Positions 1-64,000 of a DNA stretch of 64,000 nt are shown here, in pieces. A program made the translations under genes and the position numbers. The notes beneath the pieces are model-generated. The model was not told the DNA's origin and did no database searches. It worked only from the letters and a program-made list of their open reading frames with translations. This DNA is from Octopus sinensis. Its lineage: Eukaryota. Location of the stretch: contig NC_043002.1 of NCBI RefSeq assembly GCF_006345805.1, positions 24,304,001 to 24,368,000 of the forward strand. The letters run 5' to 3'. The stretch's first letter is position 1; each line of letters begins with the position of its first letter.

Positions 1-1825
1 CTATCCACACAGTTTTCCAGTCTACTTAGTTTTATGCACAAAGCTTACATTGACCCAAAGTTGTGGGGTTAAAGACATTTGCCCTAGATGTTGCACAATG
101 AATTTGAACCCAGAAGCATGTGACTGTAGTGTGAACTTCTTCACCACACAGCCATGGGAACTTTTGTGATTTCAGTGAGGTGAAGAAGAGGAATTGGATT
201 ATTGAAACAATAACAGTAAACTAGTTGAAATCAATTTAATCAAAATATGTTCTCCATTGTTCACAGTTGAGCAAAACTGGTATTTCTGTTACATAGGAGA
301 AAAACAATTATCATATTAAGTAGAAGGCTGGGGTTATTTTTTTTAACCCATTGTTTGCTTTCTTTGTATTGTTTTTCTGTCTGTCTGTCTGTCTCTCTTT
401 CTCACACACACAAACGCACACACACATGCATTGTGTGTGGGTGTGTGTATGTTAGCAGGTCAAGCAACAATATTTTTTCTCTTTATAATTATAATTATAT
501 TCTTGGTATACACAGAGACAAAAATAGATATTCTATATGAATCTTTTTTTTTTTCTCATTTTGCTTCAAGATTTTACATTCTTAAACCTAGGATGCTTTC
601 AAAGCAAAATAAAGAAAGAGGAAGAGTAGAGAGTAGAAATGTTTTATTTGTACTTTCTACCTTTCAACTTGCTGAAATTTAAATCTGAATGAATAAGTTT
701 AAAATTTCCTTATTTTTGAATTTCAATTAAGGTTCACATTATAAGTTCAAACTTCTCATATTTAGCTCATGTTTTATGAATCTGACAAAAAAGGAAAAAA
801 GAAGGGACCCCCAAAATTTTTATTTTGGTAGAGAGTAATTAGTCTCTAGTAACAGATACAGAAGACCATGTTGTTGTTGAATCCCAGGTCAACCCTGATT
901 CAGAAGACTTTTGATCAAAGGCATTTCAGCCATGACCAGCTTATTTCTTTATTTGATTTTATTTTCATTTATTTCAGTGAATCTATTGTTCAATATATTT
1001 TTTATGATTTCAGCAGTCATGAGAATAGAACTGCACTTATACCTCCTTTTTGTGCTACTAGTTATTCCTCTTCTTGGAACAATTTAACTTGTTACCCATC
1101 CCATATTCTCAACATCATCTTTTACCATTGTATTATCCTTGAACACCATTTCATATCTGCCATCAATGTCCCCTCCACCTTTTTTTGTCACTCACTATAT
1201 ACCACCCCTGCAGACTTCTGACCTTCATCTCTATCATTGTGCATCTTTTCTCCCCACCTGCTTCATATCATCTTTGTATTTCTCATCTATCTAAGTTTTT
1301 TTTTTCCATACTGCTGCTCTCTATCATGCACTTTTTATGCATTGATTCCTATCACCATCTCCTCCCTGACCCACTCATATTTCCTTTTTCTTTCAACCAA
1401 ACTGAGATTCACTACCGGCCATGCCTCCACTCATGTTCACCATTCACTGCATTCGTCTCTATCCTCATCTCTATTGTCAGTCACTCTCCTTTCACACATT
1501 TGCACACCAACCCTCCCAGCCATCAATTCTCTGTCCCTATTACCTTTTTATCCATCCTTTTGTTTCTTGCAGGTACATCTTCACACTTCATCTCTACTAT
1601 CCTTTCTCCCTTTTCTGCTAGGGTAGCCATGTACCTCCTCTACAGTAAAACCCTTGTTCCTGTCCCTCTATCATATTTTAACCTCTCAACTCCTGGCACA
1701 AAGCCACTGCTCTCAGTATTGCATCTCCAACAATGCAGAACAATTTCACTGACATTTTTGATATTAATGTTGGTGCCAGGAATTTGACAGAAGTTTCAAG
1801 CATTATTGGAGTTTATATTTTAGAC

Positions 1826-1991
1826 CAGGGGTCTCCAAAGTGGTTGATATCAACCCCCCACTGTTCAAGGGGTCGATAAATGCACATCTACTTAATCATT
1901 ATTATTTATTTTCTTGTACATACCTGGGGGTTGATGAGGGGTCAAGGATTCCATGAAGGGGTCGATGGTCTAAAAAGTTTGGGGACCCCTG
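1826..1991. mobile_element. hAT-superfamily MITE
   Basis: TIRs CAGGGGTCTCCAAA / TTTGGGGACCCCTG and exact 8-bp TSD TTTTAGAC (1818-1825, 1992-1999). Confidence 0.9.
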
Positions 1992-2871
1992 TTTTAGACC
2001 CACTACAAAAGAAATTCAGTTCACATAATAGGAAAATTTACTGAGATGAGAGTTTTCTAACTCCCAGAGAAAAATGGCCAATGTGTAGATAGATTTTGAA
2101 AAGAATTAGCAAAATTATTTAAAGACTTGAACTTAAAGATCATAATAAGCATTAACTGAAGAATTGTTCATTTTTGGGTTTGATTCTCAACCTAAATAAT
2201 AGTAGATTCCTACTGTATATGAAATCCAATATACCATAGAATATAATAAAAATTTAAACCATTTATATATTGTAATGTGTGATTACAATCTGTATGGATG
2301 TCTACAGCATTGAATCTGTATAATATTAGTCAGCTGAGATGGCTCGCAGATGTAGGGCATATATCAGGCTTTTGTTTCCCCTGTGAGACTCTCTCCAACT
2401 ATTTACACAATAGGGACCAAGGAAATAGTTCAATGGCTAGCTGAAGACTATTTTGAACTCTTTAAGAATGTAAGATATTGCTTTTTGCCACTTAATTTGA
2501 TGGTCTCTGCTTTGGAGAGGGGATTGAAAAGCAAGAAAAGTGATATGCACACAGTTAGACAACATTGCTTCTTCAGTCAATCACTTGTATGTTCTTTCTG
2601 CAATTGAAGGATTGGGATGTGGTCATCAGTAGACCAAGGCAAATGAATTGTGTGTGTGTGTGTGTGTCTTCCTTTCATCACCTGTGTCTGTCAAGTTTAT
2701 TAGCTGATCAGCATTGCTAAACAACTTGGTCTGCATATACTGTAGCATTTTGGAAAAGTCATCTATACATGTAGCTCTCATACTCTCACTTACACCATCT
2801 CTCATATGTTTACTCTGTCAGATTTTCAAATAGGAAACAGGTTTAAATGTTATTTCTTTATTAAACACCCA

Positions 2872-3340
2872 GCACACACACTCACACACACACACACACA
2901 CATCCACACTCACACACATCCACACTCACACACATCCACACTCACACACATCCACACACACACACATCCACACACACACATCCACACACACACACATCCA
3001 CACACACACACATCCACACACACACGCATCCTCACACACACACATCCACACACACACGCATCCTCACACACACACATCCTCACACACACATCCTCACACA
3101 CACACACACACTCACACACACACACATCCACACTCACACACATCCACACTCACACACATCCACACATCCACACTCACACACATCCACACTCACACGCATC
3201 AACATATCCACACACACACACGTCCACACACACATCCACACACATCCACACACACACACATCCACACACACATCCACACACATCCACACACACACACATC
3301 CACACACACATCCACACACACATCCACACCCCCACACACA
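2872..3340. repeat. Compound (CA)n/CACATC microsatellite
   Basis: Directly visible; source of the spurious His/Thr and Cys/Val ORFs. Confidence 0.95.
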
Positions 3341-3753
3341 CTGTCTTGACTATTCTTTTGTTAGTAAAAGTAGGAAAGCATTTTCTTGCTGAATGTGTCA
3401 TCTGTTCAAGCTGAAAACTTTCTAGTATGTCTTTATTGTTTGGCCAGATATTTTTCGGGAGTTTCTTGTTGGGTTAACTTATCTAGAACAGATTCTATTA
3501 TTATTTATCATCATCATTGTTATTTGTGATTAAAAATGTACAGAAACCTCTAAAAACAGCTCTGTGAAAAGTTGGATTTTACTATGATTTATTAAATGAA
3601 GGATTTTTTTTCTGTTTTGCTGCAATGTAAACAAGACTTTATTCAAAATGGCTTCCTGGCTCTAGAAACAAAGTAGAAGGTGATAGATACATCCTTTAAG
3701 AATCTTTGATAGAAATTTTGAAAACAATAACACCCTTCCGTCTCACCCATCCT

Positions 3754-3799
<46 letters not shown>

Positions 3800-4365
3800 A
3801 TTCTTTTTCTCTTATTACTCCCCTTGCCACTGTCCCTTCTGTTATCTCTCTCCTCTACAACCCTCGGACAACAATAAACCAGTTCTTGCCATTACATTTT
3901 AACACCTCTGTTGCAACTCAGCTTATGTCACCACAGTCTTTTCCATTCTTCCTCTCAGAGTAGTGAGGACTGTTTAGTCTTGCTAGTTACATAGTGATCT
4001 CACTAGTATTGGTGCCATGAAAAAACATCCAGTACACTCTGCAAAGTGGTCGACAAATCAAGCAGAGACAACATATGGTTGAAGGGATTCTTTCTTCTCA
4101 CTGAGAGTGTGACAGTCTTTCAACTATTGGTGCAATGAAAAAATGCATCTTTTACATTCTGTAAAAAGGATGGTGTAAGGAAGGGCAGCCAACTGTAGAA
4201 ACCTTGCCAAAACTTAGATGACTGAGTGAAACTTGGTTCTCTGATTTATTTAGGAGGGCAATAACTTTGAATAAGAACTGGCTTGGACCATAATGTACTG
4301 TCCAACTCATGCCAGCATGGAGAGGTGTAAAAGGGTGGTCATAGTGGCAGTGGTATTGTCACCAC

Positions 4366-4601
4366 TTGAAGGCAGCGGGCTGGCAGAAACGTTAGCATGT
4401 CGGGCGAAATGCTTAGTGGTATTTCGTCTGCAGTTATGTCATGAGTTCAAATTCCGCTGAGGTTGACTTTGCTTTTCATCCTTTCGGGGTCGATAAATTA
4501 AGTACCAGTTATGCACTGGGGTCGATGTAATCGACTTAATACCTATGTCTGTCTTTGTTTGTCCCCTCTATGTTTAGCCCCTTGTGGGTAATAAAGAAAT
4601 A
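4366..4601 (+). mobile_element. tRNA-derived SINE, full length, Meta-domain-like core
   Basis: Head GGCAGCGGGCTGGCAGAA, B-box GAGTTCAAATTCC, core TTTCATCCTTTCGGGGTCGATAAATTAAGTACC; 14-bp TSD GGTATTGTCACCAC (4352-4365, 4602-4615). Confidence 0.88.
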
Positions 4602-6727
4602 GGTATTGTCACCACAAAATTTGAAAAGGGAAAAAATACATATAAAGAAAGAGACACTCTAACAAATGAATAAAATTGATATTTCTAATGACTTTAATAG
4701 CAATAACTGCAGTTTTGCTAGCTTTGCTAGTCAGTTCCCAACAAGAAGAGAACACAGGAGAGACATGTTACAAAGGACATAGCCTTTGTGCCAGAGGAAT
4801 ACATTTAGGAACTGGCATCCGGGATGTTAGCCCTGCATTGTCAGTCTAAATACTTTTCTTCCTCCACCCATGATAGAGTACATTCAAGGATGACTACATG
4901 TTGCTTCATGTAACATCTACATTCATCTCTTGTCTCTACTGTACTGCAAATGTTATGAACCATGGGTAAATATTACTACCAATGTCCTTGGCTATGACTC
5001 TTTGGTTTTGTCTCCCCATATATTGTGTCATTAGTGTGTGGGCAGGTATGTGGACACACCAATTCCACATGTTACCTTGGATCTTCCTTGGTCTTTAAAA
5101 GACCAGGGACTCACTTCCATATACTCCACCCTGGTTGATGGAACACACTTTTGCCAGAGTTCCTTTTAGTTGCTCTTTTGTGGGCATTGGTAAGCACTAT
5201 ATATTTTTGGTAATTAGACAGGCCATGCAAGGCAGAAATCCCACTTGTTATACATGTGATTCTCAGAGCCTGTTGGGGGATTTCTCCTTGAGAAGCTGAA
5301 GAAGCAGAGAAAGGAGGAAAGCAGCAAACTACAGTAGTGGCAAGAATATAACAGCAGGTCCCAGAAACTACTGTTTCCAAACTACCATCAGGAAAAAAAA
5401 TCTATTCTGTGCTCATCACTAGGATATTGTATCAAAAAGCCTGCCTCAATAGGCTCAAGGCTTGAAATGATGGGCATATATGAAAGTTGGAGAAGAATAA
5501 CAAGCTGTCAGAGACAACCACAAAAGAAAGAAGACCCAGAAAAGGAAGGATAAGCCCAGGCTGAAGACATAAGATTCAAAAAGTGGATCATGAGATTCAC
5601 AGTTCTTTAAATAATAACAATAATAATAATAATAATAATAATAAAAACTGTTTATTAGAGCATCAGGCAAAATGTTTGTGGTATTTCCTCTTGTCTTTAT
5701 GTTCTGGGTTCAGATCTCACCAAGATCTACTTTACCTTTTGTCCTTCCAGGTTTGTAAAATAAAGTATCACTCATGTCTTGAGTCATTTTAATCAATTAA
5801 CCTCCTATTCCTAAATTTCTGGTCTTGTACCTAATTTAGAAACAATTAGTACTATTTTTAAGGTCTGGTGGATTGGCAGAGCTGTTAGAACAGGACAAAA
5901 TACCTGTAGTCTTTAGTTATGTATCTTATGTTCTGAGTTTAAATTTCATCCAAATCAACTTGCCTTTTATCCTTATGGAGTAGACAAAAGGAATTACCAG
6001 TCAAGTAATGGGGTTAATTCAATCGACTAACCCCATCAAATTTGTGGCCTTATACCTATGTTAGAAATAATTATTATGTTTATTATTAAGTGTTTTCAAT
6101 AGTTGCATGTTAGTTTTTAGCCACATGACCATGTACACCTATATGATCTTGTGGTGTTTATAATATTGTCTTTTGGAAAGAAAAGAAAAATGTTTGTTTA
6201 TCTGTGCTGTGTGCTCTGCCACTCAGGATTATTTTTTCAGACTGTAATAAAGTTGTAAACTCTGGTATGGTTTTTATAGATTTTATTTATGTCCTTATGT
6301 ATTATACCCAGTGTAAATCTCAAGAGTTCATTGGCCTAAAGTTTTCCAGAGTTTTTTATGACATTTAGTGGATGAATAACAACTGTCTCATTTGGATATG
6401 ATGTTAGTGTCACAACATACTTATTCATGTCTGGTATGTTATCTCAGTTGCTTGGTAAATTGAGGTAATAAATTGTCACATTAAAATACCCAATTTAGAT
6501 TTATGAACATCTCTACCCTCTCCATTGACAATACCACTTAGTCCATCAAAATATCTGATTGTCGCTGTCTATTATGAACTGACCATGATTTCACTTCTAT
6601 GTAACCCATTTCTACTACAGCTACAGTTCATGAATTTAAGTTATATAGAAGACTGGAGCATACAACAGCTGTAATGTGAAAGCAGCAATCAAAGTGTGAC
6701 ACCAGTCTGACTAATATAAACAATGTA

Positions 6728-7454
6728 TAGTAATCCCTCAACTATCGCTGGTACTACGTCCCAAACCCACCTCCCACACACAATAGGTAAAAATCCGCAA
6801 AGTAGAAACAGTACTGCGTATTCTTTATTATTTTTTTTTTATAATTTGTATATATATATTTTATTATAAATGCAAAACAACACCTCACATTCGCCTCCTG
6901 AGTTTCATTTGCCATACAGTATGTGTGATTCATTGTTTACTCATCTACAATACATTACGTATTTTCTTTTGATATACACAAATCCCTCGCCATATCGTGG
7001 TTAACCTATCACTCACTCAGTACATCGTGGTTCACCTATCGTGCACTCAGTATATCACGGATTTTTCTGGATAATATATGTAAATTTATATTATGGACTC
7101 CTCAGTATATCCGGGTTTCTGTGGCCGATAGTTTTTTAGATTTTTATTATTTGTGTGAAAGGTTTTGGAATGTAACACTCGTGATAGTCAAGGGATTACT
7201 GTATTTTAATTAATGTGTTATACAGTGCAGTACTTTACTGTATGTTTATTTATTAATTTATTAATTTTTAAGCATGAAAATGCTTATTTTACCACAGAAA
7301 TAATTAAAATCTAAAAAAGTGTAAATGCCTACCAGCCGCAGAAACTCACAATATACTGAGGAGTCCGTGATATAAATTTCCATATATCAGCCAGAAAAAT
7401 CCGCGATGTACTGAGGGCGCGATAGGTGAACCGTGATATGGCAATTGATTACTG
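6728..7454. mobile_element. pogo/Tigger-like MITE with a nested, inverted related MITE at 6977-7201
   Basis: TIRs (C/T)AGTAATCCCTC...GATTACTG with TA flanks; aligns by eye with the uninterrupted copy at 41560-42040. Confidence 0.8.
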
Positions 7455-8987
7455 TACATAATATAAATTTCTCATCTCAGAAGTATAGAAATTTAAGATA
7501 GTTTATAAATTTAGATAACTTTGAATGACATGTAGGCATGATGAAGGGCTTTGCTTGAACCACCCACAGCATATAAACTCAATTTAAGAGTGTCACTAAA
7601 TAATTTTTGTTCTTGCAGATCATCATTAGTTTCTTTCAACTTCAGATTTTATTTATTGTTGAGAAAATCGACTACCCATATTGATTGAGGGGAATAAGCT
7701 GTGAGCTTGTGAACTGACTTAATTATTTGCTCAGCTGCACATCTGTTTCATTTCAATCATAGTTGATGTCTATGGTCACTAGTCTGAAGTTGCTTCAACT
7801 ACCCTGAATAGCTACAAATTACCATTGCAGTTTCACTGTGGGTTCTGTTTTACAAATCACACCTGTTGGGAATTTTTTTGTTGTCATTACTGTTATATGT
7901 TGTCAATATGTGAATAAGTGTTAGTCTTTCTGCCTGTGTCTCTCTTACACACACATCCTCTGCTATATATATTAGATATCACTACATATAACTATTATTG
8001 TAAATCCTGTAATCAGCAAGTTAACCCTTCTACTGACTACTGCTACTAATAGTAACAGATACTAAATATAACTATTCTCACTGTAATAATTGGTTGACAT
8101 GGTTGATACCTCTCACTTGTCATGTCTTCTTCATATTCTGGTAGAGTAAGAACATCACCAAAAAATATTTTTCATCTTATGAAGCTTACTAACAGCTATT
8201 ATTGCTAGAAATGTTGCAGAAGCTAATCCAAAGAGCCAAACTTTGAAAGATCCAGTCCAGTTAAAAAATGGACTTATATCAATTGATTGTTTAGCAGCAC
8301 AAGAAGGACAGTGGACTGGAAGTCATGATAGTATTGATTTAAATGCTTTGTAGTTCTTTTATATTCTGAGTTCAAAATCTTTTATTCTGCCAGGCTAAAC
8401 TAAGTATTGGTTATGTACTAAGTTTGACTCAACCATATACATTCTTTCCTTAAAATATGTGACATTTTCTGCTGAGTTAGAAATCTATTTTAACTAGACA
8501 AATAGTTTATATAGCATCTCTCTTATTGGCCTCTATATCAGCATCTTTGTATCTCTATTCAATCTTCTAGAAAGAGCAGCCAAGTCACCCCCAAACCTCT
8601 CTGTCGTCTTAGAAAAAACCTATCCATTGGATAATTAGTCCACAGTATGCTACATCTGGCAAAAAAATGGCAGAATGGCTATGACTGGAATGTTCTTGAT
8701 CATAGGTCTACTTTATTAAGACTGCTTGAGATTAAACAACACAGCATAGATAAGTAAATTGAATACAATTATTTTCTTTAATTCTTGTATTGATTGGATA
8801 AGTCTACACAGCAGTTGTTTAATGCTATTTTATTAAATAAGTATTGTTTTGGTGCTGTTGTTTGCCATACAGGTAGCTATCACATTCACACAAGCATATA
8901 GTGTTTTATTCTTGAGAGTTTAGGATTTGGAGCTGGACAAAGTCTAAAGGTGATTTATTTTCACAATCCAACAAGAAACCCTACAGA

Positions 8988-9029
8988 ATGCGCCAACACT
9001 ATCCTGAAACCCATTATAAACTAAATAAG
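8988..9029 (+). CDS. RNF121: RNF121 putative first coding exon (MRQHYPETHYKLNK); the exon may begin at 8873 as 5' UTR
   Basis: ATG at 8988, 14 codons, phase-0 donor AAG|GTATGT at 9030 matching the phase-0 start of the next exon; upstream acceptor TTTGCCATACAG ends at 8872. The peptide is not recognisably conserved, so the call is tentative. Confidence 0.55.
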
Positions 9030-10040
9030 GTATGTAATATGGTTTGGTTTTACAAACAGGGATTAAAAAGATCTTTAACAAAAAGCTTCTCAAAATAATA
9101 AATAACTAATTTCATTGCTTTTGGTTGGTGGAGGATACTTATTTTGACTGTAAGTTTCTGTTAATCTAAGTTAGAAACTTGGATACAATTCCAAGTTGAG
9201 GAAATTTGGTCTGCTTTACTGGTATTATTGGGAAAGTCACACATCTATCTCACTATTTCCTACTTTTTTCACCTACAAGTTTAAGGGCTCATCACAAAAG
9301 AAACTTACTAGTCATAGTTAATGCAAGGCTGTAGATTGGCAAGGTTGGTAGAATAGTGGACAAAATGTTTCTCATATTGTTATATTGTTTCTACACACAT
9401 TGAGTTCAGCTGCCAACTAAATCAGCTTTTTCTTTTATCATTCTGGGGTTGATAAAATACGTACCAGTCATGTATTGAGGCTAATACAATTGATTGTATC
9501 TCTCCCTCAAGATATGTGGTCTTGTGCCAATGTTAAAATTTTTTTATTTATGGTGACTGGTGGTGTTTAGTGAACCACTAGTGTATTTCTTTTCATAATC
9601 TTAAGTTGATTTTTAATCCTTATTAGAATTTGAAAGTAAAACAGTGGAATCTGAGGCAACTAGTGATTGTGTGCATTGTCATACAGTAAGTACAAAAAGT
9701 TCACAAAGTGAAAAATAGTCAGTTTTGCAAAGATGACTAAATGAAAACCAAATTGCACATTAAAATACTTTGTGTGCATAAGACCATCATAGTAAACAAT
9801 ATTGAAATAAAGTCCAGTAATTGTTAATTGTGAAATTTAGCTTGACCAGCCTAATGTGTCACCACAAATATTCCAAAGTTTGCTTAGCAGCATACTGTTT
9901 GTTTATACATTCTGAGTTCAAATTCTGCTGAGTTTGACTTTGCCTTTCATCCTTTCAGTGTCAATAAAATAAGTACAAGTTAAGCACTAGGGTCAATATA
10001 ATTGACTTACCCCTCCCACCTTGTGCTTTCAGCAGAAAGG

Positions 10041-10079
<39 letters not shown>

Positions 10080-11483
10080 TTGTCACATAGACAAAATGTA
10101 GCTACTCCCAAATTTATGTCATTCTTTGTACTAAGTTTGATTCTGGGTGAAAGAGTTTTGTGTCAATCTTGGATTTTATCAGAGTAGAGCAAGGATGCTT
10201 ATGAAATGAGAAAGACTTAGCTATGTAGAATGGTTGCATGTGGCTATTATATATCATTATCTATAGCTATGGTCTGTAAATAATCAAGTAACATGAATTT
10301 ACTGTTAAATTGTTGTTCAATCCCAGGACAATTCTGACTGAATGGATTAATGATCAGAGGTGTTCCAACTGTGACCATTTCATCTTTTTGTATATTTAGA
10401 AGTACACTGCTCAATATATCTGTCTTTATTTATTACAATAGTTAACTGTGGTATGAGAGTCATTTGGCTGTTATTTCTATCAGGTTATGCAACTATTGTT
10501 AGCTCAACCATTGCACTATGTTACAAGTATTTGTGGACAATGAAATAATTTATTTCTAAGTTTGGTATATGTTTGCTACATGGAGTTAATCCTTGCTTTA
10601 TTGGTGCTTTGCATTTTGCTGTTTTAGGCATCTTAATTTTTAGTCATCACAAAGTTTGTTATTACTATTTGCTTTCATTGCAATGGCAATGTTCTTTCTC
10701 TCTGTCTCTGTTTAGCAATCACTTTCTCACAAACATATTTCTATATAATGTCACCAACATTGCACTGCTTATAATAATTTTAACATTTTTCTTTCCTTGT
10801 TCCTTACAGTATTGTACTCTATGTCACTCTGTTATACTCTGCTGTTCACTATTATACTGTTTACTGTACTCTAGTTTAACTACTGTTAACTACTCTATTC
10901 TACTCTACTGAACTCTGCTATTTTATACTTGACTGTATTGTATTGTTCCATATGTGACTGTATTTTGTGCTACAGACTATATTTACATACAGTCCTCAAG
11001 ATTTGTATTTTTGACTTTTGAATTCCTTGAACTTTAAGAAGTAAGAAATTTTGAACTGGCAACACTTGTATACATGTGCAGAAGTAATATTTCAATCTAC
11101 ATACATAGAAGAGAGAGCAGAATTGAACATATGAATTTTGAGTATGGCTCGTATTGCTTTTAGCAAACACTGTAATATACTGATGTAAACAGTTTGTCTC
11201 TATATGTTCATAGCTTTGTGTACAAAAAAAGATGAATTGGGCAGAGTAGTTGGGATTTCATCAGTGACTGAGTAACCTCTTAACTGTAAACAGAGATATT
11301 GGTTATAAACTTGCATGAACTTAAATACATTAGCTAGACTGTTTTGAATATTATAGAGCATTCTAGGCAGCTAGTTTGATTCATAAATTACTAGCATGTT
11401 AGCAGTGTTTACTTTCTGTTGATCAAGATATTAATGGAGAATGTTTATATCTGTTGCTGTCTGTCTCTCTTTATATATATATA

Positions 11484-12660
11484 TCATCATCATCATCATC
11501 GTTTAACATCTGCTTTCCATGCTAGCATGGGTTGGACGATTTGACTGAGGTTTGGTGAACCATATGGCTGCACCAATCTGATCTGGCAGAGTTTCTACAG
11601 CTGGATACCCTTCCTAATGCCAACCACTCTGAGAGTGTAGTGGGTGCTTTTACTTGCCACCAGCACAAGGGCCAGTCAAGCGGTACTGGCAGCGGCCACA
11701 CTCAAATGGTGTTTTTATGTGCCACCTGCACAGGAGCCAGTCCAGCGGCACTGGCAATGACCTCGCTCGAATGTTTTTTCACATGCCACCAGCACAAGTG
11801 CCAGTAAGGCGACGCAGATAATGATTATGCTCGAATGGTGCTTTTTATGTGCCATCGGCACAGAGGCCAGCTTGTTGCTCTGGCAACGATTACGCTCATA
11901 TGGTACTGTTAGCGCTCAACTAGCATGGATGCTAGTCATTGAATTTGATTTCGATTTCACTTGCATCAACAGGTCTTAGCAAGCAGAATTTAGTGTCCAT
12001 TGAAGGAAAGGTACGCATAAGTGGGCTGGTTACACCCCTGGCATAAGCCACAAGGCTATGGTCTCACTTGAGCTTGCTGAGTCTTCTCAAGCACAGCATA
12101 TTTCCAAAGGTCCCAGTCACTAGTTATTGCTTCGGTGAGGCCCAATGTTCGAAGGTCATGCTTCATCACTTCATCCCAGGTCTTCCTGGGCCTACCTCTT
12201 CCACAGGTTCCCTCAACCACTAGGATGTGGCACTTTTACACACAGCTATCCACATCCATTCTCGCCATATCAGCGCAGTTGTCTCTCTTGCACACCACAT
12301 CTGATGTTTCTTAAGTCCAACTTTTTTCTCAAGGTACTAGCACTTTGTCGAGTATGCACACTGATATTACACATCCATCGGAGCATACTGGCATTCCTTG
12401 CGAGCTTACGCATGTCCTCAGCAGTCATGGCCCATGTTTCACTGTCATGTAGCATGGCTGTTCACACACATGCGTCATACAGTCTACCTTGTACTCTGAG
12501 CGAGAGGCTGTTTGTCACCAGCAGAGGTAAGAGCTCTCTGAATTTTGCCCAGGCTAATTCTTATTCTAGCAGCTACACTTGCAGCACACCCTCCTCCGCT
12601 ACTGACTTGGTCACCTAGATAACGGAAGCTATCAACTACTTCTAGTTTTCCTCCCTGGAA
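11484..12660 (-). mobile_element. 5'-truncated, degenerate RTE-clade LINE (RT C-terminus, 3' UTR, (GAT)n tail)
   Basis: MLHDSETWAMTAEDMRKL motif; homologous to the copies at 13959 and 38407. Confidence 0.9.
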
Positions 12661-12779
12661 TCACACCACTGCTATTTAGCCCTAGGAAGCATTAACGCTT
12701 CCTGTCGGCATAGACACATTTCCTGTGTCCTTATGTTTACAAGGGAGAGACAAGCACCTCCACCCAGCTAAGCCTGCAT

Positions 12780-12820
12780 CTAGAGACTAGTTTCTGAGTC
12801 TTTGCTTGTCATCAGTCTGG
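12780..12820 (-). ncRNA. Minimal hammerhead ribozyme-like motif (Penelope/retrozyme type)
   Basis: Minus strand CCAGA-CTGATGA-CAAGCAAAGACTCA-GAAAC-TA-GTC-TCTAG; intact core, palindromic ACTAGT stem III, weakened stem II. Confidence 0.65.
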
Positions 12821-13004
12821 AGTAGCATGGCCTGCTAGTTGGAGATGCCTGTCTAGCTTTTGTAAACATATAAGAATTCTAGTGAAATGGGACTGACACA
12901 AATTAAGTTGACAGTATACAACTACTCTATCATACCACTACTGCTTATATCTCTTTGAGATATTTAGAAATGTAATATTTCTATATTTATATATGTATTT
13001 TTTG

Positions 13005-13800
13005 AGTTGTTGAGTAACTGCCTCAACACCCACTCATAATGTTGTAAGATCTGGGTCAGGCAGCTCCTACCTGGTTGAAAACCATGCTGGGTATCACTCA
13101 GCAAGTTATTTTCTTCAAGGAATGCGATTAGTTCCCCTCTGATTATCTGTTCCATGACTTTGCTGATGTGTGAAGTCAGAGAGATAGGACTATAGTTTTT
13201 GACATCTGCTCTGCTTCTCCCTTTATGGATTGGGTATATTATTCCCTCCTTCAGCTTGCTTGGCAGCTTGCCATTTGCAAGAAAGCTCTGGTAGAGAATC
13301 TGGAGGGGTTTTGCCAGGGCATGCTTACACGATTTGAGGAGGATTGCTGGGAAATCATCAGGACTAGCAGTTGAGTTTGTGTCTACTTCATATATGGCTA
13401 GTAGTATATCTTCTTTGCTAATGTCAATGTATTCCATTGTAATTGCTTCACTGGTTATAGGTGAAGCAGCAAAGAAGTCCACTGGTTCGTTCACTTGTCT
13501 GTGTTCCAATGGGGTTGTAAAGACACTTTTGAACTGGTCATTTAGTATCTCACTGATCTTAGTTGGACTGTCTGTGAGGGAGCCATCCTTTTGGAAGAGG
13601 GGTCCTATCTTGCAGTGTACTGAGGCTGTTTCTTTCGCGTGATGAAAGAAGGCCTTTGGGTTTGACTTAATGTTTTTTATAACCCATGCTTCTTTGTCTG
13701 CTTTCTCCCTCATAGGATTATTGCAGCCTTTTTTGGATCTCCATTAGTGTTGTTTTTAGGCAGGACCTTTCGCTACTTTTGGGATGTTGGTTGAGTCAAT
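13005..13800 (-). mobile_element. CR1/Jockey-group LINE reverse transcriptase fragment
   Basis: ORF 12964-13713 with IKSNPKAFF, NYSPISLTSHISKVME and QHGFQPGRSCLTQ motifs; truncated at both ends. Confidence 0.88.
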
Positions 13801-13958
13801 TTGCTTTACTCTAAGTTGAAAAAGTCTTAACTGAAACTGGTACTAAAATGTTCCTCGTGATAAAATTATTTTAGCATTTTCTACCTTGTCCTATTTTCTT
13901 TATACATATCAACTTGTGTATTACTTTTTAACCTTCTACATACATATATATATATATA

Positions 13959-15298
13959 TCATCATCATCGTTTAACGTCCGTTCTCCATGCTAGCATGGG
14001 TTGGACGGTTCGACCGGGGATCTGGGAAGCCAGAAGGCTGCACCAGGCTCCAGTCTTATCTGGCAATGTTTCTACAGCTGGATGCCCTTCCTAACGCCAA
14101 CCACTCCGTGAGTGTAGTGGGTGCTTTTTACGTGCCACCTGCACAGGCGCCAGGCGAGGCTGGCAACGGCCACGGTCGGATTGGTGTATTTTATGTGCCA
14201 CCGGCACGGAGGCCAGTCAAGGCGGCGCTGGCATCGGCCACGAGTTGGATAGTGCTTTTTACGTACCACCAGACCAGGGATCCTGGCTGGTTCAATTCGA
14301 TTTCACTTTCGCTTGCCCCAACATGTCTTTGCAAGAAAAGGGGGTTGGCATGGGTGTCTGTCGTCGGATGAGGTTCTATATCGACTTCGCTTGCCTCAAC
14401 AGGTCTTTGTGTCCAAGGGAGGAAAGGCATTCATAAGTGGGCTGGGCTCACTTGTCCTGCCTGGTCTTCTCACGTACAGCATATTTCCAGAGGTCTCGGT
14501 CGCTGGTCATTTCCTCAGTGAGGCCTAAAGTTCGAAGGTCGTGCTTCACCACCTCATCCCAGGTTTTCCTGGGTCTACCTCTTCCACGGGCTCCCTCAAC
14601 TGCTAGGGATTGGCACTTTCTCACACACCTATCTTCATCCATTCTCGCCACATGACCATACCAGTGCAATCGTCTCTCTTGCACACCACAACTGATGCTT
14701 CTTAGGTACAACATTTCTCTCAAGGTACTAATGCTCTGTCGAGTAAGTACACTGACATTACACATCCATCGGAACATACTGGCTTCATTCCTCATGAGCT
14801 TACGCATGTCCTCAGCAGTCACGGCCCATGTTTCACTGCCATGTAGCATGGCTGTTCGTACACATGCATCATACAGTCTGCCTTTTACTCTGAGCGAGAG
14901 GCCTTTAGTCACCAGCAGAGGTAAGAGCTCCCTAAACTTTGCCCAGGCTATTCTTATTCTAGCAGTTACACTTTCAGTGCACCCACCCCCACTACTGACT
15001 TGGTCACCTTGATAACAGAAGCTATCAACTACTTCTAGTTTTTCCCCCTGGAAAGTGACGGAAGTTGTTTTCTGCAGATTTTCGGAGGTTAATGCTCCCG
15101 AGCATCTGCCACATACAAAAACTATCTTCCCAGTTAGCCTACCTTTGACATTGCTGCACCTCTTATGTGTCCATAGCTTACACTGGGTACATCTTATAGA
15201 GTTTCTACCTACACCTTTTCTACAGATCGAGCAGGGCCATTTTCCTGAAGACATTTGTGGATTGTCTACCTTCCTACTTATTAGTACTTTGGTTTTAG
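13959..15298 (-). mobile_element. 5'-truncated RTE-clade LINE with open ORF end
   Basis: ORF 14448-15320: KTKV, C4HC3 finger, LEVVDSF, MLHGSETW, WYGHVARM, GRGRPRKTW; 3' UTR and (GAT)n tail. Confidence 0.93.
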
Positions 15299-15445
15299 AG
15301 GGAAACCACCATGTGGACACCCATATGCTAGAAATAGATCCACTACGGTCTCACCACCAAGAAATGTTCTCAAGAAAAATTTAGCAAAACAACCAAAACG
15401 TAATCAAGCAAGACAAAAGAAAAAGTAATAAAAATATGGATTATT

Positions 15446-15515
15446 CATATACATGTTTCACTATCAACAAATTACGTAATCTTACTTACGTAATTGTCCA
15501 TAGATCATTGGTACG
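15446..15515 (-). ncRNA. Degenerate hammerhead ribozyme-like motif with a long stem II
   Basis: Minus strand CGTA-CCAATGA (two mismatches to CTGATGA), stem II containing the perfect pair AATTACGTAA/TTACGTAATT, then GAAAC-AT-GTA-TATG. Confidence 0.5.
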
Positions 15516-15579
15516 ACTGTCCAAGGTGAATATAATTTGCAGGACTGCTACTAGTCAGACTTGTAAAACAGTCCTACCC

Positions 15580-15625
<46 letters not shown>

Positions 15626-16142
15626 CCTGCACATATACGGAGACCTCTTGAAAGTAAATAGAGACCAGCATTTTTGAAAGATTTATTTCTAGAAACAAAA
15701 TAATGTCATTTGATACATTTTAAATACGTAATCTAGTATTTTAGTAGATCTGGCTTGTGCAATTTTGCTATGATTTAACCCATTTGGGTATCAAACTAAT
15801 GAATAATGTCCTCACAGACAAAATGGTATAATTTATAAGTATCTATTTACTTTTGAGTTGTGTGTGTATACACATATGATTGTACACATATACAGTGGTG
15901 TTACTTAATTTATATACAAAAAAACACTGATAATTAAATGCTAATTATTTTTATTTCTGTCTACTTAATCACTTTGGATTCATATATAAACTATATGAAT
16001 AGAAATAGAATTTTTTTTACATTTTTAAATGATGGAAGTTTAAATGAAAAATTTTTAATTAACCTACTCAGTCATTAATACATCAATAACATCACAAACA
16101 TGAATCCCATTTAATTCATGAACTGTTGAAATATGATATATA

Positions 16143-16378
16143 TGTTTCTTTATTGCCCACAAAGGGCTAAACATAGAGGGGACAAACAAGGACAGACAAA
16201 CGAATTAAGTCGATTATATCGACCCCAGTGCGTAACTGGTACTTATTTAATCGACCCCGAAAGGATGAAAGGCAAAGTTGACCTCGGCGGAATTTGAGCT
16301 CAGAACATAACGGCAGACGAAATATGGCTATGCATTTCGCCCGGCGTGCTAACGATTCTGCCAGCTCGCTGCCTTATA
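16143..16378 (-). mobile_element. tRNA-derived SINE, full length, same family as 4366
   Basis: Reverse-complement match to the 4366 copy; 16-bp TSD TGAAATATGATATATA (16127-16142, 16379-16394). Confidence 0.88.
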
Positions 16379-16991
16379 TGAAATATGATATATACTCTTT
16401 TCAATAAATTGGAATGTGTGCATTAAGAAGCAAAAGGAATAAAATTACATCTTGCTAATATTTGGTCAGGTACCTGAAATTTCACAAAATAGATTTGTAT
16501 CTATGGCAATTGAATCTATAAGCTTAATCACATTATCTGAAATTATTTCTCATATTTTGGCAATATAGTCAGATAATTCATTCAATTTCCAAATATTGAA
16601 ATTTAAAATATTTTTTCTAAATTTTTTGTATCATAAGTAATGTTAATTTTTGTGGCTTAAGCTAATTCAAATTTTTGTGTTCAACTTACATAATTTAAAA
16701 GAGTAAGAGAATATTTTGTTATTCATATCACATGTAGTTTTCAGTCCTGTATAGTTTAGATAAATACTAAAGGTTTAATTATCAGTATAGTCTTGTCCTT
16801 AAACTAATTGATATCACTGTATAGTAAAGTAACCAACAAAGGAAGGTCATAGATTTGTAAATATAAACACATGATGATAAAGATGACTATTATCATTATA
16901 TCATGTTGAGTATTTTTGATGACTGCTGTTGAAATGTATTTGATATTAAATGAAATAATCCTTATTTTTATTTCTCTATTTATGTTTATAG

Positions 16992-17032
16992 ACAATAGAT
17001 CTGTCCAAATTATCAGAGGAAGAACGATGGAG
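16992..17032 (+). CDS. RNF121: RNF121 coding exon 2 (TIDLSKLSEEERWR)
   Basis: Acceptor TTTATAG, donor AG|GTAAGA; resembles vertebrate RNF121 VDMSDLSPEEQWR; phase 0 to 2. Confidence 0.9.
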
Positions 17033-17732
17033 GTAAGAAAACAATTTTTTATTAATTTCTTACATTTTTTTTCTGGTTTTAGACATTAGATTGTGGTCAT
17101 ACCAGGACATCACCTTTATGGAGTAGAGTCAGTTATTTCAACTCTTGTACTTGTGAACTGATACTTATATTTATCAATCTCAGAAGGATGAATGACAAAG
17201 TTAATTTTGTGGGATTTGAGTTCAGAACATAAAAAGATGTGAATTGATTGAATCCCTCCCAAATATGCAACTTTATATTTTCTTGTAAATAAACACATGA
17301 ATGACTGGAAGAAAGAAAAACTTGATTTTTACTATGATATGAGACTGTTTAGTTTAAGTTTCATTTATGAAGGTTTATATTTAAACTTTTAGCAGAAAAA
17401 TTAAGTGGAAAAATGTTGAGTAAATATCAGAATAAAGAGGAAGGATGTTTCACATACAAACATGTATATTAATAGATGTACTGAAAGATGTGTGCAAAAA
17501 AATTCTCAGGGATTTGAAATTTTCCTCTTGGTTGGAGAAAGAAAACAAAAAAATTGTGACTAACAAATAGAAAGTAACATAATTTTGATAAATTAAGGAA
17601 GAAAAAAATCTGATCTTTGTTATCAGAAACGACAGTAACAGGAATGTTTCAGTCTTGGACTGTGTCAGCAAAGCATAGACAGCATTGATCTGTTTGATCA
17701 ATAAACATAGATTTTTGTTTTTCATCATTTAA

Positions 17733-17980
17733 TCATCGTTTAACGTCCGTTTTCCATGCTAGCATGGGTTGGACGGTTCAACTGGGGTCTGGGGAGCCAG
17801 TAGGCTGCGCCAGGCCCAGTCTGATCTGGCAGTGTTTCTACAGCTGGATGCCCTTCCTAACGCCAACCACTCCATGTGTGTAGTGGGTACTTTTTACGTG
17901 CCACCTGCACAGGTGCCAGACGAGGCTGGCAAACGGCCACGATCAGATGGTGCTTTTTACGTGCCACTGGCACGGGGGCC
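17733..17980 (-). mobile_element. Short RTE 3'-end copy; similar copies at about 19285-19395(+), 21731-21918(-), 27910-28088(-), 35814-36022(+), 40655-40972(+), 44772-44894(+)
   Basis: Shared CCATGCTAGCATGG and GGATGCCCTTCCTAACGCCAACCACTC blocks with (GAT)n tails. Confidence 0.85.
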
Positions 17981-19934
17981 AAAATAGAAAGACATACTGG
18001 ATAATGTAGTCCTAGATATACTGTGTCTGATTAAAAAGAAAATGAAGAAATGGAAGGATGAACAATCACATATTGAACACCTTTGATGATAGGCTTACTG
18101 AATCAGGGCTCACCTGGGGTGAAGCAACAACTATTTGTATTCCACTTAGACTACCACTAGTGATTTAATTTACCAATTAACATTAAGTGTTATTGTGACA
18201 GAAAAGATAAAATGTGATATTAAATTAGATCTGTTTATGTTCTTGATTGAAACAAATCTTGTTTTTGTTTTCATCTTTGCAGTGTTGATGACATGAGTGC
18301 TGGGGTTGATTCAATCCTTCTTGTCAAAATTAGTGTCCTTGTTGTTTTTTTGTCCCAGTTCAGCCCTTGTTAAGCAAATCTGTGATCAAACACATTCTAG
18401 CTGTGACTGTTCCCTTCCCCCACATATTTTTTTTTAGTGAGATATATGAGACTGTGTTGTCCAATGTGCATTTTAAGCTGGTAAAGTGTGATTTGAAAGA
18501 GATTTGGTCACACTATGTTTCCCTGACTGGCTCATGTGACTGTGTGCCAAAATTAGTAATTATTATTTAGCAGAGAGCTTAGTCAATTAGAAGGTTCTTT
18601 GATTTCTAACAGTAACACTTGTGACTAACAGCAACATTAGTGCCAAGTTGTATCGACCCTTATTACTTGCTTTCCCCATAGATAAACATCAGTAGTTTGG
18701 CGAGAGAAGACTTGCATGCATAAACAACTGCTTATCTTCTACAAAACAAAAAAAAAAGGAAAAGTATACCCAGGCCACACATACATGTACAGATTCGTGG
18801 CCAACATTGACTGATGGAGGCCTAACACGTCAATAATACTTCTGACAATTAACTGAGTATCTAGCAGTTCATATTTTGTCACAAGAATGATATTGTATCA
18901 AAAGCCAAATAACCTCACTTTTGGTACCTGAATCTATTAGACCCAAGTACATTTTGGTACTGGTGTTGCTTCATTCTTGATCAACCCTGATTGAGGAAGC
19001 TTATGATCAGAAATATTCCAGCCATTGACCTAACCATCGTTTTGTATATCAGGGATACTAGATTCTTCAGTGTATTCTGCCTTGTACTATAAGATAGTAT
19101 TCTTTACAGCTATGGTAGTACTAATGAGGTATTTATTAGCTTTTAGTTTTGGGTAGATTTCTTTTCAAAAACAGATGCTATCCATGATGGTCTTGTGTCT
19201 TATCTCAGGACAACTGTGTGTATATTTAGAAGTAATGTGTATGTATGTGTGTGTATAATACATACATATATATATATATAGAGATCAGACTGGGCCTGGT
19301 GCAGCCTTCTGGTTTCCCAGACCCCAGTTGAACTGTCCAACCCATGCCAGCATGGAAAGCAGATGCTAAACGACAACGATGATGATGGTGATGATATATA
19401 TTTATTTATTTATTTATCTATCTTTTTAATCATTTAGTCAGTGGGTAAAACAGCGTACCTTTGACCTTTTGCTGGGCCTCTAGCAGTGGTGAGAGACAAA
19501 AGGTATCCTCAAACCAGTGACCTGATCCAAGTGCTTGCAACAGAGTGAACTCTGCTAAAGGCACTGAAACAGCTGTGTTTATTTTAGCAGGTGTGATTGT
19601 TTAGCTGTTGTGTTCATATACAATGTACGATGTCTTTCAGAAAGACACCACTTAGATTTGAAACTCGAGTCAGATCATTCACTCTTTTCCTGCCCACGGA
19701 GAAATATATATACACATATATATTTACATAACTTTGGTTAAATCTTGTGCTATTTCAGTACAGCTACACATTTATCCTACAGCTTATCTATTTAATGCTC
19801 AGTTTAGTAATTAATTGAACAAGCTACTAGTTACATATTAGTATTATGCAAATTAGCATTGATACTACTAATATTTAGTGAGCTTATAATGCCATTAGTT
19901 GTTTCTTTCTTCGTGGACAGCATGAGATGTACAT

Positions 19935-19980
19935 GGTCTCTGAGGAAGACTCCAATTAGAGTCGAAACTCGAGTCAAACG
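19935..19980 (+). ncRNA. Minimal hammerhead ribozyme-like motif; a decayed sibling lies at 19631-19676
   Basis: GGTCT-CTGAGGA-A-GACTC-CAATTA-GAGTC-GAAAC-TCGA-GTC-AAACG; intact core, perfect 5-bp stem II, palindromic ACTCGAGT stem III, imperfect stem I. Confidence 0.75.
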
Positions 19981-20084
19981 TTCACTTTTTTTATGTCTAT
20001 AGAGAAATACAAAGACAGATGTTTATATTTATTACTACATTTAATATAAGTATACAACAATTGTATTCATATTTAGCCACTTGT

Positions 20085-20136
<52 letters not shown>

Positions 20137-20387
20137 ATGTATGTGTGTATATATGTGTGTGTATATGTGTGTATATATGTGTATATGTATGTATATGTGT
20201 GTATATATGTATATATATATATGTGTGTGTGTGTGTATATATATGTATGTATGTATATTGCCCTGTCCAACTCATGGAGAACAGATGTTAAAGGATGATG
20301 TTGTGTGTGCATGCATGCATGTGTGTGTGTACGTATGTATATGTATGTATATAAACATATGTATATGTGTGTGTGTGTGTGTGTATA

Positions 20388-21079
20388 CAGGGTGTGATGG
20401 GTAAATTGTCACCATTTTATATTTTTAATTTCACGCATGCACATTGTTTGTTTTTGATTTTGTAGACTACACCGTATAGTAGGGTCAGTTGGGCACCATC
20501 TGTGAGAAAAACACCATGACGCAATTCATTCTGCCAGAAATTTGGAAACATGCTGTACTGCTTGGCATTCACACCGGAATCTCCAATACAAACATTTCAG
20601 AGTGTTTGGGTGTCAATCTGAGGACATGTACCGAGAGTGATAAAAATCAAACATCCTATCAACATTATCAAGACAAGTAGGAGAACCCAGTCATGGCTGT
20701 CAGACAATTTCTCTGACCACATTACCCTAACATCTGGCCACCTAACTCTCCAGACTGCACCTCACTTGATTATTATGTGTGGAGCGCAGTTGAGTGAGAG
20801 ACCAACAAAACTCCTTGTAACACCAAAGATGAACTGAAAGCAAGGATTATGGCAGAATTCACCAGCTTAAACAAGGAGACTGTCCAGAAGAGTTGCAGGA
20901 GATTCTGAAGTTGTCTGAAGGCCGTGGTTGAAGCGAATGGCGATTTCATTGAATAAATTTACTCTTTAGTATTTCAAGATATTTTAATGTAATTTTGGTA
21001 AATATATCTGTTAAAATGAGTTGTCAGTGTTATTTTCATTTTTGCATAATTTAGATGACAGTTTATTCACCACACCCTG
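20388..21079 (+). mobile_element. Internally deleted Tc1/mariner element (maT/DD37D-like)
   Basis: TIRs CAGGGTGTG.../...CACACCCTG with TA flanks; transposase relic WPPNSPDC..LDYYVW and AVVEANGDFIE*. Confidence 0.82.
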
Positions 21080-21119
21080 TATATGTATATATGTATATAC
21101 ATATATACATATATATATC

Positions 21120-21720
21120 TCAAAAAAACTGGGGCCATCACCTTCCCTGCTGATGAAACAACCTTAGCCTTCTTTGGAGCAGATGAGGAGGGGTGTCAGA
21201 AAATGTGGCACCCACCAAGCAAAAACCTTTAATGCCAAGTTTATTGTGCAGAATATTCTCAACTCACACACAGAATATACTAATAGCATTGGCTATTCAA
21301 TTCATAGTCAATTACCTGTCATCCATTACCATGTAGCAAGCACAATCAATATTTTCCTCAGAGGTGGTAGTTGCAGGACGCCCAGACCTTGGGTCATCGT
21401 CAAGACTCTCTCTTTCTCTCCTAAATTAAGCTGCTCACTGTTGCACTGTTGATAAAACTGGAGTGTCATCCCCTAATTCAGCAACCATGTCAGCATGAAT
21501 GTCCTTAGGAGAGAAAATCTTTTTCTATGGCTCCTTGCTAAATTTTGTCCATTTTCTAGAGAAATCACTACTCATTACATTTGAAGTCTTGTTTAAACAG
21601 TGAAATGTCAGTTTACCTAGAAATAAACAATGCAGTTATTAAGAAGAAGAGTTGAAATGAATGCATGCAAAATTTCACCCCTTCATATTCAGCCTTTGAT
21701 CTTTTCAGCTCACCCTCATA
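21120..21720 (-). mobile_element. Decayed mariner 5' half
   Basis: Minus-strand end TATGAGGGTGAGCTGAAAAG is mariner-TIR-like; relic WVP motif near 21205. Confidence 0.55.
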
Positions 21721-21987
21721 TTTATGTCATATCATCATCATTGTCGTTTAACGTCCGCTTTCCATGACGGCATGGGTTGGATGGTTTGAGTGAGGACTGG
21801 CAAGCCAGAAGGGTGCACTAGGCTCCAAACTGAACTGACAAAGTTTCTACAGCTGAATGCCTTTCCTAATGCCAACCACTCCGAGAGTGTAGTGGGTGTT
21901 TTTTATGTGCCACCAGCACATATATATATGTGTAATATATGTTTATACATATAAATATATGTATGTTTATATATGTACATATATGTA

Positions 21988-22031
<44 letters not shown>

Positions 22032-22670
22032 GTGTGTGGGTGTTTGTTTGTGTGTGGGTGTTTGTTTGTGTGTGTGTGTATAATATATAATGTAGATATT
22101 ATACTCTAAACATTTAATAGAGTAAAATTTATTGATAATGTTGATTTGACTGGAACTTCAAGTTTTACCTGGTTGAATAAGATGTTAAAGGTAAAACTTG
22201 AAGTTTAATGACATAGATGCCAATTTAAAGAATGCCACAGTATTGAATAATAAATTAGTATTGCCAGTATATGTATGCATGCTTATGTGTGTATTTATGT
22301 GCATATGTGTATGTGTCTGTGTATAAAAATGTATGTGTATTATAAATACATTCTTGTAATTTAAGAATAGTTTTCATTACATTTAATATTCAACAGTGTT
22401 TTTTAGTAAATTCTCAATGTAATAATGAACAGTTTTGATGACATGAAGCCAGATTCCCAAAGTCAGGTTAAATGGCATTTTGCAGACAATGGGAAGAGAT
22501 TGACAGTTCTTAATTCATCACATTCTGTCATCTAAGGTTATCCTTGGTTTTCATGTTTCAATTAACATGTAGTTTGTAATGTCAGAGATTTAATGAAAAA
22601 AAGAAAATCCGTAAGCATCCTGACATTAAACCCTAAATTAATATCAGGCATTTTGTTTCTTCTGTCAAAG

Positions 22671-22812
22671 AATTGAACACCAGAGGCTACATGAAAAGCA
22701 CCGTGGCCATGAAGCAATGCACGCAGAGATGGTGCTTATCCTGTTGGTCACCCTTGGTATTGCACAGATCATCCTCATGCAGTGGAAGAAACGTCACTTC
22801 AAATCATATCAG
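22671..22812 (+). CDS. RNF121: RNF121 coding exon 3 (IEHQRLHEKHRGHEAMHAEMVLILLVTLGIAQIILMQWKKRHFKSYQ)
   Basis: HRGHEAMHAEMVLIL family motif; AG/GT boundaries (donor GTTATA); 142 nt, phase 2 to 0. Confidence 0.95.
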
Positions 22813-24580
22813 GTTATATCTTACTCTTCTCTCTTAACCATTTCCTTGCCATATTGCTAATGAAATATTTTGCTTATATGTTTTAATTAATTTTGAAAAT
22901 AACCAAGACATTGGCAAGATTTAGTAAAATAACATTTTCATCATTTAGTTTATTAATGGAAGGTTTTAGGAATATAATAGAAATGTGAACCGTTTTTTCA
23001 TCTGTAAACCAGAGGCAATCTTAGGTGAGGTGGAGATGGTATCAGAAAGGTTTTAATATTTCTTCTAGATTGCTTTCTTTACTTCCATTTCAAAAATTTT
23101 TTCTTTTAAATATTTAATATTACAGATCTATTGCTATTTATTCATATATTTTAGAATGTTTGTTTTTGTTTGTTCGTTGTTGTTTCCTTAGTCTGTCGAA
23201 AATAATTTCCACATTGTCTTGGATGGAGCCCTTAATCCTAATAGAGCACTTTGTGGTTGAAAAACCTGCTTAAAGTTTCAATTCATTGAAGACAAATTTA
23301 GCTATCAAAAGAAAAATAATGAGGAATAAATGATATTTCTTAGATATAAATATCATACTTAGAGAGAAAGAAAGACAGTAAGACAGACAGACAATTGATG
23401 ACTAGTGAAATGTCTGAATGATTTAGGTCCCATAGTATCTTGCTGTTTACAAGTTCTTAAACTTATTGGAGGCATTGAACTCTTGGGTTTGTAAACCTTC
23501 CTATATTACATGCTGAAGGCCACCTGCTTAATTAGCTAAATATTTTAACTATGTTTGATTTGGTTAACTATAATTTTGCCTTTTGTCTACAATAATCATT
23601 TCTTTTTCTTTTACTATAATACTGTGAATACTGTTTATATATGATAAATACTGTGTGTAACATAATCAATTCTGTGTTTTACTTTATAAATATTGTGACA
23701 TGTTAACTACTGTGTGGCATAATATTGTGTACAGCATGGTAAGTGTTGTATGTAACAAAACTTGTACCATGTGTGACATGACACATACCGTGACATTATA
23801 AACTCTTTGTTTGACTTTATATATACTGCATATGACATAAAAAATACTAAGTGGCGATAAGTATTGTGTAATAAATGCTGTGACAAGATACATATGTTTA
23901 ATTCTCTTTGTTTCTAAATCAACCTCTATGTCTGACTTTATTTCTGTTTCTGTTCTTTGTATGTACTTTTTGTCTAACATTCAGTATGTACTCTGTGTAT
24001 TTGCCCTCTAATATGTCGCCTGTTCTTCAATGTTCTGAGCCTGTGTGTCTTCTTTGCTTCTCCTCTCTATACTGTCCTCCACTATGGTCTCTTTGTATAC
24101 CTGGCCACCAGCATGCCTTCTCTGTCTGTCCATTCTCCACTGTGTCCTCTCCTTCTGTCTGTTCCGCTTACCCTGTTCTTTCTTGTCTAATCTTCTGTCA
24201 CATTAAATTAAAACTATTCCATCTAATCTCTTCTCACTGTCTCATCTTATTTCATCTAACATGGCCCCATCCTATCTAATCTGCTCTCAAATCACCTAGT
24301 TTTCCCATCCATTTCTAGTTTGTCCCTATTGTCTCTCAATTGTCTTCATCCCATCTAACATATCCTCATCTTATCTCACTTGTTTCCATCTTATTTAACT
24401 TCCTCCTAGTCTCTATTTCCTATTCCATTTATACTAATCTATTCCCCCACCCTTTTGACCATATATAATTTAATTTGCCCTGCTCTCTTATTTATTCCTG
24501 TCTGTTATGTTGTATCCAGTCTGTCTTGTCTTCACCTTGTCTATCCTAACCAGTGACTAATTTTTTTTATACCACTGTAG

Positions 24581-24735
24581 AGAGCCACCTTGATAGGAAT
24601 GTGGTTGATACCTGTGCTATTCTCCATCAAATACCATTGGGTCCGTTTCATTATCATCTGGTTGATTTTCTCCATCATCACAGCTTATGTGACCTTTCGA
24701 GCAACACGGAAACCTCTCACTGGTACAACACCCAG
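24581..24735 (+). CDS. RNF121: RNF121 coding exon 4 (RATLIGMWLIP...FRATRKPLTGTTPR), transmembrane helices
   Basis: TFRATRKPL..TTPR motif; CTGTAG acceptor, AG|GTACTG donor; 155 nt. Confidence 0.95.
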
Positions 24736-24959
24736 GTACTGTCACTTATTCAAAGAGCACAGTTCTCTTTCATTTCCTCACTTATACACACATTACAGAC
24801 ATAGCATATACTACCATTTAAGTACAGGAATTCTATATAAGATTACATGATATGACTAAGAAGACATTCAAAGTTTTTTATTTGATTTTAGATCACATAT
24901 TTTGTGAACAATTTCCCAATGAGATAATCAGTTTCTTTACATTTCTGGTTTCTGATAGT

Positions 24960-24998
<39 letters not shown>

Positions 24999-25668
24999 TG
25001 TGTGTGTGTGTGAGAGAGAGAGTTGGGTGGAATAAGTCTTTTCTGAAGTTTTATCATCTACCAAATTTCACTCACGAGCCATTAAATGAACTGAAGCTAT
25101 GGTAGAAGACATGAGATTGATCTCAGTGTGCAAGCATGGCTGTGTGGTTACAGTCATAGTTGCACCCTACACAGGAACTTTATGAAACTCAGGCTTGGTT
25201 GAAACTATGGTTCTTCAGTAACCAAACCAGAATTTCTCTGTAGTGTTTATGACCCCTAAATTATTCTAGAGTGAGAGATTTCTTACCTAGAATAAATCTG
25301 TAAGATCTCTAATTAGATAATGATATATTTTTTGGACATTAATTGCCAAATTTATGCCACTAGATTATTTATTTTAAATATTAACTGATATAAAAAATTT
25401 TGAGAGAACCTGCATAACTCAAATGACACTGAAGCTGATAAGATGTCACTAATTGAAATTTAAATCCTTCACTTGTTGATTGTAGCACACAGTTGGTAGG
25501 TGTTACATACTGCTTAGATTAACACCCTATCTGGTCCATGGATACACCCAGTGAAATACATGATATTACAAGCAGTGGCACCAGACACTCTCAGCTCAAA
25601 TTTTTTTTCCTGTGAACATATACCTGCTGATGTTCAGGCAGAATTCAACCATATCGATTTCATCACCC

Positions 25669-25707
<39 letters not shown>

Positions 25708-26200
25708 TCACAGAGAGAGAGAGAGAGGTCTTGTACATTTGTCTATTACATATAGTGTTGGCTAAGATATATCCTGTACAGCATGGCTGTATGCTTAAGA
25801 AGTTCACTTTGCAACCAGTCAGGCGGTACTGGCAATGACCTCGCTCAAATCTTTTTACATGTGCCACTGACACAGGTGCCAGTGAAGTGATGTTGGTAAA
25901 GATCATGCTCGAATGGTGCCCTTTTATGTGCCACGGGTACGGAAGCCAGTTGGCTGCTCTGGCAACGATCTCAACGATCACGCTCAGATGGTGTTCTTGG
26001 CACCCTACAAGCACAGGCATAAGTGCCAGTAAGGCGACGTTGGTTATACATAATGGGCATATGCACTTTACTATAAGAATGAATAAAATACTTTAATGAT
26101 CTAATGTTCTTAATCACTACACACACACACACACACACTAATAAACTCACACACAAACAATTATTTAAACAAATGTAACTTTTCATCTATTTTCTATTAA

Positions 26201-26491
<291 letters not shown>

Positions 26492-28385
26492 TAAAATACA
26501 GTTATTGTCTCACCACCGTAGATTTAGTTTTTGTATTGGCTATGGTACCAACCAGGCTTGAGATCATATGCCTATATTATCAAAAATGTTCTTACTTCCT
26601 TAAGTTAGTAGAATATGTTTTGAGGGAGATTTGTCTGCTATTTCTAGCAGATGAAGTGACCTTAAAGATGCTTCCACATTGAGTTCATCAGATCATCAAA
26701 TCTTTGTCATGGTGGTCAATGTTTGCTGGAAGAACATTGTATATGTTTCATTTAAAAGTGTGATTATTGACATCTTTTGACAAAACATAGTGATATTTAT
26801 TTGGTGTTATTGAATGCTGGGTTAGCCCTGATCCAGCAGATCTATGACCAGAGGAACTCTAGTCTTGACATCCCATCTTTTCCCAGATAATACATCCACA
26901 ATCACATTATCAAAAGTGTTGTTCTTTTCCAAGACACATTATCCAAAGTGTCATTTTTCTTTTCAAGACAATGAGTGATTTAGCTGCCATTTTTAGCATT
27001 ACACAGAAGCACCCTCATTGGCTTGTTTCTCTGTAAAAGTTATTTTTAACTTTTCTGATTATTTTATAAATTTATAGTGGCTGCCGTTGGTTGTTCAAGT
27101 GTGTGTTATTAAATGGAAAAACAGTTAGTATGAATCACCATAAGACATTTTTGTGTGTAAATATATTGTTTATTCTGTGCTCACCTTTTGTGGTGGAAGT
27201 ATATAGTATGATACAAAAGCATGTGTGTTTACATACAAAGTAAGTTTTGATCTTTGCTTTTGCACTGAAAGAAATAACATATAATATTTGTATTACAGTG
27301 TGTATGCATGTGTGTAATGAGAACAGTCATTTTGAGAATATATTTTGTGTTGAGGTGAATAGACATGTGAGTTGCACATGGGAGATTGCATGTGGAGCTG
27401 CAGAGAAGACATGTGTCTTTGACCAAAGCCTGGTAGGAACTGTGACCGTTTCTACAGTTTCACTCAGAATGAGGCTAGTGTCTCAGAATGAGGCTACTGT
27501 ATCAAAGCAAGGCTAGACACCTCATTGATATATTTGTCTGCTGTGCAGGTCAACTCATATATTATTATGCCTAGGTTACATAGCTCTTAACATCAGTGTA
27601 CTTCATCTGATATTGGAAGTCTGCTTCAATTCTAGTTGGTAACTTCTGTTTATAAGCTATTAAACACAACAGTTGTTAATCACTCAAAACCTACATTTCA
27701 GTTTTATATATCTGTGGCTTCTTTTTAATTGTTTTACATCTGTTTGCCATGTTGAATTGTATGAGATGGTTTATTGGTTGGATAAATGGTGGTTTTTATT
27801 GCTTGATGATGCCCTTCCTACTGTTAACCACTCAAGTGTAGAATAGGAGTGGAGCATAGTTGGGTGCCTTGCTCAGGAGCTCACAATGTCAGTAATAAGA
27901 TCTTAGGATCATCATTGTTGTCATTGTTTAATGTTCGCCTTCCATGCTAGCATGGATTGGGTGGTTTGACTGAGAACTGGTATGCTGGGCGACTGCACCA
28001 GGCTCCAATCTGATTTGGCAAGGTTTCTACTGCTGGATGCCCTTCCTAATGCCAACCACTCCGAGAGTGTAGTGGGTGCTTTTTACATGTGGTTATTAAT
28101 AGTGAAGCACCTTCACCTTACAACCCATGTCCTTCTGAGTCCTTATTAATTAATCAGATTTCTTTCTGCTCTTTATGAAAGTTTATTTAGATATTGTTTT
28201 TTCCCTCTGATTTATTGTACCTATAATTGAAAATCATTAATTAACAGGCTCCTTATAGTTTTATACATAAACTGTATCAGCAATAAAATTATTAACCAAA
28301 GAAAACCTCAGTTATAGTATCATACTACCGTTCACTGTTTTTATTAATTAAGCATGCTAATGTATTTTCCTGGATTTTATTACAG

Positions 28386-28519
28386 TTTTATACAACCACT
28401 GGTTTGCCGACAAAGACGTTGGAACAGAACATGTGTGCAGTGTGTGGTAATGACATTCTTGTTATGAACAATGAGAATGCAATCATAGAAAAAACCTGCA
28501 AATTAACATGTAATCATAT
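28386..28519 (+). CDS. RNF121: RNF121 coding exon 6 (FYTTTGLPTK...CAVCG...LTCNH), first half of the RING-H2 domain
   Basis: TTACAG acceptor; ends at U12 donor GTATCCTTT (28520); 134 nt, phase 0 to 2. Confidence 0.95.
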
Positions 28520-28815
28520 GTATCCTTTATTTCGTGTCTGGCATCAATTTATCCTAACCTGCTTTTGTCCTGTCCTCATCCCCACACACAGATACAACAC
28601 CTTCAATATCTGGAACCTAATATAAATATAATTACAATTGTTTGTATGCTGTTGTTATGTATTAGATTATTATTATTATTTGCTTATGTGTGGTGGTGTG
28701 AAGAACAGGGTATTTGCACTGTTTTTACATCTTTCTTCTGAGTTCAAATCACATCACAGTTGACTTTACCATTCATCTTTCTAGGCTTAATAAAATAAGT
28801 CAAGTACTAGTATCA

Positions 28816-29258
28816 CTATACATTATTTACATTTGACAGATATTTGTCCTCATCTTGTTTGTTGTTAACATAATGTTTTGGCTGATATACCCTCCAGCCT
28901 TCATCAGGTGTGTTGGAGAAATTTTGAACCTGGGTTCTCATTCCTAAGGTATTTTTTGATGTTATTATTATCATTATTATTATTATTATTATTATTATTA
29001 AGGTCACTGCCTGGAATTGAACTTGGAATTTTGGGGTTAGTACGCCATATGGCCACAAGCATATGGCGTAGTGGTTAAGAGCGCAGGCTACTAACCTTAA
29101 TAATGAGAACCCAGGTTCAAAATTTCCCCAAGACACCTGATGAAGGCTGGAGGGTATATATCAGCTGAAACGTTGTGTTAACAACAAACAAGATGAGGAC
29201 AAATATCTGTCAAATGTAAATAATGTACATAATTCTTCATCTCTTAAATATAGAACTG
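28816..29258. mobile_element. Fold-back element: head-to-head tRNA-derived heads plus Penelope-like terminal repeats carrying hammerhead motifs
   Basis: Inverted arms 28819-28942 and 29102-29227; central tRNA-like A/B-box sequences in both orientations; flanking direct repeat TAGTATCA (28808-28815, 29259-29266) inside an older SINE. Confidence 0.75.
29132..29179 (+). ncRNA. Minimal hammerhead ribozyme-like motif, sense to RNF121
   Basis: GACAC-CTGATGA-A-GGCTG-loop-CAGCT-GAAAC-GTT-GTGTT; stems I and II pair, stem III is the palindrome AACGTT. Confidence 0.7.
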
Positions 29259-29294
29259 TAGTATCAATATAATCAACTATATCTTCTCATTAAC

Positions 29295-29650
29295 ATGTTT
29301 ACAAAGTCAGAAAATAGCACAGCTCCCATGACTTTCAGAAACATTTTTTCATGCTAAGAGTTGCTGAAGCATGGAACAAACTGCCGGCATCAGTTGTTAG
29401 TTGTCGGAGCACTGCATCCTTCAAAACTTCCATGCTTCCTGAGATTCGCCAACACTACACTTGATTTTCTCCCCTCCATACACACACAAGCATGTTCACT
29501 TTCCAGACATTTCTACAAGCATGTATCTGACTCATACACTGTTCACTTCCCAGGCGTTTTTACATTAAGGCATATGCTTTATACGCACTTTTGACAAGTT
29601 GTGGTGCACCTGAGAACTGTATACAATAATTTCATTATTATTATTATTAA
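29295..29650 (+). mobile_element. CR1-type LINE 3' end with (ATT)n tail
   Basis: Translates to FQKHFFMLRVAEAWNKLPASVVSCRSTASFK, a typical CR1 ORF2 terminus, then UTR and ATTATTATT. Confidence 0.82.
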
Positions 29651-31719
29651 ATTTGTTGCCGTGTGTGTATGAGTGAAAGAAATTATTACTGTGATTGTTG
29701 TTGTTATTCAATAACATTAAATATGAAAGCTATATGAATATGGAGGCTGTAGAGAATGAATAATTTTAACCTTAAGACATGATAGTCTCTCAAGTACTGA
29801 TACCATATGCACCTAGTAGACTCTGTAAAATGGTTGAGTATAGGAAGGGCACTCAGTTGCATAAAACAAACCAAAAATGGAATGTACTCGTGAGGTGTGG
29901 TTCCTGATCTGTTCAGAAGGGCAGTAAATCCAAATAAGAATTGACTCAGTCTATGACAGCCCATACAACCGATGCCAACATGGAAAAGTGGATGTAAATT
30001 GATAATGATGATAAATGATGGGTGGAGCATAGATGATTCTAGAACTGATGGGTAGAGAAGACATCAGTTGATATTTGCAAGGGAAAAGGCAGCAAGATGA
30101 CAGAATTGTTAGCATGCTGGGCGAAATGCTTAGCAGTATTTCTCCCGTCGCTATGTTCTGAGTTCAAATTCTGCCATGGTCAACTTTGTCTTTCATCCTT
30201 TCAGGGTCAATAAATTAAGTACCAGTTGTGTAGTGGGGTAGATCTAATCGACTGGCCCCCTCCCCCAAAATTTCAGGCCTTATGCCTAGAGTAGAAAAGG
30301 ATAAATTAAGTACCAGTTGAGTACTAGGGTCGATGTGATCAACTGTCTACCTCCCCACAAAATCCAGGCCATGTGCCCATAGTTGAAAAGAAAGGATATT
30401 TTCAAGGGAAATAACTGTTGTGTAGACCTGGTAGATATGTGATGTAGTGATATGGTAAGTGTTAGGTGAAAAAGTGCTCTGAATTGTAATTGGTTGTCTA
30501 CTTGTGTAAGAGTTGCGGTTGAGAAAGACCTGGTTGAAGTCATTAGTAGAGTCAGATTTTGAGATGATCAAGGACTGAAACAGGTTTTAATATATTGTAT
30601 TACTGACTTATCCAACCCAGTTTGGAAATGTAGATGTTAAAATGTTGATGGTGAGACAGAGATTCACTTTCTTGCTGAGATATTTCTAGACTGTTGAGCC
30701 AGAGGTCTCTGGTTCAAACCTATTTACTCTCATGGTTGTTTCAGCATATCAGAGTATCTTTGCTCCAACATCTGCTGCTATTCTTGACTTAAAAGATCTG
30801 TGCTATGTACTACCTCGTCATCTAGCACTGAAGGTAAAGTACAATCAAAACTATAGCACATTAACCATATCTTTGTTTTACTCCTCACCACTCTGTGACA
30901 CTAGCTGAGCTTTGGTCCTTGGTGGTTAAACTGGACAGAAAAGAGACACAACAGATTTTTACTGTTCGATAGAGAAAACACTGACGTTGTGGAGTGAGTC
31001 CCATATTTCAAGATAAAATAACTAAAGTTTAAGACATAGAAGTTATGGTACCTATTATACTGCTTGATATACTAATGTGGTAAGTAGAGTGCCTTGTCTA
31101 AGAAGACACAACACAGTGGTTGTAGCAAGGTTGGAACCTGTATTCCACTGTCTTATTTTTTTTTCTCATAATTTATACCTGGTACTGGAACTATCTTTAA
31201 TCAGAAAAGGCTAGTTATCTTGAAGTAAAGGTGGTCAGTGTCTTGGAAAGCCCCTATCCTTCATAAGTGGCAATTTCTACTCCACTGTTGATATCACCAT
31301 CATTTATGTTGGTTTTACAATGCTGGCATGGGTTGGAGAGTTTGACAAGTGAGAGAACCATATCTTGTTCGAATGTCTCAGTTTTGGTGTGGTTTTAACA
31401 GCTGAATATCCTTCCTAAAATCAACCACTTTACTGTGTGTACTGGGTGCATTTTTTATTATTTTTGGTGGTACCAGTGCTAGAGAAGTTATGTTCTCTTG
31501 ACTCTGCATTGTCCTTCAATTTGCCAATTAACCAATATGTATTGTGATTTATGTTCTAATGTTTGTTTTTTTTTTCTTCCATTCTACTTTTCTCCCAATT
31601 GTTTTATATATGTTTACACTGACATGTTTTGTAATCTTTTTGCATAATATATTTTGTATTTCATGTGATGGTTCTTTGTGGCCAATGAAAACAAAAACAA
31701 ATCTTTATTGAAAGAATGA

Positions 31720-32061
<342 letters not shown>

Positions 32062-32277
32062 TGAGGATTATTGTTGTTGTTGGCTGTGGAATGATAGAAC
32101 TGATAGAAAGGACAAAATATTTGATGGCATTTCAACCCATTCCTTTACAACCTGAATTTAAATCCTGCTAAGGTCGACCTTGCCTTCTGGAGTCGATAAA
32201 ATATAGCACCTGTCTTGTACTAGGTCAATTCAATCAATGAACTCAAATTTTTGCTTTTGTGCCTCTGAGCTGGCCTA

Positions 32278-32945
32278 AGATGGCAAGCTGGCAGAACTGT
32301 TAGCATGCTTGGTGAAATGCTTAGCAGTATTTCACCTGTTGTTACATTCTGAGTTCAAATTCCAACAATGTCAATTATTGTTAGTGCACTGGATGAAATG
32401 CTTAGTGGTATTTTGCCCGTTGCTCTGTTGCGAGTTCAAATTCCACCATAGTCGACATTGCCTTTCATCCTTTTGGGGGCAATAAATTAAGTATCAGTGA
32501 AACACTGGGGTTGATGTAATTGACTAGTCCCCTCCCCATCAAATTTCAGGCCTTGTGTCTTTAGTAGAAAGGATTATTATTATTATTATCATTATGGCGG
32601 TGAGCTGGCAGAATCATTAGCATACCAGATGAAGTGCTTAGCAGTATTTTGTCCCTCTTTATGTTCTGAGTTCAAATTCCACAGAAGTCAACTTTGCCTT
32701 TCATCCTTTCAGGGTTGATAAATTAAGTACTAGTTGAATACTGGGGTCGATGTAATTGACACATCCTCTCCCTCAAAATGGCTGCCCTTGTGGCAAAATT
32801 TGAAACCATTATTATGGTAGCAAGCTGGCAGAATTGTTAGCATGCCAGGTGAAATGCTTTGTGGCATTTTGCCTGTTGCTACATTTTGAGTTCAAATTCC
32901 ACAATGGTCAATTTTGCCTTTCATACTTTCGGGGTCAATACAACA
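32278..32945 (+). mobile_element. Head-to-tail cluster of about four tRNA-derived SINE units; similar clusters at 30095-30410(+), 35590-36240(+), 48710-49320(-)
   Basis: Repeated GCTGGCAGAA...GAGTTCAAATTCC...CCTTTCATCCTTT blocks, mostly separated by (ATT)n. Confidence 0.85.
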
Positions 32946-34360
32946 AGTAGCCGCTGTGGGATCTTTACCTTTTGACTGGCAGATTTAGAAAATAATTTTT
33001 TGTAACTAAACACTTTCAAACTTTGTGTACTGGTAGAATGTGTCATATAAACATCTTGTACTCTTAGCGTTTGTGAAGTATACATTTTTGTTCATATTTA
33101 ATTACAGTAGCAGAATATTGCAGTAAAAGAGATAATGAGTACTGGGAATACCTTGAAGAGAAGTTGGTTGGGTGAGAATCTAGTTGTGTATAAATATATA
33201 TATATATATATATATAAACAAACACTCATCTCATTGGACTTCCAGAATCTGTTTTACCAAAGTAGGTGGGTCTTCCTTAGAACTGTATACTGCCCATCAT
33301 CCTGATCCCTTGTTACAAGGTCCTGAAACCAGCCTTCATTTTTGACTAGATGCTCTATTTTTGCTGGATGGTTTATTCAGCTAGTGGTTGAACAAACCAC
33401 CAAGCAAAATTTTAACTCTCAGAATTGAATTTTAATTTCCTGAGTGATATAATTGATTTAAAATTGGGCTTAGGAACTGGTTATAAGTATGTAAGCACAG
33501 GTGTGACTGTGTGTATAAGATGCTAGCTTCTCAATAATATGGTCAGTCCCACTGTGTGGCACTTCAGCCAAGTTTTTTCTACTATATCTCTGGCTAACCA
33601 AAGCCCAGTGAATAGATTTTATTGATAGAAATTGAAAGACGGCCATCATATGCATCCCTCCCTCCCTCCCCACCATGGGTTGACAACTAGGGTTGGCTGG
33701 CGTTGGTTTGACTAAAACGTTCAAGATGTTGCTCCAGCATGACCACAGTCCAATGAGTGAAACAAGTAAAAGTTATACAGGATACACAAGCAACAACACC
33801 AAGTAGTGACAGTAGGAATCATTAACATCAAACAAATCTCTACACATCTATTGGTACTGCCAGGATTCTGATCAAGGGAGTCTCAATAATTGAAATGAAA
33901 TCTGCCATTAGCTCTCTGTTTTGTGAAAAACAGAATATTAAAATGAATGTTAGATAATGATTTTATTTGAATAGAATTCCTGTGTAGATATCTGGACACA
34001 CTGAACTCTCCTGGTTACAGGAATATACAAAGAAAAATCATTTTAGCCTTTTAACAATTCAAAAACTGTCACAGTCACTATTTATTTCACCACATATCTG
34101 TATCTCGGATATACTACAGGAAAGGTTTAAACTTTTTTGATACTACAAAGTAGAAAGTACATATTAAGAAATTAAAAGAAAAGGTTTATGTAACAGTTCC
34201 CATGTATCCTTAAATGGTTAAAATGACTCTTTATGGTCTAATTTTCAACATAGATCTCAGATAAAATCACTTACCAAACAAGCATGACTTATAATACACA
34301 CACACACGTTTATGTGTATACACACACACACACGTGTGTGTGTGTATGTATATATACCTC

Positions 34361-34745
34361 TCTATATATAAAGCTGAAGTTGTCTGTGTATGGCAGGTTT
34401 GGTAGCCTTCAACTAACACTATCTCCTCCGAGACCCTGCGGCGCAAGTTGACCAAAACTGAAAGTATGATAGAAGGCTTGCTCTTTCTTCCATAGAAGAA
34501 AAAATTTAAATCGGACCATGTTAACACTAAAAATTATTTATATCAAAAAGGTACTTTTTTTATATGAAAATCCCTATTTTTTACGATTTTTTTACTGCTG
34601 TATCGCCATTTTTCAGTGTATTTCAACCAGAAAAATGTTCACTTAAAGAGAATAACAAGCTACATAATGCAAATTTTTTACTTTTCAAAAATTCCAATTC
34701 TAAAGGGTCGAAACAAACCTGAGCAACACCGAGCAATACTGCTAG
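34361..34745 (+). mobile_element. Non-autonomous Helitron
   Basis: 5' TCTATATATA start, 3' CTAG (34742-34745) followed by T, degenerate subterminal GC hairpin, no TSD. Confidence 0.6.
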
Positions 34746-34815
34746 TATATATATAAAGTTTTATGTAATACAACCATATATATGTTACATTTATCCTTGA
34801 CACATGTCTGTTCAG

Positions 34816-34936
34816 CTGGGAAAAGCCTCACATTCTGTTTGGCAGTCTCCTCGATTGGATTCGTTACATGATTGTGTGGCAACCTGTTATCATTGTTGTT
34901 GTTCAGGGTATCAACTGGGTGATGGGCTTGGAATAA
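34816..34936 (+). CDS. RNF121: RNF121 last coding exon (WEKPHILFGSLLDWIRYMIVWQPVIIVVVQGINWVMGLE*)
   Basis: Matches the family C-terminus (WERPH..LLDWLRY..WQPVII..QGIN..LGLE); stop TAA at 34934-34936. Joined CDS is 966 nt with an open frame. Confidence 0.96.
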
Positions 34937-36446
34937 AACTACCCTTACTCACATTACACTCTTCTCTACGTCTGTTTGCTGTCAGTCCAACAGCTGACCT
35001 CTTATGCTCTCGCTCTCCTTTCACTTCATATACCTACTCTCCTCCTTTCAACACATACTCTTTCTTTCTATCATGTACACAATTGTATCTCCCTGTCTTT
35101 CTCATGTATGAGACCTCCTTTTTACTCTAACCAAATCATCATCATCATTCTTCCCCTTCTCTCTCTATCTATCTATCTCTCAGAGGAACTATGTATGTGT
35201 TCAGCTATACAGCCTGCTGTTACATGTTGGGTAATCTCCAATGGCAGAACCAACACTAACAGCAAGAATGAACAAGAATGCTATTAGCATTGTGAGTACC
35301 ACCATGATAACCTGTGTTATGACATTAAATACAACAACCGCCATCACTACCAAGTAACTACAATTACTAAAACTCATACTCCAATCACCACCACTACCAA
35401 GACGATGATTACTACTGCTACTACTACTACTACCACCACTACTAATAAGATAACTACTACAACAGCCACAACTACCAGTATGAACCTAACATTGGTTAAC
35501 CATTGCTTTGCCCATCCAGCACCACCAGTACAACTTCAAATTTACTGCTCTTTCGTTAAAGAAACTTATCACCCTCATCATCATCATTAAGGCAGCAACC
35601 TGGCAGAATCGTTAGCATACACCAGACAAAATATTTAATGGCATTTTCTTCTGGCTTTATAGTCCGAGTTCAAATTCTGCTAGGGTCGACTTTGCTTTTC
35701 ATCCTTTCAGGGCCGATAAAATAAGTATCAGTTGATCACTGGGGGCGATATAATCAGCTAGCACCATTTCCCACAAAATTTCAGGCCTTGTGCCTATAGA
35801 AGACAGGATTATTGTTGCCAGTACCGCCTGACTGGCCCTCATGCCGGTGGCATGTAAAAGCACCCACTACACTCTCAGAGTGGTTGGCGTTAGGAAGGGC
35901 ATCCAGCTGTAGAAACTCTGCCAGATCAGATTGGAACCTGGTGCAGCCAGTCCTCAGTCAAATCGTCCAACCCATGCTAGCATGGAAAGCAGACATTAAA
36001 CGATGATGATGATGATGATGATGGTGAGCTGGCAGAATCGTATCCATGCTGGGCAAAATGCTTAGTAGCATTTCTTCTAGTGCTTTATGTTCTGAGTTCA
36101 AATTCTGCTGAGGTCAACTTTACTTTTCATCCTTTCAGGGTCGATAAAATAAGAATCTGTTGATCACTGAAGTCAATGTAATTGACCAACCCATTCCTCT
36201 CAAAATTGCTGGTTTTGAGACAAAATTAGATTGATTATTACTAATTTTATAGTTATTTTATATTCAATCTATTTTTTTTTAATAAACCATTGTCATTTGA
36301 CCTGACTTCTGCTGACTCTCAATTGTGGGGTAATGGTTGAAATGTTCTTATACCATGCCTACCTCTTCACCTTTGCCCACCATACTAATATTATATAGAG
36401 CTGCCATGTCTATATATATATGTATATATATATATATGTGTGTGTG

Positions 36447-36492
<46 letters not shown>

Positions 36493-37392
36493 TATATATA
36501 TATGTCCAATCCATACCAGCATGGACATTAAATGATGAAGAATATGCATGTAGACACATGCACATTTTAATGTATGTATGTGTATACATATTTGTGTATA
36601 TATGTGTGCTGCTTCTTGGTACCACTAGAGGGAGTGATACTGTTGGAAGCTGCCATAAATGTTATGATCTCCACTCAGCTACTGGTGAAAGGAGTGAGTG
36701 TCCTGCAGTGCTAGGCTGTATATAAAATTGTACACACACACCCACATACACAATAGATATGCATGGCTTAGGGCTGTTGTTACGATGGACAGCATACAGT
36801 AGGTCTTGGGCATTTTAAGTCTGGAAGAACTCATTGCTCTCCACTTCTGAACTCAGCTGATCTCTTCCAGAGAGATGGAGAGAGAGAGAAGATCCGAGCC
36901 CAACACTGGGCAGGTATTTAATTTATTGAGTCTGGAAGGTTTTGAATTCAGAGTGCAGAAAGCTGGGATGAATATCACAAGACATCTATCCAATGCTCTA
37001 ACTACTCTGCCAACTCATCACCCATGTGTGTGTAGAATATGAATATGAACAAAGATGGTCAATATGTATACTAGAGTTTACTCAAAGCTAAAGTTTGCTG
37101 CTTCACTTTTCCCTATATTTGCATGTTCTCCAAGTTGTCTTGAAGATTATACAAGGGAAGATAAAAGTGTAGAGAAGCTTTAGAATTATATATATATATA
37201 TATATATATATAATGTTTATTTATTTGAAGCCGAACATTCACTCCAATGCTACTCCAAGTTTTCTGTTGTTACAGATTCAGCACAGCAACTATATATATA
37301 TATATATGTATGTATGTGTGTGCATGTGTATATATACATACATACATACAAATATGCACACACACATATAAATACATATTTATGAATTATTG

Positions 37393-37437
<45 letters not shown>

Positions 37438-38406
37438 ATATATGTGTGTGTGTGTGTGGGTTTGTGCGTGCACATGTGTATGTATATATATGTATCTATA
37501 TAGATATATATGTACATGTTTGTGTGTGTATATATACATACACACATGTACATGTATATATTTATATAAGTATATATACACAAATTTGTTCATGTTTGTG
37601 TGCGTGCATGCACACATACACACATATATATGTATAATGCTAGTGTATGTATTTTCATTTCCTAATTTTACTAGTTTTTTCCCCCATTAACACTGAAATT
37701 GCAATAAACGGAGGGGTGGGATTTGTTGTTTTTTTTAAAAATTTTATTTGAAACAAACAAAACTATTTTCAAACCGGAAGTTGTTTTTATTTTAATTTTA
37801 AAATAAATAATTTTTCTCTCCAACTTGCATGTGTGAGTATTATTGTTGCTGATATTTTTTTAGCTCTGATGACCAAAGGTTCCAGCTGTGACCATCCTGT
37901 CATTTATTATGTCCAGAAATTCCAGATAACATTGAATGTACCCCTTTTTTCTCCAACTGTAGGATGTGTTCTGAGGGACATTTAAGCAACCAGGTAAAGG
38001 CATATTCGTTGGCTTATGTGTTTGTGTACTTGTGTGTGTGTATATATATATATATATACACACACATTGTTTGTTTAGTGTCTGTTTGTGCTGGCCTAAG
38101 TTAGATGTGGTGTTATTTAAGGCAGGGTTTTATGGCCAAATACTCTTGTTGTTAACCCTTGCTTGGAAGAGCATACAATGTGTGTGTGTATATATATATA
38201 TAATCTTTTAAATTTGTTTATTGGAAACATTTTGAATATGCAAAGAAAGCTCCTGTTCTATTATGCCAGACACAGTCTAATGATAGTGATTAGTGAACCA
38301 TTTTTGTGGGGTTGCATCAAGCTGTACCAATATAATGTGGGATAAATATGATAAGAGACGTGATTTGCAGAAACATGCATAGCAATACATTAATCCGATC
38401 GTTAAT

Positions 38407-39970
38407 CTGCTCGATCTGTAGAAAAGGTGTTGGTAGAAACTCTATAAGATGTACCCAGTGTAAGCTATGGACTCATAAGAGGTGCAGCAATGTCAAAGGT
38501 AGGCTAACTGGGAAGATAGTTTTTGTATGTGGCAGATGCTCGGGGGCATTGACCTCCGAAGATCTGCAGAAAACAACTTCCGTCACTTTGCAAGGGGAAA
38601 AATTAGAAGTAGTTGATAGCTTCCGTTATCTAGGTGACCAAGTCAGTAGTGGGGGTGGGTGCGCTGAGAGTGTAACTGCTAGAATAAGAATAGCCTGGGC
38701 AAAGTTTAGGGAGCTCTTACCTCTGCTGGTGACAAAAGGCCTCTCGCTCGGAGTAAAGGGCAGACTGTATGATGCATGTGTACGAACAGCCATGCTACAT
38801 GGCAGTGAAACATGGGCCGTGACTGCTGAGGACATGCGTAAGCTCATGAGGAATGAAGCCAGTATGCTCCGATGGATGTGTAATGTCAGTGTACTTACTC
38901 GACAGAGTGTTAGTTCCTTGAGAGAAATGTTGTACCTAAGAAGCATCAGTTGTTGTGTGCAAGAGAGACGATTGCGCTGGTATGGTCATGTGGCGAGAAT
39001 GGATGAAGATAGGTGTGTGAGAAAGTGCCAATCCCTAGCAGTTGAGGGAACCCGTGGAAGATGTAGACCCAGGAAAACCTGGGACGAGGTGGTGAAGCAC
39101 GACCTTCGAACGTTAGGTCTCACCATGGAAATGACTAGAGACCGAGACCTATGGAAGTATGCTGTGCGTGAGAAGTGCAAGACTAGACCTGACTAAAACC
39201 ATAACCCATGGCCACTACCTGGGACGTAGTCAGTCCACCTGTGCATACCTTCCTGCTTGTGATACTTGTGAAGACCTGTTGAGGCAAGTGAAAGTCAAGT
39301 CAAATCGAATCAAATCAAATAGATGAACATCAATGGAAATTGTATCCTTGTGGTACCAGTGCCGGTGGCACATAAGAAAACCATCCGAACGGGACCGTAG
39401 CCAGTACCGCATCGACTGGCCCCGTAACAAACACCATCCGATCGTAGCCGTTCGCCAGCCTCGTCTGGCACCTGTGTCGGTGGCACATAAAAAATACCAT
39501 CCGAGCGTGGCTGTCTGCCAGCCTCGTCTGGCACCTAAAAAACACCATTCGAGCGTGGCCGTCTGCCAGCCTCGTCTGGCACCTGTGTCGGTGGCACATA
39601 AAATCACCCACTACACTCTTGGAGTGGTTGGCGTTAGGAAGGGCATCCAGCTGTAGAAACACTGCCAGATCTGACTGGCCTGGTGCAGCCTTCGGGCTTT
39701 CCAGACCCCAGTTGAACCGTCCAACCCATGCTAGCATGGAAAGCGGACGTTAAACGATGATGTGGCCGTCGCCAGCCTCGCCTGGCACCTGTGCAGGTGG
39801 CACGTAAAAAGCACCCACTACACTCACGGAGTGGTTGGCGTTAGGAAGGGCATCCAGCTGTAAAAACACTGCCAGATCAGACTGGAGCCTGGTGCAGCCT
39901 TCTGGCTTCCCAGACCCCGGTCGAACCGTCCAACCCATCCTAGCATGGAGAATGGACGTTAAACGATGAT
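38407..39970 (+). mobile_element. 5'-truncated RTE-clade LINE with tandemly repeated UTR units and a duplicated 3' end
   Basis: ORF to 39196 nearly identical in protein to the 14448-15320 ORF; tails end near 39761 and again near 39970. Confidence 0.93.
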
Positions 39971-41559
39971 GAAATTCCATCCAAGGATTATTATTATTAT
40001 ATATATATATACACACACACAAACAATAGACATAGGCATGGCTGTGTGAGAAGTTTGCTTTCCAACCACTTGATCTCCGGTTCAGCTCCATTAAGAGTAA
40101 CCTTGGGTAAGTGTATACTACTATAGTCCCAGTTGACTAAAGCCTTGTGAGTGAGTTTGGTAGATGGAAACTGAAATTCTATGTTTATAATGTGTGTGTG
40201 TGTGTGTGTGTGTGTGTGACTGTCATCTTGTCTTGACTTTGTGTGATAGTTGCGAATGAATGTCACTATTATGCACAAGGTGTCCTTCATTTGGTATGGT
40301 AATTATTACCTTATTTACAAACAGGTGAAGGTTGGCAACAAGAAGAGCATCCAGCTGTAAAAAATCCATTTCAACAAGTTCCATCCAACCCATGTGAGCA
40401 TGGAAAAGGGGATATTAAAATGATGATGATGATACAGTATATTCGTCATTTCCATTCTATGATCTGCTATATAATAGTCCAGCCTTTGATAGTTCCTGTA
40501 GTATATCAGTATTCAACAAGAGGAGATAGCTAGTGTTTCACTTACCCTCTCTCTATTTCCGGAGAAATATATGCTGTGAGTGGTCTCCCGCAACCCTTGG
40601 CATGGTACAACATAGCTGGTACTGTTGAGAGAGAGTGTTCTTGATACATTAATTACCAACTGGCTTCCGTACCCATGGCACGTACAAGCGCACCATTCGA
40701 GTGTGATCGTTACCAATGTCGCTTCACTGGCACCTGTAAAAAGATTCGAGCGAGGTCATTGCCAGTACCTCCTGACTGGCCCCTGTGCCGGTGGCACATA
40801 AAAAGCACCCACTACACTCTCAGAGTGGTTGGCGTTAGGAAGGGCATCCAGCTGTAGAAACTCTGCCAGATCAAGATTGGAGCCTGGTGCAGCCATCTGG
40901 CTCGCCAGCCCTCAGTCAAAATCGTCCAACCCATGCTAACATGGAAGGCGGATGTTAAACGATGATGATGATGAAATACAAAGTTAGGTTTGTTGGATTT
41001 TGAACTCTGAGCAGAGATAGAACATCCCAAGTTATTCAATCCAACACCAATGATTCTGCCAAAATCACTACCTTACATACATATATATATAAGATACTCA
41101 CATGTCAGGTGTACTACTATAAGCAAAGCCGTATATTGTTGTCCTCAGAACTCTGAAAGGCATTTGAGAGAACCAGCCAAATACTGGGGTTGATGATATA
41201 GGCTAATCCCTTCCCCAAAAAACTGTTAGCCTTGTATCTAATTAAGAAACTGTCGGTCTTGTACCAACTTAGCATATTTAAATAAATCATTGAGCTTATT
41301 TACTTAGTACATAAAATAATGTAGGGAAAATCAAATCTAATTGTAAGAGCTGACTTAAGTTATGATGACCCATCTAACCTATATCAACATGGAAAGTGGA
41401 TGTAAAATAACTTGTTGAATGATAGGTAAGCTCTAAGCATGTCAATTCTATGATGATTATGTTGGTATTTAACCCCAGGTCAGCCCTGATCCAGTAAAAC
41501 TATCATCAAAAGCATTTCAAGGAATACATCTGGAGTATACTTTCATGTTTAAGACAATA

Positions 41560-42040
41560 CAGTAATCCCTCAACTATTGTGGGTGTTATGCTTCAAAAAC
41601 TCTCGTAATAATCTGTGAAGTAGAAACAGTACTGTACTTTATATATTTTTTATCATTTTTATAATTTGTATATATTTATTTTAACATAAATGCAACACAA
41701 TACCACACTCGCCTCCCAAGTTTTGTTTTCCATACCGTATGTATGATTCTTTGTTTACTCATCTACAGTACACTATGTATTTTCTTTTAATATATTTAAA
41801 GTAATGTGTTATACAGTGCAGTACTGTACTCTATTTTTATGTATTATTAATTTTTAGGCATGAAAATGCTTATTTTACTACAGAAATAATTAAAATCTAA
41901 AAAAATATAAATACCAATCAGTCGCAGAAACCCATGATATACTGAGGCGTTCGTGATATAAATTTACATATATTAGCCAGAAAAATCCGCAATGTAATGA
42001 GGGCGGAATAGGTGAACCGCAATATGGCAAGTGATTACTC
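41560..42040. mobile_element. pogo/Tigger-like MITE, uninterrupted copy
   Basis: TA|CAGTAATCCCTC ... GTGATTACTC|TA; colinear with 6728-7454. Confidence 0.82.
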
Positions 42041-45000
42041 TATAAGGTGATTTGAATCAGATTTGGCTACTATTTCTAGCAATCATGTAGAGATGTACAC
42101 ATCAGTTTAAAGTCAATGATATGGTTCCAATTCTTGTCTGAAACTGAGGAATTCATTTATGATTACTAATGACCTTGAGAAATGAATATTGAAACTTTAT
42201 ATTTCTCATCTAAAAATGTCGCTTTGTGTGCCTCTGGAAAAAAAAACTCTCTATGTCAAATCTTCCTCACATTGCACTACCTTGTCTTTGAAAGAGAAAG
42301 GTCACAGTTGATAAGGATATGGCTTGAATGCTGTTGACCAAGAAAACTATTAGCAGAATACTGTGATCTTACTAAAATCACTTATGTCATTGATGGAGAG
42401 ACATGGGTATTAAAATTTCTGTCTTGCTTAAATTTGATAATGCAATCTCAATTACTCAATCAGTCAGATAGTCACACTCAACTTATTTCTGAACCAACAA
42501 TTGAGACTACAGTCACTCAGCTTGCAAGAAATAGCAGTCAAATATTGCTCATGCCATATTCTATTGTCTTTCAATGTGAAATAATAGTTTTAAAAATTCA
42601 GTTTCTTCAAGCCATCCCCCAGAACTAGAATTCAAATTTTTAAAAATTTTATTCATTTAACAACAAAAAGTATTATGCAATATAAACAAAGAACTAAAAC
42701 AACAGGAAAAAATACAAATCTTTTAGACTTTTTTTTATTAATTTCTGTAAATCCAGGAAAAACTTTTGATGTTGAAAGCACATGATTATTTTACTTAATG
42801 GTTGGTCTGGGTCTGCTCATTGTGGTTTAGCCCTAAGTCAGTCGTGATACACTGGAGACAAATGGAGCAGAACAGAGCTCTATTGTATGAGATGAAACGG
42901 CATTAAATGTGATAGTTTTATCATCAGGCAATATACTTATGGAGGGGTCATGTTGAGTAGTGGAGGACAGGAAGATTCAGCACAATGGAAACATTACTGT
43001 TGAAGTACACACTGTGATTGGAAAACTGTTTTGATTATTGCTAAACTGTAGATCAGTCTTGATCCAGCTATAAACATCTTGTCTTTTCCCAAGTATAGTG
43101 TATCTATGACTACATTATCCAATATCTTTTTAAAGACAATATAGTAAGATTTGACTGCTATTTCTAGCATGTTATATGACTTGCTGCAATTGTAATGTGT
43201 GTGTGCATATTTATGTCTACTTGTCTATTAACTTCTTTTACATTCATTTTTCCATGTGGGCTTCAGTTGGATGGAGGCTTATTGAAGCAGTGCTTTGTGG
43301 TTGGACATCCTTTCTGTTGCCACCCTTACACTGCTTTTCAAGAAAGTGACTTTATTTTCCACTGATTCTTGACATATTGTTTACAAGGAATGCAAAGATG
43401 ACATCATTGTTGCTCAGATTGTCATGCAAAGATGCAGTATATAAAAATTCATGCACACACAACAGGCTTCTATACAGTTTCCAAGTACCAGTTTTACTCT
43501 TGTGAGCATTTAGTTGAAGCCATATAAGGCACTTCCTCAAGGTATCATACAGTGGCATAGAACCCCAAACCACATAGACACACCTATATCTATGTATATT
43601 CATGTATTTATGAATCTGTGTTTGTGTTCATGTATGTCATTTTTTTACATATACATGGTGTGGTGGTGTTGTCCTCATTTTGACCCCAAGCTGGACCAGA
43701 CAGAGCAAACTTGTGATCAAAAGCATTCCTGATATGACCATTCCATCTATTTTTTTCTATTTACAAGCACTACACATACACACATCTAATACTACATACA
43801 TTATCCAATGTATTAAATATCTTCTTAAAGTTGGTATGATGTGATTTAATGGTCATTAGGCTGTTGTTTCTTGTAGTCCAAATGACCATAGTGGTTTCCT
43901 TGCTAGTTCAAGTGTTTTATGTAAGTACGATGTATGTGCATATAACTGACAATTTTAACTAGGTAGAAGTCCCAGCCTCAGTTATTGGAAGTGAAAGGGT
44001 GAAATTAGTTGTAAGCATTGACACTTTTTCAAAAATATGTAAAAAAAAAACAGCAGTGTATATAAAAGAAACCTCATCTGATGTATATAACATACTAAAA
44101 ACCATAAATGTATTGCTATGTTTGTGCGTGTGTGTGTATGAGCTATTGGCATGTCTAGTAGGATGTACCTGTAGGTGTAGACCGCATCTCTTTGCAGAGT
44201 GTGTGTGAGTTTGGCCAAACAACTGAAATTTGTATCACCAATGATTTCTGCAGTGTGTATGTGTGCAGCATGTTTAGTATGTGCATATGTATACAGCATA
44301 TTGTACAGTGTGTGTGTATCAAAATAAGGACAATGTGTCCAAAATAAATTTTTTTCTAAATATTCAGAGTTGTCTTCTTATTGTGACAGGAAGGAGAGAG
44401 AGGAGTATCTGTCAGGTTTGTTCTGCACCTGACATCTTTAAACCCATGTTTAATAGTAATCACTACTCCATAACCATCATCAATGTTATACCACCACCAT
44501 CCCTATTTCACTCTACTAGCATTTTTACACCTACATTACCAAGTGGCTACTATCAAACTAAACAACACACATTATTGTTTAGTGAGGAAAAAGAGTAGTG
44601 CTTATGCCCCTTTACAAAGCTGGTGAGACTCAAAGGAGGGAGTTATTCTTACACAGGGGACCTGCCCCAAATAGAGAGGGCTTGACTAAAAGAACCTAAT
44701 GGCCAGGTAGGGATGCTAAATCAAATGATGGATAAAATCTACTTACTATTTTAAATGATTCATTATACCAAATCCAGCTGTAGAAACACTGCCAGATCAG
44801 ACTGGAGCCTGGTGCAGCCTCCTGGCTTCCCAGACCCTAGTCGAACCGTCCAACCCATGCTAGCATGGAAAACAGACGTTAAACGATGATGATGAAAGAT
44901 GCTCCTGTGACTGTTCCATCATCTTGCATATCCATGTACATATTATCCAATGCATTTTATAAAATGGTACAAAGCGAGTTGATGGGAATTTGGTAACTTT

Positions 45001-46209
45001 TTCAAGCAGGTGAAACAACACCAAAGACACTTCCTCATTGGATCAAATCCAATTTTGGTGAAGAAACATGTTCACTTGACTGACAGTCTGCACAGCTGTT
45101 GGATTATTTGGGGAGATAATCAGTATCACTGTCTCTGCTAATGGGTGATAGTCTGTATCTCTCCCCTTTGGAGGAGCTAGACATTATGGCACTAAATGAT
45201 GTTTCTTATGATCCCTAATAATCCACCTAATTTAAAACTACTCATTTTATTTGTTTCAGTCTCTGGGTTGTGGCCAAGCTGGGGCACCAACTTGAAGGGT
45301 TTTAGTTGAATAAATTGACCCCAGTACTTATTTTTTTAAAGTCTAGCACTTTTTTTATCAGTCTTTTGTCAAACTTCTAGATTATAGGGACAAACCAATA
45401 CCAGTTGTCTAGGTCAAGTGGTGCCAGAACAAAGGAAAGAGAGAGAGAAAGAAACACACACACACAAAGGGATTCCACACAATTTCTGTCAACCAAATTA
45501 ACTCACAAAGTTTTTGCTAGTCCAGGGCTATAATAGAAGACACCTGCAGTGGGCCTGAACCTGAAATCATATGGTTGTAAAGCGAGCTTCTTAACCACAC
45601 AACCATGCCTGCAGCTATATATATATTAAAGTTTATTTTTCCTACAGATATCAAGACAATGTATTGTCATTAGAGCATCAGCCAGAATGCCTGGTGGTAT
45701 TTGTTCCAACTTGGCACATTCTGAACTCAACTTTGCATTTCATCCTTTCAGACTCATAGTTCTAATCCAGAACAACAGATTAGTAGAACCGTAAGAACAT
45801 TGGGCTCCAGCTGTTTGTTTTAATATCAAATCCTACTATGGCTTACTTGTGTCATAGACTAAAAGTACCACCTGACACCGTGAGTATCTTTAGTGGAGTC
45901 CACTGTTGCAAATATTCAGGTGAGGAGACCTCTCTACCCTACCAACCTCAGTGGTATTGTAAAAGGGTCAAGAGCACTACCTTAACTTCTGCCTAGAAAA
46001 TAAATAAATAAAAATGCTGTTATAGGGATATCAAGGTGCTCATCTTTGTTGTAGTTCTGCTTTTTGTTTCTATCAAATCAGAAATTGCCATTGTTATTCA
46101 AGATGTTTTCCCCCTCCCACTGTTCCATGTTCACTCTTCATTGCTTCTGTGTTGGTGGTTAATAGGGTCAACAGCTGTAACATATAAACTGTCTAATGTA
46201 TTGTTAGAA

Positions 46210-47700
46210 CTAGCAAATGCACCTGTCCTTTGGACAGTTTAAGTTGCTTTCGTGGTATTTTTTTCACCAAATGATTGAACTACAGAAAAGGTTTATGTGT
46301 AGCATGGCAATCTGTTTCCGATTAACCTAGGAACAGAAAATCAAATTGAAGGCTGGTTATTGTGGAGGTTGTTGCACTTTGATTATCATAGAACATATAA
46401 GTTTGCAAGCGATGTAAAGTAGAGCTACTGAAGTGTTTTGGGAGTAGATTATGGATGATGACTACAAAATATAGTTGTTTAACATAAAAGCGAAATTTCT
46501 TGGTGTACGGAAATTGAAGGAAGATGTTGAAACTTCCCCTTTGTGAGTATCTTTTTCAACAGCAAAGGGAGCTATTTTTTTCGGAGAGAAAAGCTAACAA
46601 AAGCCCCTTTATTCTATCTTTCCACATAGCGTGCACATAAACAGCGAATGCTGTATAAAGTTAAATTGGTATGGAGCTTCCTGAAAGATACGTATAGCTT
46701 TCATGAGTGGAAGCAAAACTTTTATTTAAAGGTTGATTCTTTGGGACAAATCATATGTGAGTGTTTAAAAAAGGCTAGAATGACAATGCTAAAACCTATT
46801 TGAAACAATAGACAGCAGTCCAAATATCATAATGGCTGGGTAAAGAAGCATCCTTAAAGTGAAACAACGGTATCAACAATCAGAAGAGAGGGAAGGGAAC
46901 ATCACCTTTCAAGTAACTCAGAATAGGCAAAGGTAAGCTTACCAAAGTTTAATGCAGTTTCAATATGTAGATTAAGATAGTTTGGTATTGGATATTCATC
47001 AAGTATAGTTTTCCTAGTCAACCAAATCACCGTCGTAAGTGGACAGCAGAAATAAATAGAAGAAATCCTTTCAATTTTATAAAAAGATTAAAAAAGAAAA
47101 TGAGGGCAAAAAGCAATGAAAATCAATTCCTTGTAGCCGGAATTTCGCGACAAAATGTATGTTTATTAAGCACAACAGCCTGCAGTGCATGCCGCTGGGC
47201 ATTAAAAACCAATTGCACAAACCTAGAGAGGCTCTGGGCCCCCTTGAATTGATAAAAAGTCACTCTTTTTGCCATAGCAACCACATCTTTATAGCTTGTG
47301 AATTTTAACCATTGCGGGTCTCATCTTCACCCCACATTTAGTATCCCTGCCAATTTTCAGCTCGACCCTAGCCTCGGTTTGGCCACCATTAACCGTCAAA
47401 ACAAAATATGCATACAATTTTCATCCAAGGACAGTTTTATAGATATAGATTAAGCATTTTATTGTTATTGCCCCTTCATCATATTTCGAAAAGTCCCCTT
47501 GAATCAATAAAAAATCACTCTTTTTGCCATAGCAACCACATCTTTATAGCTTGTGAATTTTAATCATCGCAGGTCTCATCCTCACCACGCATTTAATATC
47601 CCTGCCAATTTTCAGCTTGATCCTAGCCTCGGTTTGGCTGCCATTAACCATCAAAGTAAAATGTGCATTCAATTTTCGTCCAAGGACTTATAGATATAGA
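46210..47700 (-). mobile_element. Non-autonomous Helitron with duplicated 5' end
   Basis: Minus strand A|TCTATATCTATA start (47700), hairpin CTGTCC-AAA-GGACAG (46223-46237), then CTAG|T end (46210); AT target, no TSD. Confidence 0.8.
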
Positions 47701-50264
47701 TTACTGTGCCTGGTTGCTGTACTGCTCACATATCAGCAAAGTGCATACATACATTTTAGATTTTATTATCAATAAGCATTGCATTGAGTAGCAAACATTC
47801 TCTTTGCATTCTCTTACATTCTATGTAAACAACCTTCAGGAAGCTTGTACATCTAAAAATAACAGCCAAATTTCCTCCATATCAGCTTAAAGAGAAAAAA
47901 AGATACACTGGACAATGCAGTCTCTAATATACAAAAAAACAGGATGGTCATAATCATTAGTTTTTTCAATCATGACTGTATTGGAAATAAACAACAACTT
48001 ATGGACATTAGAGCACAGACATGCTGTGTCCCCATCTCCTCTTTTCTAAAATTATTATTGCTTCTCTAAACCATTAAACTGCGTTACCTGTATTACAAAA
48101 CCAACTTAATGCACTAATCTCTCCTCCTCCTCCTCCTCTCACCATGTATGAGAAATTCTTTCACCAATCCTTTCCTGCTATAACTGTAACCCTCTGGAAC
48201 TCCCTCTGATCTAAACTTTCTCTACATACATCAATCTAGATAAATTCAACTCAAACATACTGACCTCACCATTCTACAAAGATCAGCGGAATGCTAGAAG
48301 CACTGCACTTTTATATTACAATATATAAAACTATGCACATCTAAGGACACACAAACTACGATAGGAAAAATGTTAATCTTTGGTAGTTTCAGTTAAAGTA
48401 AAGAAATGGTAGAAGAAGGGTGTCCAATAGCCATGGATACAAAGGAGCAAAAACTGATGATTGGAGGTGGGGCTGGTAGAAATTTAGAGACAGACAAAAA
48501 GTAAACAAAAAGCAAAAGAAACAGTTGAGAAGGTGATTCACTAAAGTTTATTTTATTTTGACAAAACCAGAAGTCTTTGTTATTGTTGTTGATGTACATA
48601 AAAATGAACTTCACACAGCCAGAAAAAAAAAATACTACTGATGTTGATGTTGCTGTCACTGGTGAGGGAAAAGGAACAGCAAAGAGAAAGATTACAAAGC
48701 AGGGTTAATAATAATAATAATGATTATTTCTAACATTAGCACAAGGCCACAAACTTTGATGGGGGGGATATAGTCAATTCTATCAATCCCCCCAGTATTT
48801 GATCAGTATTTTATTTCATTGACCTGAGTAGGATTTGAACTCAGAATGTAAAGAAAAGTAATTAAATGCTGTCCAGTACTCTATGGATTCTGCCATCTAC
48901 TGCCCAATTTCTAACTTCGGCACAAGGCCACATATTTGGTGGGGAGAGGAGAGATATGGTTGATTATATCAACCCCAGTATTCAACTGGTACTTATTTTA
49001 TCAACCTTGGAAGAATGAAAAGCAAATTTCACCTCATAACTAAATATACCAAGGCATTTGTCCACAGTTCTACCAATTCTGCCATCCATCATTTTTAGTA
49101 ATAATAATAATGGCTTCAAATTTTGGCACAGGGCTAGCAATTTTAGGAGTAAGCCAATTACGTCGACCCCAGTACTTGATTGGTACTTTATTTATCAACC
49201 CTGAAAGGATAAAAGGCAAACTTGACCATGGCAAGATTTGAACTCAGAATGTAAAAATCCGAAAGAAATGCTGCTAAGCATTTTGTCCGGTGCACTAACA
49301 ATTCTGCCAGCTCACAGCCTTAGTTGCAATAATAATAATACTAATAACCACTTGGATACACACCTTAGAAGTGGGGAGAGATGGGTCTTAGCTTCTTTAC
49401 AAGATCTCAGTGACCCTTAAATGAAGAAAAAGCTCAGGAGAGTCATATGTGTTACAGAGAGAACTCCTGCATGATACACACACAAACACATACAGTTGAC
49501 AATAGGTAACGGATAATAATAATGATAATAATAATAATAATGTAAATGAGATGAGAGCTGAGTTAATAACTGGGGACATTAACAAGGTAGATGTGGTAGG
49601 GTGGGGTAATTCTGATGCTGCACAGGGTAAATACAAAGACAATGAAATGATAGGAACAGGGTTCAAGTGGCAGGTGAGGCTAGGGCTTAACATGTAATGA
49701 TCCCTGAGTAAAGGTTATATAAAATACATTCTGAAGGCGAGTCAAAGTGAATGAGTGAAGTAGAGGGGGAATAAAGATGAAAATGGAGATGAGAGTAGAG
49801 GTTGGGATGTAGGTGATAAAATTTAGAGAGAGTGAGGTTGATTTGCAAGTAAACCTTGGTCAAACTTTTGGTAGAGTTGGTAGCAAATGAAATATCTAGT
49901 AGTGACCCAAAGAACATGTAATCCTAGACACAGTTTACAGATTAGATTGAATGAAGTAACAGTGGATCTCCTCTTGGACTGTAATTCTGGTTTCATGATC
50001 TTAAGTAGATGTGACCTAAATTTTCTTCATGGACAGAGCACCAGTGGGTGATTTGGTACTTATTCTATAAATGGTGAAGTGAACAGAGGTAGAAGTGTAC
50101 TGTATCCAAATATGGATGACTGGGTGTATAGAGTAATGGAGACTATCTAAGGAAGATGGTTGTCCATACCTTATATCACACTCAATGATTAAATTTAATG
50201 TAAGTAAATACCACAGGGAGGTACACCTAACTGTAAGTACTATTTTTAACATGGAATCGTGCTG

Positions 50265-50520
50265 CACACTGACCTCAAATCATGAATATTCTGTGTACAC
50301 CAACCTGGAATCATGTAATATACAAACTAGCCAGACTTAGGATCATACAGTATACACATCAACCTGAAAAATGGTATACACACTGACTTGGGTTCATGAT
50401 GTGTACACAGTAACTTAGGATCATGAGGTGGGCGACTCTGAACTGGGATCATATGGTGTATACTCCACCCTGGGATCACATGGTGTACACACTGACCTGG
50501 GAACATGTGATGTATATATA
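50265..50520. repeat. Degenerate ~27-bp minisatellite (CACACTGACCTGGGATCATATGGTGTA-like)
   Basis: About nine diverged units visible. Confidence 0.7.
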
Positions 50521-50870
50521 TGTATTGAAGGATGGAGTAAAGTGAAACAGTTCCAAACATGGATTGAACCTGTATCACAGACTCACTTCACCAAGTGTTA
50601 ACTAATTGTTATGGTGCTCACCGAAGAAGAAAGCATTTTCATTATGTTGTTGGGAAAGGATTGACCTATGAAGTGAAATATGAAAAGGTTAGTATGGGAA
50701 AGACTTCACTAATGGATATGACAGCAGCAGCTGTGACAGTTTAATATAGAAAGAACACTAATGGACACAGATTGACAGAGACAGACAGACATACACACAT
50801 ACACACATACAAACATAGACATATACACACACAGTAGCAGTGTTGAGTGTTTTTCACCAGTTTATTTCAC

Positions 50871-50956
50871 TCAACTGGAACTACCAGACTCCCTTCGGTG
50901 ACGTTTCACAGCAGGAGCAGCATCTGTCTCTGGTTCCAGGATAGGCGGTTCAGAAT
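50871..50956 (-). CDS. Unidentified gene, last coding exon (DSEPPILEPETDAAPAVKRHRRESGSSS*), ending in a basic NLS-like PAVKRHRR
   Basis: TTGTTTGTTGTAG acceptor, phase 1, TGA at 50873-50871; the four exons join into 220 open codons plus stop. Confidence 0.75.
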
Positions 50957-52239
50957 CTACAACAAACAACAACAGTGATTTCTTTATTATGATTTAATGA
51001 TTTCTAAGCTTGACACAAAGTCACACCTTTTGAGGGAATGGCACATTAACCCATAGAACTATTTTACTGAGACCCAGAAGGATGAAAGTTAAAGTCAGTC
51101 ACAGCAGGAATTGGACAAAGAATGTAAGCCAAATTCTACAATCTATTGGTTACATGCCCAACCGTCTACCACCCCATCAGTTTTTAAACAACAGCAACAA
51201 CATTAATGAGTATAACTGGCAACTGACATTTACATGGAGGTGGGGTACTCCTGAAGTGATCAAATTATTATAAAATAGTTAGGAAAGGAACACTACTGAA
51301 ATAAAGTGTTAGAAATAGTTATGAAAGCACACATAAAACAATTGCTAACATATGTATTGATATATTTGATGTATAAAATATTAAAAAACTGACTAGAAAT
51401 AAACATAATAGGAAAACAAGAAAAATATTAATCAATGACAATTATTTTTCATTTTTCGAGCAAGCACAAAAGACAACTCTATATATATTTTGGTCTTATT
51501 CCAACCTCTTCAGAGAAGCAATCTTCTTGCAGAAATAATGACAGAAAAATAGAATTATTTTAAAATTACACAATTCTAAGATGCTCTCTGTATTGAATAT
51601 GCCAACATCAACTTACCCATTGTTTTTCATACAAATGGCAGGCATGTCTGAATCATTTGTTCTATTATACTATCCTGTCTTAAAGGGACAAGAATAAACC
51701 CTAATCAACAGCCATCTGTGAAGAAAATGAGTCACTGATACCAACATTTTAGTATCTCAAAACGAAATCATAAAACAAACATTAAACTACAAAATGATGG
51801 CAAGTCAATCCTCCTTCACAGTCTGCAGCCTTAAATATGTAAAAGTAGAACATGGTGGCTGAGAAACATAGGATTGAAGGGCGGCACTGTAAAGTTGGTT
51901 GTCCATTACATTGACACCTGTGTTAAAGCAACAACAGTAAAGGCACTCCAACCTTTATCTAACCTTCATCTACCTACCATTTGTGTCTTCAGCACTGTCT
52001 TTTGGCTGGGAAGTTCTGTCTTCTCCCATCATACTTCTCGCTGTAACAAGAGAAACACCAGGATGAGTACACAGTGTGAACGGTTGTGTTGTGGTGAGAA
52101 CACTATATGCAAGACTGTGAGATGAGGTCAGCACACAGTGTGTAAGGTTGAATGTTAAGGTGAGTACGCAGTGTGAGTTGTGTGTATAAGGCTGTGTCTA
52201 GTTGTAAGTACACTCTGTTTTTGTTTTTCATTGGTTGCA

Positions 52240-53530
52240 TCTAGAGGAAGGGACTGTGCCCACAACCTTCAAAGGCTCTCCAAAGTCAGTGAGATTGAGG
52301 CCGTTAACATTTTGCTCGAACATTTGCAAATCAATGACCGCAAGAAAATAGGCACAGGAAAGGAATTACAGAGAGGGAACTGGGTGTAGTGGTTAGTGCA
52401 AGGAATGAAGAAAGAAGCAAGATGGGAATGACAGGAAGAGAGACGTATGAGTTGGGAGTGCTAGGTAGCATGAGATCAGCCAGTTCTGAGGAGAATTCTC
52501 TGTAGAAGAGACAGATAGGGAAGAGTTTGGGGTTTTGGCAAGCGACATCATGCCAAATCAGAGACATTTCTTAGGATGTAGACTAAGATGTATTTGCGTA
52601 TGTATGTGTGTGTATAATAGTTAACACCATTCCATATATAGGAGCAGTACTTCATTGTGAGTCTCACCTGAGTTTTGTAGAGGGTTTGTAGCTGTTGGGT
52701 TGAAGGCTGAAGTATTTTCTGGATCTGAAAGAAGAAGGCCAGCTTTGTTATGTTGAGATGTGTTTACTAGGAGAAATCATCAGTGATAGTGAGGTAGTAG
52801 CTGTGCAGGTTCTAGTTGAATGTTGTTCATGTTTAGAGGAGTGAATGCAATGATGTTCTTTGCTATGTGCAGTGATTTTATCTTTGTGCTGCTAAAGTAA
52901 AGATGAGCATGATTCATAGATGGGAGTTTTCAGGGAATCTGTTCTGTTTGTGGAGTCAGCACAAATTTGATGTAAGATATCTAGGTTTCATGTGAATGAT
53001 GTTAGGGTGTAATGAAGGGTGGCACCATTTGTGTAGGGGTGGGCATTCTTGAAGTGATGGCAAGTAAGTCATTTTACAAGAGCAAACGTGTAGGGACAAA
53101 ACCAAATCCTGAGACACATCAAAGTTGACAAGTGTAGATTAGAGAGAGCTCTATTAGAGTACACTGTCGATCCAAGTGATACAAAACAGATGGATCCCCA
53201 AAACAAGCAGTTTTGCTCGATTTGCTTGCCATACACAACCAAAAGCTTTACTAATAACATGGCTTTCACTAAACTTCTCAAGGCCAAGAACACATTGGTA
53301 AATAATGCAAAAGAGTAGGTCACTTGTAAAACTGGTTTTTATGAAATTGTACAGGTGGTTATTAAGATTAGGGAGATTCATGGGGTTGGAGAAGGTTGAT
53401 GTTAGTGACTGTCTCCATTGACTTTAAGATACCAAATCGATTGTTGTAGTTGGCAGGATTAGAGAAGTTGCTTTTCTTGGGGAATGAAACAAATTGTAGT
53501 TCATTTCCAAAGATCAGGACATATCTCTTT
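52240..53530 (-). mobile_element. Old, frameshifted LINE (CR1/Jockey-group RT through to the 3' end)
   Basis: Relic translations PKKSNFSNPANY..KSMETV, FTSDLL, SKAFGCVW (cf. SKAFDRVW) and LFYR..SSELADLM..IDLQMF. Confidence 0.7.
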
Positions 53531-54755
53531 AGAGAGAAACAAATTGAACAGTATGATGAGGACAGGGACTAGGTGAGCACATTGAGGATAAATGAAAAGG
53601 ATATTGTGGTGAGCACACAGTGTAGAAAGTTGTGCATTACTGTGAGTATTCAGTGTGTAAGGCTGCGTATTGTGATGAGTACATTGTATGTAAGATTGTG
53701 TTTTGTGATGTGTACACGTTGTGTAAAGTTATTGAAGCAAAAGACATCAGGGTGGCAAGGTCATGTTATTTGTGCTGTTTGTTTCTCCAACAAGAGTAAG
53801 AACATGCCATACAGTGTCTGCAAAATGATAATTAACTCTATCTTTCTTTAATTATTACTGTGGGATGATTTTAAGATATAACATTTCTCAATCAAGCATA
53901 AAATTGAATGTTCTGAGCTCTTGCAGTTTGGGGTGGAATTTGTCCAAGACTCATTCTTACTTTACTTTGCCAAATGTATTTTGTGATTGGTGCAGTGTTT
54001 TCTTTGTCACTGTGTTGAAAACATTACATTGCTTTCAAAACACACTTGGCAAAAGATAGGTGTGTCTTCAGGCACGACAAGGTCGAGCTTGGACTGAGCC
54101 ACCTCATACAATAATAGTTCAAAACCTGCAATTCATATTTAACAGAGAAGTATTATACATAAACCACAGAAAGGTAGAGATAATGTCAACTTGCAGACTA
54201 TGAAATTATGGATACCTCTTTTCTGAGCAACAACAGAGAGAGCACAGGTAACATCACACATCACATAATATAGTGCCATCTTGTCTTTTGCTTCACCAGC
54301 TGAGACAAAGTCCAGTGAAGATCACTGTATCCAAATCCCTAGATACTAGTGTAAAATCATAGTATGAATGTGGCTACAAGTACTCTGTGTGTGTTTGTGT
54401 GTGTGAGAATACATAACATAGTATGTTTGATAAATATAAAAAAAAATTATATATATATATATGATATAAAAATACAGTCATGTATTTATAATAATAAATT
54501 GATAAAATTACAAGTAGAATACAGTGCTATCAAAAGTTTCATACGGATGCATATATTCAGGCCCCATACCTCAACATGTTTCAAGATATTATGAATACAT
54601 TTTGAACATTTTCAACTCACACATATATGAATGAGTGTATCAGCATGAAACCTTTAGCAGCCAAGTATTGTTCTCTTTTTACTTGATAGATTCATGAATA
54701 AATTCAGACTGATAAGGAGTTTCAGACAGATTCAAATATATATATATATATATAT

Positions 54756-54911
54756 GAGGAGAGAGAGGAGATGAGAGAGAGAGAGGAGAGAGAGATGAGA
54801 GAGAGAGGAGGAGAGGAGAGGAGAGAGAGAGATAGAGACGAGAGTGAGGCGAGAGAGGAGAGAGAGCGAGAGAGAGAGAGGAGAGAGAGAGAGAGAGGAG
54901 AGAGAGAGGAG
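54756..54911. repeat. Nearly pure polypurine (GA/GGA)n tract
   Basis: Directly visible. Confidence 0.95.
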
Positions 54912-54949
54912 CTACAGAGTTGATATATGATAAAGTTTAGCACACTTAC

Positions 54950-55132
54950 CCATCCTCATGTCAGAATCAGCCTCAGTGCTGTCCTGGGAGTATTCTTGGT
55001 TTGATTGGTCAGGAAATGACATGTTAGAGTTGGAGTCATCGTTCATGCATGTGTTGCCGGCACCATACATGTCACTGTAGTTGGAACCCTGGGACTGCAT
55101 TGTGTTGCCCTCGTCTGTGTACAGAGATGAGC
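54950..55132 (-). CDS. Unidentified gene, acidic/Ser-rich coding exon (SSLYTDEGNTMQSQGSNYSDMY...EADSDMRM)
   Basis: TTGTAG acceptor, consensus donor G|GTAAGT; 183 nt, phase 1 to 1. Confidence 0.82.
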
Positions 55133-58100
55133 CTACAATACCAGGGTAACAAGTAAAGCATGCAAACAGCTGATGCTGCTTCGCTGCACAGTCCTCCAAC
55201 TTACTGTACACTCACACAGACAATACCATTATCACTTACAACATAATTCCAGTCACCACACACATCAATCACTCACTCACCTTTTCCCACACCTTCACAC
55301 ACAACAATTACCACTCTCGCTCAGTATCACCCATTATTGACACCTGATCACCACTATCAACAACAACACAAAAGATAGAAAGAACAGTAAGAAATAGTTA
55401 AATCTGACCCCTGCTGCTGTCAGTCCCTCCTCAACTAACCGGTTAGATTCCACAGTAACCAGTTGGTTAGATTCCTGGTTATATATCATATATCAGTAGT
55501 TTAGAACTCACAATAACTAATAGCAGGGCGTTTCTATGCAATCACTCGTCTTACTAAAAATAACAGCTAAGTCTCCCTTAAAACCAACACCATAATTCTT
55601 CAAAAAGGCAACATTGAATAATAATCCAAGATAATATGTCTGAATAAAAGGCAGGTTGGTCACAATCGAAAAACCTTCTGTCATAAGTTGCTTGACCAAG
55701 TTTAACCTGGGACTAAACAACATTTAAAGTGGAAGGATATAGACAATTTAATGAACCCTAGGATTAGAATGGTTCTTATTTTTCTGACATTAGAAGGTTA
55801 ATAAGCAAACTTGACTTCAGTGGGAGTTAAACTCAAATGAACAAAGGGACACAAATTCTACAACTCTACTACAACTGCCACTTACAAAAGATGATGTTTT
55901 CAACATGTACTTGGCCACAAAGTTGGGTGTAGTGGATTGTATTGGCCTCACAAGGATAAAAAGACAAATCTCTATTTAGTAGTATTTGAACACCAGAGAG
56001 AGAGGGAGAGAGAGAGACATGCTTTACCACAACTGCCACTTACAGCCCTTCATGATGATAATAACAAGGACAGAGAAAATGTAAAATGTAAATGCTGGTA
56101 AAAGGCTCCTTGTAGGATTAAGTAACCTTTTTTTCAGAATCACAATGTTTAATAAGGCCAGTGTGCTCAACACTAATTACTTGAGTTTAAGCAGATGAGA
56201 AATACACAAAGCACTCTTGACATGTGCAGAGAGATTATATATAGTTTTTTTTTTTTTACCCAACAAAAGAGATTCTGTTCAGTACTAAAGACCAGGAAAT
56301 TTCAGTGTGGCCACTGCTTACAGTGTGCCTGCTTACAGCTCAATAGATTAAGCTGCTGGCAAGAGTGAGTTAAATATCTTGTCTATATGATACAACAGTG
56401 TTGTTGAGAGGAAATGAACAAACTCCTCCACAGGTTGCCCAGCATATTAGCAAATCAACCTCCTGCAGTTCTATATAAGTAAACTGAAGAAATGTAGAAT
56501 ATTGTGGTCCATCAAGAAATACAACACACCAGCATATTTCACCTGATGACCCATTCATTTAACCACTTTATCATCTTAACTCTACAAAAGGATATTGACA
56601 TTTAAGGAAAAGAAGGCAACATAGTTTCAGCAGTAACTATGTCAATGAAATGTGTTATCCCAGTGAAAAGAAAAATAAAACAATAAAATAAATTAAAATA
56701 CATATAAATATTTTTAAACCAAAAAAAAAAACACAACATTAATAAGTATCAAAAGTGACAAAGTTGCAAAAATAAAATAAAAATAATACATATATAAATA
56801 AAAAAAACAACAAAACATCACAAAAGTTACAAACATGTAGACAAGCCATTGTTTGTAGTTGTAACATGTGTTTGAGCCCAACCCAGCATACAACATCCCA
56901 CCATGTACAGAAACCAGCAGTGTAGAGGTGTACAGAATTAGATCAGCTACTGCTATAGTTTCATATTTCCACAACGAGTATTCCAGTTGTTTAATCTCCT
57001 TTACAAATATATGACTTTGTGGCAATGAAAAGTACTGAAATATTTAAAGGGCAACTGTTGACTTTCCTTTTCCCCCTATGAAGTCAAATAAGTATGAGTG
57101 TACCAAGATCAGTTCAAGCAGCTACATTCCTCCTCTAGAATGTGTGATCTTGAACCAATGCAAAAAATCAATATTTGAAGGGGAAAGGTTATGTAATAAA
57201 CTAAGATTCTTAGTTTAACAAATTCAGTCAGTCTCTTGGAGAAAACTCATAAGGTGAAAATAATTAACTCCTATACTACAGATGTATTTATTTGTCCTCT
57301 ATGTAATTAACATACAAATTTGAGAGCCAATGAGAAAGTATTCAGAAGGATAAATAGCAACTAAATTCCCCATAAATCATGCCCTATCTTATAGAAGGAC
57401 AGAATACATTAAATACTGTAGTCCTAAATACCCGTAAAAGGCAGGCTGACCATGGCTGGAATGTCTTCAATCATAGGCCTGCCTTATCATAGTTGACATG
57501 AGATTAGTCAATGTTTATTTATAGTCTCTCTCTAGTGAGAGAAGAGCATATGCATACTTCCTAACTCTCTTTATAAAAATATTTAAAGAATCTTTTAAAA
57601 TAAGGCACTTGCATGGGTGTATGTATGTATATATATAAAAACAATAGTAAAGTCCAATCTGAGATTATAGAACATTCATTAGCATGTGAGATATGTATAG
57701 TTCCACTCTACCATTGGGTTTGATATTCTTTTTCACTCTCAAATTGGTATTTATAAAAGGTATAATATTTAAAGTATATGCACACATATGAAAGAAAGAG
57801 AAACTAACTGCAATGGTAGTAATATACACAACAGAAATAGTGTGTATACAAAGAAACAAGTAGTCAATCTTAAGGCAGAAGTAGCAGATTTTCAAGTTTT
57901 AAATGATAGCATTATATACTACTGTCATTCATTTCATTAATTTTTTTTTTTAAGTCAAGAAGTAAGGTAGTGCCTATAACCTGCCTCTGAGAAGGTGAAA
58001 AGCGGGAGGAAGGTATCCTCAAACCAGAAACCAAGGTGTCAAGTTATAACATTAATCTGGATGATGGAAAAAATCTACCACCTAAGTCAGTCATGGCAGA

Positions 58101-59549
58101 GTACAAAAAAAAATTGGGAACAAATAATACAAGGCCTCTGGCCTGCCTACTGACAGCCATGGATTGGTACTTTTTTTTTTATTGACCCCCAAAGGAGGAA
58201 AAGCAAAGTTGACCATGGCAGGATTAGAACTCAAAATGTGCACTGAGTCAACAAATACTGTAAAGCACTGTCTGATGCGTTAATGACAGTCAATTTTCCA
58301 AATTTTAACAAACTTACCAACTTGAAATGTGTGTGTGAAAACAATGTGCTTCATACACAGCTGTAGGAATGTAAATGGTACTTAGTATAGGAAGTTTACA
58401 GACACCATTGACATGTAATAAGTACCTAGGTACAGGTTACAAATCATGGTGCAGTATGGATTAAACCACACACACACAATGTAGTTGCTTATGCTGTTTC
58501 ACCTTAAACAGCAGGAAACAGTTGCATGAACATGTGTACCAAATGGACAAAAAACAAACAAAAAGTATCCCTTTTCCTTAAGGATAATTTTTATAATAAT
58601 TATTTTTATAATAAATATTTTCATAATTATTTTTATAATAATCATTTTCACTTATAGTACAAAACCTATCATAATATAGTAGAAAAACTATTATAATTAT
58701 AGTACAAAAACTATAATTGTTAGTTCCTCACACAATAAAATTTACAATCTCATTATTGAGGTGTATTGTAAACTATTCATTTTTCTTTGCATCTGGTGCA
58801 TACATAAATTAATTTGAGATTCCCACATTGTACAAATGTACATCAATTGATGATGTACACTATTCTCTAATGGAACATCAATTGATGATGTCTTCAATTT
58901 AAGGGTTATCAGATACTGGTGTGAAGAATCAGATGTGTGCGTGTGTATATATGCCTCTACCAATTCACTGATTCCAATGACTGGTAAATATATACTTATC
59001 TTTTTTCTTGTGAAAATGTGAGGGAAAATAACCAGTATTTCCACGTATTAATGATTGTCAGTCAAGAGAAACCTGATAGATAGTTTTAGGTAATGTCTAT
59101 AGAACAGTTCAATTAATTTTGATTGGATTATACAAATACATAAATTTAAAGTTTTAAATATCCAGGATTAAACCAAACCCGTCTGCTCTAAGAAACAGAA
59201 GAGATCAACAGAGAAAGAGTTAGGCAGTGATATACAAAAAACACAGACATATGTAACAGTGAGCAGAAACATATATAAGCTTGCCCAATTTCAATTTTTG
59301 TTTTGTAATATTTTAGTAAATTAGAAAAATATAAACATTCAAAAATGAACAAGCTTATTATATACAAATACATAGAGACATATGTCCAATAAGTGTGAAG
59401 ATTTCTCAAATATATAAAACATAAAGGCAACATTACTTAAGGGACACAATTTGTTTCTATACACACATATACACAAACACACACATGCATGAATGTGTTT
59501 GAAAAGTCTGACAGAAAGAGAGAAGGGAAAGAAACAAGGAATAATTAAC

Positions 59550-59831
59550 CAAGACTAATTGATGTACTACCATTAGCAGAGAGGCTGTCCTCAAGAGGCG
59601 GTACATTGCCAGGCACCAGAGAGGAACAGTTAGAAGTAACATCAGCAGAGTCGGCTGCGGGAGATGGGTGATGTTGACCATTGGTCTTGGTCTCACTGGA
59701 GGTGGAGGAGGCATTGGTTACATTAGCAACAGGAGCAGGTGCTGGCTGTGCATTCTGCCCTTCCTGGGTGGCATTAGTAGCAGATTCAGCGCCATCTAGT
59801 GGTGGAGATTTGGTTGTCACTGATGAAGCTG
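59550..59831 (-). CDS. Unidentified gene, Ser/Thr/Ala/Pro-rich coding exon (ASSVTTKSPPLDGAESATN...SANGSTSISL)
   Basis: GC-richer than its flanks, open frame, TAGCAG tandem acceptor, donor G|GTTAAT; 282 nt, phase 1 to 1. Confidence 0.8.
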
Positions 59832-60185
59832 CTACAGGTACAATGTCAGCAGGACATAACAGAAGAAAAAGAAAACATAAATTTGAAAGAATTAAAAGCT
59901 AAAGAAAAAACAGAAAATATAATACATAAAAACAAATGTTTACCAAATGTTTAGGAATAGAACAAGGAATTATGATCAAAGATTGAACTGTAGTTTAGAG
60001 CACTTTTCTTTAAATATACAAAAATAAATAAAATAGAAACAGATTATTGATTTGTAAAAGACAAAAAATGCAATTACTTGAGCCAACATTAATTAGATGA
60101 AACTGATTAATCAATAATCAAGTATTAGTAGCTAATGAAGAATTACTATTAAATACAGACGTTGTTGATAATATTCATAACATTC

Positions 60186-60237
<52 letters not shown>

Positions 60238-60296
60238 AAACAAATGATGTCACTAAAGTGTAGCTGAGTTAGATGAAAGCAATGAAAAATACATAC

Positions 60297-60408
60297 TTTG
60301 ACTGTTTGAATCTAAATTCTGAGGTTCAACAGGTTTTTCGGGCTCTTTTTCATGACGTTTTGAGGGTCCTTTTCTTTTGTAGATGATGTGGTGAGCAGCA
60401 CCATTTCT
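60297..60408 (-). CDS. Unidentified gene, internal coding exon (RNGAAHHIIYKRKGPSKRHEKEPEKPVEPQNLDSNSQ); upstream exons were not found in the window
   Basis: Strong acceptor TTTTATTTTCTTTCTCTAG, donor A|GTATGT; 112 nt open, phase 0 to 1, compatible with the next exon. Confidence 0.78.
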
Positions 60409-61348
60409 CTAGAGAAAGAAAATAAAAGATGAAATTAATTAGAAATAAAATTATTATTACAAGTAGCACTGTCACTTTACTTTTGCAACTTATCTGGCCA
60501 GAAACTTTATTTCCTTGCAGGCCTTTCTTTGACAGCATTTAAACTCAAGGAAGATAAAAACAGTTTTACACTCTGTATCTTCATTCCCCAAGTAGAATAA
60601 CAAAAAAAAAAGTATTAACCATTTTTAGCCAAGACAGATGACACTGCTCATTCATATAATCATCTGGTATAGAAAAACAAGTAGTCACAAAGTAAAAACT
60701 TATTTAACTAAATATCTAATTTTACTGAGATTGTAAATTCTACACATACATCACAATATATAAGGCTCAAGATGACGAGCCTTATGGAGGAGATGACAGA
60801 AGATCAAGATAATTAGTCATTTATTGTGCTCAGGAAACCCCATCCAACACAGTATAAAATGATATCCTAAAACTACATGATATACTTGTAGGTGTGGGGA
60901 CTCTACTCTTTCTGTGCCCTGTCAAGCATTTCCCCAATTCTTATCTCCTCAACTATGATGCTACTAAGCTGCTGTAATGACCTGAGCTCAGAATTTGTAC
61001 ATATTACAACCCTTCCACACCCCACCACTGTAGGGAACCACTTCCATTCCTCATTATCATCCCTACCCATACTATTTCTACCAACCACTTCCTTGCTGTG
61101 CCTTGAACTCTGTACCCTCCACTATACATCATTCTAAACATATCTCTTACCTGCTATCATTTTCAGTGCCCTTTCATATCTATCAACATGTTCCACTTAC
61201 TATAGCCCCTAGTGCTGCCCCCACCCCCCACATACACACACTATCAAGTCGTTGGCATTAGGAAGGATGTCCAGCTTTGCAGCTTGCTGGATCCTGAGAA
61301 ACCATTCAACCTATACCAGATGGAAAACAGATAAATGATGATGATGTA

Positions 61349-62577
61349 TCAGGTTGAGTAAAAAGTAAGCAATGTTTCGAAACATAAAATTCTTCACAAT
61401 ATATTTCAACAATGCAGAAATTTTATTCATAAGTAAGTACCATTACAATCAACACATTTTTGCCAACTAAAATCTGGAGTTCTGAGCTGATGAACTCTTT
61501 GAATGCACTTTCAGCATTGGCTTGATTTTTGAACTCCTTCTCTTACGGGAAACAATCAAGGTGCTTGAAAAAGTAGTAGTCGGTAGGAGAAAGGTCTGGG
61601 GGAATAAGCTAGGTATGGAAAAACTTTGTAGCCAAGTTCCCTCCACTTCTGGAGCATCATTAGTGAAATGTGTGGTCGAGCATTGTCATGAAGAATGATT
61701 GGCCCTCTTCTATTGACCAGTCTAGGATGGAGAAGTAACAGTTTTTTGTTCATTTTGGCAATTTCATGGCAATGTTTCTGTAGTAATGGTATTTCCAGGT
61801 TTTAAGAAGTTATAGTGAAGTCCAGCAGTATATTACCAAACAGTCACCATAACCTTCCTTTTGAAGAGCTCAAGTTTAGATAAGGTTTTCAGTGCTTTAC
61901 CATGGTCCAGCCACTGTGAAGAATGGTTTTTATTATTGTACAGAATCCACTTTTCATCGCAAGTTACAATACAGTCAAGAAATGGATCTGTCTGATTACG
62001 GAGAAGAAACAACGAGCAAATTTCATATCTGTGCATTTTTTGATTTTCATTTAAATTATGCGGTACCCATTTGTCAAGCTTTTTTGATTTTCCAACCACA
62101 TGCAAATAGTTGCAGGCAGTTTTCTGGCTTACTTAAAGTTCTTTTGCCAGTTCTCGAGTTGTTTTGCATGGATCTTTCTCAATAACGGTCTTTAATTGAC
62201 CATCATTGATGACAGATAGGCCTCCACTACACTCACGATCTTCAAGGCTCAGGTCTCCACTGCAAAATTGCTCAAACCATTTTTGAGCTCACCACTCACA
62301 GTTCATTTCCTCAACAAATGCTTTGTTGATATCGCAAGCAGTTTCAGCTGCTTTATACTTGAATATCGTGCTTTGACAATTCCATTTCAGATGATTGTAA
62401 CAATGGTAAAAAAAATATCAATTTTAATTTATTGATGCATTTATTGATGCCAGTATTATCAGACAATTGCAAAAAAACAAAAAAAAAAAAAACGTCTAAA
62501 AGAAATTTATAACTCTGCAAAAATCCAGTACAAATTCTTCATGGTTCAAAACGTTGCTTACTTTTTACTCAACCTGA
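61349..62577 (-). mobile_element. Full-length defective mariner (Hsmar1/cecropia-like)
   Basis: TIRs TCAGGTTGAGTAAAAAGTAAGCAA / TTGCTTACTTTTTACTCAACCTGA with TA TSD; frameshifted transposase with KKLDKWVPHNL, VTCDEKW, HDNARPH and YSP motifs. Confidence 0.93.
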
Positions 62578-64000
62578 TATATATTGGCTAGAGAAAGATC
62601 AGGTTTAAAAGTGGGGTATGAAAACAATTTTGTATTTCAGATATAGGTTTATTGAGAGCTTTAGGGCAGCAGTGAAATTTAGAAAAAAGGGTAAGCTATT
62701 TGATTAGTAATTCATTGCTCTTGACTATAAAATCACTGTAGACTTTTAGTTGAAGATTTGGATAGGACAATCTTATGTTCTTCAGTTCACTTGTCAAGAA
62801 TAGATGCTAACAAATCTAGAAATGTTAAATGTTAAACTGATGTCCTATTCAAGAGGAAATATAACTATCAGCCATTTAGCATTAAACCAGAAGTAGTCAA
62901 CAAGGGAGCTGCTGTTTAGTTGCTTGATTTCTCATAAAGAGCAACCAAATCTTTTTAAAATCACATTCTGATATCTTAAAAAAGGATGGACACATCAAAT
63001 AATATAACCTTAGAAACACTGAAGATTTGATGGTAAGATCACTGTCTAAATGCCTTTGGTCCTAGGTCTGCTCAATCAGAACAATATAAACTTGGATAGT
63101 GCGGTGTCTGTACGATAATTAGACAGATATGTAAGTGAAAGCACACATAATGCTTAATAAAATTTTGGTTTCAAATTTTGGCACAAAGTCAGCAATTTTG
63201 GAGGAAGAATTACATTGACCCCAACTGGTACTTATTTTATCAATGTTGAAAAGATAAAAGACAAAGTTGATTTGAAATTTGAACTCAAAACGTAGACGGG
63301 CAAAATGCTTCTAAGCATCTTGCCTTGGCGTCCCAACGATTCTGATAGCTTGCTCCTTTAAAGCTTAATAAAATATTTTTTTTTAAATCTACAGTATATT
63401 CAGTTGGTGGTAAAGGAAAATATTGTTAGATTAACCAATGTTATTAACTTAACTTTGCCCTTCATCCTTCAGGGTTGATAAAATATCATTAACCAAGTAC
63501 TGGCAATATAAAATTGGCTGCCTGGTGCCAATACTGGAAATCATAAATTTAACAATAAATCGTCATGTTTAATGAATTTTCAAGAAATTCATTAAAGTTA
63601 TCTCCCTTGATTGAAGACCCACCACCACCACCACCATCACCTCAAAAACGCCTTCAACAAAATGGGTAATAATTAGAACACATTTGTAAGTCATTGCAAT
63701 TTCCTTCAACCCAGTCTCTATGTGATTGTCCATCCTGCAAGAAATAGCAGTCAAATGTCACTCAAGTCACATTCTATTGTAATAAAAGGCAGCACATATT
63801 GGAAAATGTAATTCTAGAATACTATGTTTAAATAAATGTTAGGAATGTTTTTGATCAGAGGTTAGCTGGATTAGGATTAATCTTTGTTGAAATAACTAAA
63901 AGAAATAAAATTCATATAAAATGGTGATGATTTTCTATTACTACAACTGTTGCCACTAATATCACCTCTACTATTAATCCTTTAGCATTCAGATTACTCT

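Follow-up and report, generated by a model that had tools for sequence, protein, structure and literature searches.

The element described here lies in an intron of a RING-finger gene of Octopus sinensis, within a window of 64,000 nucleotides (the whole stretch of DNA that was analysed, to which all positions refer). The intron runs from 28520 to 31889 on the plus strand, between RING-finger coding exons at 28386-28519 and 31890-31991; the acceptor cag, followed by C, falls at 31889/90, and the reading frame is continuous across the two exons of what is presumably an RNF121-like gene. Introns of the U12 class have the donor /GTATCCTTT and a TCCTTAAC-like branch site close to the acceptor. Here GTATCCTTT marks the donor at 28520 and CCTTAAC occupies 31865-71, 19 nt upstream of the cag, so that by its signals the intron is of the U12 type, in agreement with the original prediction. 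The element itself, 443 bp at 28816-29258, begins 296 nt into this intron.

Its most conspicuous features are two inverted arms of about 132 nt, 93-94% complementary and each with a minimal hammerhead motif, at 28819-28950 and 29094-29227; they match as one segment of 71 nt and one of 66 nt, each 94% complementary, with a 2-nt indel between. The word TAGTATCA flanks the whole as an 8-bp target-site duplication (TSD), the left copy at 28808-28815 being identical to the right copy at 29259-29266. The element is likely to be one insertion of two inverted, internally deleted copies of a dispersed non-coding repeat, with the 8-bp duplication on either side. The left unit (28816-29052, minus strand) was delimited by self-comparison, alignment and an nhmmer match of its arm (28817-28959, E 3e-44); the right unit (29053-29258, plus strand) by alignment, a loose end at 29096 and an nhmmer match of its arm (29094-29232, E 5e-44); the palindrome is centred on TGGCCA at 29050-55.

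The two units have lost different parts. The left one ends 3' at the proximal, "no-tail" site and retains an internal (TAA)n tract (28960-29001 on the minus strand, hence (ATT)n on the plus strand), preceded in the unit's own orientation by a partial tRNA-related head (29002-29052, minus strand) that comprises the B-box half, with a B-box-like word at 29013-22, and an 11-nt A-box stub at 29041-52; about 20 nt of the head, from the A-box stub to the anticodon-region word CTAACC, are missing. The right unit is near-complete at its 5' end, where the A-box TGGCGTAGTGG lies at 29064-29074 on the plus strand, a word that fits the Pol III A-box consensus TRGCNNAGTGG. A single internal deletion of about 100 nt has taken its B-box half together with its (TAA)n tract and ~15 nt at the start of its body, and its 3' end is the distal site, giving the right arm, and only the right arm, a 26-nt "tail" at 29233-29258 that was recognized by alignment with other copies. 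Most of this had been anticipated: the A-box near 29064, the B-box-like word on the minus strand, the (ATT)n run and the flanking 8-bp repeat can all be read directly. The two head-to-head tRNA-like pieces that had been proposed are likewise present, but they are not two heads; they are complementary promoter halves, the A-box half being retained in the right unit and the B-box half, with its A-box stub, in the left. The proposed setting inside an older SINE found no confirmation: a 65-nt high-copy module in the left flank (28736-28800) stops 15 nt before the insertion and none of its 29 paralogous loci continues into the right flank. With the module ending short of the insertion, an empty-site comparison through these left-flank paralogues yields nothing.

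The right hammerhead motif occupies 29132-29179 on the plus strand and has all the core letters of the minimal type known from Penelope-like elements (PLEs). Helix I pairs GACAC (29132-36) with GTGTT (29175-79), CTGATGA (29137-43) is followed by an unpaired A (29144), helix II joins 29145-50 to 29161-66, and GAAA (29167-70) leads into C-G-T-T (29171-74), with U17 at 29174; this independent reading predicts cleavage after 29174, the same position as had been predicted before. As expected of the minimal architecture, there is no helix III beyond A15.1-U16.1 and C15.2-G16.2, GAAA-C-G-T-T running on without a loop and ACGT being self-complementary, while helix II has 6 bp (GGCTGG/TCAGCC in the majority of copies, with a G-U closing pair in the window) and an unpaired A on its 5' side, and helix I has 5 bp. 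The left motif (28867-28912, minus strand), read from the reverse complement and by alignment, has AAAAC for GAAAC at 28875-79 (G12 to A), and both G16.2 and a helix I G are likewise changed from G to A; two of the three changes are CpG transitions. Measured against the core of minimal hammerheads (C3-U4-G5-A6-N7-G8-A9 with G12-A13-A14, and H17 not G), the right arm thus passes and the left fails at G12, exactly the pair of inverted arms with one intact and one altered core that had been described. The majority of 106 arms share the core of the right arm.

How far can the motif be trusted as a ribozyme? Helices I and II are both part of the minimum-energy fold of a 48-nt natural core. In 81-nt contexts of two other copies helix II is predicted and helix I is outcompeted by a downstream AC-rich hairpin, and the 81-nt contexts fold no better than shuffled sequences (z -0.35 to -1.08). 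The hammerhead models of Rfam, which expect helix III, find nothing in the window at E <= 1 or at gathering score and nothing in a full copy pair at E <= 10. For the head, similarly, ARAGORN reports no tRNA in the window or in six full copies, and the Rfam tRNA model has no match at E <= 1 in the window or E <= 10 in a full copy pair. Since neither ARAGORN nor any hammerhead or tRNA model of Rfam recognizes them, the motif calls depend on reading and on published descriptions. Across the arms, only CpG sites dip in conservation and the hammerhead region is no better kept than the rest of the body, which therefore gives no support for selection on the ribozyme. By architecture the motif is a PLE-type minimal hammerhead, with self-cleavage predicted at most, and the right one would need a second copy in trans.

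The window copy is itself an ordinary member of its family. The family unit, as seen in solo copies, consists of a tRNA-related head, a (TAA)n tract (12 to 361 nt in 31 full units), a body of ~175 nt that contains the hammerhead motif, and an optional tail. The family has the traits of a SINE in being short, non-coding, dispersed and present in many copies, in having TSDs and in beginning at a discrete 5' end, and sequencing runs under four organism labels contain it. The A box of the family head falls at tRNA positions 8-18 and its B box at positions 52-62, which is the spacing of tRNA. Aligned over its full length with genuine tRNAs from its own genome, the head reaches a best score of 59, as against 35.5 +/- 4.7 for 300 shuffles (maximum 51.5; z = 5.0), a value inside the range of 40.5-98.5 seen between tRNA isotypes; its acceptor and anticodon stems do not pair. 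A common 5' start word lies 11-12 nt upstream of the A box in copies from five unrelated contexts. TTTT is lacking on the sense strand in 24 of the 31 full units and present on the antisense strand in all 31; it is present in 53% of shuffles, and the contrast bears at most indirectly on transcription by Pol III. Judged on its sequence, the family is a dispersed, SINE-like, tRNA-headed repeat with a PLE-type hammerhead body.

As to abundance, searches of the genome gave 1672 first-look candidates with the body as query and 354 with the head. In ~396 kb of unrelated loci and the rest of the window no further arm was found, and the copies should therefore number in the thousands, not hundreds of thousands; contig depth ratios, which are not copy numbers, conflict with this density check, and neither is taken as a count. 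The original prediction had made itself dependent on a linkage of tRNA head and arm in other copies. Such linkage exists: the body lies downstream of the head in the same orientation in 27 of the 30 best head loci, a count that takes in the query's own locus and two loci with a gap of >500 nt, the other three having no body downstream.

This linkage bears on the alternative that fares best, namely that two separate elements have been mistaken for one: a PLE-dependent, retrozyme-like hammerhead body with a preference for (TAA)n would have landed in the tail of a LINE-dependent tRNA SINE. PLEs favour microsatellites and ATT sites (PMC11167929; PMC8557442), bodies without a head occur after (TAA)n, (CAA)n/(CAG)n or nothing (L007, L014, L022, L015), and the first-look candidates are more numerous for the body than for the head. 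Headless bodies, however, are expected from 5' truncation, and 27 of 30 head loci with a body downstream are hard to reconcile with chance meetings of two repeats. Moreover, several pairs (L084, L092, L023) have heads on both arms inside one TSD, and their template therefore held head and body together; in other copies, too, the A-box half continues into the B-box half, as it does in full units, in 100-155 contigs per run (agreement 0.77-0.89). We regard two independent elements as an improbable account of the present family, and as a plausible one of how its founder arose.

The manner in which the units entered the genome can be read from their arrangement. The counts of pairs, tails and TSDs come from 60 loci picked as best matches, not as a random sample. 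Among 46 neighbouring arm pairs within 700 bp of each other (58 loci), 39 are head-to-head, six tandem and one tail-to-tail; with two duplicate loci dropped, 38 head-to-head pairs were available for the tests of tails and TSDs. Exactly one ~26-nt tail is present in 32 of these, none in one and two in none, the end being unclear or truncated in the remaining five, and discordance of the tail columns within pairs holds in 5000 of 5000 permutations. There are thus two fixed 3' ends, 26 nt apart, corresponding to 29233 and 29260 in the window; both also appear as loose ends in four runs, and they lie 58 and 84 nt downstream of the predicted cut. The head-to-head pairs sit inside one TSD: words shared by the two flanks have a median length of 8.5 nt (range 4 to 13 nt) against a null mean of 5.06 nt, and the longest shared word reaches at least 8 nt in 25 of 38 pairs as compared with 40 of 2000 mismatched flank pairs. 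Some TSDs lie inside (TA)n (L094, L095) and many others do not, and beyond both 3' ends the loose-end consensus is AT-rich but heterogeneous. Partner arms are 5'-truncated to as little as ~11 nt (L021), and the central junction differs in every locus. No rule connects the tail with completeness, since the tail sits on the longer arm in 11 pairs, on the shorter arm in 15 and on an arm of similar length in six. Two arms of one pair resemble each other no more closely than arms taken from different loci do (identity 0.931 vs 0.924, p = 0.15) and non-CpG variants are often discordant within pairs, so that an origin of both arms from a single template is without support.

An inverted head-to-head partner, a one-sided tail, partial tandems and TSDs together constitute the published footprint of Penelope insertion, now seen across the family and in line with the Penelope mobilisation that the original prediction had proposed. 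PLE insertions are described as having an inverted, 5'-truncated copy at the 5' end, a one-sided tail and partial tandems (PMC8557442). In vitro, PLEs cleave and extend both strands, and reverse transcription begins at two adjacent internal sites whose interval equals the tail; in the anole element it starts 85-92 nt past the cut (PMC11167929). It is therefore probable, in our judgement, that a PLE put the insertion in place, its reverse transcriptase and GIY-YIG endonuclease priming on both cut strands of the target.

A LINE-mobilised SINE is the next alternative, with inverted pairs produced by twin priming, for example by an R4/Dong-type or another (TAA)n-targeting LINE. It has convention on its side, in that SINEs normally depend on LINEs and twin priming does yield inversions. 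Yet twin priming inverts part of a single copy without placing a duplicate 3' end on either side of it, whereas 32 of 38 pairs here carry two fixed 3' ends 26 nt apart, one on each arm; the family also has no A-rich or simple-repeat 3' tail, and its hammerhead is of the minimal PLE type, all of which leaves a LINE origin quite unlikely. Still less can be said for a DNA-level fold-back or MITE moved by cut and paste, hAT-like with its long terminal inverted repeats and 8-bp TSD: the window copy taken alone, with 132-nt inverted termini and an 8-bp TSD, would fit, but the flank words of 4 to 13 nt over 38 pairs show no fixed TSD length, the termini are asymmetric with a one-sided tail, solo units with a tRNA-type 5' end, a truncated partner of ~11 nt and partial tandems occur, and no two loci have the same central junction, so that we consider it very unlikely.

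On the preferred reading of PLE-type integration, the following sequence of events may be envisaged. Pol III would transcribe the unit from the A and B boxes of its head, and a PLE enzyme acting in trans would bind the 3' module of the RNA, that is, the hammerhead with the ~60-85 nt downstream of it. The same enzyme would nick both target strands, and reverse transcription would use the proximal start site on one of them and the distal start site on its complement. Each cDNA, on meeting its counterpart head to head, would be completed on it, and an insertion made in this way would therefore be born as a palindrome. In the window copy, CpG decay would later have disabled the core of the left ribozyme, and one deletion per unit would have removed complementary halves of the two promoters. 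As it has no complete A+B promoter and a decayed left core, this copy is most likely inert.

The scheme invites a bolder generalization, which we put forward as a tentative one only: a Pol III-promoted tRNA SINE may parasitise PLEs, not LINEs, through concerted priming on two strands from start sites 26 nt apart, one per strand. The finding of exactly one tail would then reflect an asymmetric, probably dimeric PLE complex, and every insertion, being born palindromic, would seed introns with double-stranded RNA hairpins.

What might such a hairpin do in its present host? The unit RNA folds at -250.2 kcal/mol, compared with -104.2 +/- 5.9 for 100 shuffles (z = -24.6), and a hairpin of ~130 bp is predicted in the pre-mRNA 296 nt from the donor, which bears out the long hairpin near the minor 5' splice site that had been foreseen. 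Within it, the one intact hammerhead would be buried. In raw RNA-seq reads of a related organism the depth is equal in both directions and 84-86% of the aligned reads run into unlike flanks, while read starts and read ends do not accumulate at the cut site or where the unit begins and ends. The even depth of the strands and the lack of accumulated read ends therefore point neither to discrete Pol III transcripts nor to cleavage, in ordinary cDNA libraries that may lose Pol III transcripts or cleaved RNAs; what the relative's RNA-seq shows is only embedded, unprocessed copies. For the anole PLE, likewise, no RNA ends are reported at the cut site (PMC11167929). Of the listed records that contain the stretch, none is an RNA record. 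The relative's RNA reads are enriched for A>G and T>C changes, but also for A>T, C>G, A>C and G>C; RNA editing was rejected as their source since so mixed a spectrum reflects which copies are expressed. Matches to microRNA families on L084 were also set aside, being below gathering score and merely derived from the palindrome.

The left junction of the insertion is bridged in a single run, by contigs of organism B that extend 31 nt past it with 0 differences. In organism E, diverged by ~4.7%, a contig reaches 29 nt past the junction, under the 31-nt rule for bridging, and is no more than a hint of a shared insertion. The insertion is probably neutral for the host gene. That it should instead be a host-selected RNA hairpin, kept for its structure as a substrate of editing or small RNAs or as a modulator of minor-intron splicing, is a notion to which the very stable fold and the presence of the junction in organism B, with the near approach in organism E, lend some appeal, but it is highly improbable given that the arms differ by 6-7%, like arms of unrelated loci, that both promoters and one ribozyme core have decayed, that thousands of similar pairs exist, and that sharing among relatives is expected of an old neutral insertion.

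This genome could supply the enzyme: a first look at it yielded 5029 GIY-YIG candidates, and its open PLE frames run to 883 aa. The Penelope relative of the arm that the original prediction called for was not encountered in a sample of 43 PLE loci, small against the 5029 candidates and drawn from few families: blastn found the arm in none of 30 (3.2 kb) and 13 (9 kb) GIY-YIG PLE loci, an nhmmer profile of 73 arms had no match to the sampled loci at E <= 10, and a 3' part in common with an autonomous partner was not met with in any of the 43. One young PLE family (L063) has a 781-aa frame and copies ~97% alike, set in (TA)n. A hammerhead-like word near its 3' end, with a T3/A8-type core, has an unconvincing helix I pairing, and no claim is made for it; the small hammerhead unit of L064 belongs to an unrelated repeat.

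SINEs are conventionally classed by the LINE that lends them its enzymes. If a PLE indeed serves the present family, the SINE concept would extend to the third class of retroelements, and hammerhead-bearing clients of PLEs could own a promoter, unlike retrozymes, which are said to have none. We found no report of a tRNA SINE mobilised by a PLE in the open-access literature, and the family may already stand in Repbase, in Dfam, in the supplements of PMC4209133 or PMC8557442, or in Ohshima and Okada 1994. The family would also preserve the traces of integrations of PLE type, thousands of them, from a template of 250 nt. Its use of one arm per fixed start site (32 of 38 pairs, never both distal) yields a definite prediction for PLE integration in vitro, where both strands are extended and no strand difference in start site was seen (PMC11167929). 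The window copy, for its part, places a predicted hairpin of ~130 bp 296 nt inside a minor-class intron, where it may bear on splicing or RNA editing.

Finally, the family can be set beside several known systems. Lunse et al. are said to have treated minimal type I hammerheads of metazoan PLEs in 2017; SMalpha was reportedly introduced by Ferbeyre et al. in 1998 as SINE-like retrotransposons of Schistosoma mansoni; and Ohshima and Okada reportedly dealt in 1994 with tRNA-derived retroposons of octopus. SMalpha has Pol III boxes. One comparison is with the insertion units of endonuclease-bearing PLEs (Penelope/Poseidon, Neptune, Nematis, Naiad), in which, as here, an inverted 5'-truncated copy abuts the 5' end, the tail is one-ended, partial tandems occur and the hammerhead precedes the start sites of reverse transcription by tens of nucleotides; their flanks are AT-rich or microsatellites, as those of some insertions here are as well. 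The family differs from them in having no RT/GIY-YIG reading frame, in its tRNA-related, Pol III-type head in place of a pLTR, in a tail of ~26 nt against the 30-40 bp of the literature, and in lacking sequence similarity to the 43 sampled PLE loci of the same genome.

The minimal hammerheads of metazoan PLEs share with the family motif a CUGAUGA...GAAA core, the lack of a helix III beyond an ACGU palindrome through which a dimer can pair, a long helix II (about 6-8 bp) with an unpaired 5' base and a short helix I (4-5 bp); they self-cleave as dimers or with the aid of protein, and in Schistosoma they were reported in pairs set 100-700 bp apart, one on each strand (Cervera and de la Pena 2014, PMC4209133). 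The family motif differs in that it lies in a tRNA-headed, SINE-like unit, not in a PLE pLTR, and in being missed by the Rfam models. Metazoan non-LTR retrozymes are also short and non-coding, with type I hammerheads, and are presumed derivatives or clients of PLEs; as far as the consulted portions of the sources go, they form tandem arrays and circular RNAs and are said to carry no promoter (PMC7761336; Li, Clavereau and Pollet 2026, bioRxiv 10.64898/2026.07.22.740005). The family, by contrast, is dispersed, mostly in inverted pairs (39 of 46, with six tandem), has a tRNA-type head and shows no read ends at the cut site; as retrozymes are tandem on the same strand and the window pair is inverted, the window element was rejected as a retrozyme. 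SMalpha of S. mansoni, too, is a SINE-like dispersed repeat with a type I hammerhead, but that hammerhead is canonical and highly active, with loop-loop contacts, and no PLE-type insertion footprint is described for it in the excerpts of PMC8490949 and PMC6155905 at hand. With LINE-dependent tRNA-derived SINEs, lastly, the family has in common an A/B-box head, small size, high copy number, TSDs and 5' truncation, whereas its 3' module and its insertion footprint are of the PLE type.

The element at 28816-29258 is an ordinary, decayed member of a dispersed repeat family, and the best reading of this family, held with good though not complete assurance, is that of a tRNA-derived SINE for which Penelope-type machinery did the integrating. 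The copies that the original prediction asked to have counted are plentiful: a 191-nt query from the right unit drew at least 1672 first-look candidates (40 scored) from the 2.72-Gb assembly, in which the window is C6:24304001-24368000. Because there are this many candidates, yet no further arm in ~396 kb of unrelated loci and the remaining window, the copy number runs to thousands rather than hundreds of thousands; contigs of all four organism labels compared contain the family. Alignment of solo copies gives the order of a full unit as a head (~75 nt), a (TAA)n tract (12-361 nt across 31 full units), a body holding the hammerhead motif (~150 nt) and an optional terminal tail (~26 nt). The 5′ start is common, copies in five unrelated contexts opening with the same word 11-12 nt ahead of the A box. 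Four other copies have 160 nt of upstream sequence in common and probably lie inside another repeat; there (L002:1740-1900, L083:1580-1740, L020:2990-3133 and L079:1580-1740, minus strand; at least 160 nt identical) the unit either occupies a single fixed position in that repeat or travels with it.

The head, with its A box at positions 8-18 and B box at 52-62, can be aligned over its full length with genuine tRNAs from this genome at a best score of 59, as against 35.5 ± 4.7 and a maximum of 51.5 for 300 shuffled heads, and inside the range of tRNA isotype-to-isotype scores (40.5-98.5). Pairing in its stems has been lost, and tRNA finders miss the head of full copies. Heads and arms found apart in other copies had been named beforehand as the outcome that would speak against the original prediction, and they are found together: a head-only query gave 354 first-look candidates genome-wide, and among the best 30 loci, which were mapped, the body lies downstream in the same orientation in 27 (counting the locus of the query itself and two with a gap > 500 nt) and is absent there in three (L078, L087, L089).

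Reading of 28300-29800 together with a repeat finder places the predicted inverted arms at 28819-28950 and 29094-29227, complementary at 94% in each of two segments of 71 and 66 nt with a 2-nt indel between them. Each arm bears a hammerhead motif, the right one with complete core letters and the left one altered, much as had been proposed. On the plus strand of the right arm, helix I joins GACAC (29132-36) to GTGTT (29175-79), the core CTGATGA (29137-43) is followed by an unpaired A (29144), helix II joins 29145-50 to 29161-66, and GAAA (29167-70) leads through C-G-T-T (29171-74) to the same predicted cut after 29174. On the minus strand of the left arm, AAAAC replaces GAAAC at 28875-79 (G12 to A), accompanied by two more G-to-A changes, two of the three being CpG transitions. 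The A-box word (29064-74), the B-box-like word (29013-22, minus strand), the (ATT)n run (28960-29001) and the 8-bp direct repeat, a target-site duplication TAGTATCA at 28808-15 and 29259-66 immediately bordering the unit, were likewise recovered. Rfam returned no hammerhead or tRNA match at E <= 1 in 28000-30000, nor at gathering score in the whole window, and ARAGORN found no tRNA in the window. As for the two head-to-head tRNA-like pieces, they are present and their units' 5′ ends meet in a small palindrome centred at 29052/29053, but they are complementary remnants and a complete A+B promoter is absent from both units: in other copies the A-box half runs on into the B-box half missing from the right unit (100-155 contig records per run, four runs). 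A single deletion cost the right unit its B-box half, its (TAA)n tract and the opening ~15 nt of its body, and ~20 nt are gone behind the A-box stub of the left.

TTTT is absent from the sense strand in 24 of 31 full units and present on the antisense strand in all 31, a sense-strand lack that would fit, if loosely, a Pol III template. In raw RNA-seq reads of a related organism the unit is covered equally in both directions, 84-86% of the compared reads extend into unlike flanks, and read starts or ends do not pile up at the cut site or unit ends in these libraries, which may miss Pol III RNAs; the reads look like family copies embedded in other transcripts.

The fold-back form is the rule of the family, with asymmetric ends. 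Among the 60 best-matching loci, of which 58 have arms (109 in all), adjacent arms, those within 700 bp, stand head-to-head in 39 cases, in tandem in six and tail-to-tail in one. After two duplicate loci were dropped, 38 head-to-head pairs were kept, in 32 of which one arm has the proximal end, without tail, and the other the distal end, with tail; one pair has no tail on either arm, five have a truncated or unclear end, and none has two tails. Tail columns within pairs were discordant in 5000/5000 permutations, and in the contigs of all four runs loose ends at 29233 and 29260 mark the same two discrete 3′ ends. The longest word common to a pair's flanks has a median of 8.5 nt; words of at least 8 nt occur in 25 of the 38 pairs, compared with 40 of 2000 mismatched flank pairs, which marks every pair as a single insertion. 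Inverted partners vary from full-length ones (L084, L092) to one of about 11 nt (L021), and tail and arm length are unrelated (tail-bearing arm longer in 11 pairs, shorter in 15, similar in 6). Arm identity is 0.931 within pairs and 0.924 between loci (p = 0.15), a comparison that gives no sign of a single-RNA origin of both arms, and the family resembles one old burst. At L021:1383, RNA reads of runs X22-X24 from a related organism carry the head's reverse complement immediately ahead of the unit's 5′ end (agreement 0.89-0.94, 164-227 reads per run), whereas DNA contigs are heterogeneous there (0.47); a single head-to-head junction, or a small number of them, seems to prevail among the expressed copies.

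The host intron (28520-31889) lies between two RING-finger exons, which we take to resemble RNF121, and the reading frame runs on across it. Its donor GTATCCTTT and the CCTTAAC 19 nt ahead of the acceptor, presumably U12-type consensus motifs, bear out the predicted U12 location, and the element starts 296 nt into the intron, close to the ~300 nt proposed. The long pre-mRNA hairpin also holds up as a predicted fold (-250 kcal/mol, z = -24.6), which would bury the sole intact hammerhead in duplex. The donor word recurs at 31992-32000, after the RING exon 31890-31991, so that two consecutive introns would carry U12-type donor words. Starting in the left flank, contigs of one organism label extend into the arm to 31 nt beyond the junction, with 0 differences, and those of a second label (22 differences in 465 letters) reach 29 nt, the first alone counting as bridging; this hints that the insertion is probably older than the taxa compared. 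To the left is a 65-nt high-copy module (28736-28800) with 193 first-look candidates, many of the 3-kb loci holding several copies; it stops 15 nt short of the insertion. To the right, 29293-29640 is another very abundant repeat, whose frame remnant resembles the C-terminus of a LINE reverse transcriptase; its summed contig depth in organism E is about one hundredth of that in A, B and C, whereas that of the hammerhead family is similar in all four, which would fit a lineage-specific burst. A (GA)n microsatellite (31780-31818) precedes the U12-type acceptor region by about 70 nt.

The minimum-energy structure predicted for a 48-nt natural core contains both helices; when the context is 81 nt, helix I has a competitor in an AC-rich hairpin beside the cut site, and folding is no better than for shuffles. 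Body conservation is evenly ~90%, dipping at CpG sites only, and its profile gives no sign of ribozyme selection. Other hammerheads occur at further loci of the genome: at L072:4019-4105 and L039, a minimal hammerhead of another kind (GAAAC followed by the palindromic loop GATC) is present in two copies that abut on opposite strands beside a decayed GIY-YIG match. A ~170-nt unit at L064:7437-7640 (minimal hammerhead GAAAC-TCGA-GT, 21-nt direct repeat at its flanks, beside (TA)n) is unrelated in sequence to the family.

That the element is a Penelope-mobilised SINE-like one is supported as regards its insertion footprint, which is of the Penelope-like element (PLE) type; a PLE with the same arm, whose absence had been named beforehand as counting against the idea, did not appear among 43 sampled PLE loci, which cover few families, either by blastn (0/43) or with an nhmmer profile of 73 arms (E <= 10). 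PLEs are abundant in this genome (5029 first-look GIY-YIG candidates; open frames <= 883 aa). One young family, L063:1643-5540 with relatives L061, L062 and L065-L071, has open frames of 538-883 aa, copies ~92-97% alike and (TA)n at either side; a hammerhead-like word with a T3/A8-type core and unconvincing helix I pairing lies some 55 nt short of its 3′ end. Our literature search, with the repeat databases Repbase and Dfam outside it, found no description of a tRNA-derived SINE paired with Penelope-type machinery.

The family's insertion features are those published for PLEs. Craig et al. (2021, PMC8557442) describe PLE insertions with partial tandems, an inverted 5′-truncated copy at the 5′ end and a tail of 30-40 bp, often at only one end; the octopus family likewise has an inverted 5′-truncated partner, a tail at one end and tandems. 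Frangieh et al. (2024, PMC11167929) show that a PLE protein, once purified, cuts both strands of the target and extends them, reverse transcription starting at two adjacent internal sites, with the tail as the interval, 85-92 nt past the hammerhead cut. In the octopus family the predicted cut is followed by the two ends at distances of 58 and 84 nt. The family motif also resembles the metazoan PLE minimal hammerhead of PMC4209133, lacking helix III beyond ACGU, with an unpaired base at the 5′ end of its long helix II and 4-5 bp in helix I; such hammerheads are there thought to act as dimers and reported in pairs on opposite strands, 100-700 bp apart. The nearest relatives of the family are PLE insertion units, animal retrozymes and the SMalpha SINE-like repeat.
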